The notes beneath the pieces are model-generated. The model did no database searches and had not been told where the DNA came from. It saw only the letters and a program-made list of their open reading frames with translations. Both the position numbers and the translations under genes were made by a program. Of a DNA stretch of 64,000 nucleotides, positions 1 to 64,000 are shown one piece after another. The stretch's first letter is position 1. The number at the start of each line of letters is the position of its first letter. The DNA lies in the NCBI GenBank assembly GCA_045597005.1, contig JAZODJ010000012.1, positions 18,919 through 82,918 of the forward strand. The letters run 5' to 3'. Origin of the DNA: Alphaproteobacteria bacterium (GTDB lineage: Bacteria > Pseudomonadota > Alphaproteobacteria > RF32 > CAG-239).

Positions 1-176
1 CTCACATAATTGATGTTGTAAACGGGTGTTTGAATTTTGATTAAACATCCAAAATAGTCCTTTCAACAAAAAATCTTATTAAAATACATTTTTTACTGGA
101 AAATATTTCTTAAACCTGTATTAGTATACAACAAAATGATGAATATTGCAACTATAAAAGAGGAGTCTTTTCAAAA

Positions 177-1256
177 ATGAATCAAATTAAAAGAATTGGT
201 GTTCTTACCTCTGGAGGTGACTGTGCCGGACTAAACGCTATTATTAGCGCTGTTGTTGAGTCTGCAGAAAAAAAAGGATGGGAAGTGTATGGAATTAATG
301 ACGGAACAGAAGGTATTACCGAAAAACCCCATCGCTATGAAGTACTTACCGTAAAAAATTTTAGCGATTCTCCATGGCCTCGCCTCAGCGGATCATATTT
401 AGGTTCATTAAACAAAGGACTTCGTATCGAATCATTGGAAGAAGTATCTAAACGCTTTTCTATTGGTGTAAAAGAATTGGGACTTGATGCTATTGTTGTT
501 ATCGGTGGCGATGGCAGTATGAACATTGTTTCTAATATGAGCAAGGGTTCTTTAGTAAGAATTGTCGGAATTCCTAAGACAATTGATAATGATACTCCGA
601 TTACCGAATTCTCGGTCGGTTTTCAGACTGCTGTTCAATACTGCACTACCTCTATCGACAGCCTTGAATTAACAGCTCGCTCTCATAATCGTGCCATGAT
701 TACCGAAGTTATGGGACGCGATGCCGGTCACTTGGCTTTACATTCAGCTTTGGCCGGTAATGCCGACGTTTGTTTAATTCCGGAAATTCCATATACTATT
801 GACGGTATCATCAAAAAATTAAAAGAAATCAAAGCCCGTGGTCGTAATCACGCTGTTATTGTTGTTTCTGAAGGTATCAAAACCGAAAACGGCAACATGG
901 TTTCAAGCAACAAAAACATGGTTGGAGAAGCTGTTTATGGCGGAATTGGTCAATATCTTTGCGGTGAAATCAGCAAACGTTATAACGACTTTCAATTCCG
1001 TGTAACAACATTAGGTCATTTGCAACGTTCCGGTGTTCCTGTAGCTTTCGACCGCTTGCTTGCTGCAACATTTGGTGCTAAAGCTGTTGAGATGTTAGCC
1101 AACGGCGAAGACAATCGTATGGTTGTATGGAAAGATGGCGAAGTATCTTCTGTTGCTCTGAGTGATGTGGTAAAAGCCGGAACAACTTTGGTTGATCCTA
1201 AAGGAAAATATGTAAAAGCAGCCAAAGATCTCGGTATGTATATCGGCGAAATCTAA
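177..1256 (+). CDS. pfkA: 6-phosphofructokinase (ATP-dependent type, G104/K124 motif combination)
   Basis: LTSGGDCAGLN, GGDGS, PKTIDND, EVMGRDAG, LGHLQR motifs; AGAGGAG RBS. Confidence 0.95.
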   Translation: MNQIKRIGVLTSGGDCAGLNAIISAVVESAEKKGWEVYGINDGTEGITEKPHRYEVLTVKNFSDSPWPRLSGSYLGSLNKGLRIESLEEVSKRFSIGVKELGLDAIVVIGGDGSMNIVSNMSKGSLVRIVGIPKTIDNDTPITEFSVGFQTAVQYCTTSIDSLELTARSHNRAMITEVMGRDAGHLALHSALAGNADVCLIPEIPYTIDGIIKKLKEIKARGRNHAVIVVSEGIKTENGNMVSSNKNMVGEAVYGGIGQYLCGEISKRYNDFQFRVTTLGHLQRSGVPVAFDRLLAATFGAKAVEMLANGEDNRMVVWKDGEVSSVALSDVVKAGTTLVDPKGKYVKAAKDLGMYIGEI

Positions 1257-1280
1257 AAAAAAATATATATCCTCTTTTAT

Positions 1281-1312
1281 AAAAGACCCTATTCTTTCGG
1301 ATAGGGTCTTTT
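1281..1312 (+). terminator. intrinsic terminator after pfkA
   Basis: AAAAGACCCTATTC-TTTC-GGATAGGGTCTTTT hairpin ending in a T run. Confidence 0.75.
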
Positions 1313-1405
1313 GCTTATTGAAAAAAAGCCTTCTGATATTACTTATAAATACAGCTTTAGCTAAACAAATAACATTTTTTAATTTTAACAAAGGAGTTTT
1401 ATATC

Positions 1406-1990
1406 ATGACTGAAGGCGTTCGTTATCCTACTTTTGCATTTATAACCGGTGGTGCCGGTCAAGCTGATGATGGTATTCCACCCCAACCTTTTGAAACATT
1501 TTGCTATGATTCTGCTCTAAAAGAAGCACAAATCGAAAATTTTAATATCGTTCCCTACACTTCTGTTTTGCCTAAAGAACTGCACAACAACATCCATCCG
1601 TTAGATGAAAAAATTATCAGCCAATTCAAACACGGCGCCGTATTAGAAGTTATTATGTCCGCCAATGGCGCTAATCGAGATGAACACAAAGCAATTGCCA
1701 CAGGTCTCGGCGTATGCTGGGGCAAAGACAAAAATGGTGAATTAATTGGTGGTTGGGCTGCTGAATATGTTGAATACTTTGACACATTCATCGATGATGA
1801 AATTGCTGCCGGACACGCAAAAATGTGGTTAAACAAATCATTGCGTCATGAACTTGAACTCAGAGGTGTTGAACAACATTCAGAATTTCAAATGTGGCAC
1901 AACTATGTAAACATCACTCAGCAATTTGGTTATTGTTTAACAGCTATGGGTTTCCTAAACTTTGAACACGCACCTATCGTTAAAATTTAA
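1406..1990 (+). CDS. aaxB: pyruvoyl-dependent arginine decarboxylase, Chlamydia AaxB type
   Basis: [30 protein letters not shown] (Thr52-Ser53 self-cleavage site), HGAVLEVIM and [19 protein letters not shown] blocks match chlamydial AaxB as I recall it; AAGGAG RBS; adjacent antiporter. Confidence 0.9.
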
Positions 1991-2001
1991 TGTTGTCATA
2001 T

Positions 2002-2046
2002 GATATAGGGGCTTGCAACTTAACAAAAAAAATAAGCCCCTATATC
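2002..2046 (+). promoter_or_regulatory. intercistronic 13-bp stem-loop between aaxB and aaxC
   Basis: GATATAGGGGCTT (2002-2014) / AAGCCCCTATATC (2034-2046) perfect inverted repeat, no following U tract. Confidence 0.55.
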
Positions 2047-2066
2047 CTAAACACGAGGAGCAAAAT

Positions 2067-3539
2067 ATGAAAGATACAAAAACATCCTCTTCACCAAAAA
2101 ACAATACTGGTGGTTTGGGCATTTTTGCTTTAGCTGCAATTGTTGTCAGCTCAATGATCGGCGGAGGAATTTATTCTCTTCCGCAAAATATGGCTGCCGG
2201 TGCTTCTGCCGGTGCTGTATTGTTAGCCTGGCTTATTACCGGTATAGGAATTTATTTTATCGCAAGAACATTCTCAATACTTTCAATGGCGAAACCTGAA
2301 TTAACTACAGGTATTTATTCATATAGTCGTGCAGGATTTGGACCATATATAGGTTTTACTATAGGTTGGTCATATTGGTTATGTCAGGTATGCGGCAATG
2401 TCGGATATGCCGTAATCACAATGGATGCTCTTAATTACTTTTTTCCCGGTTATTTTGAAGGAGGTAACAATCTGGCATCAATCATTGGCGGATCTGTTAT
2501 TATATGGTTTTTCAATTTTTTGGTCTTAAAAGGCGTTAAACAAGCCAGTATTGTAAATACCATCGGTACAGTTATTAAGATTTTACCATTATTATTATTT
2601 ATTTTAACAATGATATTTTTGTTTCAATTTGACAAATTTGATTCCAATTTTTGGGGCGAAGCCATTGCAACCAAAAGCAAAATCGGCGGTTTATCAACTC
2701 AAATAAAAAGCACTATGTTAGTTACATTATGGGCATTCATTGGTATTGAAGGTGCCGTTGTAATGTCTAACAGAGCAAAATCACCATCAATTATCGGCCC
2801 TGCAACAATTCTGGGGTTTGTAAGCTGTCTTGGTATATATATACTATTATCATTATTGCCGTTCGGTTATATGTCACAAGCCGAGCTGGCCAACATTGCC
2901 AATCCCTCTACCGCCGGAATACTGGAAAAAGCTGTCGGCACTTGGGGAGCTTGGATAATGAATATCGGCTTAGTTATATCCGTACTTACCAGTTGGTTGG
3001 CTTGGACTATGGTAACAGCTCAAATTCCGCAAGCAGCCGCTCAAAACGGAACTTTTCCACGTGCATTTGCTAAAGAAAACAAAAACGATGCACCATCAGT
3101 TTCTCTGATTGTGACATCTATTGCCATGCAATTATTTTTGCTTCTGGTCTATTTTTCAAATAATGCATGGAATACAATGCTGTCAATAACAAGTGTTATG
3201 GTCTTACCGGCATACTTTGCATCTTGTGCTTATTTGTGGAAACTTTGTGAAGACGGCGAATACCCGACCAACATAATATATCGTCGCTCAGGAGCATTAA
3301 TAACCTCAATTCTTGGTGCATTATATGCATTATGGTTAATCTATGCTGCCGGTCTGCAATATTTAATGTTAGCCGCAATAATTATTGCGCTGGGAATTCC
3401 TTTCTATATTTGGGCCCGCAAACAAAATCAGCCTGATGAACGTGTTTTTTCTTATCGTGAATGTTTGTTTGCAACAATCTTAATAATTATAGCCATATTT
3501 GCGATATACGCCATGGCACGCGGTTTGATAACCATTTAA
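2067..3539 (+). CDS. aaxC: arginine/agmatine antiporter (APC superfamily, APA family)
   Basis: SSMIGGGIYSLP and WAFIGIEG motifs, many hydrophobic TM segments; GAGGAG RBS before ATG 2067; follows aaxB. Confidence 0.85.
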   Translation: MKDTKTSSSPKNNTGGLGIFALAAIVVSSMIGGGIYSLPQNMAAGASAGAVLLAWLITGIGIYFIARTFSILSMAKPELTTGIYSYSRAGFGPYIGFTIGWSYWLCQVCGNVGYAVITMDALNYFFPGYFEGGNNLASIIGGSVIIWFFNFLVLKGVKQASIVNTIGTVIKILPLLLFILTMIFLFQFDKFDSNFWGEAIATKSKIGGLSTQIKSTMLVTLWAFIGIEGAVVMSNRAKSPSIIGPATILGFVSCLGIYILLSLLPFGYMSQAELANIANPSTAGILEKAVGTWGAWIMNIGLVISVLTSWLAWTMVTAQIPQAAAQNGTFPRAFAKENKNDAPSVSLIVTSIAMQLFLLLVYFSNNAWNTMLSITSVMVLPAYFASCAYLWKLCEDGEYPTNIIYRRSGALITSILGALYALWLIYAAGLQYLMLAAIIIALGIPFYIWARKQNQPDERVFSYRECLFATILIIIAIFAIYAMARGLITI

Positions 3540-3546
3540 AAAACAA

Positions 3547-3580
3547 GAAGGTGTTACTTAAAACTTTAAGTAACACCTTC
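3547..3580. terminator. bidirectional terminator between convergent genes
   Basis: GAAGGTGTTACTTAAA-AC-TTTAAGTAACACCTTC perfect hairpin. Confidence 0.75.
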
Positions 3581-3595
3581 ACTGTTTAATAACGA

Positions 3596-4501
3596 CTAAT
3601 CTATAATCAAAGATTCGCCACCAAACAAATAATCCTTTTTCAGACTATTTGCTAAAGCAAAATCTTCAATCAACTTGTATTCCCAAGACATAATATTGTC
3701 TTCCAAATTGCTGTAGATTTTACTTTTATGGGTAAAATAATAGCTGTAAGTCAGCGCAAATTGCCAAATCTTTTTCAGTGAAAATTCCGGCATTTTTAAT
3801 TTGTATTTGCGACACAAATATTTACCGGCATCTTCAATTTCTTCGGGCAAAGGTTTACAAAGCTTTTCCATAAAATCTTGCTTTCCTGTCGTATAACGAA
3901 CATACCTGTCATAGATACTTGCCGCTTCAGACAAATAAGGAAGATTATTGGCAAACTTTTTGCCATTATACAATTCTCGTTCTCTTTCCTGTTTTTTCCA
4001 CACATAATCAGCATGCATTTGCGGTTGCTGCTTAATCTGTGTCAAATAAAACCTTCCAACCAAACGCTTTGTCAAACAAAACAAAAGTTCTTGTTTGTCA
4101 AACGAAAAATTGTACAATTCCTCTGCATAAGCAGAAAGATTTTGACCGGTATTGGTTCCCTCGGAACATACAATCTCAATATCTTCTTCCTTAACCCCTA
4201 AACGCCACAATGTATATTTCAACATTTCAGCTTCGGAAATCAAATTTCCCTCAATTTTAGGATTAATAGTTGTCGACATAAGACCGTATCCGCCGATACA
4301 ATCAATCTTTGGATAATATCCATGCGTTTTAAAAATTTGATGATAATACCATGCCGCCACAAATGCCGAAAAAACATCATCATCAACACAAACCAAACGG
4401 TCATACCTTTTCTTAGGTGTATAACTGACACCTTTCCTGTAAATCTCTTCAGCAAAGTAGTTTATAACCTCTTTTGCTGATTTCATTGCTTTTCTTTTCA
4501 T
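3596..4501 (-). CDS. YdcF/DUF218 (SanA-like) family protein, divergent
   Basis: 301-aa ORF; GGYG ... SEAEML ... LGVKEEDI ... GTNTGQN pattern typical of DUF218. Confidence 0.55.
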   Translation of the reverse strand: MKRKAMKSAKEVINYFAEEIYRKGVSYTPKKRYDRLVCVDDDVFSAFVAAWYYHQIFKTHGYYPKIDCIGGYGLMSTTINPKIEGNLISEAEMLKYTLWRLGVKEEDIEIVCSEGTNTGQNLSAYAEELYNFSFDKQELLFCLTKRLVGRFYLTQIKQQPQMHADYVWKKQERERELYNGKKFANNLPYLSEAASIYDRYVRYTTGKQDFMEKLCKPLPEEIEDAGKYLCRKYKLKMPEFSLKKIWQFALTYSYYFTHKSKIYSNLEDNIMSWEYKLIEDFALANSLKKDYLFGGESLIID

Positions 4502-4616
4502 TTCATATATATATTAATTAATAAATATTTTTTTCATAAGTTTTCATATATCATTTATCTGGACAAAATTCAACAAAAAAATATCCTTAGCATCATTCCA
4601 AGGATATTTTTCTCAT

Positions 4617-5132
4617 TTACCATTTTTCAAAATGGATTTTATTTTCATCATACCTATCTTGAGGCTGCGGAGGAATATTTTCAGGATATCCCACAACAAT
4701 CAAGGCATTAGGCTTAATATTTTCCGGTAAACCAAGAAGTTTTTGAAATTCTTTCATCCTATCTTCATAAGGATATATAGCACACCAACAACCTCCCAAT
4801 CCTTTACCGTGAATCGCCAACAGCAAATTCTCGATTGCAGCCGATGTATCAACGACCCAAAAGTTTTTATCTAATTGCTTATCCGTATCTCCGCAAACAA
4901 TTATTGCCGCCGAAGCATCATTCAAAAAAGATGCATGCGAATGTATTTGTGTAATCTTATTTTTGGTCTCCTCATCCTCAACCACTATAAAATGCCACGG
5001 CTGACGATTATAACCGGATGGCGCATACATCGCAATCTTAAGCAAATCTTTAATATCATCCTTTGGAATCTTTCGTCCTTTTACAAATTTACGGACAGAC
5101 CGCCTGGTTAAAAGTCCTGCTTCCAAGAACAT
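4617..5132 (-). CDS. nitroreductase family protein
   Basis: RRSVRKF, APSGYNRQPWHFIVV, GLGGCW motifs; ATG abuts the atpC stop. Confidence 0.92.
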   Translation of the reverse strand: MFLEAGLLTRRSVRKFVKGRKIPKDDIKDLLKIAMYAPSGYNRQPWHFIVVEDEETKNKITQIHSHASFLNDASAAIIVCGDTDKQLDKNFWVVDTSAAIENLLLAIHGKGLGGCWCAIYPYEDRMKEFQKLLGLPENIKPNALIVVGYPENIPPQPQDRYDENKIHFEKW

Positions 5133-5633
5133 TTATTTCTCCTTATTTTCAGTATTTACATCTGTTGTATCTTTCTTGGAAAATCCCCCAAATATAAACT
5201 TTTTGAAACCTTTTCTCTGTTTCAGTTTCTTTGAATACAACTGTAATGTACGCAAATAACGACGACGCACACCTCGCTGATGATCCAAAATCATCTGATA
5301 AAAAAGCTTCATTTGTTCTGTTTGAGCTTCTTCCAACTTTTTCTTTACAACATGAGGTGTCATTTCTGAAGCCGGAGCAACACCCTGTACCATAACTTTA
5401 CATTCGTTTGCAACGACCTGAGCCATTCCTGAATGGATAAAATAACTATCTTTTACCGAACCATTTGCATTTAGAATCTGTAACATTCCGAAATCAAGTG
5501 CAAAAACACTGGGAGCCCTATCCGGTAAAATATCAATATCAGCTCTTATAGCCGGAATTATTACACTTGCAACTTTTTCTTGCAAATACGTCCTAGCCGG
5601 CAAGATAATTGACAAATCTATTTCTTTTCCCAT
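5133..5633 (-). CDS. atpC: ATP synthase F1 epsilon subunit (divergent, basic C-terminal extension)
   Basis: position after atpD; V..VIIP....ILP.RAP and YFIHSGMAQV pattern of the epsilon beta-sandwich. Confidence 0.75.
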   Translation of the reverse strand: MGKEIDLSIILPARTYLQEKVASVIIPAIRADIDILPDRAPSVFALDFGMLQILNANGSVKDSYFIHSGMAQVVANECKVMVQGVAPASEMTPHVVKKKLEEAQTEQMKLFYQMILDHQRGVRRRYLRTLQLYSKKLKQRKGFKKFIFGGFSKKDTTDVNTENKEK

Positions 5634-5660
5634 TTAGCTCATCCCTCATACTTTAAATAG

Positions 5661-7226
<1,566 letters not shown>

Positions 7227-7244
7227 CTAATATTTTATAATATC

Positions 7245-8159
7245 TTACAAAGCCTCAGCACCGGATATAATTTCAACCAATTCGGTTGTAATTGCACTCT
7301 GACGCAAACGGTTATATTTTAGTGTCAATTTTGCAATCATATCACTGGCATTACGTGTTGCATTATCCATAGATGTCATTCTGGCTCCTTGTTCACTGGC
7401 CTGAGAATTTAATAACATCTGAAATACCTCTGAAATAAACAACATATAAACCACATCGTTAAGTACTTTTTCCTCAGCTGCGTCATATTCATAAAAGGCA
7501 TCATTAAATTTATTGTCGTATTTAATATCATCTAAATCAAGATTAAATTCATACGGCATAACCTGTCGCCTTTTGACATCACGATTAATTGCTGAATTAA
7601 AATGAGTGTAAATCATCTCACATACATCAAAGCCACCGGATAAATATTCTTTTACCAAAGGATCAACCAGTTGCTCAGCATCTTTATATTTTGCACCTTT
7701 GCCACCAACTCCGATAACAATATCCCATACCAAATCAGGTTTACGCACCTTTAATGCATCACCTATTTTTTTACCCAAACACAGAACTTTTACATTCTTA
7801 CCTTGTTTCTGCAACTCATTAATACGAGACATTGTTTCGCGCAAAACATAACTGTTATAACTTCCGCACAATCCTCTATCAGAAGCAAAAACTACCAGAA
7901 GATAATTTTCCGGTGCAGGTCTTTTCTGCATAATCAAAGGATACACAACTGTCTTACCGCCATCTTTTTCTTCTTTTCGGACCTGATTATAAAGTCTGCC
8001 GGCAATTGTTTGTATCCCTTGATGATATTCTACAGATTTGGCAAGAGAGTCTTGTGCTTTTCTTAAGCGAGCTGCAGCCACCATCTTCATCGCAGAAGTA
8101 ATTTTCTTCGTCGACGCAATAGATGAAATACGAACTCTAAGCTCTTTTAAACCTGCCAT
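7245..8159 (-). CDS. atpG: ATP synthase F1 gamma subunit
   Basis: KITSAMKMVAA, SDRGLCG, RQSAITTELVEIISGA. Confidence 0.98.
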   Translation of the reverse strand: MAGLKELRVRISSIASTKKITSAMKMVAAARLRKAQDSLAKSVEYHQGIQTIAGRLYNQVRKEEKDGGKTVVYPLIMQKRPAPENYLLVVFASDRGLCGSYNSYVLRETMSRINELQKQGKNVKVLCLGKKIGDALKVRKPDLVWDIVIGVGGKGAKYKDAEQLVDPLVKEYLSGGFDVCEMIYTHFNSAINRDVKRRQVMPYEFNLDLDDIKYDNKFNDAFYEYDAAEEKVLNDVVYMLFISEVFQMLLNSQASEQGARMTSMDNATRNASDMIAKLTLKYNRLRQSAITTELVEIISGAEAL

Positions 8160-8162
8160 CGA

Positions 8163-9716
8163 TTAAGCCGCCTTTTTACTTGTTGACAAAAATTCAGAGG
8201 TAAATGTTTCATAAAACTTCAACATCTTTGCTTCCAACTCATCAGTAATTTTTTGCTCTTTTAATATATCGGCAAAAAATTCAGGATGATTTGCTTTTGC
8301 AGATGCCAAAGCTCTTGTCTCAAAATCTTTGACTTTTTCAACCGGAATTTTATCCAAAAATCCCTTAACACCGGCGAAAATTGCAAATACCTCTTCTTCA
8401 ACTCCCATCGGTTGATACTGAGGTTGTTTTAACATTTCCGTCAAACGAGCACCTCGAGCTAACAAATTCTTGGTAGATTGATCCAAATCAGACGCAAATT
8501 GTGCAAAAGCAGCCATTTCACGGTATTGAGCCAAATCAAGTTTCATTGTTCCGGCAACTTGTTTCATTGCCTTAATTTGAGCGGCCGAACCAACACGCGA
8601 AACTGATATACCCACATTAACCGCCGGACGCACACCTTGATAAAACAATGATGTTTCCAAGAATATTTGCCCATCTGTAATCGAAATAACATTAGTCGGA
8701 ATATATGCCGACACGTCACCGGCTTGAGTTTCAATCACCGGAAGTGCTGTTAACGAACCCGCACCTTCTTCGTCACTCATCTTAGCTGCACGCTCCAACA
8801 AACGAGAATGAAGATAGAACACATCACCCGGATAAGCCTCACGTCCTGGCGGACGACGAAGCAACAAAGACATCTGACGATATGCCGTTGCTTGTTTTGA
8901 TAAGTCATCATAAAAAATGACTGCATGCATTCCGTTATCTCGGAAAAACTCACCCATTGCACAACCGGAATATGGTGCAATATATTGCATCGGTGCTGCA
9001 TCTGATGCAGTAGCGGCCACAACAATTGTATAATCCATTGCTCCATAATCCTTTAATGTTTTAACAACCTGCGCAACGGTAGAACGCTTCTGTCCCACAG
9101 CAACATATACACAATAAAGCTTATCTTTTTCCGATTTAGCAGCATCATTAATCTTCTTTTGATTTATTATCGTATCCAATATAATTGCTGTCTTACCGGT
9201 CTGTCTGTCACCGATTATAAGCTCACGCTGTCCTCTTCCGATAGGAATAAGAGAATCAATAATCTTAACCCCTGTCTGCATAGGTTCATGAACCGATTTA
9301 CGAGCGATGATACCCGGAGCCTTAATATCAGAACGGCTAAATTCCTTAGCTTTTATAGCACCCAAACCATCAATAGGCTCTCCCAATGCATCAACAACAC
9401 GCCCTAAAAGCTCTTTTCCCACCGGCACACTAACAATAGACTCTGTACGTTTAACAACATCACCTTCTTTGATATCATCATCCGAACCAAAAATAACCAC
9501 ACCTACGTTATCTTCTTCTAAGTTAAGAGCCATCCCTTTAACGCCACTGGAAAACTCAACCAGCTCGCCGGCTTGAACGTCATCCAAACCATATACACGC
9601 GCAACTCCGTCACCGACAGACAAAACCTTACCGACCTGAGCCACATCAATCTTGGCATCAGACTTCACGATTTTATCTTTGATAATCGAAGATATCTCAC
9701 TAGCAGATACAGACAT
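8163..9716 (-). CDS. atpA: ATP synthase F1 alpha subunit
   Basis: [32 protein letters not shown]. Confidence 0.99.
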
Positions 9717-9718
9717 TT

Positions 9719-10270
9719 CTACTTACCTTTCATTGTGTTTTCTAAATAATTTAATTTACTGGCCAAACAATCATCAAACATTTTTGACCCGCATTGTATA
9801 CGCAAACCGCCCAAAATAGACGGATTAATTTCATAATCGATAACAACATTCTGTTTCAAAACACTTTCCAAAACTTTTGATAATTTACTTTCTTGCATTG
9901 CCGTCAACGATTTTACAGTCTCAACCTTAACTTTAGCAATACTACTCTTTTTGTAATACATATCTTCAAAATCATTCAAAACCGAAGACAATTCAGCCAT
10001 TCTTCGATTCTCAATCATCGACTGCAAACAATTTGTTGTATCTTTATTCAAGCCTAATATTTTTGCAGTATCATTCAAAACATCAGTTTTATCTTTTTCC
10101 GTCCAAAGAGGATTAATCATATATGAAGTAAAATCAGCATTCTCAACTAAAAGCTTTTTTAGTTTTTTCACATCATTCCAAATAGCTTCAACCGAGTTTT
10201 CGGATACTGCCGCCTCATAAAGCGCCGTAGAATACACTCTTGCTATCCTAGTCTTTGATTTCTTTTTCAA
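9719..10270 (-). CDS. atpH: ATP synthase F1 delta subunit
   Basis: [18 protein letters not shown].....FD; first gene of the atp cluster; TTG start. Confidence 0.93.
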
Positions 10271-10345
10271 TTTTCAAACCCCACAACTAACCTTACCGAC
10301 ATCAAACACTATATATTTTAATTAGTTTCTTTTTTATTAACAACA

Positions 10346-12517
10346 CTAATAAAAAGAATAAGGATCAATATCAACTTCCACTCTGACGGAATTTGATACT
10401 TTCACCCTACTTAACCACTTCCTTATAACATCCTGAATTTTTATATTTTTAGCAGTTTTCAACAACAATCTGTATCTGTATTTGTTTCTCAATACAAATA
10501 TCGGAGCCGGAGCCGGACCCAATGTGGATATCTTATCATCATTGAAAGAATTTTGTCCCAAAAGCAAAGCTGTTTTTTCCACCTCATCTTTTTTGCTTCC
10601 TGACACAATAATTGCAGCCATTTTTCCATATGGAGGCATTTTCAATATTTTTCGCGTCTGCTTTTCAACATTATAAAACTCATCAGCCTTTCCCTGAACC
10701 AAAGCATTCAAAACCATATTTTCGGGATGCAACGTCTGCAAATAGACCATTCCTTTTTTACTGCCTCGCCCTGCTCTGCCGGAAACCTGCGATAATAATT
10801 GATATGTACGCTCTGCCGCTCTCAAATCACTTCCCATTAACCCTAAATCAGCATCAACTATTCCAACCAATGTAAGTTCCGGAAAATTATGTCCTTTTGC
10901 CAAAATTTGTGTGCCTATTAAGATGTCTATTTCACCATTTTCCATTTCTTTAACTATCTGCTGTATCTCTTTGAAATTAGCTACAAAATCCGAAGACAAT
11001 ACTTTAGTTTTGGCCAACGGAAACCTATATTTTACCTCTTCGGCAATTCTTTCAACCCCCGGACCACAAGCGGTTAACCCATTTTCAGAATGACACTCCG
11101 GACATTCTTTGGGAATATCACGCGTATAACCGCAATGATGACACACCAATTTCCCCATTTTCATATGTTCGGTCAACCATGCAGTACAATTCGGACATTG
11201 GATTCTATGCCCGCAATCCCTGCAAATTATCAACGGAGCATACCCTCTTCTGTTTAAAAACAATACACTCTGCTCACCTTTTTCATAATTTTCTTTAATT
11301 TTTTCACAAAGCACCGGGGACAACCAAGAAACACCCCAACTTCCTTTTATCGGCTTATCTTTTTTCAAATCAATAATCTTTATTTCGGGCAACTCAGCTT
11401 GTGCAAATCTGGAAGTCAGTTTTACCTCGCTATATTTTTCCTCATCTACATTACATATAGTCTCCAAATCAGGCGTAGCAGTAGATAGTATTAATGGTAT
11501 TTGTTCATATTTTGCTCGAACAACAGCCATATCTCTACCCTGATAATTTACAACATCTTCCTGTTTAAACGATGCATCATGACTTTCATCGACAACAATT
11601 AACCCCAAATTTGCATACGGCAAAAACAGTGCAGATCTGGCCCCTATTATAATTTTTGCCTCATCGCTGATTATTGCACGCCATGTATCGATTCTCTCTT
11701 TTTGACTTAAAGCAGAATGCCATTCTGCCGGAACAACACCAAATCGTTTCTCAAAACGTTTCAACCACTGCGTAGTCAAGCCTATTTCCGGAACCATAAT
11801 CAATACTTGTTTACCATCTGCAAAAGCCTTTTCCACTGCCTCAAAATAAACTTCCGTTTTACCAGAACCGGTTACCCCGTTAAGCAATGTAACATTAAAC
11901 CCTTTTCCGATTTTACTGCACAAATCAACTGATGCTGTTTTCTGTTCATCTGTAAGTTTAACTTTTTGAAAACCGCAAACAGGTTTTAAATATTCTTTTT
12001 TCTTTTCAATCAATACTTCTTCCAATACTCCGGCATCAATCATCGTTTTAACAACAGACTGAGAAACACCGGCACCGGAAATAATTTCTTGCCGAGTAAA
12101 CGGAGCAAATTTTAAAAACTCAATTACTCGCCACCTGGCATCCGAATTTTTTAATTTTGCTTCAGCAAGCGTTTTTCCAGAAAACTTGTATAGTCTGTGC
12201 ATTTTTGGATCTTCAAAAACTTGTTTGACACTTAAAACCATTTTAAGAACCAAACCGCTAAAAGCCATATTATAACCGGCAACAAACTCAACAAATTTTC
12301 TTAAACTGTCTTTTAATGGATAATATGATAAAATTTCTATAATTTTTTTTATTTTTTTATCATCAATATTGCTGGTTTTTCCAATTTTCCAAACCACACC
12401 GACCAAAATATCTTTCCCAAACGGAACTCTGACTATATTACCTAACTCAACTTGTCCATCTGTTTTATAGTCAAACGGCTCGTTAAACGGCAACGGCAAC
12501 AAAACACCAACAATCAT
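10346..12517 (-). CDS. priA: primosomal protein N' helicase
   Basis: GVTGSGKT, DESH, four CxxC zinc motifs, QVSGRAGR; AAGGAG RBS before ATG 12517. Confidence 0.97.
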   Translation of the reverse strand: MIVGVLLPLPFNEPFDYKTDGQVELGNIVRVPFGKDILVGVVWKIGKTSNIDDKKIKKIIEILSYYPLKDSLRKFVEFVAGYNMAFSGLVLKMVLSVKQVFEDPKMHRLYKFSGKTLAEAKLKNSDARWRVIEFLKFAPFTRQEIISGAGVSQSVVKTMIDAGVLEEVLIEKKKEYLKPVCGFQKVKLTDEQKTASVDLCSKIGKGFNVTLLNGVTGSGKTEVYFEAVEKAFADGKQVLIMVPEIGLTTQWLKRFEKRFGVVPAEWHSALSQKERIDTWRAIISDEAKIIIGARSALFLPYANLGLIVVDESHDASFKQEDVVNYQGRDMAVVRAKYEQIPLILSTATPDLETICNVDEEKYSEVKLTSRFAQAELPEIKIIDLKKDKPIKGSWGVSWLSPVLCEKIKENYEKGEQSVLFLNRRGYAPLIICRDCGHRIQCPNCTAWLTEHMKMGKLVCHHCGYTRDIPKECPECHSENGLTACGPGVERIAEEVKYRFPLAKTKVLSSDFVANFKEIQQIVKEMENGEIDILIGTQILAKGHNFPELTLVGIVDADLGLMGSDLRAAERTYQLLSQVSGRAGRGSKKGMVYLQTLHPENMVLNALVQGKADEFYNVEKQTRKILKMPPYGKMAAIIVSGSKKDEVEKTALLLGQNSFNDDKISTLGPAPAPIFVLRNKYRYRLLLKTAKNIKIQDVIRKWLSRVKVSNSVRVEVDIDPYSFY

Positions 12518-12637
12518 ATCTATCTCCTTGTTGCCATAATACATCCCGTATTAACAAAATAAAATGCAAATCAACCAATTATTAACATCAAGAAAAAATA
12601 TGAAATTCACAATCTATAATGTTTTATACAAATAACA

Positions 12638-12674
12638 AGAAAGCTTCTCTTCAAAAAATAAAGAGAAGCTTTCT
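12638..12674 (-). terminator. intrinsic terminator after the 12694 ORF
   Basis: AGAAAGCTTCTCTT / AAGAGAAGCTTTCT inverted repeat. Confidence 0.65.
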
Positions 12675-12693
12675 AATCAAACAATAAAAATAC

Positions 12694-13176
12694 TCAACGT
12701 TCGTTTTGCTTAACATCGTTCTTTACAAAAAACGACAATATCGTAGCAACAACAAAAGCTACAATACAAATCTCAGTTACACAGACTTCCAAAATAAAAC
12801 CGTTATGCAGACAAGATTGCACAAAAAATGTTGCACTGCAACCGGTCATCCATGCTGCAAAAAGCAACATATACCTATCCGGCTTAATCCACATAACAAC
12901 TGTTATCATAATAATCGTTATCCAGAACGGAAAGTCATAACCGTTTATTAATCCATTTAATGCACATACCCCAAAAATTGCTGAACACACAGTCAAGCCA
13001 AATTCTTTACCTCCAAAATCATTCATGCTTTTATCAGTAAAGATAACCGGTATAAGTGCAAACAAAACCGTTAACAAAAAGATTATAACCATGCCCCAAA
13101 AGTTTACTGAGGGCAACCCTAAAGATAATGCGGCCGCAATTATTGCAACAGCAAAAAAAGTCGATACTTTTTTCAT
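12694..13176 (-). CDS. hypothetical integral membrane protein
   Basis: ~160-aa ORF with about six hydrophobic segments; own TTGACA promoter-like element and terminator. Confidence 0.7.
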   Translation of the reverse strand: MKKVSTFFAVAIIAAALSLGLPSVNFWGMVIIFLLTVLFALIPVIFTDKSMNDFGGKEFGLTVCSAIFGVCALNGLINGYDFPFWITIIMITVVMWIKPDRYMLLFAAWMTGCSATFFVQSCLHNGFILEVCVTEICIVAFVVATILSFFVKNDVKQNER

Positions 13177-13361
13177 ACGCAAATTTTAATAAATGTTCAT
13201 AAATGTTCATAATATCTCGAATACACAAGACATATACATTCAGACAAATTTTGTCAACAATATTCCTTAATTTTATGCCATAGCAAACCACGCTGTTTTT
13301 GAAACATTTTCTATTATTTCCTCAACTAAAAATTAAACTTTTCCTGATATTTGTTATTATT

Positions 13362-14300
13362 ATGAAACAGGAAATAAAATATAAAGCATCGCCCGAAACT
13401 CAATCCGTCATTAAAAACTGGATTATTTGGCTATCTTCAGAAAAACTATATTCTCAACATACCGTTGATGCATATGCTCGTGATCTTTCATCCTTTTTTT
13501 CTTTTTTAGAAAAATACATTTGCATCCCTCCTCAAATAAAAGATCTTGAAGAAACAGATGTTCGTACCTTCAGAACTTTTTTAAGCAAACAAAAAGCTTC
13601 CGGCATAAGTAAAACATCGCTTGCTCGCAAGCTTTCTGCTCTAAAAAGTTTTTTTAATTGGTTAAATCGCAATAAAATTATCGAAAACAGCGCATTAAGC
13701 GCAATATCATCCCCCAAAAAAGATAAAATATTACCCAAATCATTGGATGTTGATCAGACACTAAATTTGTTGGAAGTTGCTGCTGATTATGCCAAAGAAC
13801 CATGGCAAGGACTTAGAGATGTCGCCATTTTAACAATACTTTACGGATGCGGTTTGCGAATTTCTGAAGCCCTTGCTCTTAATATTGGTGATATTAATCA
13901 TAACGATTTCCTAAAAATACGAGGCAAAGGAAACAAAGATCGACTTGTTCCAATACTCCCCATCGTTAAAGACAAAATCAATGCCTATCTTAATGCTTGC
14001 CCTTATAATCAAAAAAATGGCGATGCATTATTTTTGGGAGCAAGAGGTGAGCGTATAAGTCCACGTATTGTGCAAAGGACTTTAGAAAAGATACGACTAT
14101 CGTTGGGCCTACCTGATAATTTGACGCCCCATGCTCTACGTCATTCTTTTGCTACTCACCTTTTGGCAGAGGGAACAAACTTGCGTTCAATACAAGAACT
14201 TTTGGGTCATGCGTCCCTCTCGACAACCCAACGTTACACGGATGTAGAGATTGAACACCTTAAAAAAGAATATAACAAAGCTAATTTGCTATCAAATTAA
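13362..14300 (+). CDS. xerC: tyrosine recombinase XerC
   Basis: LYGCGLRISE, GKGNKDR, TPHALRHSFATHLL, LLGHASLSTTQRYT; near priA as in Alphaproteobacteria. Confidence 0.9.
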   Translation: MKQEIKYKASPETQSVIKNWIIWLSSEKLYSQHTVDAYARDLSSFFSFLEKYICIPPQIKDLEETDVRTFRTFLSKQKASGISKTSLARKLSALKSFFNWLNRNKIIENSALSAISSPKKDKILPKSLDVDQTLNLLEVAADYAKEPWQGLRDVAILTILYGCGLRISEALALNIGDINHNDFLKIRGKGNKDRLVPILPIVKDKINAYLNACPYNQKNGDALFLGARGERISPRIVQRTLEKIRLSLGLPDNLTPHALRHSFATHLLAEGTNLRSIQELLGHASLSTTQRYTDVEIEHLKKEYNKANLLSN

Positions 14301-14340
14301 AAAACAATAAAAAAGCCGGTCTATCAACCGGCCTCTTAAC

Positions 14341-14508
14341 TTACTTCAATTTTTTCTCAACGAACTCTTCATGTTTTTTTGACTTTTTATCATATTTCTT
14401 CAAAGTCAACTTTTCAGGATGAGTTCTGGGATTTTTTTCAGCAAGATAAAATGTACCTGTACCGGCTGTACTTTCCAATTTTACTTTAACTTTTACTGCT
14501 TTAGCCAT
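14341..14508 (-). CDS. rpmG: 50S ribosomal protein L33 (absent from ORF track)
   Basis: manual translation MAKAVKVKVKLESTAGTGTFYLAEKNPRTHPEKLTLKKYDKKSKKHEEFVEKKLK*, 55 aa, Cys-free L33. Confidence 0.95.
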   Translation of the reverse strand: MAKAVKVKVKLESTAGTGTFYLAEKNPRTHPEKLTLKKYDKKSKKHEEFVEKKLK

Positions 14509-14691
14509 TTTCTTACACTCTTAATTAAAGGTTACAATTCAAAACATTTGAGCGTAATATACATTTTTTTTGGTTTCTGTCAACCATATTTTTTTATATT
14601 TAGTACCGAACAAACACTTTTTTACATATTTTCCTTGATTTTTTAATAAAATTTTCTAAAATTCATCCATCAAAACTATAAAATACATATT

Positions 14692-15099
14692 ATGAAGAAA
14701 TACGTTTATCCTTTAATGGTAGGAATAGCTTTTATATCTCTGCCTTTGGGTTGGTATCTGCCTCAATCCCAATTAATAACTGCGATAGTGTGGCTTGCAG
14801 CCTTAGCAATTTTATTTGTTTATGGCAAAAAGCTTGTAAGAATCTTCCAAGAGTTTTGGGGGGACGAAGATCAAGACAAATATCTTTCCGTCTGTCTTTT
14901 CATCATCTTACTTTCCGCCGGATTTGCACTAAGTGCTTGGTGGCTTGGTGATTTCAGTACAGGATTTTTAGGTCTAGGATTCATCATCTGGCTGATATTG
15001 GGCTGGGTTGCAACTACGGTGCTAACAATTCTATCCTACATGTTCATTGGAGTATCCATGATAATCAAAGATATCATCGATATTTTGAAAAAAAAGTAA
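14692..15099 (+). CDS. hypothetical membrane protein
   Basis: 135-aa ORF with about four TM segments, followed by a hairpin at ~15103-15139. Confidence 0.7.
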   Translation: MKKYVYPLMVGIAFISLPLGWYLPQSQLITAIVWLAALAILFVYGKKLVRIFQEFWGDEDQDKYLSVCLFIILLSAGFALSAWWLGDFSTGFLGLGFIIWLILGWVATTVLTILSYMFIGVSMIIKDIIDILKKK

Positions 15100-15145
15100 T
15101 CTTATCCCCAAACAACCTTCAATCGGTTATTTGGGGATATTTTTT

Positions 15146-16225
15146 TCACATCAAAGTTTTTACAATATTCATTTCAAGTTCGGTATCACTTCTGCTTTCG
15201 GCATAACATTGACCATCTTGCTGTTTTAGCAAATTATCTATATTTTTATCATCAGGCATTTCAAAAGTACATATATCCGGTATTACTCCCTTACCGTTTA
15301 GTTCATTCCCTGACGGAGTAATAAAGAAACCATTGGTAACAGCAACAACACTTCCGGTCGGAAGTTCAATAAGTTTTTGCATACTTCCCTTCCCTTTTGT
15401 TGATGTCCCTATTATTTTAGCTCTTCCCTGCTCCTGCAACGAAACTGCCAATATCTCTGCTGATGATGCCGTCTCTTCATCCACTAAAACAAATATCTTT
15501 TTTCCTTGCCACATCAATTCTGCATCAGCATTATAATATGTTTCTTCGGTAATATCTTTCCCTTTGCTTGATATTATAATTCCAGTATCTAAAAACAAAT
15601 CTACAGCCATAATCGCCTCTCCTGGCATTCCTCCCGGACACCCTCTTAAATCTAAGACCAACGCATTCGCTTTTTCATAATTTCCTAATGCATTTATCAA
15701 CTCTTGTAGCGTTTGTTTATTAAATGCCGCTATTTTAACATAAAGAATATTGTTTTCTAATCTTGCAGCAAACGTTCTCTGATTTCTCCCGCTTATTCCT
15801 TTAACTTCATCAAAATTTGCATAAATCTTAGAATCTTTATCTAGTATTTTTACCATTTCTGCAGCCAAAATATCCATTACCTCAAAATCTCTGCGCGATG
15901 CTTCAGATGAACTATTTACAGCCGCATCAATAATTTGATATGTCAAATTTCCCCATTCTGCTACATCATTGGCGTCTTGAGGCTTGCGAATAGTTTTAAC
16001 TACCTTTCCGCTATAATATAAAGTTATTCTGGATGAATCATTTCCTACACGTAATTTATTATCGACTTTATTCAAACCCTTTAATGTCGCAACAACCAAA
16101 TCTTCTGCTGAAACCTCATAAACATACGCATCAATAATTTTTTTATAAAAATTACCCCATATTTCATCCTTTGCAAAAATTACAGAAGGTATTAACAACA
16201 AAAAAACGAACAAAAAAATTTTCAT
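15146..16225 (-). CDS. S41 family (CtpA-like) peptidase, apparently lacking PDZ
   Basis: signal peptide; LDLRGCPGG, TASSAE (Ser), GKGSMQ (Lys), GVIPD motifs. Confidence 0.85.
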   Translation of the reverse strand: MKIFLFVFLLLIPSVIFAKDEIWGNFYKKIIDAYVYEVSAEDLVVATLKGLNKVDNKLRVGNDSSRITLYYSGKVVKTIRKPQDANDVAEWGNLTYQIIDAAVNSSSEASRRDFEVMDILAAEMVKILDKDSKIYANFDEVKGISGRNQRTFAARLENNILYVKIAAFNKQTLQELINALGNYEKANALVLDLRGCPGGMPGEAIMAVDLFLDTGIIISSKGKDITEETYYNADAELMWQGKKIFVLVDEETASSAEILAVSLQEQGRAKIIGTSTKGKGSMQKLIELPTGSVVAVTNGFFITPSGNELNGKGVIPDICTFEMPDDKNIDNLLKQQDGQCYAESRSDTELEMNIVKTLM

Positions 16226-17017
16226 CTAATCAAACACCGCCATTAAAACCGTATGATCCGAAGGCTTAACATCCTGCCTCGGAGTTTTATCAACCAAAAT
16301 TTTGTTCAATTTATCCATTGCATAAGAATTAAGCCACAAATAATCTATTCTCATTCCCATATCATTTTGCAACGAAGCACCTGCATAATCCCAAAAAGTA
16401 TATCCGTTTTCATCTGGATGATACTCTCTGAAAGCATCATAATATCCCAAAAATTGAAATGCCTTCAAACGTTGAACAACCTCCGGCCGAAACAAAGCAT
16501 TATTTCTAAACTCCTCAGGATTATATACATCATCATCTGTCAGTATCACATTAAAATCCCCTCCTAAAATAATAGGTTTTCTGATATCTGACAACTTTTT
16601 GGCATGATTATAAAAAGCTTCCATCCATTTAAGTTTATAAAGCCACTTAGATTCATCTTCCGGATTATTATACGGAGGATTTCCGTTAGGCAAATAAACC
16701 GATGCAACTCTGTATTCAACACCCTCAACTTCAATTTCAACTTCTATATAACGAGAATTTTCATCCGAAAAATTTGGCAATCCTTCCTCAACCACCTTAA
16801 TTTTATGTTTACTCAAAACCGCCACACCGTTATAACTTTTTTGTCCCAAAATTTTTGCTTCATACCCCAATACCTGCAAATCAAAAAACGGAAAAGAATT
16901 AAATTCCGATTTAATTTCTTGCAACAAAACAATATCCGGCTGTTCCCTTTGAAGCCAAGCTGCCAAATTTTCGATTCGAGCATTTATGGAATTAACATTA
17001 TACGTAGCGATTTTCAT
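16226..17017 (-). CDS. xth: exodeoxyribonuclease III
   Basis: ATYNVNSI, LQEIK, YLPNG, GDFN, RIDY, PSDH. Confidence 0.96.
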   Translation of the reverse strand: MKIATYNVNSINARIENLAAWLQREQPDIVLLQEIKSEFNSFPFFDLQVLGYEAKILGQKSYNGVAVLSKHKIKVVEEGLPNFSDENSRYIEVEIEVEGVEYRVASVYLPNGNPPYNNPEDESKWLYKLKWMEAFYNHAKKLSDIRKPIILGGDFNVILTDDDVYNPEEFRNNALFRPEVVQRLKAFQFLGYYDAFREYHPDENGYTFWDYAGASLQNDMGMRIDYLWLNSYAMDKLNKILVDKTPRQDVKPSDHTVLMAVFD

Positions 17018-17076
17018 ACATTAACTCTTTATTTAACTAGTTATTCTAAAGTTAAACTATAACATTTTTATCAACA

Positions 17077-18246
17077 ATGAAAGCAAAAAAAATGAAACTT
17101 GCAAGTTATGCTACATCAAATGAAAATTCTCGCGGCCGTCTATATCCCGATTATTCCAACATAATTCGATCAGATTTTCAACGCGATCGCGACAGACTGA
17201 TACATTCGGCTGCATTTCGCAGACTAGAGGGAAAAACTCAAGTTTTTGCTTATCACGAAGGACGTAATTATCGAACCAGACTAACTCACAGTATTGAAGT
17301 GGCGCAAATAACCAGAACACTTTGCAAAAACTTACAATTAAATGAAGAGCTTGGCGAAGCTATTGCTCTGGCACATGATTTGGGACACGCACCTTTCGGA
17401 CATGCCGGTGAACGAGGCTTAAACAATTGCATGAAAATGTTCGGCGGTTTTGATCACAATATAAATTCATTAAAAATAATGACCGAAATAGAAACTCACT
17501 ACCCCGCTTTCAAAGGTTTGAATTTAACATGGGAAACCCTGGAAGGAACTGTAAAACACAACGGCCCGATGAAAAATATAACAAATAAATGGCTCAAACA
17601 ATTTAACAAAAAATTTTCATTAGATTTAAAAAATTATCCGTCACTTGAAGCTCAAGTAGCATCATTTGCTGATGATATTGCTTACAACAATCATGATATT
17701 GATGATGGTTTTCGTGCTGGCTTTTTCACCATAAATGATTTATGTGAACTGGATTTTATCAATAAAATTGTATCACAGTTCGACCACGAAAACCCCGGTT
17801 TAAGTGATGACTTACGCATTTATGCCATAACCAGATCCTTAATCAGTGCTATGGTTTTTGATCTGTTAAAAACAACATCTCAAAATATAATTGATTATAA
17901 TATCAAGACTGCTGATGATATACGAAAAAATAAAAATTTTGTTGCAAATTTTTCCAAAGAAATGCATCAACAAATTTTTGATTTACATCGTTTTTTAACT
18001 AAACATTTTTACACTCACAGCAATATTGCTCGTATGGATATGAAATCACAAAAAATAATAGAAGATTTATTTAATGCCTTTATGAACAACTATAAACTTC
18101 TTCCTATGGAACTAAGACCGACAATAGACAATTTATCTTCAGATACGGATAAAGCATCATGCATTTGTACTTATATAGCAAATATGACAGATGCATCTGC
18201 CACGGAAGAACACCAAAAATTATTTAATGTATCTTACCGATTTTAA
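17077..18246 (+). CDS. dgt: deoxyguanosinetriphosphate triphosphohydrolase
   Basis: FQRDRDR, RTRLTHS, HDLGHAPFGHAGE, DDIAYNNHDIDD. Confidence 0.95.
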   Translation: MKAKKMKLASYATSNENSRGRLYPDYSNIIRSDFQRDRDRLIHSAAFRRLEGKTQVFAYHEGRNYRTRLTHSIEVAQITRTLCKNLQLNEELGEAIALAHDLGHAPFGHAGERGLNNCMKMFGGFDHNINSLKIMTEIETHYPAFKGLNLTWETLEGTVKHNGPMKNITNKWLKQFNKKFSLDLKNYPSLEAQVASFADDIAYNNHDIDDGFRAGFFTINDLCELDFINKIVSQFDHENPGLSDDLRIYAITRSLISAMVFDLLKTTSQNIIDYNIKTADDIRKNKNFVANFSKEMHQQIFDLHRFLTKHFYTHSNIARMDMKSQKIIEDLFNAFMNNYKLLPMELRPTIDNLSSDTDKASCICTYIANMTDASATEEHQKLFNVSYRF

Positions 18247-18323
18247 CCGATTTTTGTTAATGTATTATAAAGTTTTTTGTGATAAAAAACATAACAGTAA
18301 CTATATTATGGAGGAGTACGGTT

Positions 18324-19235
18324 ATGCTAGATGACTTTCAGAATGAAAATGACGAAAACAAAAACGGCGATTTCTTAGATGAATTTCGTCAGCGTTTAAA
18401 TTCGCAACCTATTGAAAATTTTGAAGATCGTAAAAATGAAATAAACCGTTCTCAACACGTTTTTTTAGGAACAATACTTGGTGTCGGATTAGCCGGAGTT
18501 GTAAGTTGGTTTATGTTATCGCCTAACTATGAAAATGCTCCCGATGCCGAAATTCCCGTAATTCGTCGTCCTCAAGCAGCAATTAAAGTTCAACCGGCCG
18601 AACCGGGAGGAATGGAGATATTAAATCAAGATAAAACCGTATATGATATTGTTGAGAAAAAAGACACTCTGGATATCAAAGTTGAAAATTTGTTACCTCC
18701 TCCCGAAGAACCTAAGATCATTGCCATAGAAAATAAAAATTTGACTGCTGAACAGGCTGTTTCGGAAACTGAAAATATCATCAAAAATGCCGAAAAGATA
18801 ATTGCATCTGAAGAAGATAAATCTTTACCGACTAAAAATGTCCAATCTCCAAAAGAAACAGAAATTCAACCAACGGTCAAAGAAGAAATTAAGGTTGTTG
18901 TAAAAGAAACACCAAAAAAAGAACAACCTATACAGATCGTTCAAACAATCGCTCAGCCCGAAGATAAACCAATTGATGCTCCTTCAGGAAGTTGGCAAAT
19001 TCAGCTTATATCATCTCCCAACAAAGCAGCAATGGAAAAAGCTTGGATTGATATGACAAAAAAATATTCTGCACTCAAAGATCTTTCTCATGAAGTTGAA
19101 TCTGCTGATTTAGGCTCAAAAGGTACATTTTATCGTCTAAAAGCCGGAGCATTTAAAACTCGTGGTGAAGCCGATAAATTATGTAATTCTATCAAGTCAG
19201 CCGGAGGTTCTTGTTTAGTAAAGAAAAAACAATGA
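18324..19235 (+). CDS. SPOR domain-containing cell division protein (FtsN-like)
   Basis: single TM helix, KVQPAEPGG motif, C-terminal SPOR domain (WQIQL ... YRLKAG.F.....A..LC ... C); GGAGGAG RBS. Confidence 0.85.
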   Translation: MLDDFQNENDENKNGDFLDEFRQRLNSQPIENFEDRKNEINRSQHVFLGTILGVGLAGVVSWFMLSPNYENAPDAEIPVIRRPQAAIKVQPAEPGGMEILNQDKTVYDIVEKKDTLDIKVENLLPPPEEPKIIAIENKNLTAEQAVSETENIIKNAEKIIASEEDKSLPTKNVQSPKETEIQPTVKEEIKVVVKETPKKEQPIQIVQTIAQPEDKPIDAPSGSWQIQLISSPNKAAMEKAWIDMTKKYSALKDLSHEVESADLGSKGTFYRLKAGAFKTRGEADKLCNSIKSAGGSCLVKKKQ

Positions 19236-19888
19236 TAATCCAAATTATCACATCTGCAATAGCAATATTTATTGCCATTATTTTCCATGAAATAGCTCAT
19301 GGATATGTTGCTTGGCGACTTGGTGATAATACCGCAAAAACATCAGGACGATTATCATTTAATCCTCTAAAACATATCGATATCTTTGGCACAATAATTT
19401 TACCTGCTATTTTGTTTTTATCAAAATCCGGTTTCATTTTTGGTTGGGCAAAGCCTGTTCCTGTAGATTATAATGCTTTTAAACACAAAAAGAGAGATAT
19501 TATTCTTGTTGCCTCAGCCGGCATTATTGCTAATATAATATTGGCTTGCGTTTCTGTAATTTTCTTAAAAACATCACTATTCATAGCCCACAACACCTTT
19601 AGCGGAATAATGGCTATGTTTTGGTTAAATATGATATTTTTTAATATTCTTTTTGCTGTATTCAACATCTTACCTATCCCCCCTCTGGATGGATCTAAGA
19701 TATTGTTAGGATGGTCTGATAACCCCAAAATAAAAAAGTTTCTTGCTTCTGAAAAAAACGGAATAATTGCAATAATTACTATATTGTTTATTTTGCCAAC
19801 CCTATTGCAAACATTTGGTTTAAACTTTAACCCTTTGGCGTATATAATAAGGAACACAACAATTTTTATTGCTGACTTATTAATTTAA
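19232..19888 (+). CDS. site-2 protease (M50) family protein
   Basis: HEIAH zinc motif, FGWAKPVP, FNILPIPPLDG; ATGA overlap with SPOR gene. Confidence 0.92.
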   Translation: MIIQIITSAIAIFIAIIFHEIAHGYVAWRLGDNTAKTSGRLSFNPLKHIDIFGTIILPAILFLSKSGFIFGWAKPVPVDYNAFKHKKRDIILVASAGIIANIILACVSVIFLKTSLFIAHNTFSGIMAMFWLNMIFFNILFAVFNILPIPPLDGSKILLGWSDNPKIKKFLASEKNGIIAIITILFILPTLLQTFGLNFNPLAYIIRNTTIFIADLLI

Positions 19889-19897
19889 GGAGTTTTT

Positions 19898-20977
19898 ATG
19901 AATAATCCTATCTCTGCCGCACTTTTGTCATGCAAAAGCACTTCTCTTTCAGATGATGAAAAATATATTTTATCTAAAGCTAATCCATTAGGAATAACTT
20001 TATTTGCCCGCAATATATCAAACAAACAACAAACCATCAATTTAATAAAAGAAATTAAAGAAACAATCGGTCGAGATAATATATTAATTTGTGTAGACCA
20101 AGAAGGCGGAAGAGTTCGCCGTTTACACGAACCGGAATTTCGCCCCTATTCTGCACAGGCAGATATCGGTAAGTTACCTCTCAATGAAGCAATAATAGCC
20201 GCAAAACTACATGCGGAATTAATAGCTCAAGACCTTCAAGAGATTGGAATAAATGTCAATTTTGCGCCGGTATTAGATATTGCTTATTCACAAACAAGCG
20301 AAGCTCTTCGCAGTCGTTGTTTTTCAAATGATTTATCGACAATATCAACTCTCGGAAATACAATGATACAGACATATACCGATAATGGTATAATTCCTTG
20401 TATAAAACATATGCCGGGACATGGATTAGCAACAACAGATCCTCATCTTGGACTTCCTGTTATTGACATTACCTACGAACGCTTAAAAACAGAATTACAA
20501 CCATTTAAATATTGTAAAAATTCTCCGTTAGGAATGACTGCTCACATTTTATTACCGGTAATAGACCCACATAATCCTATAACCCAAAGTAAAAAAGGAA
20601 TCCAAAAATTAATTCGTGAAGATATAGGGTTTGATGGATTGTTAATCTCTGACGCCATAGACATGAAGGCATTAAAAGGTAATGTTATCGAAAAAGCTCT
20701 TGCCTCTTTAGATGCCGGTTGCGATTGCATTTGTTATTGCATGGCCAATATTGATGAACTAAGCCTTCTTGCCGAACATTGCCCAAAATTATCAGACGCT
20801 ACAACAGAACATCTGGACAAAGCGCTAACAATATTACATAATAAAAAAGAAATATCGGATATAAAAACAAAGTCAGCTCAGTATGCTTCAATTATGCAAA
20901 AAATTATACCATATAAAGAAACATACGATGCTACGGAAGTATTACATAAATTGCAGAAAAAGGAAACACAATGTTAA
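19898..20977 (+). CDS. nagZ: beta-N-acetylhexosaminidase (GH3)
   Basis: DQEGGRVRR, KHMPGHG....DPH, SDAIDMKAL. Confidence 0.95.
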   Translation: MNNPISAALLSCKSTSLSDDEKYILSKANPLGITLFARNISNKQQTINLIKEIKETIGRDNILICVDQEGGRVRRLHEPEFRPYSAQADIGKLPLNEAIIAAKLHAELIAQDLQEIGINVNFAPVLDIAYSQTSEALRSRCFSNDLSTISTLGNTMIQTYTDNGIIPCIKHMPGHGLATTDPHLGLPVIDITYERLKTELQPFKYCKNSPLGMTAHILLPVIDPHNPITQSKKGIQKLIREDIGFDGLLISDAIDMKALKGNVIEKALASLDAGCDCICYCMANIDELSLLAEHCPKLSDATTEHLDKALTILHNKKEISDIKTKSAQYASIMQKIIPYKETYDATEVLHKLQKKETQC

Positions 20978-21183
20978 CATGGATTTTAATTGCATTTGCT
21001 ATAGCACTCATCTTTGGAGTAATAAAAATTGAACAACTCAAATCAATCTTTTCCAAAATAGAACCCCAACTACGAGAATACACTAAAAAGGCAAAAAACT
21101 GGAGCGAATCCAAAGTGGCTGAACTTAAAGCAAACGAAGATAAAAAAACATCAGAAAACAACGAAACAGACACAAATAATTAA
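20971..21183 (+). CDS. small single-TM protein, possibly TatA-like
   Basis: N-terminal TM ending LIFG, amphipathic helix, charged tail; AAGGA RBS; overlaps nagZ end. Confidence 0.5.
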   Translation: MLTWILIAFAIALIFGVIKIEQLKSIFSKIEPQLREYTKKAKNWSESKVAELKANEDKKTSENNETDTNN

Positions 21184-21300
21184 TAAAGAAATCTCTTTTT
21201 ACCCTAACCTACTAAAAATATGTAGATTTTTAGTAGGTTTTGTGTTATTATAAGTTATAAACCTAAAGTAAATAGGTATTTTGTTTATGGGAGAATCCAT

Positions 21301-21726
21301 ATGAGCATCGGATCGACACGTAAAATAAGTTCAACGACGCCTACCAGCTCCAAAGTAGACGGACGTTCCTATGCTTCGAACAATCGCTCTCAATTTGTTG
21401 AAAATATTGATACGAATAACAATGTTTTGGTTCGTGATGATAATAACGACCAAAGCCACAACAATAATCAACATCCCCAAAAAGAACGGCAACAAACAAA
21501 CTTTAATACCGGAACAGCAAACATCTCCGGTGGGCTTGAAGCTTTTGCTGTAAACAATATTATCAATGAGGAAGAAACTTCCCCTACAGATAATCGCAAA
21601 ATCGATATTTACAGCAACAATCAATCAATAATAAAAGATGAAGAAATAGAACGCACCGGACGTAGCTACCTCAAACATTTTTATGAAAAAAATGAACATT
21701 TTATAGATATTGATGAACTCGTATAA
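21301..21726 (+). CDS. hypothetical protein (Asn/Ser-rich, low complexity)
   Basis: 141-aa ORF with GGGAG RBS. Confidence 0.65.
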   Translation: MSIGSTRKISSTTPTSSKVDGRSYASNNRSQFVENIDTNNNVLVRDDNNDQSHNNNQHPQKERQQTNFNTGTANISGGLEAFAVNNIINEEETSPTDNRKIDIYSNNQSIIKDEEIERTGRSYLKHFYEKNEHFIDIDELV

Positions 21727-21741
21727 AAAGCGATTGATCCA

Positions 21742-21918
21742 TTATTTCATAGCATTTACAGCATCTTGAGCCAATCCTTTAGTATCATTAGACACTTGCG
21801 TTGCCACATCGCCTACTGTTGTTTGACTATTAATACTTCCGTCATAAATTCCTTTTCCGATAAAAAACAATGCAATTATAATCAATAAATAGACCAAATA
21901 TTTCAAAAATGTACCCAT
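21742..21918 (-). CDS. small membrane protein, 58 aa (absent from ORF track)
   Basis: manual translation MGTFLKYLVYLLIIIALFFIGKGIYDGSINSQTTVGDVATQVSNDTKGLAQDAVNAMK*; GGGAG RBS upstream. Confidence 0.7.
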   Translation of the reverse strand: MGTFLKYLVYLLIIIALFFIGKGIYDGSINSQTTVGDVATQVSNDTKGLAQDAVNAMK

Positions 21919-21975
21919 TATGCTACTCCCTAAGAAAATTAATTACAAAATTTATATATGACAATTTTTCATATT

Positions 21976-22590
21976 TTAAACCTGCCTGCTACAATAAATC
22001 TTATTCATTTTTAATTTAATAAAACGATTTATTGTCGACCAATGAACATTATATATACGTGCCATTTCAGCCTTGGTAACTCCGCTTTCCATCAAATGGT
22101 TTAATTTATTTTCTTCTCCATTAAGATGTGAATATTTAAATCCTGACGGACGTCCTAACTTTCGCCCCTCAGCTTTCACTCTTGCCAAGCTTTCTTTTGT
22201 TCTCTGAGATATAAGTTGTCTTTCTATTTCAGCAGACAAACCGAAAGCAAAAGCTAAGACTTTTGATTGTATATCACACCCGAGTTTATAATTTTCTTTA
22301 ATAGTCCACACCTGGCATCCTTTATTCATACAATTATGCAAAATGCTCATTACCTGCAACAAATTACGTCCCAAACGCGACAATTCGCTTGCTATTAAAA
22401 CATCTCCTTTTTTTAGTTTTTTTAATAAACGACTCAATTTTCTTGAATCCAACTCTTTGGTTGCAGAAATTGTTTCCTCAACCCACTTATCAATCACAAT
22501 GTTATTTTTTTCGGCATACATATTAATTTCAAATTTTTGATTTTCTCGCAACTGATGTACCGTTGAAACTCTGACATAAGCATATATCAT
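21976..22590 (-). CDS. serine site-specific recombinase, Mpi (master DNA invertase)-like
   Basis: YVRVST catalytic motif, ELSRLGRN, DIQSKVLAFAFGLSAEIER.LISQRTKE block recalled from Bacteroides Mpi, C-terminal HTH. Confidence 0.85.
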   Translation of the reverse strand: MIYAYVRVSTVHQLRENQKFEINMYAEKNNIVIDKWVEETISATKELDSRKLSRLLKKLKKGDVLIASELSRLGRNLLQVMSILHNCMNKGCQVWTIKENYKLGCDIQSKVLAFAFGLSAEIERQLISQRTKESLARVKAEGRKLGRPSGFKYSHLNGEENKLNHLMESGVTKAEMARIYNVHWSTINRFIKLKMNKIYCSRQV

Positions 22591-22657
22591 TACAAATTCC
22601 TTTCCCAAAATTAAAACAATAGGAAAACATTGCAAGATTTAACGCTCTAAAACCAAT

Positions 22658-22687
22658 AAAAAAACCGCTCAATGAGCGGTTTTTTTA
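22658..22687 (-). terminator. intrinsic terminator after TPR gene
   Basis: AAAAAAACCGCTCA-A-TGAGCGGTTTTTTT. Confidence 0.8.
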
Positions 22688-22702
22688 TACATTAACCAAT
22701 AT

Positions 22703-23686
22703 CTATTCTAAATCATCCGGCTTTGGCAAATCTATCTGTACTCTCGGCGCATTATCATCCTGAGGAACCAATGCTTGCAATGTGCCGACAGCTTTTTTAC
22801 GCTTCAACTTATTAACAAATTTTAATGAACGTTGAGCATCCCACTTCTTTTTTCCTTCTTCGCGTTGGAAAATTTGCTGATAAACCTCAGAAGCTTGGTC
22901 AAACTCTGATAATTTTGTTAAACATGAAGCTAATCCGTCATACAGCTTATGATGGTACCTGTTACCAACAATCATCTGAGCTTTTTTATAACACTTCAAC
23001 GCATCATTAAATTTCATCATTTTTTGATACACAAAACCGATCGAAATCCAAGCTTGAATTTCTCTGCTGTCTATATTCAAAATCTTTGTAAAACATTTAA
23101 TCGCCGAATTATTATCTCCCATCAATTGATAGGTAACACCGACACCGTTCCAAGCTTTAATATTATTTTTATCTGCTGCAAGAACTTTTTTGAAAAAAGA
23201 GATAGCTCTGTCATATTGCTTTAATTTTTGTAATGTAACGGCAACACTCAACAATGTTTGTGCATGTTTATTATCAATCTTCATTGCCTCTTCCAAAACA
23301 TCCAACGCTTCTTTATAGGCAAACATATGTTGCAAAGCTATAGCTTTACCGTTCAAAGCCTCTAACGATGTTTTATCTAAAGCAACAGCTTCATTAAAAC
23401 ACTGAATAGCATCTTTATAAAGACCGCGCATACTGAGTGTCACGCCTTTATTATTCAATACTTCAACCGAATTAGGATTAATTTCCAAAGCTTTATCAAA
23501 ACATTCAACAGCTTCGGTATATTTGCTGAGTTTTTGATAAGCAAAACCTTTCGAATTCAACGATTTCCAAGAATCCGGCTGTTCTACAATCGCCGCATCA
23601 AACTGTGCGATTGCCTCTCTATACATTCCTTGGTCAAGAAGCTCTTGACCTCTCTTATATGACGTATTATCGTTCGATTTGACCAT
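22703..23686 (-). CDS. tetratricopeptide repeat protein
   Basis: about eight 34-aa TPR units (KG..Y..L..Y.EA..CF.KAL..NP). Confidence 0.92.
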   Translation of the reverse strand: MVKSNDNTSYKRGQELLDQGMYREAIAQFDAAIVEQPDSWKSLNSKGFAYQKLSKYTEAVECFDKALEINPNSVEVLNNKGVTLSMRGLYKDAIQCFNEAVALDKTSLEALNGKAIALQHMFAYKEALDVLEEAMKIDNKHAQTLLSVAVTLQKLKQYDRAISFFKKVLAADKNNIKAWNGVGVTYQLMGDNNSAIKCFTKILNIDSREIQAWISIGFVYQKMMKFNDALKCYKKAQMIVGNRYHHKLYDGLASCLTKLSEFDQASEVYQQIFQREEGKKKWDAQRSLKFVNKLKRKKAVGTLQALVPQDDNAPRVQIDLPKPDDLE

Positions 23687-23768
23687 TTTTCTCTCTTTTC
23701 AATTATAAAGTTCAAAATAATTACGTTGTCAAACGTACCACAAACATAAGATTTTGTCAAGATTCGAG

Positions 23769-24743
23769 CTATATAATTTTAAATAAAGAAATAAAACTTT
23801 TATCCGCACTAAAATCAATCATTTGACAACCAAACTTTTTGCAAAAATCTTTTCGCAATTTTCTTTTTTGTTCAAAATATTCAACATATTTTTTTCGATA
23901 CACTTTTGACGTCGTATCAATCAATACTTTTTCACCATTATATTCAGCCATATATTGCCCTGAAATCGGGGCTTTTTCTTCTAATTTATCAAAAACATTA
24001 ACAACAATCATTTTTGTTTTTTTAGCAAGCATTGCCAATTCTGCATCAACCTCACCATCCCAACAGCCAAAAGAACTGACAATAAAAAGCCCTGCTTTAT
24101 TTTTTACACTTGTTTGCAGCAATTTTAAGGACTTCATTTTTTCCGTTTGTGATATGACATGTTTATTCAATGAATATTTGCTGACTTCTGCAATTTTTTT
24201 TAAAATCGCAGACAAGTAGGCTCTGTCATTTCTTGGTTTGAATATCCACGAACGTTCTCCGTCAAATATTACACAACCAAACCTATCTTTATTATTCAAA
24301 GCGACCCAACCAAGTAATGCTGCTATTTTCGATGCCGTAACAGATTTCAATTCTTTAACCGAACCAAACATCATTATCGACGATAAATCAAGCCACACAT
24401 AAACTTCTCGATCTCTTTCTTCCGTATATATTTTTGTATAAGGTTTTTCTTTTCGAGCCGTAACCCGCCAATCAATATCGCGAACATCATCAGCATATTG
24501 ATATTCTCTAATTTCATCCATTTCCATGCCTCGTCCCTTAAACACAGATTTAACATCTCCTGACTGATAAGCATAAGTTTTGGATTTATCCTGATTTTGA
24601 ATATACGAAGCATATTTACGCATATTCATCAACTCATCAAGAGAAACATACAAACCGTTCCCTTCCTGATATCTGTTCGTATTTGATTTAAAAATCTTGG
24701 ATGTTATTTTTTTCAACTTACTCATCGCAAAAACTTTCTGCAA
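23769..24743 (-). CDS. DUF58 domain protein (MoxR partner)
   Basis: GRGMEMDEIREYQ..DDVRDIDWRVTAR, DLSSIM.FG; abuts moxR; alternative start at 24725. Confidence 0.92.
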   Translation of the reverse strand: MQKVFAMSKLKKITSKIFKSNTNRYQEGNGLYVSLDELMNMRKYASYIQNQDKSKTYAYQSGDVKSVFKGRGMEMDEIREYQYADDVRDIDWRVTARKEKPYTKIYTEERDREVYVWLDLSSIMMFGSVKELKSVTASKIAALLGWVALNNKDRFGCVIFDGERSWIFKPRNDRAYLSAILKKIAEVSKYSLNKHVISQTEKMKSLKLLQTSVKNKAGLFIVSSFGCWDGEVDAELAMLAKKTKMIVVNVFDKLEEKAPISGQYMAEYNGEKVLIDTTSKVYRKKYVEYFEQKRKLRKDFCKKFGCQMIDFSADKSFISLFKII

Positions 24744-25706
24744 TTAAGGAAGCGGCACCAACTTTAAAATCGATGCAATAACATCATCTGTTGTTATTCC
24801 TTCGGCCTGAGCTTCAAAACTCAAGATAATACGATGACGCAACACATCATAAACAACGGCATGAATATCTTCCGGAGCAACAAAATCTTTTCCCTTAAGC
24901 CATGCATTAATTTTTGCACAACGATCTAAAGCTAACGTTGCTCTCGGACTGGCTCCATAGGTCACATATCCTTTCAACGAACTGTTATATTTTTCCGGAG
25001 TTCTCGTTGCCATAATCAACTGAACCAAATATTCTTCTAAAGCATCACTCATATGTACTTTTAATGCGTCTTTTCTGGCTGACAAAATATCATCTGTAGT
25101 AATTTCTTCAGGCAGCTTTGAAATTTCTCCGTCAATTTCTTCTCTGACCAAATGCAAAATTTTTCTTTCCGTTTCCGTATCGGGATGATTAATCTTAATA
25201 TACATCAAAAACCTATCCAACTGAGCTTCCGGCAGATTGTATGTTCCTTCATGTTCAATAGGATTCTGAGTGGCCATAACCATAAAAAGTTTTGGTAATT
25301 GATATCTTTTACCACCGACACTTACCTGTCGTTCTGCCATTGCTTCTAACAATGCTGATTGCACTTTAGCCGGCGCACGATTAATTTCATCAGCTAATAC
25401 CAAATTAGCAAAAATGGGGCCTTTTCTAAATTCAAATTCTCCCTTTGAAGCAACATAAATATCGCTTCCCGTTATATCTGACGGCAACAAATCAGGAGTA
25501 AATTGTATCCTGTTATAATCAGCTTTTATCATTGATGCCAATGTTTTTATTGCTTTAGTTTTAGCCAACCCCGGCGCTCCTTCAACAAGCGCATTTCCAT
25601 CAGCCAACAGCGTAATCAAAAGCTTATTTATTAAATCTTGTTGACCTAATATTTTTGAATTCATAAATTTTTGCAAACCAATAATTTTAGAGCGTATTTC
25701 TGACAT
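24744..25706 (-). CDS. moxR: MoxR family AAA+ ATPase
   Basis: GAPGLAKT, RIQFTPDLLPSD, DEINRA, ATQNPIE, LPEAQLDRF. Confidence 0.95.
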   Translation of the reverse strand: MSEIRSKIIGLQKFMNSKILGQQDLINKLLITLLADGNALVEGAPGLAKTKAIKTLASMIKADYNRIQFTPDLLPSDITGSDIYVASKGEFEFRKGPIFANLVLADEINRAPAKVQSALLEAMAERQVSVGGKRYQLPKLFMVMATQNPIEHEGTYNLPEAQLDRFLMYIKINHPDTETERKILHLVREEIDGEISKLPEEITTDDILSARKDALKVHMSDALEEYLVQLIMATRTPEKYNSSLKGYVTYGASPRATLALDRCAKINAWLKGKDFVAPEDIHAVVYDVLRHRIILSFEAQAEGITTDDVIASILKLVPLP

Positions 25707-25809
25707 TTTTATAATCCTTTTTTTATGCTAAAAAGTCCGATTTTGTTCTTTTCATATGAGAATATATTATATATATTGCTTAAAGGTTAAAAAAACAAGA
25801 AGATTAGCA

Positions 25810-28074
25810 ATGGATGATATTTTTAATTTAAGTGATGACAATGATTCTCTAAAAGACAACATTTCTCAATTGATGCCTTCTTTTGAGTGGTTGGATGGTC
25901 TTAATCCGGAACAGCGTCAAGCTGTAGAAACAACCAATGGTCCGATTCTTGTACTTTCCGGTGCCGGAACAGGCAAAACCAAAGTACTTACCACGCGTCT
26001 TGCATATATTCTCTCACGTCACTTAGCTAATCCGTGGGAATGTTTGGTTGTAACATTCACCAATCGTGCTGCCAAAGAAATGAAAGAACGAGTATATAAT
26101 ATTATCGGCGAAACATCTTCGTCAGTATGGCTCGGAACTTTTCATAGCATTTGCGTAAAAATATTACGTAATCATGCAGAACTTGTCGGACTTCACAACA
26201 ATTTTACAATTCTTGGCGAAGATGATCAAAAACGCCTTATCAAACAAATTTGCGAAATTAACGGTATTGATGACAAAAAATACCCTCCTCAATCGGTCCT
26301 CGAAAAAATAAGCCTTTGGAAAGACAAAGGAATTAATGTTGATAAAATAAATTCAGATTTCAAACAAAACACCTTAACCAAGCTTTATCAACTATATCAA
26401 AAAAGGCTCAAAGAACTAAATTGCGTTGATTTTGGCGATATTATTCTTTATACACTAGAAATCTTGATGAATAACACAGATATTTTAGAAAAATATCAAA
26501 ACCGTTTCAAATACATAATGGTTGACGAATATCAAGACACCAACATAAGCCAATATATGCTCATAAGATTATTAAGCCAAAAACATCGCAACCTTTGTTG
26601 TGTTGGTGATGATGACCAATCAATATATTCTTGGCGCGGTGCCGAAATTGAAAACATTTTACGATTTAACAAAGACTTCAAAGATGCTATTACCATTAGA
26701 CTTGAAAGAAATTATCGTTCAACCGCCCATATTTTGGCAGCTGCTTCGTCTTTGATTACCAACAATTCCGGAAGACTGGGCAAAACATTAAAAGTTGCCG
26801 AAAATTCACCTGCTAATAAAGTAAATAATTCTAAAATCAAAGTAGTAAGCACATATTCCGGCGACGATGAGGCCGGTTATATTACCGAAGAAGTTGAAAA
26901 TGCACATCGCGACGGATATTCATATTCTGATATAGCCATTTTAGTACGTACTGCCGCTCAAACTCGCGCATTTGAAGAAAAATTTATTTCCGAAGCAATC
27001 CCCTATCAAGTAATCGGAGGTCTCAAGTTTTACGAACGAGCAGAAATTCGCGATGCTTTAGCTTATTTTAGAGTCATACTTCAACCCAATGATGATTTAG
27101 CATTTGAACGAATAATCAACAAACCGGCCCGTGGCATTGGCGCAAAGTCAATTGAAAAATTTCAAAATGAAGCCCGCCAAAACCACATATCCCTTTATAT
27201 GGCTGTAGAAAAAATGTTAGCTGAAGGGGCAATCACCGGAAAATCAAAGAGTTCACTTTCTCAATTAATGCAAAATTTTAAAGAATGGCGTCAAGCTTCT
27301 CAAGCATTGTCTCCTGACGACATAGCAACATCTGTTCTTGAAGACAGCGGTTATTATGATATGTTAAAAAACGATTCATCAGCAGAAGCCCCCGGACGTA
27401 TCGAAAACCTAAAAGAACTTATTAATGTTATGAGCGATACGGAAAACTATCCTGATTTGTCTGCTTTTATGGAACATGTCAGTTTAGTTATGGATAATGA
27501 TAACGATAATAATGAAAACAAAGTTCGTTTAATTACTCTTCACTCTGCCAAAGGACTGGAATTCGATGTCGTTTTTCTCCCCGGCTGGGAAGAAAACCTT
27601 TTTCCGCATCAACGCGCCCTTGATGAAGGTGAAAACGCACTGGAAGAAGAACGCCGTTTAGCTTATGTCGCCATAACTCGTGCCAAGCACCGTTTATGTA
27701 TTTCAATGGCGCATAATCGACGTGTCTACGGACAATGGCAAAACAATCTTCCATCTCGTTTTATAAATGAACTCCCCAGAGCAAACATTGAGTTGATAAA
27801 CAAATGTTCTTATTTTAGCTCCAACAAATCTTATTATCGTCCTGATTATAACAAATCAAACAACTATAATTCTTATGAAGAAACCACATATGACGATGAC
27901 AAAAGATACAGTTATGTAAAAGAAAAAATACACAATAATCTTGGCAAACGAGTATATCACCAAACATTCGGTTATGGCAAAATTGTAGCCCAAGATGGTA
28001 ATACCGTCCAAGTATGTTTTGATACCGGCGGTATCAAAAAACTGATGAGTTCATACTTAAAAATAGTTGGATAA
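25810..28074 (+). CDS. uvrD: UvrD/PcrA family DNA helicase
   Basis: GAGTGKT, DEYQD, VGDDDQSIY.WRGA, TLHSAKGLEF, EERRLAYVAITRA. Confidence 0.96.
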   Translation: MDDIFNLSDDNDSLKDNISQLMPSFEWLDGLNPEQRQAVETTNGPILVLSGAGTGKTKVLTTRLAYILSRHLANPWECLVVTFTNRAAKEMKERVYNIIGETSSSVWLGTFHSICVKILRNHAELVGLHNNFTILGEDDQKRLIKQICEINGIDDKKYPPQSVLEKISLWKDKGINVDKINSDFKQNTLTKLYQLYQKRLKELNCVDFGDIILYTLEILMNNTDILEKYQNRFKYIMVDEYQDTNISQYMLIRLLSQKHRNLCCVGDDDQSIYSWRGAEIENILRFNKDFKDAITIRLERNYRSTAHILAAASSLITNNSGRLGKTLKVAENSPANKVNNSKIKVVSTYSGDDEAGYITEEVENAHRDGYSYSDIAILVRTAAQTRAFEEKFISEAIPYQVIGGLKFYERAEIRDALAYFRVILQPNDDLAFERIINKPARGIGAKSIEKFQNEARQNHISLYMAVEKMLAEGAITGKSKSSLSQLMQNFKEWRQASQALSPDDIATSVLEDSGYYDMLKNDSSAEAPGRIENLKELINVMSDTENYPDLSAFMEHVSLVMDNDNDNNENKVRLITLHSAKGLEFDVVFLPGWEENLFPHQRALDEGENALEEERRLAYVAITRAKHRLCISMAHNRRVYGQWQNNLPSRFINELPRANIELINKCSYFSSNKSYYRPDYNKSNNYNSYEETTYDDDKRYSYVKEKIHNNLGKRVYHQTFGYGKIVAQDGNTVQVCFDTGGIKKLMSSYLKIVG

Positions 28075-28079
28075 AAATT

Positions 28080-28110
28080 AAAGCCTACTCATTAAAAAGT
28101 AGGCTTTTTT
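28080..28110 (+). terminator. intrinsic terminator after uvrD
   Basis: AAAGCCTACT ... AGTAGGCTTTTTT. Confidence 0.75.
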
Positions 28111-28273
28111 ACTACTCAATTCCCGTAAGATTATGAGCCAAATTTACTTCGTTATTTGCTTTATCAAAACAAGAAAAATATTTTTTGTGAATAAACTTTA
28201 TTTTTTTCAATCTCTTCAAAAATATTTATTGACAAAGACAAATATAAATATTATTAAAGACAACGAATTTGAT

Positions 28274-28349
28274 GGCGGGTTAGCTCAGTCGGTAGAGCGG
28301 AGGAATCATAATCCTTGTGTCGTGGGTTCGAATCCCTCACCCGCTACCA
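28274..28349 (+). tRNA. tRNA-Met (CAT), probably elongator
   Basis: cloverleaf GGCGGGT/ACCCGCT acceptor, GAGGA-ATCATAA-TCCTT anticodon arm, TTCGAAT T-loop, CCA end; TTGACA at 28229. Confidence 0.95.
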
Positions 28350-28603
28350 TAAAACGAAAGCTCCTTTTTTAAGGAGCTTTTGATTTATCTGTAAGGGTTG
28401 GGATCTGAACCCACGAGAAGTGGGTTTGACTACAAGGCAAAGGCAGACGGAAGTATGCCGGTCAACGAAGTTGATTGCCGCAGTGAACGTAGCGTAAGCG
28501 AAGTAATCCCTCACCCGCTACCATAAAACGAAAGCTCCTTTTTAAGGAGCTTTTGATTTATCTGTAAGGGTTGGGATCTGAACCCACGAGAAGTGGGTTT
28601 GAC
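28331..28603 (+). repeat. tRNA-Met-linked direct repeat (100/99-bp copies, 174-bp period)
   Basis: 28331-28430 equals 28505-28603 except for one T in a poly-T run; each copy starts with the tRNA 3' end AATCCCTCACCCGCTACCA. Confidence 0.95.
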
Positions 28604-28700
28604 GGTTCATCGTCAGGTTCAGGGGCATCGTCAAAGTATGGGGCAAGAGTAAAAAATTATAAAATATTAATCATCAGTTCCACCTCAAAATACACCTTAA

Positions 28701-28956
28701 ACAAAAAAAAGCTCCGCATAAGCGAAGCCTTTTTTGAATTGGCGATCTCGAGAGAAGCGCTAAGTAAAAACAACCGATACTCCGGTTGTTTTTATCTGTA
28801 AGCTCTTTGTAATATCTTGTTGAGCTGGCGAAATTATTTGAGCAACAGCGAAACTAGATACCTAAGAACGAACCGTTTTAGGTTCGACCTCAAGAGATGC
28901 CACAAAAAAAAGCTCCGCATAAGCGAAGCCTTTTTTTGAATTGGCGATCTCGAGAG
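28701..28956 (-). repeat. tRNA-Arg-linked direct repeat (~55-bp copies, ~202-bp period)
   Basis: 28701-28754 nearly equals 28902-28956 (tRNA 3' end CTCTCGAGATCGCCA plus terminator hairpin). Confidence 0.92.
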
Positions 28957-29018
28957 GATTCGAACCTCTGACCCACAGCTTAGAAGGCTGTTGCTCTATC
29001 CAGCTGAGCTACGAGACC
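28942..29018 (-). tRNA. tRNA-Arg (TCT)
   Basis: reverse complement GGTCTCGTAGCTCAGCTGGATAGAGCAACAGCCTTCTAAGCTGTGGGTCAGAGGTTCGAATCCTCTCGAGATCGCCA. Confidence 0.97.
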
Positions 29019-29189
29019 AACTGACGAAGTGTAAAAAAACATATTTTTTTCTCAAAGTCAAGACAAGTTTATAAAAAAACATAATTCTTTCACAAACCAT
29101 AAGCAATCCTCACATATTTTAACTTAAAATTAAATTCTCAATATTATCATATATACTAACTTAAACTAATTTTACAGGATAACAAAAAA

Positions 29190-29963
29190 ATGGAAAAGTC
29201 TACAGTAATTGGTATGGTTGGTGGTATTGGTTCGGTTGCTGTCGGTATGGCCTTAAAAGGTGCCGACCCTCATGCACTTATCAATCCGGCCGCATTTTTA
29301 ATTATTTTTGCAGGTACCGCTGCCGCAATTTTCAACGCCTTTCCGATGAAAGATATTAAACGCATTCCTAAACTATTCAAACTATTGTTTACCGGCAAAC
29401 ACTTTACTCCCAAACAAGAAGTATTAGAGCTTTTTGTTGCAGCGGCAAAAGCCTCTAAACAAGAAGGTGTTATGGCTATCGAAAAAAAGGCCAACGAAGT
29501 TGAAGATCCGTTTATTCGTTCTGCAATGACAATGGTTGCCGACGGTTTTAACGGCGAATTTATTTACAACGTTCTTGATGCCGAAATCAAACAAATGGAA
29601 GAACGTCATCGTGCCGGAGCATTAGTATTTGCTCAATGCGGTATGTATGCACCTACCCTTGGAGTTTTGGGTGCGGTTATCGGTTTGATTGCCGCTTTGG
29701 GTAACTTAAGTGATATTGACCAACTCGGACACTCTATTGCAGCAGCGTTTGTTGCAACTTTGCTTGGTATTTTCACAGGTTATGTTTGTTGGCACCCTTT
29801 TTCTAACAAATTAAAACAAATCAGTGCCGAAGAAGTCGAAGTTAAACGTATGGTATTAGAAGGAACTTTAGCTCTTCAAGAAGGCGCTTCAACAATCGCT
29901 ATGGAATCTCGTCTCCAAGCATTCATTCCGCTCTCTGAACGCAAATCTTTACGCGATCAATAA
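29190..29963 (+). CDS. motA: flagellar stator protein MotA
   Basis: YAPTLGVLGAVIGLIAAL, AFVATLLGIF..Y..W.P..NKL. Confidence 0.95.
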   Translation: MEKSTVIGMVGGIGSVAVGMALKGADPHALINPAAFLIIFAGTAAAIFNAFPMKDIKRIPKLFKLLFTGKHFTPKQEVLELFVAAAKASKQEGVMAIEKKANEVEDPFIRSAMTMVADGFNGEFIYNVLDAEIKQMEERHRAGALVFAQCGMYAPTLGVLGAVIGLIAALGNLSDIDQLGHSIAAAFVATLLGIFTGYVCWHPFSNKLKQISAEEVEVKRMVLEGTLALQEGASTIAMESRLQAFIPLSERKSLRDQ

Positions 29964-29986
29964 ACAATAATTAAAAGGAACAAACA

Positions 29987-30649
29987 ATGGTAAAGAAAAA
30001 ACCTTCACATCCGCCTCATGAAGAACACGCCGACGAGACATGGCTTGTACCATATTCAGACTTGCTGACATTGTTGCTCGCTTTGTTTATTGTTTTGTTT
30101 GCATCTTCAAGTATTGATAAAAATAAAGCAGCCCAGATTCAATATGCTTTGGCCGCAGCATTTGGTGGAGGTGTAACCGAAGAAAACGAAGGTACGATAA
30201 TTAATTTTATAAATGATGCCAAAGACCTAAAACTTGAGGATGATGGTGTTACAATATCCTCTGACGCCAACGGCGCTACATTAGAAATGACTTCAATCAA
30301 TTTGTTTGACAAAGGATCTGTGATCTTAAAACCGGAAGCGATTCCCGTAATCAAAAAGATTTCATTGCTTCTTAATTCAAACAAATACAAAAAATATCGT
30401 ATTGTTGTCGAAGGCCATACCGATGACACCAATGAATCGGAAACTCTTCCTTCAAACTGGGAGTTATCGGGTGCCAGAGCCGGAGCCGTTACTCGCGAAA
30501 TGATATCAAATTCTATGGAAACGAATCGTTTCAAAGCTGTAGGACTAGCTGAAATTTCACCGGCCTACCCCAACAAAAATCCTTATGGCGAGCCAATTCC
30601 CGAAAATAGAATCAAAAATCGCAGAGTTATCGTAAGAATTGAATTTTAA
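29987..30649 (+). CDS. motB: flagellar stator protein MotB
   Basis: WLVPYSDLLTLLLALFIVL with the conserved Asp; OmpA-like domain GHTD, NWELS.ARA, NRRV. Confidence 0.95.
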   Translation: MVKKKPSHPPHEEHADETWLVPYSDLLTLLLALFIVLFASSSIDKNKAAQIQYALAAAFGGGVTEENEGTIINFINDAKDLKLEDDGVTISSDANGATLEMTSINLFDKGSVILKPEAIPVIKKISLLLNSNKYKKYRIVVEGHTDDTNESETLPSNWELSGARAGAVTREMISNSMETNRFKAVGLAEISPAYPNKNPYGEPIPENRIKNRRVIVRIEF

Positions 30650-30670
30650 TATATCAACAAGGACATACAA

Positions 30671-31828
30671 ATGAAAACGGCAATTTGCTTGCACAATGCA
30701 ACAGTACTAACCGGATTTTCCATAATGCATAATTGTGCTGTCTATATCAAAAACAATCAAATTGCCGATGTTTACAACGAAGAACGTTTCAATCAAAAAG
30801 TATTTGCGCCCAAAGTCAAAATAATTGACGTCAAAGGTGCTTATGTTATGCCCGGTTTTATAGATACTCATATTCATGGTATCGGCGGCAAAGGAGCTGA
30901 TGATGCTGACTATAAATCGATTCTCCATATGTCAAAAGTTTTGCCGCAATACGGTGTTACTTCGTTTATTCCTACTTGCTGCACCGCAAAAGAAGCCGAA
31001 CTAATCAAAAAAATTACGGCTATTGTCAAAGCATGCGGCAAAGAAAAAGGCGCCAATATTTTAGGCATTCATCTTGAAGGACCTTTTCTCTCACCCGAAC
31101 GTATCGGCGCACAATCTGCCGATGGAATTTCACCGGTCAGCCTCCCGCTTATGCACCGCTTATACAAAGCCAGCAAAAATAAGCTGATTAATATGACGGT
31201 TGCACCGGAACTAAAAGGAATGCGCGAGCTTGCATTATATTGCAATGAAAAAGGCATAATCCTTCAAGCTGGTCATACTAATGCCACATATGAACAAATG
31301 CTTGAAGGAATGCAAGCAAACATTATGCATGTAACCCACCTTTTCAATGCCATGCGACCAATGCATCACAGAGAGCCTGGTGTCGTCGGATCTGTACTAA
31401 TACATCCCGAAGTTTCTTGTGAAATTATCGGTGATGGTGTCCACATAAACCCTCATCTGATAGACTTATTGATGAAAAGCAAACCGTTAAGCCAAATTGT
31501 TCTTATAACCGATGCCCTATATCCGGCCAAAACCGATTTATCACAATCTCCGGAATTATATTTAAACAAATGTTTTTATCGCAAAGAAGACAACGTCATA
31601 AACGGATCGGCCATTTCGATGCTTGATGGTTTCCGTAATCTGATTTCTTGGGGTGTTCCGATTGAAAAAGCTGTTCGTATGGCTTCGACCAATCCGGCAC
31701 AAATAATGAAACAAAAAAACAAAGGTTTGCTAATCCCCGGATATGATGCTGATGTCATTGTTCTGGACAAAGACCTTAACTTGATGCACACAATAATTAA
31801 CGGACAATTTATAGAAGGAATACAATAA
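30671..31828 (+). CDS. nagA: N-acetylglucosamine-6-phosphate deacetylase
   Basis: PGFIDTHIHG, HLEGPF, GHTNA, THLFNAM, DGVH, LITDA. Confidence 0.95.
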   Translation: MKTAICLHNATVLTGFSIMHNCAVYIKNNQIADVYNEERFNQKVFAPKVKIIDVKGAYVMPGFIDTHIHGIGGKGADDADYKSILHMSKVLPQYGVTSFIPTCCTAKEAELIKKITAIVKACGKEKGANILGIHLEGPFLSPERIGAQSADGISPVSLPLMHRLYKASKNKLINMTVAPELKGMRELALYCNEKGIILQAGHTNATYEQMLEGMQANIMHVTHLFNAMRPMHHREPGVVGSVLIHPEVSCEIIGDGVHINPHLIDLLMKSKPLSQIVLITDALYPAKTDLSQSPELYLNKCFYRKEDNVINGSAISMLDGFRNLISWGVPIEKAVRMASTNPAQIMKQKNKGLLIPGYDADVIVLDKDLNLMHTIINGQFIEGIQ

Positions 31829-32616
31829 TGCGCGTAATAATAAAAGATAACCCGACAGACTGTTCCACATGGGTGGCCGGCTACATTGCATATTCAATCA
31901 AAAAAGCTCGTCCATCGGCCAAAAAACCGTTTGTATTAGGTTTGCCGACCGGTTCTACTCCGTTGGGGGTTTATAAAGAGCTGATTAAGCTATATCAAAA
32001 TAAAAAGATTTCTTTTGAACACGTTGTTACATTCAATATGGATGAATACATAGGCCTAAGTCCCGAAGACCAAAACAGCTATCATCATTTTATGTACGAA
32101 AACTTTTTTAACTACATCAATATCAAACCCAAAAACATCCATATTCTTGACGGACTAACCAAAGACTATGCTAAGGAATGCGAAGACTACGAAAATGCTA
32201 TCAAAGCATATGGCGGAATCGATTTGATGCTTGGAGGAATCGGCACAGACGGACATATTGCATTTAATGAGCCGTTTTCTTCTTTTAACTCGCGTACTCG
32301 CATTAAAACCCTTGCACCATCAACTATAAAAGATAATTCACGTTTCTTTGATAATGATATCAAAAAAGTACCTACTCAAGCTTTGACAATTGGTATCGGA
32401 ACAATTATGGATGCCAAAGAAGTGATTATCATGGCTACCGGCGAAAACAAAGCCGAAGCTATCAGACAAACCATTGAAGGCTCGATCAATCATATGTGTC
32501 CGGCATCAATATTGCAAACACATCGCTATGGAATTATTGCTTGTGACAATTCTGCCGCTAAAAAGTTGTCATCTTCAACCCAAGAATATTTTAAAAGTAT
32601 CGAAAATATGGGGTAA
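31828..32616 (+). CDS. nagB: glucosamine-6-phosphate deaminase
   Basis: LGLPTGSTP, FNMDEY, GIGTDGHIAFNEP; TAATG coupling to nagA. Confidence 0.97.
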   Translation: MRVIIKDNPTDCSTWVAGYIAYSIKKARPSAKKPFVLGLPTGSTPLGVYKELIKLYQNKKISFEHVVTFNMDEYIGLSPEDQNSYHHFMYENFFNYINIKPKNIHILDGLTKDYAKECEDYENAIKAYGGIDLMLGGIGTDGHIAFNEPFSSFNSRTRIKTLAPSTIKDNSRFFDNDIKKVPTQALTIGIGTIMDAKEVIIMATGENKAEAIRQTIEGSINHMCPASILQTHRYGIIACDNSAAKKLSSSTQEYFKSIENMG

Positions 32617-32709
32617 ATATCTAAATAACAGAAAACAAAAAGATACCCCCGATCTAGTTGGGAAGCTTAATACAAAAAAGGGCGGAAATAAATTCCGCCC
32701 TCTTCTTTT

Positions 32710-35103
32710 TTATGCATCACGCAATTGTGCCGATGTTATTTTCTTCTTAACTTCAACCTCAACCTTATTCATCAACGTCTCAATATCCTGATCGCTGAAT
32801 GTTGTTTCAACAGGTTGGAATGTCATTGCCAAAGCAATCGATTTTTTGCCCTCAGAGAGGTTTTCTCCCTCATAAACATCAAATACTCTGACATCACTGA
32901 TATATCGTCTGTCGGCGTTTCTGGCTGCAGCAATCACATCATCTGCCCTAACTGTTTTATCAACAATAAAGGCCATATCTTTATCAACCGGTTGAAATTG
33001 AGATAGTTCCAATTTCTTTTTGGCTTTTCCTTGCCCACCACGCGGCAAAGGAATATTATCAAGCACAACCTCAAAAGCGACAACGCGTTGTTTAATACCA
33101 AAGCGCTTTAACACTAATGGATGCAACTCACCAAAATAAGCAATAACGTTTGCACCCAAACGAAATGCTCCGCTACGTCCCGGATGATAATAAGCCGGAG
33201 CATCTGTTGAAATACGCGCACTGTCAAACGGTCCGTTTGCAGCGGCAATAACTGCCAAAGCATCTGCCTTAACATCAAAAACATCAAAAGCACGCTCATT
33301 TCCAGCCCAATGTTTTTTACCGGTCTGTCCGCAACGAATACCGCCGGCAATCAACTTTTGTTCACCCGGTTTGCGACCATAAAACTCAGGCCCTACTTCA
33401 AACAAGCTGACATTTCCGTAACCTCTGGCAATATTGTTCTTTAATCCCAACAATAAATTTACCAAAACTGACGGTCTCATTTCATCCAACTCTGCCGTAA
33501 TCGGATTACACAATAAAACCGGCTCGTTTCCTTTGCGAAAATCTTTGGCCAATTTAGAATCGGTAAAACTCCATGTAACTGTTTCCAACAATCCGCGAGA
33601 AGCAAGTTCATGTTTGACCGTAATATTACGACGTTGTGCCGGTGATAATGTTTGAGCCGGAAAATATGCTTTTGGCATCGATTCTGCCGGAATATTATCC
33701 AAGCCGACCATACGAACAATTTCTTCAACCAAATCATGTTCGCCTTCAATATCTCCGCGCCATGTCGGAGCAGTAGCCCAAATTTTATCGCCATCTTCTT
33801 TGGTTTCAAAACCTAATCGATTCAAAATATCAATGATTTTTGCTGAAGAAACTTCAATACCGATAAAATCTTTCAATCTTGACGGTCTGATAAACGTCGT
33901 AACCGGTTTATAATTTTCTTCACCGGCAACCTCTATATCCGATGCCTCTCCGCCACATATTTCTAAAATAAGTTGCGTTGCATAATCAGAACCCAAAATA
34001 TTTGAATTAGGATCAACCCAACGCTCATAACGATAGCGAGAATCCGAATCAATTTGAAACTTGCGACCTGTTCTGGCAATACATACCGGATTAAACAATG
34101 CGCTTTCCAAAAATACATTAACCGTATCTTTTGTACATCCTTTAGCATTACCGCCCATAATTCCGCCCAAACATTGAACACCCTCGCCATCACAAATACC
34201 CAAAGATTGGCTATCCAGATTATAAACCTTTTCTTCCAAAGAAACAAATCCTTCGCCATCTTTAGCCATTCGCACACAAATATCTCCGCACAACTTATCT
34301 GCATCAAAAACATGCAACGGACGAGCCAAATCATAATTTATATAATTGGTAATATCTACCAATGGAGAAATTGAACGCAAACCGATAGCTGTTAATCTGT
34401 CTTTCATCCACTTCGGTGTTTCAGCTTTGTTGTTAACGCCTTTTATATAGCGCCCCGTATATACCGGACAGGCTGTAAAATCTTCAACCTTAACTTTAAT
34501 TGGTGATTTTATCCCGCTGTTTTGACTCTTGATTTTTAATTCTTTTAATTTTCCTAAACCGGCAGCGGCCAAATCTCTGGCAACACCTCTTACACCCAAA
34601 CATTCTGCTCTGTTAGGTGTAATTGAAATATCAAAAACCGGATCAGCTTTATAAACTTCTGCCAAAGTCAAACCAATCGGTGATGTTGCCGGAAGCTCAA
34701 TAATTCCATCATGATCCGTACCTACACCGATTTCATCTTCGGCACACATCATACCAAAACTTTCAACTCCTCTGACCTTTCCGACTTTAATCTTTTCATT
34801 AAACAACGGAATATACGCACCAACATGAGCCAAAATTCCCATCATTCCTTTTTTTACATTAGGAGCACCGCAAACAATTTGTAATATCTGCTGTCCGTCA
34901 TTAACTTTCAAAACATGTAAATGATCAGAATCAGGATGATCTTCAACGTCTTCTATTCTGGCTGTCACAAAACCATCCATATTTTCAAAAGGATTTACAA
35001 CTTCTTCAACTTCCAAACCGATTTGTGTCAATGTTTCGGCAATCTTATCAACACTTGCTTCTGTATCCAGATGTTCTTTTAACCATGATAAAGTAAATTT
35101 CAT
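32710..35103 (-). CDS. pheT: phenylalanyl-tRNA synthetase beta subunit
   Basis: MKFTLSWLKE, tRNA-binding OB fold, TPNRAEC, C-terminal FDX-ACB domain. Confidence 0.98.
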   Translation of the reverse strand: MKFTLSWLKEHLDTEASVDKIAETLTQIGLEVEEVVNPFENMDGFVTARIEDVEDHPDSDHLHVLKVNDGQQILQIVCGAPNVKKGMMGILAHVGAYIPLFNEKIKVGKVRGVESFGMMCAEDEIGVGTDHDGIIELPATSPIGLTLAEVYKADPVFDISITPNRAECLGVRGVARDLAAAGLGKLKELKIKSQNSGIKSPIKVKVEDFTACPVYTGRYIKGVNNKAETPKWMKDRLTAIGLRSISPLVDITNYINYDLARPLHVFDADKLCGDICVRMAKDGEGFVSLEEKVYNLDSQSLGICDGEGVQCLGGIMGGNAKGCTKDTVNVFLESALFNPVCIARTGRKFQIDSDSRYRYERWVDPNSNILGSDYATQLILEICGGEASDIEVAGEENYKPVTTFIRPSRLKDFIGIEVSSAKIIDILNRLGFETKEDGDKIWATAPTWRGDIEGEHDLVEEIVRMVGLDNIPAESMPKAYFPAQTLSPAQRRNITVKHELASRGLLETVTWSFTDSKLAKDFRKGNEPVLLCNPITAELDEMRPSVLVNLLLGLKNNIARGYGNVSLFEVGPEFYGRKPGEQKLIAGGIRCGQTGKKHWAGNERAFDVFDVKADALAVIAAANGPFDSARISTDAPAYYHPGRSGAFRLGANVIAYFGELHPLVLKRFGIKQRVVAFEVVLDNIPLPRGGQGKAKKKLELSQFQPVDKDMAFIVDKTVRADDVIAAARNADRRYISDVRVFDVYEGENLSEGKKSIALAMTFQPVETTFSDQDIETLMNKVEVEVKKKITSAQLRDA

Positions 35104-35121
35104 TTTTGCTTCCTCTCTTTC

Positions 35122-36225
35122 CTATCTTGCCGAACCACCATTGTTACTCAAACCGCCGGTCATCGACGATTCGTCCAAAGGCATAAATCCGTAATGTTTC
35201 AACCACCTTACATCAGATTCAAAAAATGTACGCAAATCAGGAATACCATACTTAAGCATCGCTAATCTGTCTAATCCTAAACCAAAAGCAAAACCTTGAT
35301 ATTCTTCCGGATCAATTCCGCATGCTTTTAAAACATTCGGATGAACCATTCCACACCCCAAAATTTCAAGCCAATCATCACCGGCTCCGATTTTTAATTC
35401 TGTCTTGCTCTTTTTGCATCCGATATCCATTTCAGCTGAAGGTTCTGTAAACGGAAAATATGACGGACGATATCTCACCGGAATTTCATTCAACTCAAAA
35501 AACGCCTTAATAAAATCATACAAACATCCTTTTAAATTGGCAAAAGTAGTCTTCTTATCAATGACCAACCCTTCAACTTGGTGGAACATAGGTGTGTGCG
35601 TTGCATCATAATCCGAACGATAAGTACGCCCCGGAGCAATAATTCTTATCGGAGGCTGTTTCTTTTCCATTGTTCTGATCTGAACAGCCGAAGTCTGAGT
35701 TCTGACAACATAACTATCATCAAAATTATCACTTTCGGGATTCGGAATATAAAATGTATCTTGCATCTGTCTTGCCGGATGATTAGCCGGTGTATTTAAT
35801 GCATTAAAATTATGAAACTGGTCTTCAATATCCGGACCGTCGGCAACCTCAAATCCCATTTCACCAAAAATAGCCACAACTTCCTCATAAATTTTTGAAA
35901 CAGGATGAATACGACCGATATTTTCATTTCTTACCGGCAACGTAACATCTATCGTTTCTTTCAATAATTTTTCGTTTAACTCTTTTGCAGCCAATTCTTC
36001 TCTTTTGCTATCCAATGCTTGTTCAATTTCTGATTTCACCACATTTAACTGTTGCCCCATTTGTTTTTTTTCTTCAACGGATAATGTTGCTAATCCTCGC
36101 ATAAGCTCCGTCAAAGCCCCCTTTTTTCCCAAAACGGAAACTCTGACATCATCCAAAGCTTTCATATCACAAACAACAGCTATTTGTTCTAACGTTTTTG
36201 TTTTTAAGTTTTCAATATTTTCCAT
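35122..36225 (-). CDS. pheS: phenylalanyl-tRNA synthetase alpha subunit
   Basis: HPARQMQDTF, FHQVEG, YFPFTEPS, GFAFGLG.DR. Confidence 0.98.
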   Translation of the reverse strand: MENIENLKTKTLEQIAVVCDMKALDDVRVSVLGKKGALTELMRGLATLSVEEKKQMGQQLNVVKSEIEQALDSKREELAAKELNEKLLKETIDVTLPVRNENIGRIHPVSKIYEEVVAIFGEMGFEVADGPDIEDQFHNFNALNTPANHPARQMQDTFYIPNPESDNFDDSYVVRTQTSAVQIRTMEKKQPPIRIIAPGRTYRSDYDATHTPMFHQVEGLVIDKKTTFANLKGCLYDFIKAFFELNEIPVRYRPSYFPFTEPSAEMDIGCKKSKTELKIGAGDDWLEILGCGMVHPNVLKACGIDPEEYQGFAFGLGLDRLAMLKYGIPDLRTFFESDVRWLKHYGFMPLDESSMTGGLSNNGGSAR

Positions 36226-36312
36226 TGTTCCACCATTTTATGCATTTAAAATCAAAAAGAGTCTTACTTGTTTTCACAAGCAGGACTCTTTTCAACATTT
36301 TCTATCTAAAAA

Positions 36313-36672
36313 CTATTTGCTCAAAGAAGCCTTAACTTGATCAACAAGTTTTGCGAAAGTTTCGGGCTCTTTAACAGCGATATCGGCCAATACTTTACGA
36401 TCAAGCTCAATACCTGCTTTGGTGAGCCCGTTCATAAATCGAGAATAGGTCATATCATGCAAACGAGTAGCAGCATTAATACGCTGAATCCACAAGCTGC
36501 GGAAATTTCTTTTTTTGGTACGTCTGTCACGATAAGCATATTGCAAAGCCTTCTCAACTTTTTCAACTGCTACGCGGAAAACGTTCTTATTACGGCCACG
36601 ATAGCCCTTAGCCATCGATAACACTTTTTTGTGACGAGCATGAGCCGTCATACCTCTTTTAACACGAGACAT
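36313..36672 (-). CDS. rplT: 50S ribosomal protein L20
   Basis: [28 protein letters not shown]. Confidence 0.99.
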
Positions 36673-36684
36673 TCTTCTTCACTC

Positions 36685-36882
36685 CTACAAATAAGGTAAA
36701 AACTGTTTAACAATCTTAACATCAACATCAGAAACCAATGTTGTGCCGCGAGCTTGTCTTTTCATTTTTTGAGTTTTGCAGAAGAGGCAGTGTCTCTTAT
36801 AAGCAAAATTTCTTTTCAATTTGCCGGTTCCGGTAACGCTAAAGCGTTTTTTAACCGCACTCTTAGTTTTCATTTTTGGCAT
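36685..36882 (-). CDS. rpmI: 50S ribosomal protein L35
   Basis: [20 protein letters not shown]; start corrected to ATG at 36882. Confidence 0.98.
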
Positions 36883-36914
36883 TTTAATCCCTTTCTTAAT
36901 CTTGGATTTATTAT

Positions 36915-36948
36915 AAGTAAACAGGCATACCAAACAGCCCGTTCACTC
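36915..36948 (-). promoter_or_regulatory. putative L20-responsive leader hairpin/pseudoknot of rpmI-rplT
   Basis: 12-bp stem GAGUGAACGGGC/GCCUGUUUACUU; loop UUUGGUAU can pair with the rpmI start AUGCCAAA. Confidence 0.55.
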
Positions 36949-37096
36949 GGTTCAGAGCATCTTATACAGCTCTTTACTTTTAAAATCAAGAACTTTTTAC
37001 ACAAAAAAAGACAAAACAATTATAAAAAAAACTCCCTTCAAAATTCGTCTTAAACGAAATATTAAAAGGAGTTCTTTTAAAAATCAGAATAAAATA

Positions 37097-37786
37097 TTAT
37101 TCTTTAACTTTAGCTGTCTTTTTAACAGTTTTTTTCTTAGTTGTTTCTTTTTTTACTGTTACCTTATTTTCTTTCTTAGCAACAACCTTCTTTGTCTTTG
37201 TTACAGTTCTACTTGCTGTTGTCTTCTTTTTTTCTCTAGCCTTTTCAGCTTTGCACTTTTGCGCTTTTTTCGTTGCTTCGACAACTGCCGGTTCAACATC
37301 AGGAACATTACAACTGTCATCAGCAATCAATTTGTAACGCTTATCCAAACAACCGGCAATTGATTTATGATGAAGCAAAACAGCAAACGCGGCAACAAGC
37401 ACCATCAATATTGTCATCGCCTGACGAACTACAACTACAATCGGTAAAATATTAATTAAATAATACATCATATAATCTTCAGTTAAAATTCCGGTCATCA
37501 ATATAACCATCGTCAAAACAACTGAAATAACAAACACCATTGCAATAAAATACGGGACCCAACCTACCGACACCAAAAAAGTAGCCGCAACAGGCATTTT
37601 TTTTATCATCTTATCTATCGCCTTTACCGGAACCAAGAAATACATTGGCACCAAAAACAAGGTAAGAAGCACCGAAAATGCAAAATCGATCATATCTGCT
37701 TCAAAAGTATTCATCAAAGTAAATACTTGAGAAATAATCCAATAAATTCCACCTACCCACAAACTCTGTTTCCAAAATGTACTCAT
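37097..37786 (-). CDS. hypothetical membrane protein with Lys-rich C-terminal tail
   Basis: about four TM segments, then a K/T/V-rich tail; AAGGAG RBS. Confidence 0.75.
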   Translation of the reverse strand: MSTFWKQSLWVGGIYWIISQVFTLMNTFEADMIDFAFSVLLTLFLVPMYFLVPVKAIDKMIKKMPVAATFLVSVGWVPYFIAMVFVISVVLTMVILMTGILTEDYMMYYLINILPIVVVVRQAMTILMVLVAAFAVLLHHKSIAGCLDKRYKLIADDSCNVPDVEPAVVEATKKAQKCKAEKAREKKKTTASRTVTKTKKVVAKKENKVTVKKETTKKKTVKKTAKVKE

Positions 37787-37803
37787 CTTCTAACTCCTTA
37801 CCT

Positions 37804-38526
37804 CTAATAAAAATTTTCATTGCTGACAAATTTTTCAGCACGTGTATCAATCAATCTTCCACCATCTAACTTAACTTTTCTGTCCATCCTGTCTGCTAAG
37901 TCAAAATTATGGGTTGCAATCAATGCACTCAAACCAGTTTCTTTAACAATTCCCAATAATTCACCAAAAACTATCTCTGCCGTTTTAGGATCTAAATTAC
38001 CTGTCGGCTCATCTGCTAACAATAATTTTGGCGTATTTGCCAAAGATCTTGCTATAGCAACCCGTTGTTGCTCACCTCCGGACATTTCAGCCGGACGATG
38101 CTTAAATCTTTTTTCCAATCCCATCTTTGTCAAAAGCCACTTAGCTTTCTCTTGGGCTTCTTTTTCTTTAACACCGGCAATCAACTGAGGTAACATTACA
38201 TTTTCTACAGCATCAAAATCAGCCAATAAATTGTGATATTGATATACAAAACCTAAATAATCTCGACGTAATGATGTTCTCATGGCATCTCCGAGTGTCG
38301 AACATTTTTGTCCTTCCAAATATATATCACCTTTGGTCGGTTTTTCCAATAAACCGGCCAATTGTAACATCGTTGACTTTCCGGAGCCGGAAGGACCTAT
38401 TAAGGCAACCACTTCTCCCTTTTCTATTTCCAGATTAATCCCTCGCAAAACCTGTAAGACTTGTCCTCCTTGTTTAAACGAACGATATACATTTTTTAAT
38501 TCTAAAACAGGCGCTCTTTTATTCAT
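37804..38526 (-). CDS. lolD: lipoprotein-releasing ABC transporter ATPase
   Basis: GPSGSGKST, MSGGEQQRVAIAR, ADEPTGNLD; overlaps the lolC/E end. Confidence 0.93.
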   Translation of the reverse strand: MNKRAPVLELKNVYRSFKQGGQVLQVLRGINLEIEKGEVVALIGPSGSGKSTMLQLAGLLEKPTKGDIYLEGQKCSTLGDAMRTSLRRDYLGFVYQYHNLLADFDAVENVMLPQLIAGVKEKEAQEKAKWLLTKMGLEKRFKHRPAEMSGGEQQRVAIARSLANTPKLLLADEPTGNLDPKTAEIVFGELLGIVKETGLSALIATHNFDLADRMDRKVKLDGGRLIDTRAEKFVSNENFY

Positions 38527-39766
38527 AACGCAAAGCCTCCACCGGATCCATTTTTGCAGCTCTCCACGAAGGATATAGTGTTGCGGCAAATGACAACATC
38601 AAAGATATTGATACAACAGTCAAAACTTCTTTCATATCCACTTTTGCCGGAAGTTTTGACAAGAAATATATTTCCGCCGAAAATAAATCTCTTCCCAAAA
38701 TATTTTGCAATCCTTGACGAATGGCCTCAATATTGTCACAAAACAACAAGCCCAAAACCAAACCGATAATCGTACCGACAACTCCGATAAAAGCTCCGTC
38801 AATAAAGAAAATTCTGACAATCATTCCTTTAGATGCTCCCATTGTTCGTAATACGGCAATATCTCGACTTTTATCTTTCACCAACATAATCAAACCGGTT
38901 ATAATATTAAAAGCAGCCACAACAATAATTAATGTCAAAATAATAAACATTACATTGCGTTCAACCTCTATTGCATTAAAAAAAGCTGCATTACTTTGCT
39001 TCCAATCATATATATAAGCGCTTCCGCCCAAACTTTCTTCCAATGCAGCTCGAACAGGAAGCAAAGATTTATCATCATCTAACGTTATATCAATATTTGT
39101 AACCGCATTTTTTAATCCGAAATAAATCTGAGCCGCATCAATAGGCATAAAAACAAAATTTGCATCATATTCATACATTCCGGAATCAAATAATCCGATT
39201 ATCTGATATGATTTCATTCTGGGAACAGTCCCAAAAGCTGTTACTTTCCCGTTTGGCGACAACAAAGTAATCTTATCACCTTCAACAACCCCCATTTTTC
39301 TTGCTAATCTGATACCTATAATTACATTATCACCTGAAAAATAATCCATATCAACTTTTTCAACAGCTTTAGCCATAGCAGGTTTCTTCAACAAATCATC
39401 TTTACTTATTCCCCTAACCATAGCTCCTTCAGCAGATTTTCCGGCTGTAATCAACAACTGATTTTCAATCATCGGTACGACCAAATTAATATGTTCAATT
39501 TCTGCAATTTCCTTAACAGCCGAATTATAATTATTAAAAGGATATCCGCTTGGTGCCATCAACCCGATATGTCCGTTTATTCCTAAAATACGTCCTAACA
39601 ACTCATGACGAAATCCATTCATTACACTCATAACAATAATAAGTGTTGCAACTCCTAATGCTATACCTGTAAATGCAAATCCGGTAATAACGGAAATAAA
39701 TCCCTCTTTCCTCTTTGCCCGCAAATAACGTCCAGCCGTTAATCTTTCAAATTTTGAAAAAATCAT
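38519..39766 (-). CDS. lolE: lipoprotein-releasing ABC transporter permease LolC/E
   Basis: RYLRAKRKEGFISVI, SVMNGF, LYPSWRAAK.DPVEALRYE. Confidence 0.93.
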   Translation of the reverse strand: MIFSKFERLTAGRYLRAKRKEGFISVITGFAFTGIALGVATLIIVMSVMNGFRHELLGRILGINGHIGLMAPSGYPFNNYNSAVKEIAEIEHINLVVPMIENQLLITAGKSAEGAMVRGISKDDLLKKPAMAKAVEKVDMDYFSGDNVIIGIRLARKMGVVEGDKITLLSPNGKVTAFGTVPRMKSYQIIGLFDSGMYEYDANFVFMPIDAAQIYFGLKNAVTNIDITLDDDKSLLPVRAALEESLGGSAYIYDWKQSNAAFFNAIEVERNVMFIILTLIIVVAAFNIITGLIMLVKDKSRDIAVLRTMGASKGMIVRIFFIDGAFIGVVGTIIGLVLGLLFCDNIEAIRQGLQNILGRDLFSAEIYFLSKLPAKVDMKEVLTVVSISLMLSFAATLYPSWRAAKMDPVEALRYE

Positions 39767-39904
39767 ACCAATATCAACCTCAAATCCAAATACTACCTCA
39801 ATTTATATTATCTCAAAGTTGATTTTACAATCCAATACATTAACTTATACAAAGAAAAAGCTCCGCTTATTTGCAGAGCTATTCATTTTTTATTTGATAA
39901 TATA

Positions 39905-40576
39905 TTATCTGTGACCTAAAAGTCCTTCTGAAATATGTCGATTTATATTTATAAAGCTATCTAACATTTTATAATCAACATTATCTAAATCTTGTCCGAT
40001 TTTTATCGTATTTTTTGCAATATAATCCGCTAATTTGAGCAAATTATTCTTAGTATCATCCGGCAAACTGCTTCTGTTCTTGGACATCAAAGTCCTAATC
40101 ATTACCCACAAACGTTGATTATTATCCAAAGCTTCAACCAACTTATTTTTATCCTTTGATTTTGAAGCTTCTGACAAATCAAGTCCGCTTTTAGCTAAGT
40201 AATATGCTTCTTGCTGCGCCAAATTAGCATTTACTGATTCCATCAATCCTTCTGAAATTTGTCTGTTAATATTAGCTAATGACTGAAAACATGCATCACT
40301 CATATTAACACCGTTTGCAATAGTAACATGTTCAACGTACTTAGACAACTTAGTCAAATTATCTTTAATATTTTGCGGCAAAAAATTATTTGATTTTTTA
40401 ACTGATGCTTCAATAGTAACCCACATTTTCATATTTTCATCCAAAACCAACAATTTATATCCGTCATCTTTAGACTTAGCAGTCTCAAGATAATTAGCAT
40501 AATTTTGTAAAAGTTCAGCCTCTTTACTGGCTCCGTCAATTTGATCTCTTATTTCATCTAACATATTTTTATCCAT
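39905..40576 (-). CDS. flaF: flagellar regulator FlaF, tandem two-domain form
   Basis: two copies of EA..L ... LD.N..(L/M)W ... LP...K.NL.KL..Y ... NINR.ISEGL. Confidence 0.8.
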   Translation of the reverse strand: MDKNMLDEIRDQIDGASKEAELLQNYANYLETAKSKDDGYKLLVLDENMKMWVTIEASVKKSNNFLPQNIKDNLTKLSKYVEHVTIANGVNMSDACFQSLANINRQISEGLMESVNANLAQQEAYYLAKSGLDLSEASKSKDKNKLVEALDNNQRLWVMIRTLMSKNRSSLPDDTKNNLLKLADYIAKNTIKIGQDLDNVDYKMLDSFININRHISEGLLGHR

Positions 40577-40629
40577 ATTTATAATAGGTTATAATCAAAA
40601 AAACTTCCTAAACTCTTTTTGCAAACTAA

Positions 40630-40825
40630 ATAAAGAAAAAGGACTGAAAATTACATCTCTGACTATTGGGGAATAAGTGTCAAATTCAACTTACCAGCCC
40701 TTTTCCTGTTAAGTTTAACACAATCGGTTTCTTTCGATTGTAGTTACTTTTTTTCAAGAAAAAATTGGGGAGATTTTTCCAAGAAAAAAGTTCATCACAT
40801 AATAATAGGGGAACTCATTATAATA
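40630..40825 (-). ncRNA. putative multi-hairpin RNA with three UCCCC loops
   Basis: four hairpins; G.U pairs support the minus strand; ends in a U-rich tract (see findings). Confidence 0.55.
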
Positions 40826-40852
40826 TAGTCACTCTATGAAAAAACATATCAT

Positions 40853-41614
40853 CTAAAACGGAGCAACTATATCCAAAACCTGTCTTCCGTAGCGAGGTTG
40901 CTGAACATCTGAAATAACCCCTTGTCCACCATACGAAACTCGTAATTCTGCTATTTTACTGGACTCAATGCTATTATCAGATGAAATATCAGCTCTTCTG
41001 ATAATTCCTCGCATATAAAGTTGACGAACCTCATAACTGACTCTTATTTCTTGCGTTCCTTCAATAACTAAATTACCATTAGGCAAAACCTGTGTAACCA
41101 CCGCCGCAAAAGTAAGATCTATACTCTCTTTTCTATCAATCTTACCATCACCTGCTATTTCTCTGTTTGACGAAATATCAACCAAGTTATTAGAGTCATA
41201 CCCCTCCGGCAAAATTTTTCCTAAATATTTTTCATACCCGAATACTGACGATATACCCAAAGAATCTTTATTATCATCACGATTTTGTTCCATTTCATTT
41301 TCCATCAACGCCGTATCCTTCGCAGACACCTTAACCGTAATAATATCACCTACTTTTCCGGCTCGTTGATCTTTAAAGAAACCTACAGCTCCCGGACTCC
41401 ACAAAGAATTAGCTGCATGTTTTTGCTCTTGAACTACCGGCATAGGCATTGATACCGGCTCATATCCCTTTACTTCAACCGGATTAGTAATCGGAGACAA
41501 TGGTGGTTCTTGCCCTACTTGACTTAATCTTCGCAACATTCCACACCCTGACAAAGATGTCGCAACCATTAAAAGAGCCACTGTTTTCACAACACTTTTA
41601 TTTACTGCTACCAT
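40853..41614 (-). CDS. flgH: flagellar L-ring protein
   Basis: lipobox LSGC, SLW, FFKDQRA..VGDI.TV, VLPNGNL.IEG, SYGGQG.ISDVQQPRYG. Confidence 0.97.
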   Translation of the reverse strand: MVAVNKSVVKTVALLMVATSLSGCGMLRRLSQVGQEPPLSPITNPVEVKGYEPVSMPMPVVQEQKHAANSLWSPGAVGFFKDQRAGKVGDIITVKVSAKDTALMENEMEQNRDDNKDSLGISSVFGYEKYLGKILPEGYDSNNLVDISSNREIAGDGKIDRKESIDLTFAAVVTQVLPNGNLVIEGTQEIRVSYEVRQLYMRGIIRRADISSDNSIESSKIAELRVSYGGQGVISDVQQPRYGRQVLDIVAPF

Positions 41615-41625
41615 TTTAACTACCC

Positions 41626-42333
41626 CTATTCCACCACTATCAAAACCATATTTTTATCAACTACTTTACCTACAACTTCTTTTCCGCTTTTATTATTAAC
41701 AAGAGTTATGATTTGTTCTTTAGATCCATCTTCCAAAGCTTCCATTTTAGAAGTAATCTGCAATCCTTTATTTTGATATACAACTGTTGCCATCTGTCCT
41801 TTTTTTACCAAAACCTCGTCTCTTATATCACGTAACGATACAAGCTTATCAGCCTTTAACAAACGAACAACCTGCTTACCGACTAATTCATCTTTATCCG
41901 TAACAACATCATCTCTTAAACGCCCCTCTCTGACCATCTGAGATATCAAATCACTTTCTTTTATAATCTGATCCTTTTCAATATCTGTCTCAGGAACCCA
42001 AACCTTGTGCAAAATAAAATATTTCCCTATAATTTCAGTTTGTTTAAGCAAAACACCATCAGCAAAAATTTCCACTCCGGCCGTAAATTTATTTATTTTT
42101 TCTTCCGTAAACAAATTAGTTACCAATATTTTCATAATTTTTGCATTATCTGCCTCAAAATTTGTCTCCCCGCCAAAAAATTCCAGATCAACATCATCTC
42201 CCAAACCTTTTTCAGAAAACTCTCTTTTGATAGCTTTTGACAAATCATCCGCATCAACCGTAGCAGCTTCGGAATATGAAACTCCACCCAACATCTGCAA
42301 TAAAACCAAAAGCACCAATGACAAATAACGCAT
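41626..42333 (-). CDS. flgA: flagellar P-ring formation chaperone
   Basis: signal peptide, SAF-like region, LVKKGQ ... ALEDG ... I...N.KS.K; lies between flgG and flgH. Confidence 0.9.
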   Translation of the reverse strand: MRYLSLVLLVLLQMLGGVSYSEAATVDADDLSKAIKREFSEKGLGDDVDLEFFGGETNFEADNAKIMKILVTNLFTEEKINKFTAGVEIFADGVLLKQTEIIGKYFILHKVWVPETDIEKDQIIKESDLISQMVREGRLRDDVVTDKDELVGKQVVRLLKADKLVSLRDIRDEVLVKKGQMATVVYQNKGLQITSKMEALEDGSKEQIITLVNNKSGKEVVGKVVDKNMVLIVVE

Positions 42334-42346
42334 CTTATTACCAACC

Positions 42347-43135
42347 TTACTTCATTTGATTAATTGTACTAAGCATCTGATCTGACGTAGTAATAACTTT
42401 AGAATTCATTTCATATGCACGCTGAGCTGAAATTAATTCTGTGATTTCACTTACAGGATTAACATTTGAAGTATTTAAATACCCCTGCAAAATAGAACCA
42501 AAACCCTCACTATCCGGATTATCAACAACCGGGGCACCTGATGCAGCCGTTTCTAAAAACAAATTATCTCCGATAGCTTCCAATCCGGCTTCATTTACAA
42601 AAGTTGCCAATTCAAGCTGTCCGACATTAATCTCATCTGTTTCGCCGTCTTGTTTAATCCAAACCTCACCAGAGCTGTTTACATACACTTCCGTTGCATC
42701 TTCAGGAATCGTTATTTCCGGTTGAACAACATAACCGTCATGAGTAACTATTGTACCATCACCATTTCTTTGAAATGCACCATCTCTTGTATATGCTGTT
42801 CCCTTTCCTTCAGGCAATTCAATCGTAAAATAGCCTCTGCCTCTGATCGCTAAGTCCAAATCATTTCCGGTAGAGGTTAAAGAACCGCCTTCAGTAATAC
42901 GATAAATAGCAGATGTTCTGACACCAAGTCCCATTTGAATACCTGCCGGAACAATTGTATTATCAGCTGTTGATGCCGACCCCGGTCTGACTATATTCTG
43001 ATACAATAAATCACTAAATTCAGCTCTTCTTTTGGTATATGCTGTCGTATTCATATTTGCTATATTGTTAGAAATTGTATCAACATTTGTTTGTTGAGCA
43101 AGCATACCTGTTGCACCGATTTGTAAAGATCTCAT
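42347..43135 (-). CDS. flgG: flagellar distal rod protein
   Basis: GATGMLAQQ.NVD.ISNNIANMNT, SNVN...E..ELI.AQRAYEMNSKVI. Confidence 0.98.
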   Translation of the reverse strand: MRSLQIGATGMLAQQTNVDTISNNIANMNTTAYTKRRAEFSDLLYQNIVRPGSASTADNTIVPAGIQMGLGVRTSAIYRITEGGSLTSTGNDLDLAIRGRGYFTIELPEGKGTAYTRDGAFQRNGDGTIVTHDGYVVQPEITIPEDATEVYVNSSGEVWIKQDGETDEINVGQLELATFVNEAGLEAIGDNLFLETAASGAPVVDNPDSEGFGSILQGYLNTSNVNPVSEITELISAQRAYEMNSKVITTSDQMLSTINQMK

Positions 43136-43156
43136 AACTTTATTCTCCCATTAATC

Positions 43157-43900
43157 TTAAGCTAATTCTGCATAAACAGAAATTGTATTTGATAAACGAT
43201 CATGTTCCTCATCAATCATCTGTTGAACATATTCATAACTGCGTTGTATCTGAACCAAATTTGTCATTTCAGTAATGGCATTAACATTAGATGATTCAAT
43301 CATTCCTTGTGCTATTCTGACATTATCTGAACCATAACTGATTGCATTTCCTTCAACATTTTCAAACAAAACGCCGTTTAATTTTAATAATTTTTGATTA
43401 TCGGCAAATTTTGCAATCTTTAATCTGCCGATAAACCCATTCTCGGTAATAACATCACCGCTTTCTGAAATTGTAATTTCTGTTTCACCCGGAGCAAAAA
43501 ATAATGGAGTATTATTTTCACTCAAAACCAATTCACCGGCTGTAGTAGCTAATGCACCATCTTCATTGAGAGTAAATTGTCCTTTACGAGTATATTTTTC
43601 ACCATCTGCAGTCTCAATACAAAAGAAACCGTTTCCTTTAATTGCCAAATCAAATGTATTTCCGGTTTCTTTAAAAGCACCTTCATTAAAATTTTGAAAA
43701 TCCGCAAAATCTTGAGTAAAAAACAACGGTTCGGAAGCAATACCAACAGCATCTTTCGTTTGATTTATATATGTAGTAAAAAGAGCATTATCCTGTTTAT
43801 ATCCAGATGTATTCATATTAGCCATATTATTAGAAACAATATTCATTTGTTTCCAAAGAGCCATCTGACGCGACAATGCTATATATGATGTATTATCCAT
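43157..43900 (-). CDS. flgF: flagellar proximal rod protein
   Basis: MDNTSYIALSRQMAL, NNMANMNT.GYK, YTRKGQF, ESSNVN. Confidence 0.95.
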   Translation of the reverse strand: MDNTSYIALSRQMALWKQMNIVSNNMANMNTSGYKQDNALFTTYINQTKDAVGIASEPLFFTQDFADFQNFNEGAFKETGNTFDLAIKGNGFFCIETADGEKYTRKGQFTLNEDGALATTAGELVLSENNTPLFFAPGETEITISESGDVITENGFIGRLKIAKFADNQKLLKLNGVLFENVEGNAISYGSDNVRIAQGMIESSNVNAITEMTNLVQIQRSYEYVQQMIDEEHDRLSNTISVYAELA

Positions 43901-43967
43901 AAAATCTCCCCTAAATAAAAACTATTCCCCAATAGTTTTGGATAATTTAATTCGTTGTCAATATATA

Positions 43968-43984
43968 TGCAAAACCCGTGCCAA
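43968..43984 (-). promoter_or_regulatory. sigma54 (-24/-12) promoter of flgFGAH
   Basis: TTGGCACGGGTTTTGCA matches TGGCACG-N4-TTGCW, ~70 bp upstream of flgF. Confidence 0.9.
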
Positions 43985-44000
43985 TTTTTATAACCACATA

Positions 44001-44036
44001 AAAAAACAGCCTTCTTTTTTTAGAAGGCTGTTTTTC
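44001..44036 (-). terminator. intrinsic terminator after ssb
   Basis: AAAAAACAGCCTTCT ... AGAAGGCTGTTTTT. Confidence 0.8.
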
Positions 44037-44054
44037 GATATATGATTATTAAAA

Positions 44055-44516
44055 CTAAAAAGGAATATCATCATCCAAATTAGCAACCGGTGCCGCCGGT
44101 GTAGAATCCCAACCGGAATCTGATGCCGCAAAAACATCATTACCTCCTGCCGGAGCGCCATCTCCACGACCATCAAGCAACACCATATTTCCGTTAAAGT
44201 TCTGCAAAACAACTTCTGTTGTATATCTCTCCTGACCGTTGTTATCTTCCCATCTGCGAGTTTGTAACTGTCCTTCAAGATATACCTTAGATCCTTTACG
44301 CAAATATCTTTCAGCAACATCAGCTAAAGCCGGATTAAAAATAACCACTCTGTGCCATTCTGTTCTTTCTTTACGCTCACCGCTGGCTTTATCTTTCCAC
44401 GATTCTGATGTAGCAACATTCAAATTTACAATTTTTGCTCCGTTCGTCGTATTGCTGACTTTCGGATCTGCGCCCAAATTACCTACTAAAATAACTTTAT
44501 TGATACTTCCTACCAT
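44055..44516 (-). CDS. ssb: single-stranded DNA-binding protein
   Basis: [23 protein letters not shown]-terminal DDDIPF. Confidence 0.99.
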
Positions 44517-44593
44517 ATTACTTACCTTACAATATTAAAAATTAAAACTGAAATGACTATAATTTATATTTTAACAAATAGCAAAATAAAAAA

Positions 44594-45709
44594 TCAATTT
44601 ACTTGCATATATTCGCCGTTTTTTATCTGATAAATATTATATCCGTTATTACTTTCGACAATATTTCTCTGCCAATCAATATTTCCCCAGGGAAGATTAA
44701 AAGTTTTTTTCTTTTGAATATTTATAATCTTATCAAATTCAACACTTTTTGCCTGTTTTGCCATATCTTCCCACAATCTGAACATAACATAACCATATAC
44801 CCCAAGTCCTTTAGGTTCTTTTCCTTTTAATCTCAAAGTAACTAATTCTTCGGTAAATTCAGGATTATTTTTAAGATCTTTCAAAGTAATAACATAAATA
44901 CCTTCTGCAAAATTTCCCAATTCATTAAATAAATGTTCTGTTGCTAAATATTCATCAACAAAAACAACAACATCTTCTTTTTCTTCTTGCAAACGCTGAA
45001 CCAATCTTGCTGTTTTTTCATAATCTCCCAATATATAAACGATTTGATTATTAAGCAAAATTTCTTGCGCCATTTGTGAAAAATTTTTGTTATAATCTGC
45101 CAAGTTAAACAGCGTCAAATTAGAAATATTATTTTCTCTGAACAATTGTTGAAGTTCAAACGCCGTTTCTGTAGTTTCCGGCATTGTAGAATCATAAACC
45201 ATCGCAAGCTTATTTGTTATCATTTTGTTTTTATAAAAATCAAAAAATGTCTCAGCTTCATCGCTGAAACGCCCCATAAGCTTAATCATTCCTCTAGCAT
45301 AAAAATTATATTGTTTAGCATTCAGAGGCATCGGTACAAAACGTATAATTTTTCCCTTAGAATAAATATCCGCAATATCATAAAACATATTATTACAATA
45401 CGGACCTATAACCATATTTATCTTATCATTGGCTGACGAATTAAGAGACATCATTTGTGCGGCAGAAACAGCAAACGTATCTTCACATCGATCATCAATT
45501 GCAATAAGATTTATTTTTTCACCATTAATACCGCCTTCTTCATTTACCATATCAACAGCTGTCTGCACACCGGAAATCAACTCCAATCCATATTTTGCCA
45601 TCGGACCTTCTTTAGGCGCAATCACAGCAACATTTGCCGCTTCAACAACCATCACCCGCATTACCAACAAAAAAACAAATATTTTAAAAAAGCGATTAAA
45701 CATAAGCAT
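44594..45709 (-). CDS. branched-chain amino acid ABC substrate-binding protein-like (LivK/PBP6), no partner genes adjacent
   Basis: signal peptide, P..G..A.YG, N..GGINGEKI.L...DD.C, VIGP.C. Confidence 0.75.
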   Translation of the reverse strand: MLMFNRFFKIFVFLLVMRVMVVEAANVAVIAPKEGPMAKYGLELISGVQTAVDMVNEEGGINGEKINLIAIDDRCEDTFAVSAAQMMSLNSSANDKINMVIGPYCNNMFYDIADIYSKGKIIRFVPMPLNAKQYNFYARGMIKLMGRFSDEAETFFDFYKNKMITNKLAMVYDSTMPETTETAFELQQLFRENNISNLTLFNLADYNKNFSQMAQEILLNNQIVYILGDYEKTARLVQRLQEEKEDVVVFVDEYLATEHLFNELGNFAEGIYVITLKDLKNNPEFTEELVTLRLKGKEPKGLGVYGYVMFRLWEDMAKQAKSVEFDKIINIQKKKTFNLPWGNIDWQRNIVESNNGYNIYQIKNGEYMQVN

Positions 45710-45791
45710 CAATATTTTATTAAAAAACTGCACGCATAATATTATTTTTTTATAACTTTGCAAGTTTTTTATACATTACATCATTTTTATG

Positions 45792-45820
45792 TTGACAAAA
45801 TTTTTCGCAAAAACGATAAT
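45792..45820 (+). promoter_or_regulatory. sigma70-type promoter of the 45852 ORF
   Basis: TTGACA-17 bp-GATAAT. Confidence 0.7.
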
Positions 45821-45851
45821 CGCCAAGATATAACTATAAAAAACAAATTAT

Positions 45852-46361
45852 ATGAAGAAAAAAACAAAATACTTTTTACCTTACTACAATGAGGTTAAAC
45901 AAGTAATGAGTTGCGCAGAATCTATGATTGGTCAAACAATCAAAAGCGCCGAAGTGATTATAAACATCGGTTTTAACGGAAATGAATACATTTCATCAAC
46001 AGAATGGTTGCTAATCACCGAAGATGGTGAAGAATGTATCCTTCCTTTCTTTATGACCCCGCAATATCCTACTTTTATCAGTATGATTGCCGGAACAAAA
46101 ATTGAAAAAAAGAATGATAGGATACAATTCATTTACGACGAAAAACCGGCCGTACTGATTATGCCTACCGGTAAAGAACTCACTTTTGCCCCCGGCAAAC
46201 CTGTTCGTGTCAGCATTGTTGACGGGACAACGGGTTTTGTCGGTAACGATTGTTCCGTTCAGGTAATTGAAACACCCGATGCCGTTATTTACCGCATCAT
46301 CACGGATGAAACAACACACTACGGACAATTTATTGACGGCAAAGTAAACTCTGCTAACTAA
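45852..46361 (+). CDS. hypothetical protein
   Basis: 169-aa ORF with its own promoter and a downstream hairpin CCGCAAAAC..GTTTTGCGG plus T run. Confidence 0.7.
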   Translation: MKKKTKYFLPYYNEVKQVMSCAESMIGQTIKSAEVIINIGFNGNEYISSTEWLLITEDGEECILPFFMTPQYPTFISMIAGTKIEKKNDRIQFIYDEKPAVLIMPTGKELTFAPGKPVRVSIVDGTTGFVGNDCSVQVIETPDAVIYRIITDETTHYGQFIDGKVNSAN

Positions 46362-46466
46362 ATAAAAAAAGATTTTTTTCCGCAAAACGTCAAATTGTTT
46401 TGCGGTTTTTTTATTGCTATTCATATTTTATAATCATATATTATACTTCGCATAAGGAGAAATTTT

Positions 46467-49274
46467 ATGGCAAGTGATTTTATCGAAATTAAAGGCGCAA
46501 GGGAACACAACCTCAAAAATGTGGATATAAACATACCTAAAAACAAACTGACTGTTATAACAGGTCTTTCCGGTTCCGGTAAATCATCACTGGCTTTCGA
46601 CACAATTTATGCCGAAGGTCAGCGACGTTATGTTGAAAGTTTATCTTCTTATGCTCGCCAATTTCTGGATTTAATGAAAAAACCCGACGTTGATTCTATT
46701 GAAGGCTTAAGCCCTGCCATATCTATTGAACAAAAAACAACTTCTCACAATCCTCGTTCGACTGTCGGCACCGTTACCGAAATTTATGATTATATGCGTC
46801 TTCTGTGGGCTCGTGTCGGAACTCCCTATTCTCCGACAACCGGTCTTCCGATTGAAAGCCAAACTGTTTCTCAAATGGTCGATAAGATATTAGAGCTACC
46901 GGAAGGAAGTAAGCTCATGATATTAGCACCAATTGTAAGAGGAAAAAAAGGAGAATACAAAAAAGAACTGGAAAATTTACAAAAACAAGGCTATCAACGA
47001 GTAAAAATTGATGGCGAAATTTATGATTTGGAAGAAACCCCCGCTTTAAACAAAAATCAAAAACATGATATCGAAGTAGTGATTGATCGTATTATTGTTA
47101 AAGAAGGAATTAGCGAACGTCTGAGCCAATCATTTGAAACAGCACTCAAACTCAGCGATGGTCTTGTTTTTGTAACCGATATGACATCAGGTAAACAAAC
47201 AACTTTTTCTTCCAAATTTGCTTGTCCCGTTTCCGGTTTTACTATCGAAGAAATTGAGCCACGTTTGTTTTCATTTAACAATCCTCACGGAGCTTGCCCA
47301 CACTGCGACGGTATCGGAGCCAAACTTTATATGGATCCTCTTCTTGTTGTTCCCAACACCAATTTATCAATTAAACAAGGTGCAGTCCTTCCTTGGTATA
47401 ATCGTCGCCACGGCTTTTTTACCGATGCTCTTAACTCATTATGTCGCTATCTTAACATCTCAGAAGATACTCCTTGGAAAGATCTGCTTAAACATGCCAA
47501 AGATACAATTTTATACGGCTCCGGTAACGAACCTATACCCATGCAATTTCCGCACTTTCAAAGTTACAAACCGTTTGAAGGTGTTATTCCCAATATGGAA
47601 CGTCGATTTTTAGAAACCGATTCACCGGAAACCAGAGAAGAACTATCACGTTACCAATCAGCCGCTCCTTGTGAATTTTGTTCCGGTAAGCGCCTAAAAC
47701 CCGAAGCTTTAGCAGTAAAAATCGGTGGAATTGATATTATGGATGCTTCCGAAATGTCAATCAAACAAGCTCTTGTATGGTTTGGCGGAATTTTACCGAC
47801 CCTCACTCCCAAAAAACAAGAAATAGCCGCTAAAATAGTTAAAGAAATTTGTGAACGTCTAAGTTTTCTAAATAATGTAGGACTTGAATATTTAACTCTT
47901 TCTCGTCAATCAGGCTCTCTTTCCGGAGGCGAAGCTCAACGTATTCGACTTGCAAGCCAGATAGGCACAGGATTAACCGGAGTTTTATACGTTTTGGATG
48001 AACCCTCCATCGGGCTTCATCAACGAGATAACAGTAAACTATTAGAAACATTAACCCGACTTCGTGATATCGGCAACAGTGTAATTGTAGTTGAACACGA
48101 CGAAGATGCTATCCGGACAGCCGATTTTATTATTGATATAGGTCCCAAAGCCGGTGCCGATGGCGGCAAAATTATGGCCTCCGGATCTATCAAAGATATA
48201 TTAAAATCAGACAGTTTAACCGCTCAGTATCTGAATGGTATCAAAAAAATAGAAATTCCGACAACTCGACGCAAAGGTAACGGCAAATATATCGGACTCA
48301 AAGGTGTCAAAACCAACAACCTCAAAAATATTGATGTCAAAATTCCGCTCGGAACCTTAACTTGTATTACCGGTGTATCCGGATCCGGAAAATCATCACT
48401 TATTCTTGAAACTTTGTGCAATGCATTAGAAAAAGAAATCAACGGATCCCGTACCTCTGCCGGAATTTATGACGAACTTATCGGCGCTGAAAATATCGAT
48501 AAAATAATCAATATTGATCAATCTCCGATTGGTCGCACCCCGCGTTCCAATCCTGCAACTTATACCGGAGTTTTTACCAATATTCGCGATTGGTTTGCCG
48601 GTCTTCCCGAAGCCAAAGCTAGAGGTTATAATGCAGGACGTTTTTCTTTTAATGTTGCAGGTGGCAGATGTGAAGCTTGCAAAGGCGACGGTGTAACCAA
48701 AATTGAAATGCACTTTTTACCTGATATTTATGTTGAATGCGACGTTTGCAAAGGAACTCGTTTTAACCGTGAAACGTTGGAAGTAAAATACAAAGACAAA
48801 TCAATCGCCGATGTTTTAGATATGACTATTGACGAAGCTTATAGCTTTTTTGAAAATATCCCCTCAATCAAAAACAAACTTGATCTGTTACGACGTGTCG
48901 GGCTGGGATATATCAAACTAGGTCAACCTGCAACCACTCTTTCCGGTGGCGAAGCACAACGTATAAAATTATCGAAAGAACTTTCTAAACGCGCTACAGG
49001 CAAAACCTTATACATTTTAGATGAGCCTACAACCGGACTTCATTTTGAAGACATCAACAAATTACTCAAGATTTTGCATTCCCTTGTCGAGCAAGGCAAT
49101 TCATTGATTGTAATTGAGCATAACTTAGATGTAATTAAAACAGCTGATTACATTATCGACATCGGTCCGGAAGGCGGCGACGGGGGCGGACAAATTATCG
49201 CTCAAGGCACACCTGAACAAGTGGCTAAATCTGAAATCAGCTACACTGCAAGATTTTTACGTGATAAAATTTAG
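46467..49274 (+). CDS. uvrA: excinuclease ABC subunit A
   Basis: two Walker A motifs ([16 protein letters not shown]), LSGGEAQRI twice, zinc fingers. Confidence 0.99.
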
Positions 49275-51026
49275 TTATTTATTATTTCCACCGGAAATTT
49301 TCTTCAAAACTATCGGAGATATGTTTTTTGAAGCCGAATCTTTATGTCTGTCTTCTCTATCATAAACCGGAGCATACGCATTTTCTATTAATTGTGCCAT
49401 TCTTTGAAATAAGTAATGACCACGTTTTTCACTATAGGCTGCATCAGTGCCATAGTTTTCCATATCTCCTTCACAACTGTTAATCACAACAGCATAAGTT
49501 CCTTCAGCCCCCTTTGACACGATATTAGTTAATTCTCGTACTTCATCATCATTATAATCATGTTCAACCACAATATGCTGCAACATCTTGGTCATTTTAT
49601 CATGAAATCTATCATTATATTGCAAATTTTCCATCTCATCAGCCGTATATGTTCTTCCATAGGCTTCTGCAATACCCAACACCAACTGTTTATCGATTTC
49701 ACCATCCTTAATTAACAGATCGTATAAACCATCTATTTTTATATCGCTTGTTCCTTTTGATTTTGCTTTTTGAAACAAAAATTCAGCATATCGTAATTTA
49801 TCAAACTCATCCGGTTCACCTTGTTGCATTGAATTATATCCCATAGTCAACGGATTGTTATAAATATTCAAATTACCTCTTGCTTGGTTTGCAACATCAG
49901 CATACAATTTGCCAATTCCTGCTCTTTTGGCGCTTTTTCCGGCACCAGTCACATTAGAATCTCTTATAATATTCAAAATCTCTTTAACCTCTCCGACGGA
50001 ATAATCTTCAGTTTTAAAAGCCATTCCGGCTAATTGCACCATCTGATTAGCGATTCTTTCATTAAATCCGCCGGATTTATTTACATATTCCATATATGTA
50101 GCAAAGATATTTTTTATTGCCGTCTTATCTAAAACTTCTTGTTCCCCACAAAAATGAGCTTTTTTCACGGCTTTTGTAGTTTTTGTCGCCAAATTTTTCA
50201 ATACGCTTATATCCAGCTCATTTCTGCTTTTATCAGACATTAAAAAATACAAATTAGCATATTCGGCAACCGTTTCATCTGAAACCAACTTTATATTCTT
50301 TTCAAAACACTTAAACATTTCAAAAAATGTTGCAATCTCTTTTGAATTATTTTTCGTTTTTTCATTTAGACTTCTGATTGTTCTATCATGTAACACATCA
50401 AAAAACTGCTGTTCAAAACTATGAGGATTTACCGAAACCAAACGCAACAAAACATTATCATCAATATTCCTGACACCTTTACTGGATGTTCTTTGATGAT
50501 ATTTATTGGCCACTATATATTCTAAAACACTAAACTTATCTTGAGATGCCAAAGGATATTTTGTTGCCATTTTTCCCAAAAATCCGATAGCTTCCGTCAT
50601 CAAATACTTAGTTTCATAACTTTTAATAGGCGATAACGGCAAAATATTTTTAATATCAGTATCATGTTCCCTGATAATTTTATTTTCCATCAATTCCGTG
50701 CAAGCATCCAAAAAATGCCAAACCTCTTTCTTTTGAAGTTCAGCATCATTAATTGCTCTTAAATGGTATTCAAACAACAGAAAAAATTCTTCACATTTTT
50801 CATTTTTAAGTTCTTCCAATCTGTTTGCATTAAGGCTGTCTGCACTATATACTGTATCTCGATAATACCCCGGTTTTACTTTTTCTGACAACCCGCCATA
50901 AAAACTATTATTGGCTTTTTTGTATTCCACAACACTTTGAAAGTATTCAACTAGTCTGTTTTCCAATTCTTTTTGGCGATCAAGAGGATCTTTCATAAGA
51001 AAACCTTTTACATAAGTATTATCCAT
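49275..51026 (-). CDS. hypothetical soluble protein (~583 aa)
   Basis: long uninterrupted ORF, AAGGAG RBS; no recognised motif. Confidence 0.75.
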   Translation of the reverse strand: MDNTYVKGFLMKDPLDRQKELENRLVEYFQSVVEYKKANNSFYGGLSEKVKPGYYRDTVYSADSLNANRLEELKNEKCEEFFLLFEYHLRAINDAELQKKEVWHFLDACTELMENKIIREHDTDIKNILPLSPIKSYETKYLMTEAIGFLGKMATKYPLASQDKFSVLEYIVANKYHQRTSSKGVRNIDDNVLLRLVSVNPHSFEQQFFDVLHDRTIRSLNEKTKNNSKEIATFFEMFKCFEKNIKLVSDETVAEYANLYFLMSDKSRNELDISVLKNLATKTTKAVKKAHFCGEQEVLDKTAIKNIFATYMEYVNKSGGFNERIANQMVQLAGMAFKTEDYSVGEVKEILNIIRDSNVTGAGKSAKRAGIGKLYADVANQARGNLNIYNNPLTMGYNSMQQGEPDEFDKLRYAEFLFQKAKSKGTSDIKIDGLYDLLIKDGEIDKQLVLGIAEAYGRTYTADEMENLQYNDRFHDKMTKMLQHIVVEHDYNDDEVRELTNIVSKGAEGTYAVVINSCEGDMENYGTDAAYSEKRGHYLFQRMAQLIENAYAPVYDREDRHKDSASKNISPIVLKKISGGNNK

Positions 51027-51214
51027 CAAAGCGCTCCTTGTTTTGTCAACTTTTCGTCATAATATCACTTTTTTAGCATAAAAGCAAACAAAAAAATAAT
51101 GCCCGAAAAAGAAGAACATTTTAATAAGGACGCAAACATTAAAATTCTTCTTTTACGAGCATTACCACCAAACAGGAGCTTTTTATAAAACCACCGTTGG
51201 AATCTTCTCTTGTC

Positions 51215-52489
51215 TTAGAAACTATAGTTCATTGACAAACCAAACATCTTAACTGAGTTTGTATAATCAGCAGTTACATCATAAGGCCCCATAGCTGCAT
51301 TCTGACCCGCCGACATATCAATTGAAGCCTCTTTAGCCTTGATATATGTAAATGCAGCATCAATACTCAAGTTTTCACTATATTGATATCCCAAACCAAC
51401 AGAATACCATATACGATTAGAATCTGGAATACGAGGAGTTCTATCACTCAACTTAACAGCAGCTTCATCATACGCCAAACCTAAACGTAATTTCCATTGA
51501 TCATCCAACTGATAACTTGCACCAATTGCATAAAAATTAGCATCACGCCAGTTTTCTTTTGTTGAAGAAATATAACCTTGAACTGGTACATTCATTTCAG
51601 ATCCATAAATGTCAATACTATCAAATGAGTTCCAGTAAACTCTCTGATATTCAGCCATTAATTCCCACTTATCATTCAATTTATGATAAGCACCAACAGA
51701 CAACATTGCCGGAGCATCAACACGAGCATTAATATCTTGATTCATAAAAGGACCTTTAGCACCTAAAAAACCCGTAGATTCAATCTCACCTTTTAATTTG
51801 TGATTAATCTCACTACGATAATTGATACCAAAACGTGTATTTTCATCCAATTCATACATCGCTCCTAATTGATATCCAACATCTACAGTATCTCCCTCAA
51901 CTTTCGAATAACCTGAATTAATAGATACACTATTCGGAGTACCGTTATAACCACTAGTCAACTTAGCCTTGAAATATTGAATAGGCAAACCGGCACCAAT
52001 AGACAACTTATCAGTTGCTTTCCATGCAACCATTGGGGTTGTAGTTACAGCTGTAACTTTAGATGTTGCCCCATGATGAGCACCGGCCCAACGTGTATCA
52101 TACTTAGTTACCATACCAAAAGGAACATTAACTCCCAAACCAACTGTAACTTCGTCATTTAATTGATGAGAAAAAGACATATTTGGTGCAACAGCAGCAT
52201 GCACAATATTGTGAACATCACTATATTCACCTGCACCACCTTGAATATTATGAGCCGAAGCTTCCGGAGCGATATAGGTACCACCCAAGTTCATTTGGGT
52301 ACCTTTATGTCTGGTCAAACCGGCAACGTTAAAATAAGCATAAGAAATATTTTCTGCACCAGCTGTAGCACCGGCGAAAGCATTACCTTGAGCCGCAGCA
52401 GATTGTTCTCTCAAGTGGAAACCTGCAGCATTGGCATTAGTAGCAGCCAAAATCAAACCCAAAGCGGTAAAAGTTACTATTTTTTTCAT
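51215..52489 (-). CDS. fadL: OmpP1/FadL/TodX family outer-membrane transporter
   Basis: signal peptide, AGFHLREQS...QGNAFAG hatch, RTPRIPDSNR.W, terminal Y-S-F. Confidence 0.9.
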   Translation of the reverse strand: MKKIVTFTALGLILAATNANAAGFHLREQSAAAQGNAFAGATAGAENISYAYFNVAGLTRHKGTQMNLGGTYIAPEASAHNIQGGAGEYSDVHNIVHAAVAPNMSFSHQLNDEVTVGLGVNVPFGMVTKYDTRWAGAHHGATSKVTAVTTTPMVAWKATDKLSIGAGLPIQYFKAKLTSGYNGTPNSVSINSGYSKVEGDTVDVGYQLGAMYELDENTRFGINYRSEINHKLKGEIESTGFLGAKGPFMNQDINARVDAPAMLSVGAYHKLNDKWELMAEYQRVYWNSFDSIDIYGSEMNVPVQGYISSTKENWRDANFYAIGASYQLDDQWKLRLGLAYDEAAVKLSDRTPRIPDSNRIWYSVGLGYQYSENLSIDAAFTYIKAKEASIDMSAGQNAAMGPYDVTADYTNSVKMFGLSMNYSF

Positions 52490-52714
52490 AAAAAAAAGTC
52501 CTTATTTGTTAAACTCACGATCATGCTTATATCATATATTTTTAAAAAATCAATCAATCGATTGAATAAATGTGGATTTATTTTCAAATATTGTGTAATT
52601 TCAAGATAATAGCCAATAAAACAAATTAATAAAACGTTTAAAATTATCCCTTTTTATCATCTTTTTAAGTTGATTATACGTTATTTTCTACTATTAATTT
52701 TGAGTATCATCCAC

Positions 52715-52970
52715 TTCTATCATCCCTCTTACCATCTATCCTCTATTATTCCCCGCATCTTTCCATCTCTGTCATTACTTGCACTTTTCCATCCGTCGTA
52801 TGAACTTTCTCCCTTCTGTCCCTCCAAGTTTATCCTTTCTTCTACCTACATCATACCCCCCCCCTTTATCCTCCTCTGTCATTTAATAATATCTTCCGCT
52901 CATCTATCATACAAATACACCTTCTTCTTCTCCTCTGTCATTCCGAGGAGCGATAGCGACGAAGGAATCT
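52715..52970 (+). repeat. degenerate ~27-bp pyrimidine-rich array ending in a REP/RPE-like palindrome
   Basis: YTCTRTCAT-like motif at 52715, 52741, 52767, 52791, 52814, 52846, 52874, 52902, 52933; final TGTCATTCCGAGGAGCGATAGCGACGAAGGAATCT. Confidence 0.6.
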
Positions 52971-53095
52971 ATTTCCCTTTATATAAAATTTATGTTATAA
53001 TCAAATTTGTGCTTGATTTTTTATTTCAAGAATGTTAGAAACCAAAACATTACATGGATTAACCCTTTAGATATTGATGAAATGAGGTGATTTAA

Positions 53096-53302
53096 GTGGT
53101 TCAAGTTACTGTTATCGGTAATGATGTCGGACAATCTTTGAAAGTTTTGAAGAAAAAGATGCAACGTGAAGGTATCTTTCGTGAAATGAAATTGCGTCGT
53201 TGTCATGAAAAAAACTCTGAAAAGAAAGCTCGTCGCCAGGCTGAAGCCGTTCGTCGCGCTCGCAAACAGTTGCGTAAACGCTTAGATACTGAAGGATTCT
53301 AA
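53096..53302 (+). CDS. rpsU: 30S ribosomal protein S21
   Basis: [25 protein letters not shown]; GAGGTG RBS, GTG start. Confidence 0.97.
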
Positions 53303-53507
53303 TATAAAGTTTTCTTTCAAAATCTTAAACCGCTTCTTTAATTGGAGGCGGTTTTCTTTTTGAAATAAAAATATTCTTATAAAGAAATAACTGATAACGA
53401 CTGATGTTGCCTTACAGCACACTCCGCTACCGCTTCGTTTAAATGATGACATTACTTTGTTATGCGATTTAAAACTCAAATAATGAGATTAATAGAAACA
53501 AAAAAAG

Positions 53508-53700
53508 AAGGCTGAAAACCTTTAGCGTAGCCAAACCTACGTGAATTTTCAGCCTTTCGCATCTTTGCGATTAACAGCCCGTTATACAATCTTCCGTTAA
53601 GGTCGGAGAACGAGGCTAATAATAAAAAATAAAAACGGCGAAAGCAGAGTGTACAAAATAGTACATGAGCATTTCGCCGTGCTGAAATTTTTGTATTAGT
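53508..53700. repeat. two RPE-like palindromic elements
   Basis: 53508-53556 and 53635-53680 hairpins with AG(C/T)GTA..N..TAC(G/A)TGA core. Confidence 0.65.
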
Positions 53701-53716
53701 AGTCCGTTATACGACC

Positions 53717-55885
53717 TTAACTAATACCTAATTCAGCCATAACCTCTTTCTTCAAAGTAACATTATCTGCCTTTCCGGTTGCAAATACCGGCAACGAATC
53801 GCGATAAACGATAACACGAGGCAAATAAAGCTCCGGCAATCCGTTTTGCTTAATATACGCATGCAATCTGTCATTGGTTGCTTTTTTGTTGTTAGTAGCC
53901 AATACAATTTGCTCACCTTTCGTTTCATGCGGAACAGCAACAACTCCGTAAGCATGCTCAACACCATCAGCTTCAAAAGCTTTAACAATTGTTTCGTGAA
54001 CAGCATTCAATGATACCATTTCACCACCGACTTTGGCAAAACGTTTAATGCGGTCGCGAATATAAACAAATCCGATTTCATCAATTTCAACCACATCACC
54101 GGTACGATACCAACCATTCTCAGGCGGAACCAAAACCCCCGGATTCTCCGGCAAATAATATCCCAACATAACATTCGGACCTTTAACCCAAAGTTCCCCA
54201 CCCTTTTCGATTCCGTCAACCGGAACAATCTTATGTTGAATCTTTGGCAACAACTTACCGATAGAACCAAATCTGTTAAATATACAGTTATTAGCCGTAA
54301 CCACAGGAGCGCATTCTGTCGAACCATATGCTTCTTTAACACTAATACCCAATCTTTCACCCCACAGATTACGAGTATCCGGTTTAACAGCCTCTGCACC
54401 GCCATACATAATCCTGATACCTCTGAAGTCCATCGGATGGGCAATTTTAGCATATCCACGGAAGAATGTATCTGTTCCCAAAAGTGCTGTCGCACCGATT
54501 TCATATGAAAGTTCCGCAATTACACGATAATGCAAAGGCGACGGATACAAAAATAACCTACTTCCTTTGAATATCGGGAAAAATGTACCCACGGTCAAAC
54601 CAAAGCTATGGAACATCGGCAACGCATTAAGCAAAATATCTTTTGTTGTCAAAGTTTCAATACAGCTTAGTTGATCAACGTTAGATATAATATTGGCGTG
54701 GCTCAACACAACAGCCTTTGGAGCTCCCTCAGAACCGGAAGTAAACAAAATAACAGCCTTTTTATTGCCGCCATCCGGATGAGGAACCCTTTTGGCTTTG
54801 TAACGAACATAAGCTTCTATTTTATCACGCAAGGTAATATGTTTGCGCAAATCTTCCAAATAAAATATCTTATATCCAGCCTCACGCAAGTCATCAACAA
54901 CACCTTCTAATTTAGCATTACGAATAAACAAATGTGATGTTATAATCAGTTTGACTTTTGCGGTATTGCACATCGAAACCATATTTTTTGAACCAACCGA
55001 AAAGTTCAGCATAACCGGAACACGTTCATATGCAGACAAACCGAACAAAGTACACAAATTTGCCAATGCATTAGGTAACAACAATGCTACATGTTCTCCC
55101 GGACGTGTTCTTTTCTTGAAAAAACGTCCCAATACAAAAGATTTAATAACAATATCTTTATATGATTGCGGAACACGATTAATATCCTCAAAGAACTTCG
55201 GACGATGAAACCACCCCTGCTTTGAATTAACTTTTGCCGCTTTCATCAACATTCCAAACAACGAAAGTCCGCTATTATTAGCAGCATCATAGCACATATC
55301 ACGCATAATCATATAAACTTCGTTACTGATGTGATCACGTTGACGACGCAATTCATCTTTCAACTTAAATTTAACCGGTTTTCTTACCGTAATTGTAACT
55401 CTAGGCAACGGACGATGCGGAAGTTTTCCTTTTGTCTTTGAAAAATAACCGAACTGAGGTCCATCAATCCACACCGGTACTATCGGAGCGCCGGATTTAT
55501 CAGCCGCCAAACCGGGAGCTTCATAAATTTTCATCAAACCGCCGTTTTCTGTCATACGACCTTCGGCAAACATTACACAACATCTGCCACTATCTATCTT
55601 TGCAATCAATTCTTTCAAATCACCAGGCTCAATAGGATTAAACGGCATAATATCTGCTGTTTGCATCAACATTCTAATCCATTTATTACGATACAAATGC
55701 CCGTTTAATGCAAAAACGGGATTCCCCGGCAAATAAGCAAAAAGCATTATCGGATCAAGAAAAGACACATGGTTTGAAACATAAACAGCCTTTGTCGGCA
55801 GTTTATTTTCATCAAACTGAATATTGCATCTTACCTTAAAAGTATTAAACACAAGGCGTAAACAAAAACGTACAAAATTTCTCAC
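53717..55885 (-). CDS. aas: bifunctional 2-acylglycerophosphoethanolamine acyltransferase / acyl-ACP synthetase
   Basis: NHVSFLD and FAEGR (PlsC domain), FTSGSEGAPKAV, YGSTE, TGD (AMP-binding domain). Confidence 0.93.
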   Translation of the reverse strand: MRNFVRFCLRLVFNTFKVRCNIQFDENKLPTKAVYVSNHVSFLDPIMLFAYLPGNPVFALNGHLYRNKWIRMLMQTADIMPFNPIEPGDLKELIAKIDSGRCCVMFAEGRMTENGGLMKIYEAPGLAADKSGAPIVPVWIDGPQFGYFSKTKGKLPHRPLPRVTITVRKPVKFKLKDELRRQRDHISNEVYMIMRDMCYDAANNSGLSLFGMLMKAAKVNSKQGWFHRPKFFEDINRVPQSYKDIVIKSFVLGRFFKKRTRPGEHVALLLPNALANLCTLFGLSAYERVPVMLNFSVGSKNMVSMCNTAKVKLIITSHLFIRNAKLEGVVDDLREAGYKIFYLEDLRKHITLRDKIEAYVRYKAKRVPHPDGGNKKAVILFTSGSEGAPKAVVLSHANIISNVDQLSCIETLTTKDILLNALPMFHSFGLTVGTFFPIFKGSRLFLYPSPLHYRVIAELSYEIGATALLGTDTFFRGYAKIAHPMDFRGIRIMYGGAEAVKPDTRNLWGERLGISVKEAYGSTECAPVVTANNCIFNRFGSIGKLLPKIQHKIVPVDGIEKGGELWVKGPNVMLGYYLPENPGVLVPPENGWYRTGDVVEIDEIGFVYIRDRIKRFAKVGGEMVSLNAVHETIVKAFEADGVEHAYGVVAVPHETKGEQIVLATNNKKATNDRLHAYIKQNGLPELYLPRVIVYRDSLPVFATGKADNVTLKKEVMAELGIS

Positions 55886-56115
55886 GATAGTTTCTCCAAC
55901 AGTTCACGTTAACTCTTTTTTAAATACTTTATACATAACTGTAAAGAAAAAAAAAGAAACCTCAATTTTCAATCATTCGATTTAATATATAATACATTGT
56001 TTTTTAAGGCATTTTAGGCTTTTACACAAGAGTGGATAAAAGTAAGTTGTTTTTTTAAAACTATGTGTTACAAAATCCATTATCAATTAAAACAATATGT
56101 TACGGAGTAAAAAAT

Positions 56116-56760
56116 ATGGCTTCCGATTCAAAAAGCAAACTATTGCTTAGTGCTTTTGAAGAATTCGCCAAAAACGGATTTTGGGGTGCATCAACACGCG
56201 ATATTGCCTCCAAAGCCAACATCAATATATCTTCAATTCTTTACTACTTCGGCGGTAAAAAAGGAATTTATATGGCGGCCTTAAAAAATATCGTCGATAC
56301 GGTTAATACAATGACCGAAGAACAAACAAAACAATACCAAAAGGTCATTGATAAACAAGATGCTGTTGCTGCTCGCAAATTATTAAAAAAAATGATTGAA
56401 CGTTTTCTTTCTATTCTATGTAGTCAAGAATTATCCGGTAACATAAAAAAGGTTTTTTTAAGTGAATATTCAAGCCCTACGGCTGAATTTAATATTTTGT
56501 ATGATGAGCTTATAAAACCTGTTCATGAGCGAATGGCAAATCTGCTAAGATTAGCAAGTGAAAACAAAATTGATTTAAAAAATTGCTATTTTTACATCAT
56601 ACCTTTGTTTTCACATTTATTTATTTTTGCATCTCGTAAAGAATCTGTTTGCGCAATGATGGAATGGAAAGATTATGACGATACCGCACAAAAACATCTA
56701 TTACAATATACAAACTCGCAAATTGACTTTCTACTAGATTATCTTCCTAAGAAAAATTAA
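56116..56760 (+). CDS. TetR family transcriptional regulator (CecR-like)
   Basis: N-terminal HTH F...GF.GASTRDIA..A......I.YYFGGK.G.Y; GGAG RBS. Confidence 0.88.
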   Translation: MASDSKSKLLLSAFEEFAKNGFWGASTRDIASKANINISSILYYFGGKKGIYMAALKNIVDTVNTMTEEQTKQYQKVIDKQDAVAARKLLKKMIERFLSILCSQELSGNIKKVFLSEYSSPTAEFNILYDELIKPVHERMANLLRLASENKIDLKNCYFYIIPLFSHLFIFASRKESVCAMMEWKDYDDTAQKHLLQYTNSQIDFLLDYLPKKN

Positions 56761-56800
56761 TAAAAACCCCCCGAAATTTTATTTTCGGGGGGTTTTTTAT
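56759..56800. terminator. bidirectional terminator
   Basis: AAAAACCCCCCGAAA ... TTTCGGGGGGTTTTT. Confidence 0.85.
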
Positions 56801-56809
56801 TAACATCAA

Positions 56810-57394
56810 TTATTCGATACAGCAATCAACAGCCTTACGAACAAAAGCCTTCATTTTTGCAAAAGCCCCGCCATCTTCTTTTACTTGAATTTCTTTCTTT
56901 TCAACCGGAGCCTTATTTTCTTCCAACTTTTCAGATATTTTCTTTATATCGTCCATATTATCTTCAACCCACTTAACATCGGAAACATCCAACATCTTCA
57001 TATTAAGTCCCCAAAACAGACAATATAAATCATAGGCTTGATTAAATAAGCTATATGCCAAATCTTTATTTCCCATTGACTGTTGTTTTGTTCCGACTTC
57101 CATCAACCGCATAGATGATGCCAACAAGTGTTTTGAAATACACCAAACCTCACCTTCATATTCGGGAATAACTCTTTGCATCAAGTTTTTACGCAACTCC
57201 CGAACATTTTCAATCAAATCATAAAAGCTTGTTTTACCTGTCTTTGCACCGGAAAACACCAAATGTTCTTCAATTGATATCAAGTTCATAATAGCAATTG
57301 TCAAATCTTGATCCGATGACAAATCTTTAGGATTAACTTTTTTTGCTTGATCAACACGTTCAACAAATTCTTTTACATCTTTAGCTTTTTTCAC
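56810..57394 (-). CDS. hypothetical helical protein with EEH, WCISKH and C-terminal CC motifs
   Basis: 194-aa ORF; GTG start overlaps the upstream TAG stop by 1 nt. Confidence 0.8.
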   Translation of the reverse strand: MKKAKDVKEFVERVDQAKKVNPKDLSSDQDLTIAIMNLISIEEHLVFSGAKTGKTSFYDLIENVRELRKNLMQRVIPEYEGEVWCISKHLLASSMRLMEVGTKQQSMGNKDLAYSLFNQAYDLYCLFWGLNMKMLDVSDVKWVEDNMDDIKKISEKLEENKAPVEKKEIQVKEDGGAFAKMKAFVRKAVDCCIE

Positions 57395-57984
57395 TATTTA
57401 TCTCCCGAAAATTCATATAACCCCGATGCATCAAGCAAATCACCGACCGATGTTGCTTCACCCAACGGATAATAATTAAAATATAAACTCAATAATGCCA
57501 AAGCCAACACCGGCAAAACAACTTTTTCAAACGGAAAATGAGCATGACCGCCATTTTTTGCTTTCATCCATTGATAGAACTTTGAAACATAAATAAATGT
57601 CAATGCACCTAAAATAGTACTAAACAAAAGCGGATCCATATAAAAGATTCCGATAACTTTTGCTTGATACGGCATATTAACATACATAAATCCGATTGAA
57701 CCGACCGAAACAGCCATCAACAACAAATTACGTCCGATAAAATTCCAATTTTTTTTCTCAAACCACAAAATAAGCCAATATCCGAGCAAAGCCAACATCG
57801 CACCGGCCCAAACGCCCACAACGGCATCATCAACTCCATAACGACGAGCCACTTCCAATGATGCACCGACTGCAACCGTACAAACAGCACACGCCGGATT
57901 AGCCAATGCTTTTCCTGCAAAAACCAACATCAAACTCAAAATAACAACTGCAACCATTTTGTATTTTCTCCACAAATTCAGCAT
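57394..57984 (-). CDS. hypothetical membrane protein with exported CxxC motif
   Basis: signal-like N-terminus ending ALA, then NPACAVC, about four TM segments, HFPFEKV. Confidence 0.8.
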   Translation of the reverse strand: MLNLWRKYKMVAVVILSLMLVFAGKALANPACAVCTVAVGASLEVARRYGVDDAVVGVWAGAMLALLGYWLILWFEKKNWNFIGRNLLLMAVSVGSIGFMYVNMPYQAKVIGIFYMDPLLFSTILGALTFIYVSKFYQWMKAKNGGHAHFPFEKVVLPVLALALLSLYFNYYPLGEATSVGDLLDASGLYEFSGDK

Positions 57985-58122
57985 CCCTTATAGAAATACT
58001 GCTTTGGTACTGTTTCGTCAAGTATCTAAATTAGACATTGTGACAAACAACGCATATTCATAAACCAAAATTTAATTGCAAAATAACATCATCTATACTA
58101 ACATTTCATTAAGGAGAAAAAG

Positions 58123-59157
58123 ATGACAGACTTAATCAGTAAAGCTTCAAAATTACACAGTTTATCTAAAAATGAATTGGTAGAAATATTACAAAATGAC
58201 AGCTATAATGAAGAGCTTTTTAAAGCCGCCGACAAAGTACGCCGACAATATGTCGGAGATGCAATTCATCTTCGTGCATTGATTGAATTTTCCAATATCT
58301 GTAAAAACAACTGTTGCTATTGCGGACTTCGCCGTGATAATAAAAATATCGAACGATATCGAATTGATACTGAAACTATTTTTGAATTGGCTAAACACGC
58401 ATCTCTCAATATGGGATTAAAAACAATTGTTCTTCAATCCGGCGAAGATATGTATTTTAATCAAGAAAAAATATGCGAAATCATTCGCAAAATAAAAACT
58501 CTTGACGTCGCTCTGACACTAAGCATCGGCGAAAAAAGCGCCGAAGAATACAAAGCGTATAAACAAGCCGGAGCAGATCGTTTTTTATTACGCATTGAAA
58601 CAACCGATCAAGATTTATACCATCGTCTTGACCCTGGTATGAGCTGGCAAAATCGCAAACAATGTCTGCTTGATATAGGCGTATCCGGACTTGAAATAGG
58701 TTCCGGAGTTATGGTCGGTCTTCCTGAACAAACAATAGAAAGTCTTGCCGATGACATCTTGTTTTTTAAGGAAATAAATGCTGATATGATTGGCATCGGT
58801 CCGTTTATTCCCCACCCTGATACTCCTTTACGTAATGAGAAAGGCGGACAACTGGAATTATCATTAAAAGTTATGGCGCTGACACGATTGATGTTGCCTG
58901 ATATTAATATTCCGGCAACCACCGCCATGGAAACCCTTGCCCCCAACGGACAAGTTCGCGCACTTCAATCCGGTGCCAATGTTATTATGCCGAATGTTAC
59001 ATTAACACAATATCGTAAACACTATGAATTATATCCCGGAAAATCAAATACCAATTATACTCCGGATAAAAGCTTGCAGGTATTGCGTGACAAAATATTA
59101 TCCATCGGACGAAGTGTTGCAAGTGATTATGGATTCCATAAAAAATGTAATTTCTAA
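58123..59157 (+). CDS. hydE: [FeFe]-hydrogenase maturation radical SAM protein HydE
   Basis: IEFSN.C.NNC.YCGLR, LQSGED, GIGPFIPHPDTPL, GANVIMPNVT, YELYPGK. Confidence 0.9.
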   Translation: MTDLISKASKLHSLSKNELVEILQNDSYNEELFKAADKVRRQYVGDAIHLRALIEFSNICKNNCCYCGLRRDNKNIERYRIDTETIFELAKHASLNMGLKTIVLQSGEDMYFNQEKICEIIRKIKTLDVALTLSIGEKSAEEYKAYKQAGADRFLLRIETTDQDLYHRLDPGMSWQNRKQCLLDIGVSGLEIGSGVMVGLPEQTIESLADDILFFKEINADMIGIGPFIPHPDTPLRNEKGGQLELSLKVMALTRLMLPDINIPATTAMETLAPNGQVRALQSGANVIMPNVTLTQYRKHYELYPGKSNTNYTPDKSLQVLRDKILSIGRSVASDYGFHKKCNF

Positions 59158-59160
59158 AGG

Positions 59161-59204
59161 TGGCAAAAATTTTAGCGTACAAATAGCTACGTGAATTTCT
59201 GCCA
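59161..59204. repeat. RPE-like palindromic element between convergent genes
   Basis: TGGCAAAAATTTTAGCGTACAAATAGCTACGTGAATTTCTGCCA, same family as 53508-53556. Confidence 0.65.
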
Positions 59205-59220
59205 ACATTGTAAAATCGCT

Positions 59221-59931
59221 TTAGATATGCTGTTCTCCGTGTTTTTTGGGTTCGACCAGTCCACCCGAAACAATAAACTTTATCGCCTCTTCAACAGACA
59301 TATCCATTTCAATAACATCTTTACGCGGAACAAAAATTAAGAAACCGGATGTCGGGTTTGGCGTTGTCGGAATAAAAACATTAACCATATCTTCCGGCAA
59401 TTTTTGTTCAACCTCCCCTTGCAAGTCAGCACTGACAAGCCCTAATATCCAGATTCCTTTTCGGGGATATTCTAACATTACAACTTTTTTAAAAGCCTGA
59501 GTTTTATTAGAAAATACAGTTTCAAAAATTTGTTTTAACAATGAATATACTGATGAAACCAACGGCATTTTTGCCACAAACCATTCTCCGAGACGTATAA
59601 AAAAACGCCCCATAAAACCGGCCGCAAACATTCCTATAATCATTAAAAACAATATTAATATAATCAAACCCAAACCGGGAATAGTCATAGGATAATTATC
59701 GAATTTATATTGAGGAGGCAACATTTTGTTTACAAACACATCAACCCACAAAATAAATTTATATGCTAAATAAAATGTAATCGCAACAGGAGCTGTAACC
59801 AAAATACCGGTAAATAAATAAGCTCTGAGCTTAGCTCCGAGTTTCATAAAAACCTCACGTTCTTTTTCCAAACGCTTTTTTTTGATATCTTTTATATTTT
59901 TTGCTCTCATCACCACTTTTTTATCTGCCAT
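59221..59931 (-). CDS. DUF502 domain membrane protein
   Basis: TGILVTAP..IT, PLV.S.Y..LKQ, EYPRKG, VFIPTTPNPTSG.L. Confidence 0.93.
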   Translation of the reverse strand: MADKKVVMRAKNIKDIKKKRLEKEREVFMKLGAKLRAYLFTGILVTAPVAITFYLAYKFILWVDVFVNKMLPPQYKFDNYPMTIPGLGLIILILFLMIIGMFAAGFMGRFFIRLGEWFVAKMPLVSSVYSLLKQIFETVFSNKTQAFKKVVMLEYPRKGIWILGLVSADLQGEVEQKLPEDMVNVFIPTTPNPTSGFLIFVPRKDVIEMDMSVEEAIKFIVSGGLVEPKKHGEQHI

Positions 59932-59932
59932 C

Positions 59933-61702
59933 TCAAACTTTCCTTACATCATTTATTATAAACTGTACATCATTGCGACCATTCCATCTGTCATGCCGTA
60001 AAATACCGACCACATCAAATTTCTTACCGCTGGCATTTAACATCTCTGCACCAATTTGATTATCGCCGACTCTAAAAGCAATAGCTTTAACCGAACCACC
60101 GTTTTCAGACATCAAAACACAACGAACATGCCCTACCCCTATTAATGTAGATTTTGCAATTCTAACATTTTTCATCATCAAAACGGGTTCTTGATTTCCG
60201 GCACCAAATGGTTCTAATTTTTCTATATAATCAGCCAAATCCGGTGTTACACCCCCGACATCCAAAACAGCATCAACTTCAATTACCGGCGTAATTGCCT
60301 CATTTCCCATTTTTTCAACAACATACTCACCGACAAATTTCTTAAATTCACCTATCTTGCCTTCCTCCAAAGAAAATCCGGCCGCCATCATATGACCACC
60401 ACCTTTTGTCAAAAGGCCTTTTTCCTTAGCCGATATAATTAACGCTCCCAAATCGACTTGAGGCACTGAACGAGCCGAGCCTTTAACCTCATCAGCTTCA
60501 ACAGACATAACAAAAGACGGAATATTATAGCGTTCTTTTAAACGTCCGGCTACAATTCCGATCACTCCTTGATGCCAATCATTTCCATAAACAAATGCAA
60601 TAGGATACTCCTGAGGTGTTCCCTCAACTTGTTCTATTGCCGACAACAAAACATGGTTTTCAATATCTTTTCGTGTTACATTAAATTCATTTAACTTATC
60701 AACCAAAAGCTGTGCTTGATAATCGCTTGTACAACACAACAATTGATTTCCGAAATCAGCGTCCCCAACACGCCCGCAAGCATTAATTCGAGGACCGAAA
60801 ACATACCCCAGATGAAAAGCTGTCGGTGGCTCTGTCAAGTTAAGCTTATCCATCAACACGGTCAATCCCATATTATTCCTTTGAGCCATTACCTTAAGAC
60901 CTTGACTGACATAAGCTCTGTTTATTCCTTTGAGAGCAACCACATCACAAACAGTCCCCAAAGCAACCAAATCAAGCCATTGTTTTAAGTCCGGCTCTTT
61001 ACAAACATTTTCATAAAAGCCTTTTTGACGCAAACATCTGTTAACGGCAACCACCGTCATAAAAACAACCCCGACTGCAGCCATAAATTTTAACGAAGGA
61101 TAATCATCAGTTTCATCAAGTCGTTTCGGATTAACAAGCGCATAAATTTTAGGCAATTTTACTTCGGCTTCATGGTGATCCAAGACAATAACATCCAATC
61201 CCAAAGATACCGCATATTCCAACGAGTCAAAAGCTGTCGTTCCGCAATCAAGCGTAAGCAACAAATCTGCCCCTTTACTCTTAAAATCATCTACAGCCTT
61301 TCTACTGGGACCATATCCCTCTTCTCTATCCGGAATATGTACATCAGGTTCAACACCGACAGAACGCAAAAACAACTTCATAACCGAAGTTGAAGTTGCT
61401 CCATCCACATCATAATCCCCTATAATAGCGATTCGTTCTTTATTTATTATTGCTTCGGCAATCCGTTCCGATGCCTTTTGCATATCTTTCAAAACATAAG
61501 GATCAGGCATCATATTACTGATTTTAGGATTCAAAAAATCAGCAACCTCTTCAATTCCTACCCCTCGCAAAACCATAATCTTTGCAACAATATACGGCAG
61601 ATTATATTTTTGCACCAAAATTTCGACCAAACGCTCATCAACAGTGGCAACTTGCCACAAGTTGCCACCAAGAGATAAATCATTTGTCAAATTTTCATCC
61701 AT
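59933..61702 (-). CDS. recJ: single-stranded-DNA exonuclease RecJ
   Basis: GDYDVDG, DCG, DHH, GPRINACGR, GGGHMMAAG. Confidence 0.97.
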   Translation of the reverse strand: MDENLTNDLSLGGNLWQVATVDERLVEILVQKYNLPYIVAKIMVLRGVGIEEVADFLNPKISNMMPDPYVLKDMQKASERIAEAIINKERIAIIGDYDVDGATSTSVMKLFLRSVGVEPDVHIPDREEGYGPSRKAVDDFKSKGADLLLTLDCGTTAFDSLEYAVSLGLDVIVLDHHEAEVKLPKIYALVNPKRLDETDDYPSLKFMAAVGVVFMTVVAVNRCLRQKGFYENVCKEPDLKQWLDLVALGTVCDVVALKGINRAYVSQGLKVMAQRNNMGLTVLMDKLNLTEPPTAFHLGYVFGPRINACGRVGDADFGNQLLCCTSDYQAQLLVDKLNEFNVTRKDIENHVLLSAIEQVEGTPQEYPIAFVYGNDWHQGVIGIVAGRLKERYNIPSFVMSVEADEVKGSARSVPQVDLGALIISAKEKGLLTKGGGHMMAAGFSLEEGKIGEFKKFVGEYVVEKMGNEAITPVIEVDAVLDVGGVTPDLADYIEKLEPFGAGNQEPVLMMKNVRIAKSTLIGVGHVRCVLMSENGGSVKAIAFRVGDNQIGAEMLNASGKKFDVVGILRHDRWNGRNDVQFIINDVRKV

Positions 61703-61706
61703 TACA

Positions 61707-62477
61707 CTAGTATGTCAAATAAATCTCTGCACGACGATTCAAGCGCTCGCCTTCAGGCATAACTTCCTGATACATAGGCATAGAATCTGAAAGTGCTTGA
61801 GTTGTAATATTTTCGGCCGGTACACCAAAACGTCTCAAAGCCTTAGCCGTATTTTCCGCACGTTCGGCAGATACCTTAAAATTAGCCAACTTATGAGATG
61901 CCGGATCAGTATCTCTTGTTCTTGATGAAGCAAACCCGTAAACAGTAACTTTTGCATCATGTTCTTTTGCTAATTTCGCAATTTTTTTCAAACTTGCATT
62001 ATATGACGAAGCCACAACAGCACCACCATTTTCAAAATGAATTGTTTGAGCTAAATAATGCATTGAAGGAACTTCCGGTGTCTCGACTTTGTCTTCCTCA
62101 GCAACAAGATTTTCATCATTAGTATCTTTGGAAGTATTTTCCTCGATTTTTGCTGTTTCGACTTTATTTTCTTTTTCTTCTGTTACCAAAGGATCAAGTT
62201 TTTCTTCTTCAACGGCCACAACTTTTGCCGGCTCAACTTTTTCCACCGTATCCAATATAACTTCTTTAGGCTTATCTTCTTCATAAGCGGCATTTTCTTT
62301 ATCTGCAACCAATATTCCTTTATCTTCAACCTTACGGACTTCTACATTTCCGCCTTCATCAATAATAACATCACTATCATCTTCAAAATCCGGAAAAATT
62401 GTGCTGGCACAACCGCTCAACAGCAACATTACTGCAACCACTTTTCCGAAATAACCAAAACCTTTTTGCAATTGCAT
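61707..62477 (-). CDS. OmpA-family lipoprotein
   Basis: lipobox LSGC, acidic linker, C-terminal OmpA-like domain (S.ERA ... NRRAEI). Confidence 0.88.
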   Translation of the reverse strand: MQLQKGFGYFGKVVAVMLLLSGCASTIFPDFEDDSDVIIDEGGNVEVRKVEDKGILVADKENAAYEEDKPKEVILDTVEKVEPAKVVAVEEEKLDPLVTEEKENKVETAKIEENTSKDTNDENLVAEEDKVETPEVPSMHYLAQTIHFENGGAVVASSYNASLKKIAKLAKEHDAKVTVYGFASSRTRDTDPASHKLANFKVSAERAENTAKALRRFGVPAENITTQALSDSMPMYQEVMPEGERLNRRAEIYLTY

Positions 62478-62684
62478 TTCACTAACCCTATCTAAAAAAA
62501 ATCAACTCTCTTGGCAAGATAAAACATTTATAACATTTTCACAAGAACAAAAAAAAGTTTTTAGCAAATAATTAAATAATAATTAAATAAAGTGATTATC
62601 TTGCAATATTTATTTGTAATTATCAGATGATACATTATAATAAGCGACAAAAGCTACAAAAATATAACCGGCGGAAATTTTCAA

Positions 62685-63221
62685 ATGATTAACCGAAAAA
62701 TAGTTTCTTCCTTAGATATAACAAACTGGTTTTTCAAAAAAGCAGAAACCCAATCTTTACGCTTGAGCGAAAACAAAATTCAGCATTTGCTTTTTTTAAG
62801 CCAGATGCACTTTGTATTAAAAAACGGTTGTTTGTTGTCTCCCACACTTTTTGTTTGTGATAATAACGGTTTTTTTGATCCGACTATCCGCTCGATACTA
62901 AGCTTCGGACTGCCTCTTATGTCTAAGCCTCGTTTGTCATCTGCCACCGACGATTTTTTGGAGCTGATTTGGCAAAAATACGGCAACCAAACCGACTTTG
63001 AATTACAAAACTTTGTCACATCACTTAAATGCTACAAACAAAATTGCAACATTAACAACGAAACTATTATAAACCCCATGAATTTTGTTGATTCTTTTGC
63101 CTCTTCGCTTAATATCAACACCAAATTCTCATCCCCTGCCAAAACCAAGATTTTGATGTCGCAAAACGGACCTGTCAGGGTATCAACATGGGATCCGCGC
63201 AAATTAAAACAAGGAGAATAA
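62685..63221 (+). CDS. Panacea/SocA (DUF4065)-like protein, degenerate
   Basis: LDI.NWF ... L...KIQ.LLF..Q ... F.....G ... L..IW.KYG......L pattern. Confidence 0.6.
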   Translation: MINRKIVSSLDITNWFFKKAETQSLRLSENKIQHLLFLSQMHFVLKNGCLLSPTLFVCDNNGFFDPTIRSILSFGLPLMSKPRLSSATDDFLELIWQKYGNQTDFELQNFVTSLKCYKQNCNINNETIINPMNFVDSFASSLNINTKFSSPAKTKILMSQNGPVRVSTWDPRKLKQGE

Positions 63222-63226
63222 CAACT

Positions 63227-63916
63227 ATGCCTAAAATCATACCAATTTCTTTGGCTGCACTATTTTTATTTGCCTGCTCCAAAGGCGTTGAACAAAAACC
63301 CACCACCCCTTTAACAATAATTACGTCAAACGGAGAGGTTCGCTTCAATGTAGAAGTTGCACAAACCCCCGAAGAACTAAAAACAGGCCTAATGTACCGC
63401 ACCCAAATGGCTGCCAACAATGGTATGATTTTCAGTTTTGATCCTGTACGTCCGACAGCAATGTGGATGAAAAACACCAAAATTTCGCTTGATATGCTGT
63501 TTATTGCTCCTGATGCAACCATCAGTATGATTAAAGAAAATGCTACCCCAATGTCCGAAGAACATATCATATCTCGTGACCCTGTGCGCGCCGTTATAGA
63601 ACTTAATGCCGGACAAGTAAGAAGACACGGAATCAAAATAGGTGACCGTGTCAATCACGCAATTTTGAATAATATGACCACATTATCAGATACTCCGATC
63701 ATGCCGATTGCCAAGGGACCGGCAGCTTTACCGAAAGGACCGATTGCACCTAAAGCCCCTAATGCTGCTCCTAACGCCCCGATTGTACCTAAAGGACCAA
63801 ATGCAAACCCTAACGGACCGGTTATCCCTAAAGGACCAAATGCAAACCCTAACGGACCGATTATTCCTAAAGGTCCGAATGCCCCTGTAGCATTACCGGT
63901 TCCAAGCCCGATGTAA
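63227..63916 (+). CDS. DUF192 domain lipoprotein with Pro-rich repeat tail
   Basis: lipobox LFAC; VEVA.T....GLM.R, GMIF, MWMKNT..SLDMLFI, VIELNAG; AAGGAG RBS. Confidence 0.9.
   Translation: MPKIIPISLAALFLFACSKGVEQKPTTPLTIITSNGEVRFNVEVAQTPEELKTGLMYRTQMAANNGMIFSFDPVRPTAMWMKNTKISLDMLFIAPDATISMIKENATPMSEEHIISRDPVRAVIELNAGQVRRHGIKIGDRVNHAILNNMTTLSDTPIMPIAKGPAALPKGPIAPKAPNAAPNAPIVPKGPNANPNGPVIPKGPNANPNGPIIPKGPNAPVALPVPSPM
63780..63884 (+). repeat. coding tandem repeat, 39 bp / 13 aa
   Basis: PIVPKGPNANPNG-PVIPKGPNANPNG-PIIPKGPNA. Confidence 0.9.
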
Positions 63917-63927
63917 AAAAAAACAAA

Positions 63928-64000
63928 TTATTTTGGCAACAAATCGCCCATAATGACAAAGTAGGCGCAGTTATAACAGCATATGTAACCTAACAATAAA
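63928..64000 (-). CDS. probable 3' end of a gene entering from outside the window
   Basis: open frame ...LLLGYICCYNCAYFVIMGDLLPK* reaching the window edge. Confidence 0.35.
   Translation of the reverse strand, partial: LLLGYICCYNCAYFVIMGDLLPK

Follow-up and report, generated by a model that had tools for sequence, protein, structure and literature searches.

Does the DNA directly behind the flagellar gene flgH mark only the end of an operon, or does it encode an RNA that acts back on the messages of the flagellar basal body? To our knowledge, only a few model bacteria have given insight into how early flagellar (basal-body) genes are controlled post-transcriptionally, and for Alphaproteobacteria essentially nothing is known of such control beyond that of flagellin by FlbT/FlaF. 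The locus studied here lies in a window of 64,000 nucleotides (the whole stretch of DNA that was analysed) with a G+C content of 36%. The source genome is 100% complete with 1.46 Mb in 31 contigs, and its close relatives are MAGs of uncultured Alphaproteobacteria recovered from the guts of animals and humans. On the minus strand, ssb is followed by a terminator, a sigma54-type promoter, the genes flgF, flgG, flgA and flgH, an intergenic region, a flaF-like ORF and lolE/lolD-like genes (Table 1). The sigma54-type promoter upstream of flgF was present in 27/27 relatives from the genus and in 19/19 leaders from 12 other genera. A search of sequencing runs yielded 18 runs of DNA type and two metatranscriptome runs (a 0.05 share); contigs of the latter two contained short pieces of flgH, flgG and flgF at a depth of about 2, with 40577-40852 outside their coverage. 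Our analyses showed that positions 40622-40814 of the minus strand, just after flgH, encode a real, strand-specific and conserved structured RNA.

Table 1. Features of the flgFGAH locus and of the RNA element behind flgH, in window positions.
Feature	Position	Strand	Basis
flgF-flgG-flgA-flgH coding block	40853..43900	-	Pfam matches
flgF	43157-43900	-	
flgG	42347-43135	-	
flgA	41626-42333	-	
flgH	40853-41614	-	
Intergenic region flgH/flaF-like ORF, 276 nt	40577-40852	-	
flaF-like ORF, double-length	39905-40576	-	
Sigma54-type promoter of the flgFGAH operon, TGGCACGGGTTTTGCA (TGGCACG-N4-TTGCA)	43968..43983	-	read from sequence
AUUAUCC box in flgF leader	43940..43946	-	conserved in most genus and family leaders, by eye
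flgF leader hairpin AAAACUAUU-GGGG-AAUAGUUUU	43918..43939	-	weak RF01736 match; stem covariation
flgF Shine-Dalgarno region AGGGGAGAUUUU	43901..43912	-	complementary to H2 loop region
AAUAGGGG in flgH ribosome-binding region	41623..41630	-	sequence read
Motif M1, GUUCCCC-UAUUAUUAUGU, predicted single-stranded	40797..40814	-	unpaired in consensus model
H2, long A/U stem, loop CUCCCCA at 40766-40772	40747..40790	-	predicted fold and alignment
H3, hairpin CAAUCG-AAAGAAAC-CGAUUG	40721..40740	-	covariation
H4, long terminator-like hairpin	40622..40719	-	predicted fold and covariation
H4 core arms	40694-40707 and 40634-40647	-	
H4 unpaired top UAUUCCCCAAUAGU	40662-40675	-	
H4 U-rich tail	40628-40640	-	
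Conserved box GUUUAGGAAGUUU between H4 and flaF	40601..40613	-	kept in most genus loci

The preference for the minus strand, which a first reading of the locus from the sequence only had put forward, was evident from folding both strands. The minus-strand intergenic region reached -60.5 kcal/mol (z -3.36), and none of 200 shuffles folded as well, versus -44.4 kcal/mol on the plus strand (z -0.76), where 37/200 shuffles did. Five G.U pairs had been said to work only on the minus strand; the model holds nine among its 59 pairs, and the fit of G.U pairing to a single strand stands. Of the hairpins drawn in the sequence-only reading, H2, H3 and H4 were predicted both in the window and in 30/30 genus loci. 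For H1 (AUAAUG/UAUUAU), the C-motif is conserved, whereas the stem is predicted only in the clade of the window and its 5′ arm is not conserved.

The C-rich motifs are the most constant parts of the element. M1 has the form UUCCCY-UAUUAUUAUGU with 11 invariant bases, and TATTATTATGT was unchanged in 30/30 sequences. The H2 loop AAUCUCCCCA is invariant as well, with AAATCTCCCCA unchanged in 30/30 and the loop region AAAUCUCCCCA invariant across all 30 genus loci. Below it, 98.8% of the cells in the inner helix of H2 are paired, and their alternation between G.U and A-U is compatible with the minus strand only. Likewise, H4 showed an unpaired top U.CCCC(AA) in all 30 genus loci, set between an A-tract and a U-rich tail; this top carries UAUUCCCCAA, in which T.CCCC is invariant or nearly so. 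Members of the genus from a more distant clade have four or five copies of UCCCCA.

Inspection showed a long stem with a U-rich tail directly 3′ of flgH, and because of this stem and U tract H4 presumably terminates transcription. A simple terminator scan of the window did not call H4 because the loop rule of the scan allows 3-8 nt only. A scripted terminator rule called hairpins in 21/47 operons and picked wrong ones, and was set aside. A second UUCCCC pair outside the window (C12:95301-95333) turned out to be an ordinary terminator stem. Between H4 and flaF, the box GUUUAGGAAGUUU probably lies outside the RNA and is possibly a promoter or leader element of flaF. The flaF gene has no obvious Shine-Dalgarno sequence.

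How well is the structure supported by its relatives? DNA matches to the intergenic region occurred in 54 of the 55 other genomes of the genus and were strongest over the 5′ 65 nt, and the element sits between flgH and flaF in 30/30 genus loci. A plain MAFFT alignment with RNAalifold recovered H2 only (12 pairs), because the sequences of H3 and H4 differ too much; we therefore used a model-guided alignment. For this, the H2/H3/H4 structure and two sequences, those of the window and of its closest relative, served to build a covariance model, to which 31 sequences were aligned; L011, L026 and L066, nearly the same as L010, L025 and L021, were left out, as were L069-L077, in which the match was weak or absent. 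In this alignment 91.4% of the cells pair, compared with 43-63% in slid controls. The hairpins were expected to covary across relatives, and they do: compensatory change with both sides altered was seen at 47/59 pairs, including 8/8 pairs of H3, and at 34/34 pairs of helices 4-7 in H4. The covariation score was 0.48 versus 0.07-0.14 in controls, and column shuffles reached the observed values in 0/500 cases; a model-fitted alignment favours the structure and the sequences are related, so these covariation figures are generous. Independent folds of single sequences gave the same domains in 30/30. Furthermore, the flanking proteins, at 69-83% identity, are less conserved than the invariant 11-nt blocks.

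A match to a known Rfam family would have removed the novelty of the element. It is absent from Rfam 15, with no match inside 40577-40852 at E up to 10, and at gathering scores the whole window yielded two tRNAs only. We rejected a repeat or mobile element, as the intergenic region is single copy in its own genome and other BLAST matches span 14-30 nt at E of at least 0.0155. The literature on flagellar UTR-derived sRNAs, searched also for flgH, sRNA and Bradyrhizobium, did not describe the element; supplementary sRNA catalogues for Bradyrhizobium and Sinorhizobium might list one. The flgH-3′ RNA is a well-supported, uncatalogued candidate for a new RNA family, with a structure, covariation and a distribution within one family.

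In the sampled gut family the covariance model matched 31/151 genomes and 9/23 genera. Outside the genus, 15/18 matching loci lay directly after flgH, and 6/23 genera were kept after inspection. Matches in genera g3, g6 and g8 (L165, L170 and L174) were spurious: they do not adjoin flgH, and these genera are without FlgH. FlgH itself was found in 78/151 genomes and 15/23 genera, and none of the eight genera without it had a true RNA match. Reading whole operons from 20 genomes of 13 flagellated genera, we found a C-motif RNA after flgH in 20/20, usually ending in a C4-loop hairpin with a U tract. The element had been placed by flaF in the sequence-only reading; it travels with flgH instead, and is present in g9 and g17, where flaF is not downstream. 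In its minimal form (g13) it consists of M1, H2 and a terminator with a UUCCCCUAA loop, and g10 has UUUCCCCAA in the loop of H3 as well. The 3′ regions of 47 operons contained 126 C4 runs versus 7 G4 runs. C-runs after flgH go together with a GGGG-bearing flgF leader in 47/47 operons from the 13 flagellated genera.

This brings us to the flgF leader, the putative partner. The common leader of the family consists of the sigma54 promoter, the AUUAUCC box and then UUGGGGAGAAUAUAAUG, and its Shine-Dalgarno sequence is complementary over 9 nt to UCUCCCCAA, the invariant loop of H2. Upstream of it, the leader hairpin has a stem that covaries across the genus and a retained GGGG(A) loop. In the last 45 nt before the flgF start, GGGG occurs in 47/47 leaders and CCCC in 0/47. 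Two long matches reported for the window are exact: the H4 top UAUUCCCCAAUAGU (40662-40675) is complementary to the leader hairpin (43923-43936) over 14/14 positions, and AAAAUCUCCCC (40767-40777) to the flgF Shine-Dalgarno sequence (43901-43911) over 11/11. Each of the two occurs once in the element and once as its reverse complement in the leader; two matches each in the window compare with 0.03 expected, and 0/100 shuffles reached two. In agreement with the claim of an antisense element, the C-rich motifs are unpaired in the consensus model and complementary to the G4 motifs of the flgF leader and the flgH ribosome-binding site.

Both long matches (14/14 and 11/11) are restricted to this species and its closest kin, and stand atop a conserved core of 8-9 nt, namely UUCCCCAA / UCUCCCCAA against UUGGGGAA / UUGGGGAGA. 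A perfect match of at least 6 nt between element and leader was present in 47/47 operons, with a mean of 8.8 nt. Long complementarity, expected to be kept in relatives, was not: in the gut family, cognate pairs were no better than non-cognate ones. For the duplex energy of cognate pairs, 4925/5000 permutations were at least as good for M1, 4939/5000 for H2 and 1450/5000 for H4, and the longest perfect match was 8.79 nt in cognate versus 8.56 nt in cross-genus pairs; these tests omit L028, L036 and L215, whose contigs end before flgF. As the flanks show no co-evolution in the gut family, the pairing would depend on two short cores that are conserved, and every G-rich Shine-Dalgarno sequence is complementary to every C-rich loop. 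We infer that element and leader RNAs would pair.

Which other messages could be contacted? Targets were ranked over a crude set of 1360 ORFs or 5′ regions in the own genome. The flgF leader took rank 1/1360 by the summed duplex energy of three C-motif segments (-53.6; mean -27.2, sd 6.5) and again by the longest perfect match (14 nt), and the third rank by single best duplex energy. Within the top 30 of a naive duplex ranking, the only flagellar genes were flgF and a 150-aa gene of the flgI operon, together with one unknown C29 gene. The 8/8 match that had been claimed for the flgH ribosome-binding region is real but weak evidence, since matches of at least 8 nt occur in 31/1360 5′ regions, six of which belong to known flagellar genes or operons. 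Within the genus, flgH has GGGG at most 28 nt from its start in 23/30 loci, often as a AAUAGUUGGGGAGCUAUU hairpin. The fliF leader carries UAGAUUGGGGAAUCUAUG in 30/30 loci and a second GGGGAA about 65 nt upstream, and in the own genome UAGAUU-GGGG-AAUCUA abuts the fliF AUG. For the flgI leader, G4 was present in only 16/30 loci. The flgB-like gene, fliE and the 150-aa gene of the flgI operon also have G4 motifs in the own genome.

We found five clean sigma54 promoters, in front of flgF, of the flgB-like gene followed by flgC-fliE, of flgI, of fliK-flgD-flgE and of a flgE-like gene. The leaders of flgF, the flgB-like gene and flgI have G4 in a hairpin loop and/or in the Shine-Dalgarno sequence; the fliK-flgD-flgE and flgE-like operons have no G4. 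A GGGGA-type Shine-Dalgarno sequence precedes 30 genes, and six of them are flagellar (fliF, flgF, fliE, the flgB-like gene, flgI and the 150-aa gene of the flgI operon); another encodes an OmpA-family protein that may be MotB. About 20 of the 30 are non-flagellar, e.g., glgP, virB4, bamA, dnaA, murD and rplI. The G-motif leaders resemble CsrA sites with GGA in a loop plus a Shine-Dalgarno sequence. CsrA (PF02599) was not found in the 100% complete genome, with positive controls in three reference genomes, and because no CsrA is encoded we do not regard these leaders as CsrA-controlled. Hfq and FlbT are encoded in the own genome.

A similar arrangement emerged in a second order. The flg-Rhizobiales RNA motif is Rfam family RF01736 (Weinberg et al. 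2010, PMC2864571), and a full-text search of the literature returned no stated function or partner in the portions retrieved. Its bona fide members (79.9-94 bits) precede flgF of flgH-containing operons. The window leader matched RF01736 weakly, with 20.7 bits at a gathering score of 55 and E 0.025 on 261 nt, and the alignment covers the GGG-loop hairpin and the GGGGAGAU Shine-Dalgarno sequence. The two share the first hairpin with its GGG(G)A loop, the GGGGAGAU Shine-Dalgarno sequence, the sigma54 promoter and the basal-body genes, whereas the second hairpin is absent from the window leader. On this weak hit, the window leader may be a shortened flg-Rhizobiales-like motif.

In the 200 nt after flgH of 65 other alphaproteobacterial loci, CTCCC occurred 63 times versus 8 for GGGAG, and GCTCCCC 26 times versus 0 for GGGGAGC. 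Loci with several motifs were all of Hyphomicrobiales type (Bosea, Bradyrhizobium, Pseudolabrys, Beijerinckiaceae, Enterovirga and others), with GCUCCCC in hairpin loops after flgH, the terminator loop included. With E up to 0.1, Rfam gave no relevant match in the regions 3′ of flgH from 14 Hyphomicrobiales loci. In 4/5 such genomes, an RF01736 motif is present on the strand of flgH and 2.6 kb upstream of it, three of them above the cut-off, whereas genomes with plain flgH terminators had it above the cut-off in 0/5, and one leader read there was without a G4 Shine-Dalgarno sequence. An order-level RF01736 search was thin (6/151 genomes, two above the cut-off), and named flgH loci were used instead. 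In the Hyphomicrobiales genomes with the motif, RF01736 forms the leader of flgF in the operon that contains flgH, with two GGGAG-loop hairpins, a GGGGAGC Shine-Dalgarno sequence and a sigma54 promoter upstream. Thus, the combination of a 5′ G-motif and a 3′ C-motif within a single operon is seen in two alphaproteobacterial groups that are distant from each other.

Across 18 Hyphomicrobiales operons the terminator loop complements the Shine-Dalgarno sequence or the leader loop over 7-12 nt, and the flanks differ by lineage: GGGGAGC-U occurs with A-GCUCCCC, GGGGAGCG-UC with GA-CGCUCCCC, and GGGGAGCG-AG with CU-CGCUCCCC. Cognate matches had a mean of 9.50 nt versus 8.65 nt for non-cognate ones (36/20000 permutations as high), and 11 representatives gave 9.18 versus 8.33 nt (295/20000), a signal that stems from few independent lineages and changes and is inflated by kinship. 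The test omits L115, in which the start was not resolved and which is without the leader motif, and does not include L082. These data are suggestive of a modest compensatory change between the flanks and the leader in Hyphomicrobiales.

We may thus propose how the element would work. The 3′ end of the sigma54-driven flgF-flgG-flgA-flgH mRNA, which encodes rod and L-ring components, would fold into a conserved RNA domain that displays three to five UCCCC(A) motifs, more in some lineages: single-stranded, in the loop of an A/U hairpin and at the top of the terminator hairpin. These could pair with (U)UGGGGA(A/G) in hairpin loops or Shine-Dalgarno sequences of basal-body mRNAs, most strongly with the operon's own flgF leader, and further with fliF, flgB, flgH and fliE. 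By blocking access to the ribosome-binding site, such pairing would reduce translation. The domain might act as a stable 3′UTR-derived fragment in trans or by 5′-3′ contact within the same transcript; either way the outcome would be negative feedback on, or timing of, early basal-body synthesis. We assume repression because the Shine-Dalgarno sequence would be covered by the pairing; alternatively, pairing could activate translation by opening the leader structure. As in anti-Shine-Dalgarno sRNAs with C-rich loops, the motifs occupy unpaired columns of the model, and a complementary core is found in 47/47 operons and also in the ribosome-binding sites of fliF and flgH. With moderate confidence, we hence regard the element as a 3′UTR anti-Shine-Dalgarno riboregulator of the basal-body mRNAs flgF, fliF, flgB and flgH, in trans or by 5′-3′ contact.

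Other readings of the same data have to be weighed. The C-rich loops might be protein-binding sites, e.g., for FlbT/FlaF or another post-transcriptional regulator of flagella, or for a C-binding protein of the KH type; in that case the RNA would be a sponge or a 3′UTR stability element under protein control, and the G4 leaders an independent feature, e.g., strong or standby ribosome sites. A short motif repeated in several loops does resemble protein-titrating RNAs, a protein reading an invariant core would leave the flanks without co-evolution, as seen within the gut family, most genera have flaF as the following gene, and the genome encodes FlbT. Yet the element persists without flaF downstream in g9 and g17, and protein binding leaves unexplained why the cores are exact reverse complements including their UU..AA flanks, and why flanks change by lineage in Hyphomicrobiales. 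We know of no C-loop-binding flagellar protein in Alphaproteobacteria, which counts against this explanation, and on the whole we consider it unlikely. The element could instead be a cis-acting leader of flaF, in which read-through of a conditional terminator or attenuator determines how strongly flaF is expressed and the C-motifs serve alternative folds, an idea that draws on the position directly upstream of flaF in 30/30 genus loci, on the terminator-like H4 and on the inconspicuous start of flaF, which is without an obvious Shine-Dalgarno sequence. The conserved box and the variable spacing between H4 and flaF, however, suggest that flaF has its own start signals, the element follows flgH without flaF in g9 and g17, and in Hyphomicrobiales other genes follow flgH. 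No conserved anti-terminator fold was found either: the MFE folds after H2 consist of exactly two top-level domains, H3 and H4, in 30/30. A flaF leader therefore seems quite improbable to us.

Could the region simply be an ordinary intrinsic terminator combined with DNA-level signals such as promoter or regulator sites, and its complementarity to the flgF leader a coincidence? AT-rich intergenic DNA folds readily, and 8-nt matches are common (31/1360 5′ regions). Such a terminator would hardly account for 11-nt blocks that are invariant beyond the flanking proteins, for RNA-type covariation with G.U pairs on one strand only, for the 126 to 7 excess of C4 over G4 runs, or for a 14-mer and an 11-mer match that were each expected 0.03 times, and the same 5′ G / 3′ C arrangement recurs in GC-rich Hyphomicrobiales. 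This reading is already disfavoured and appears very remote to us.

The proposed anti-Shine-Dalgarno riboregulator invites comparison with known sRNAs. C-rich-loop anti-Shine-Dalgarno sRNAs comprise RsaE and RNAIII of S. aureus, RoxS of B. subtilis and the alphaproteobacterial cuckoo/CcsR/alpha-r14 group. In these sRNAs, several C-rich loops or single-stranded stretches pair with G-rich ribosome-binding sites; they are stand-alone genes for metabolic or stress regulons with the motif CCUCCUCCC or UCCC. The motif of the window, in contrast, is UCCCCA, and no Rfam family of this kind matched at E up to 10. In particular, the tandem CCUCCUCCC-loop hairpins and the Rfam model that define cuckoo / alpha-r14 were not found in the window, whose loops read UCCCCA. 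A cuckoo-like CCUCCUCCCUCCC loop follows flgH in other MAGs (L073-L075). The most likely role of the element is that of a C-loop anti-Shine-Dalgarno regulator of flagellar basal-body mRNAs.

Among flagellar sRNAs, the closest in position is CJnc230 / FlmE of Campylobacter jejuni, described in the consulted part of PMC11187230 as an sRNA just downstream of an RpoN-dependent flagellar structural gene and made from that mRNA, which represses translation of flagellar regulators with Cj1387c and flgM as targets. Like the flgH-3′ element, it is encoded after a sigma54 flagellar structural gene; it belongs, however, to another phylum, has another sequence and other targets, and, as far as that source goes, neither a multi-C-loop design nor complementarity to the leader of its own operon. 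FlaX of Vibrio cholerae is a 3′UTR/UTR-derived flagellar sRNA (PMC11879080), and UhpU, MotR, FliX and FlgO are sigma28 UTR-derived sRNAs of E. coli (PMC10578931), again according to the parts of these reports that were available. All of them come from UTRs of flagellar genes, pair with flagellar mRNAs and block 30S binding. In contrast to the flgH-3′ element, these sRNAs are gammaproteobacterial, ProQ- or Hfq-associated and derived from late (flagellin) genes; in the available parts we saw no sequence or structural likeness to the window element, and the window is without a corresponding Rfam match. In Agrobacterium, the sRNA QfsR pairs at the flgF, flgI, fliL, flgH and fliE cistrons of the flagellar polycistron and raised reporter fluorescence of flagellar fusions (bioRxiv 10.1101/533729, seen in part). 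QfsR is plasmid-encoded, and the GAGG in its binding site is G-rich, whereas the flgH-3′ element is C-rich.

The flg-Rhizobiales motif takes a different place in this comparison, as RF01736 corresponds to the proposed partner and not to the flgH-3′ element itself. Possibly the element is the missing partner of flg-Rhizobiales, and our data offer a concrete, testable candidate partner for this orphan Rfam motif. More tentatively, and with some doubt, we may speculate that the flg-Rhizobiales leader belongs to a two-part RNA device, completed by the C-loop hairpins that the same flgFGAH mRNA carries at its 3′ end; by kissing the G-loops and Shine-Dalgarno sequence of the leader, the C-loops might link the transcript's head to its tail or exert feedback in trans on fliF, flgB and flgF. 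If the pairing is real, the 3′ end of an operon would control the ribosome-binding site at its own 5′ end as well as those of sister operons. Should the two-part device prove true, it would constitute a 5′-3′ UTR communication system for basal-body synthesis that extends from AT-rich gut Alphaproteobacteria to GC-rich Hyphomicrobiales.

Beyond the flagellar operon, the loop of H2, a hairpin of the structured RNA 3' of flgH, finds an 11-nt perfect complement in the dnaA 5' region (AAAUUGGGGAG, contig C11:+37358 of the source genome, outside the window), which ranks second-longest among a crude set of 1360 5' regions of this genome. G-rich motifs also occur in leaders of other flagellar genes. 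The fliF leader is a conserved structured element in all 30 genus loci (L261-L290), each with the order AUAAA-N-GGGGAA, a covarying hairpin and an invariant UAGAUUGGGGAAUCUAUG. In the window's species, the flgI leader (contig C25:952-1014, outside the window) features AUAUCCCCGAGA near its 5' end together with a GGGG-loop Shine-Dalgarno (SD) hairpin, and from this combination a cis anti-SD arrangement appears possible. Among flgI leaders of the genus, GGGG is found in 16 of 30 and CCCC in only two.

The flgF leader contains a box with potential 6/7 pairing to GGAGAAU of the flgF SD, and the two would form an SD-sequestering stem. Further upstream, the ssb terminator attracts numerous spurious Rfam matches of low score, to leader and sRNA families.

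Features on the minus strand between ssb and flaF
Feature	Window position	Strand	Remarks
Intrinsic terminator 3' of ssb	43990-44050	-	strong; CAGCCUUCU...AGAAGGCUG, then U7
AUUAUCC box in flgF leader	43940-43946	-	kept across family
GTTTAG(G/A)AAGTTT box	40601-40613	-	conserved; between H4 (terminator-like hairpin) and flaF start in most genus loci
flaF-like ORF	39905-40576	-	223 aa

The box preceding flaF, whose position is occupied in other genera by TTTAAAAAG...GATTATA, could serve flaF as a promoter or as a signal in its leader. The predicted product of the flaF-like ORF is a double-length FlaF, because two stretches within its 223 aa match the 113-position FlaF profile. The FlbT gene is located elsewhere in the genome (contig C3:236-598).

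In three loci from other alphaproteobacterial MAGs (L073-L075; FlgH 57-62% identical), the roughly 100 nt 3' of flgH hold a single terminator hairpin, followed by flaF. Its loop motif, CCUCCUCCCUCCC, is the feature that resembles cuckoo RNAs.
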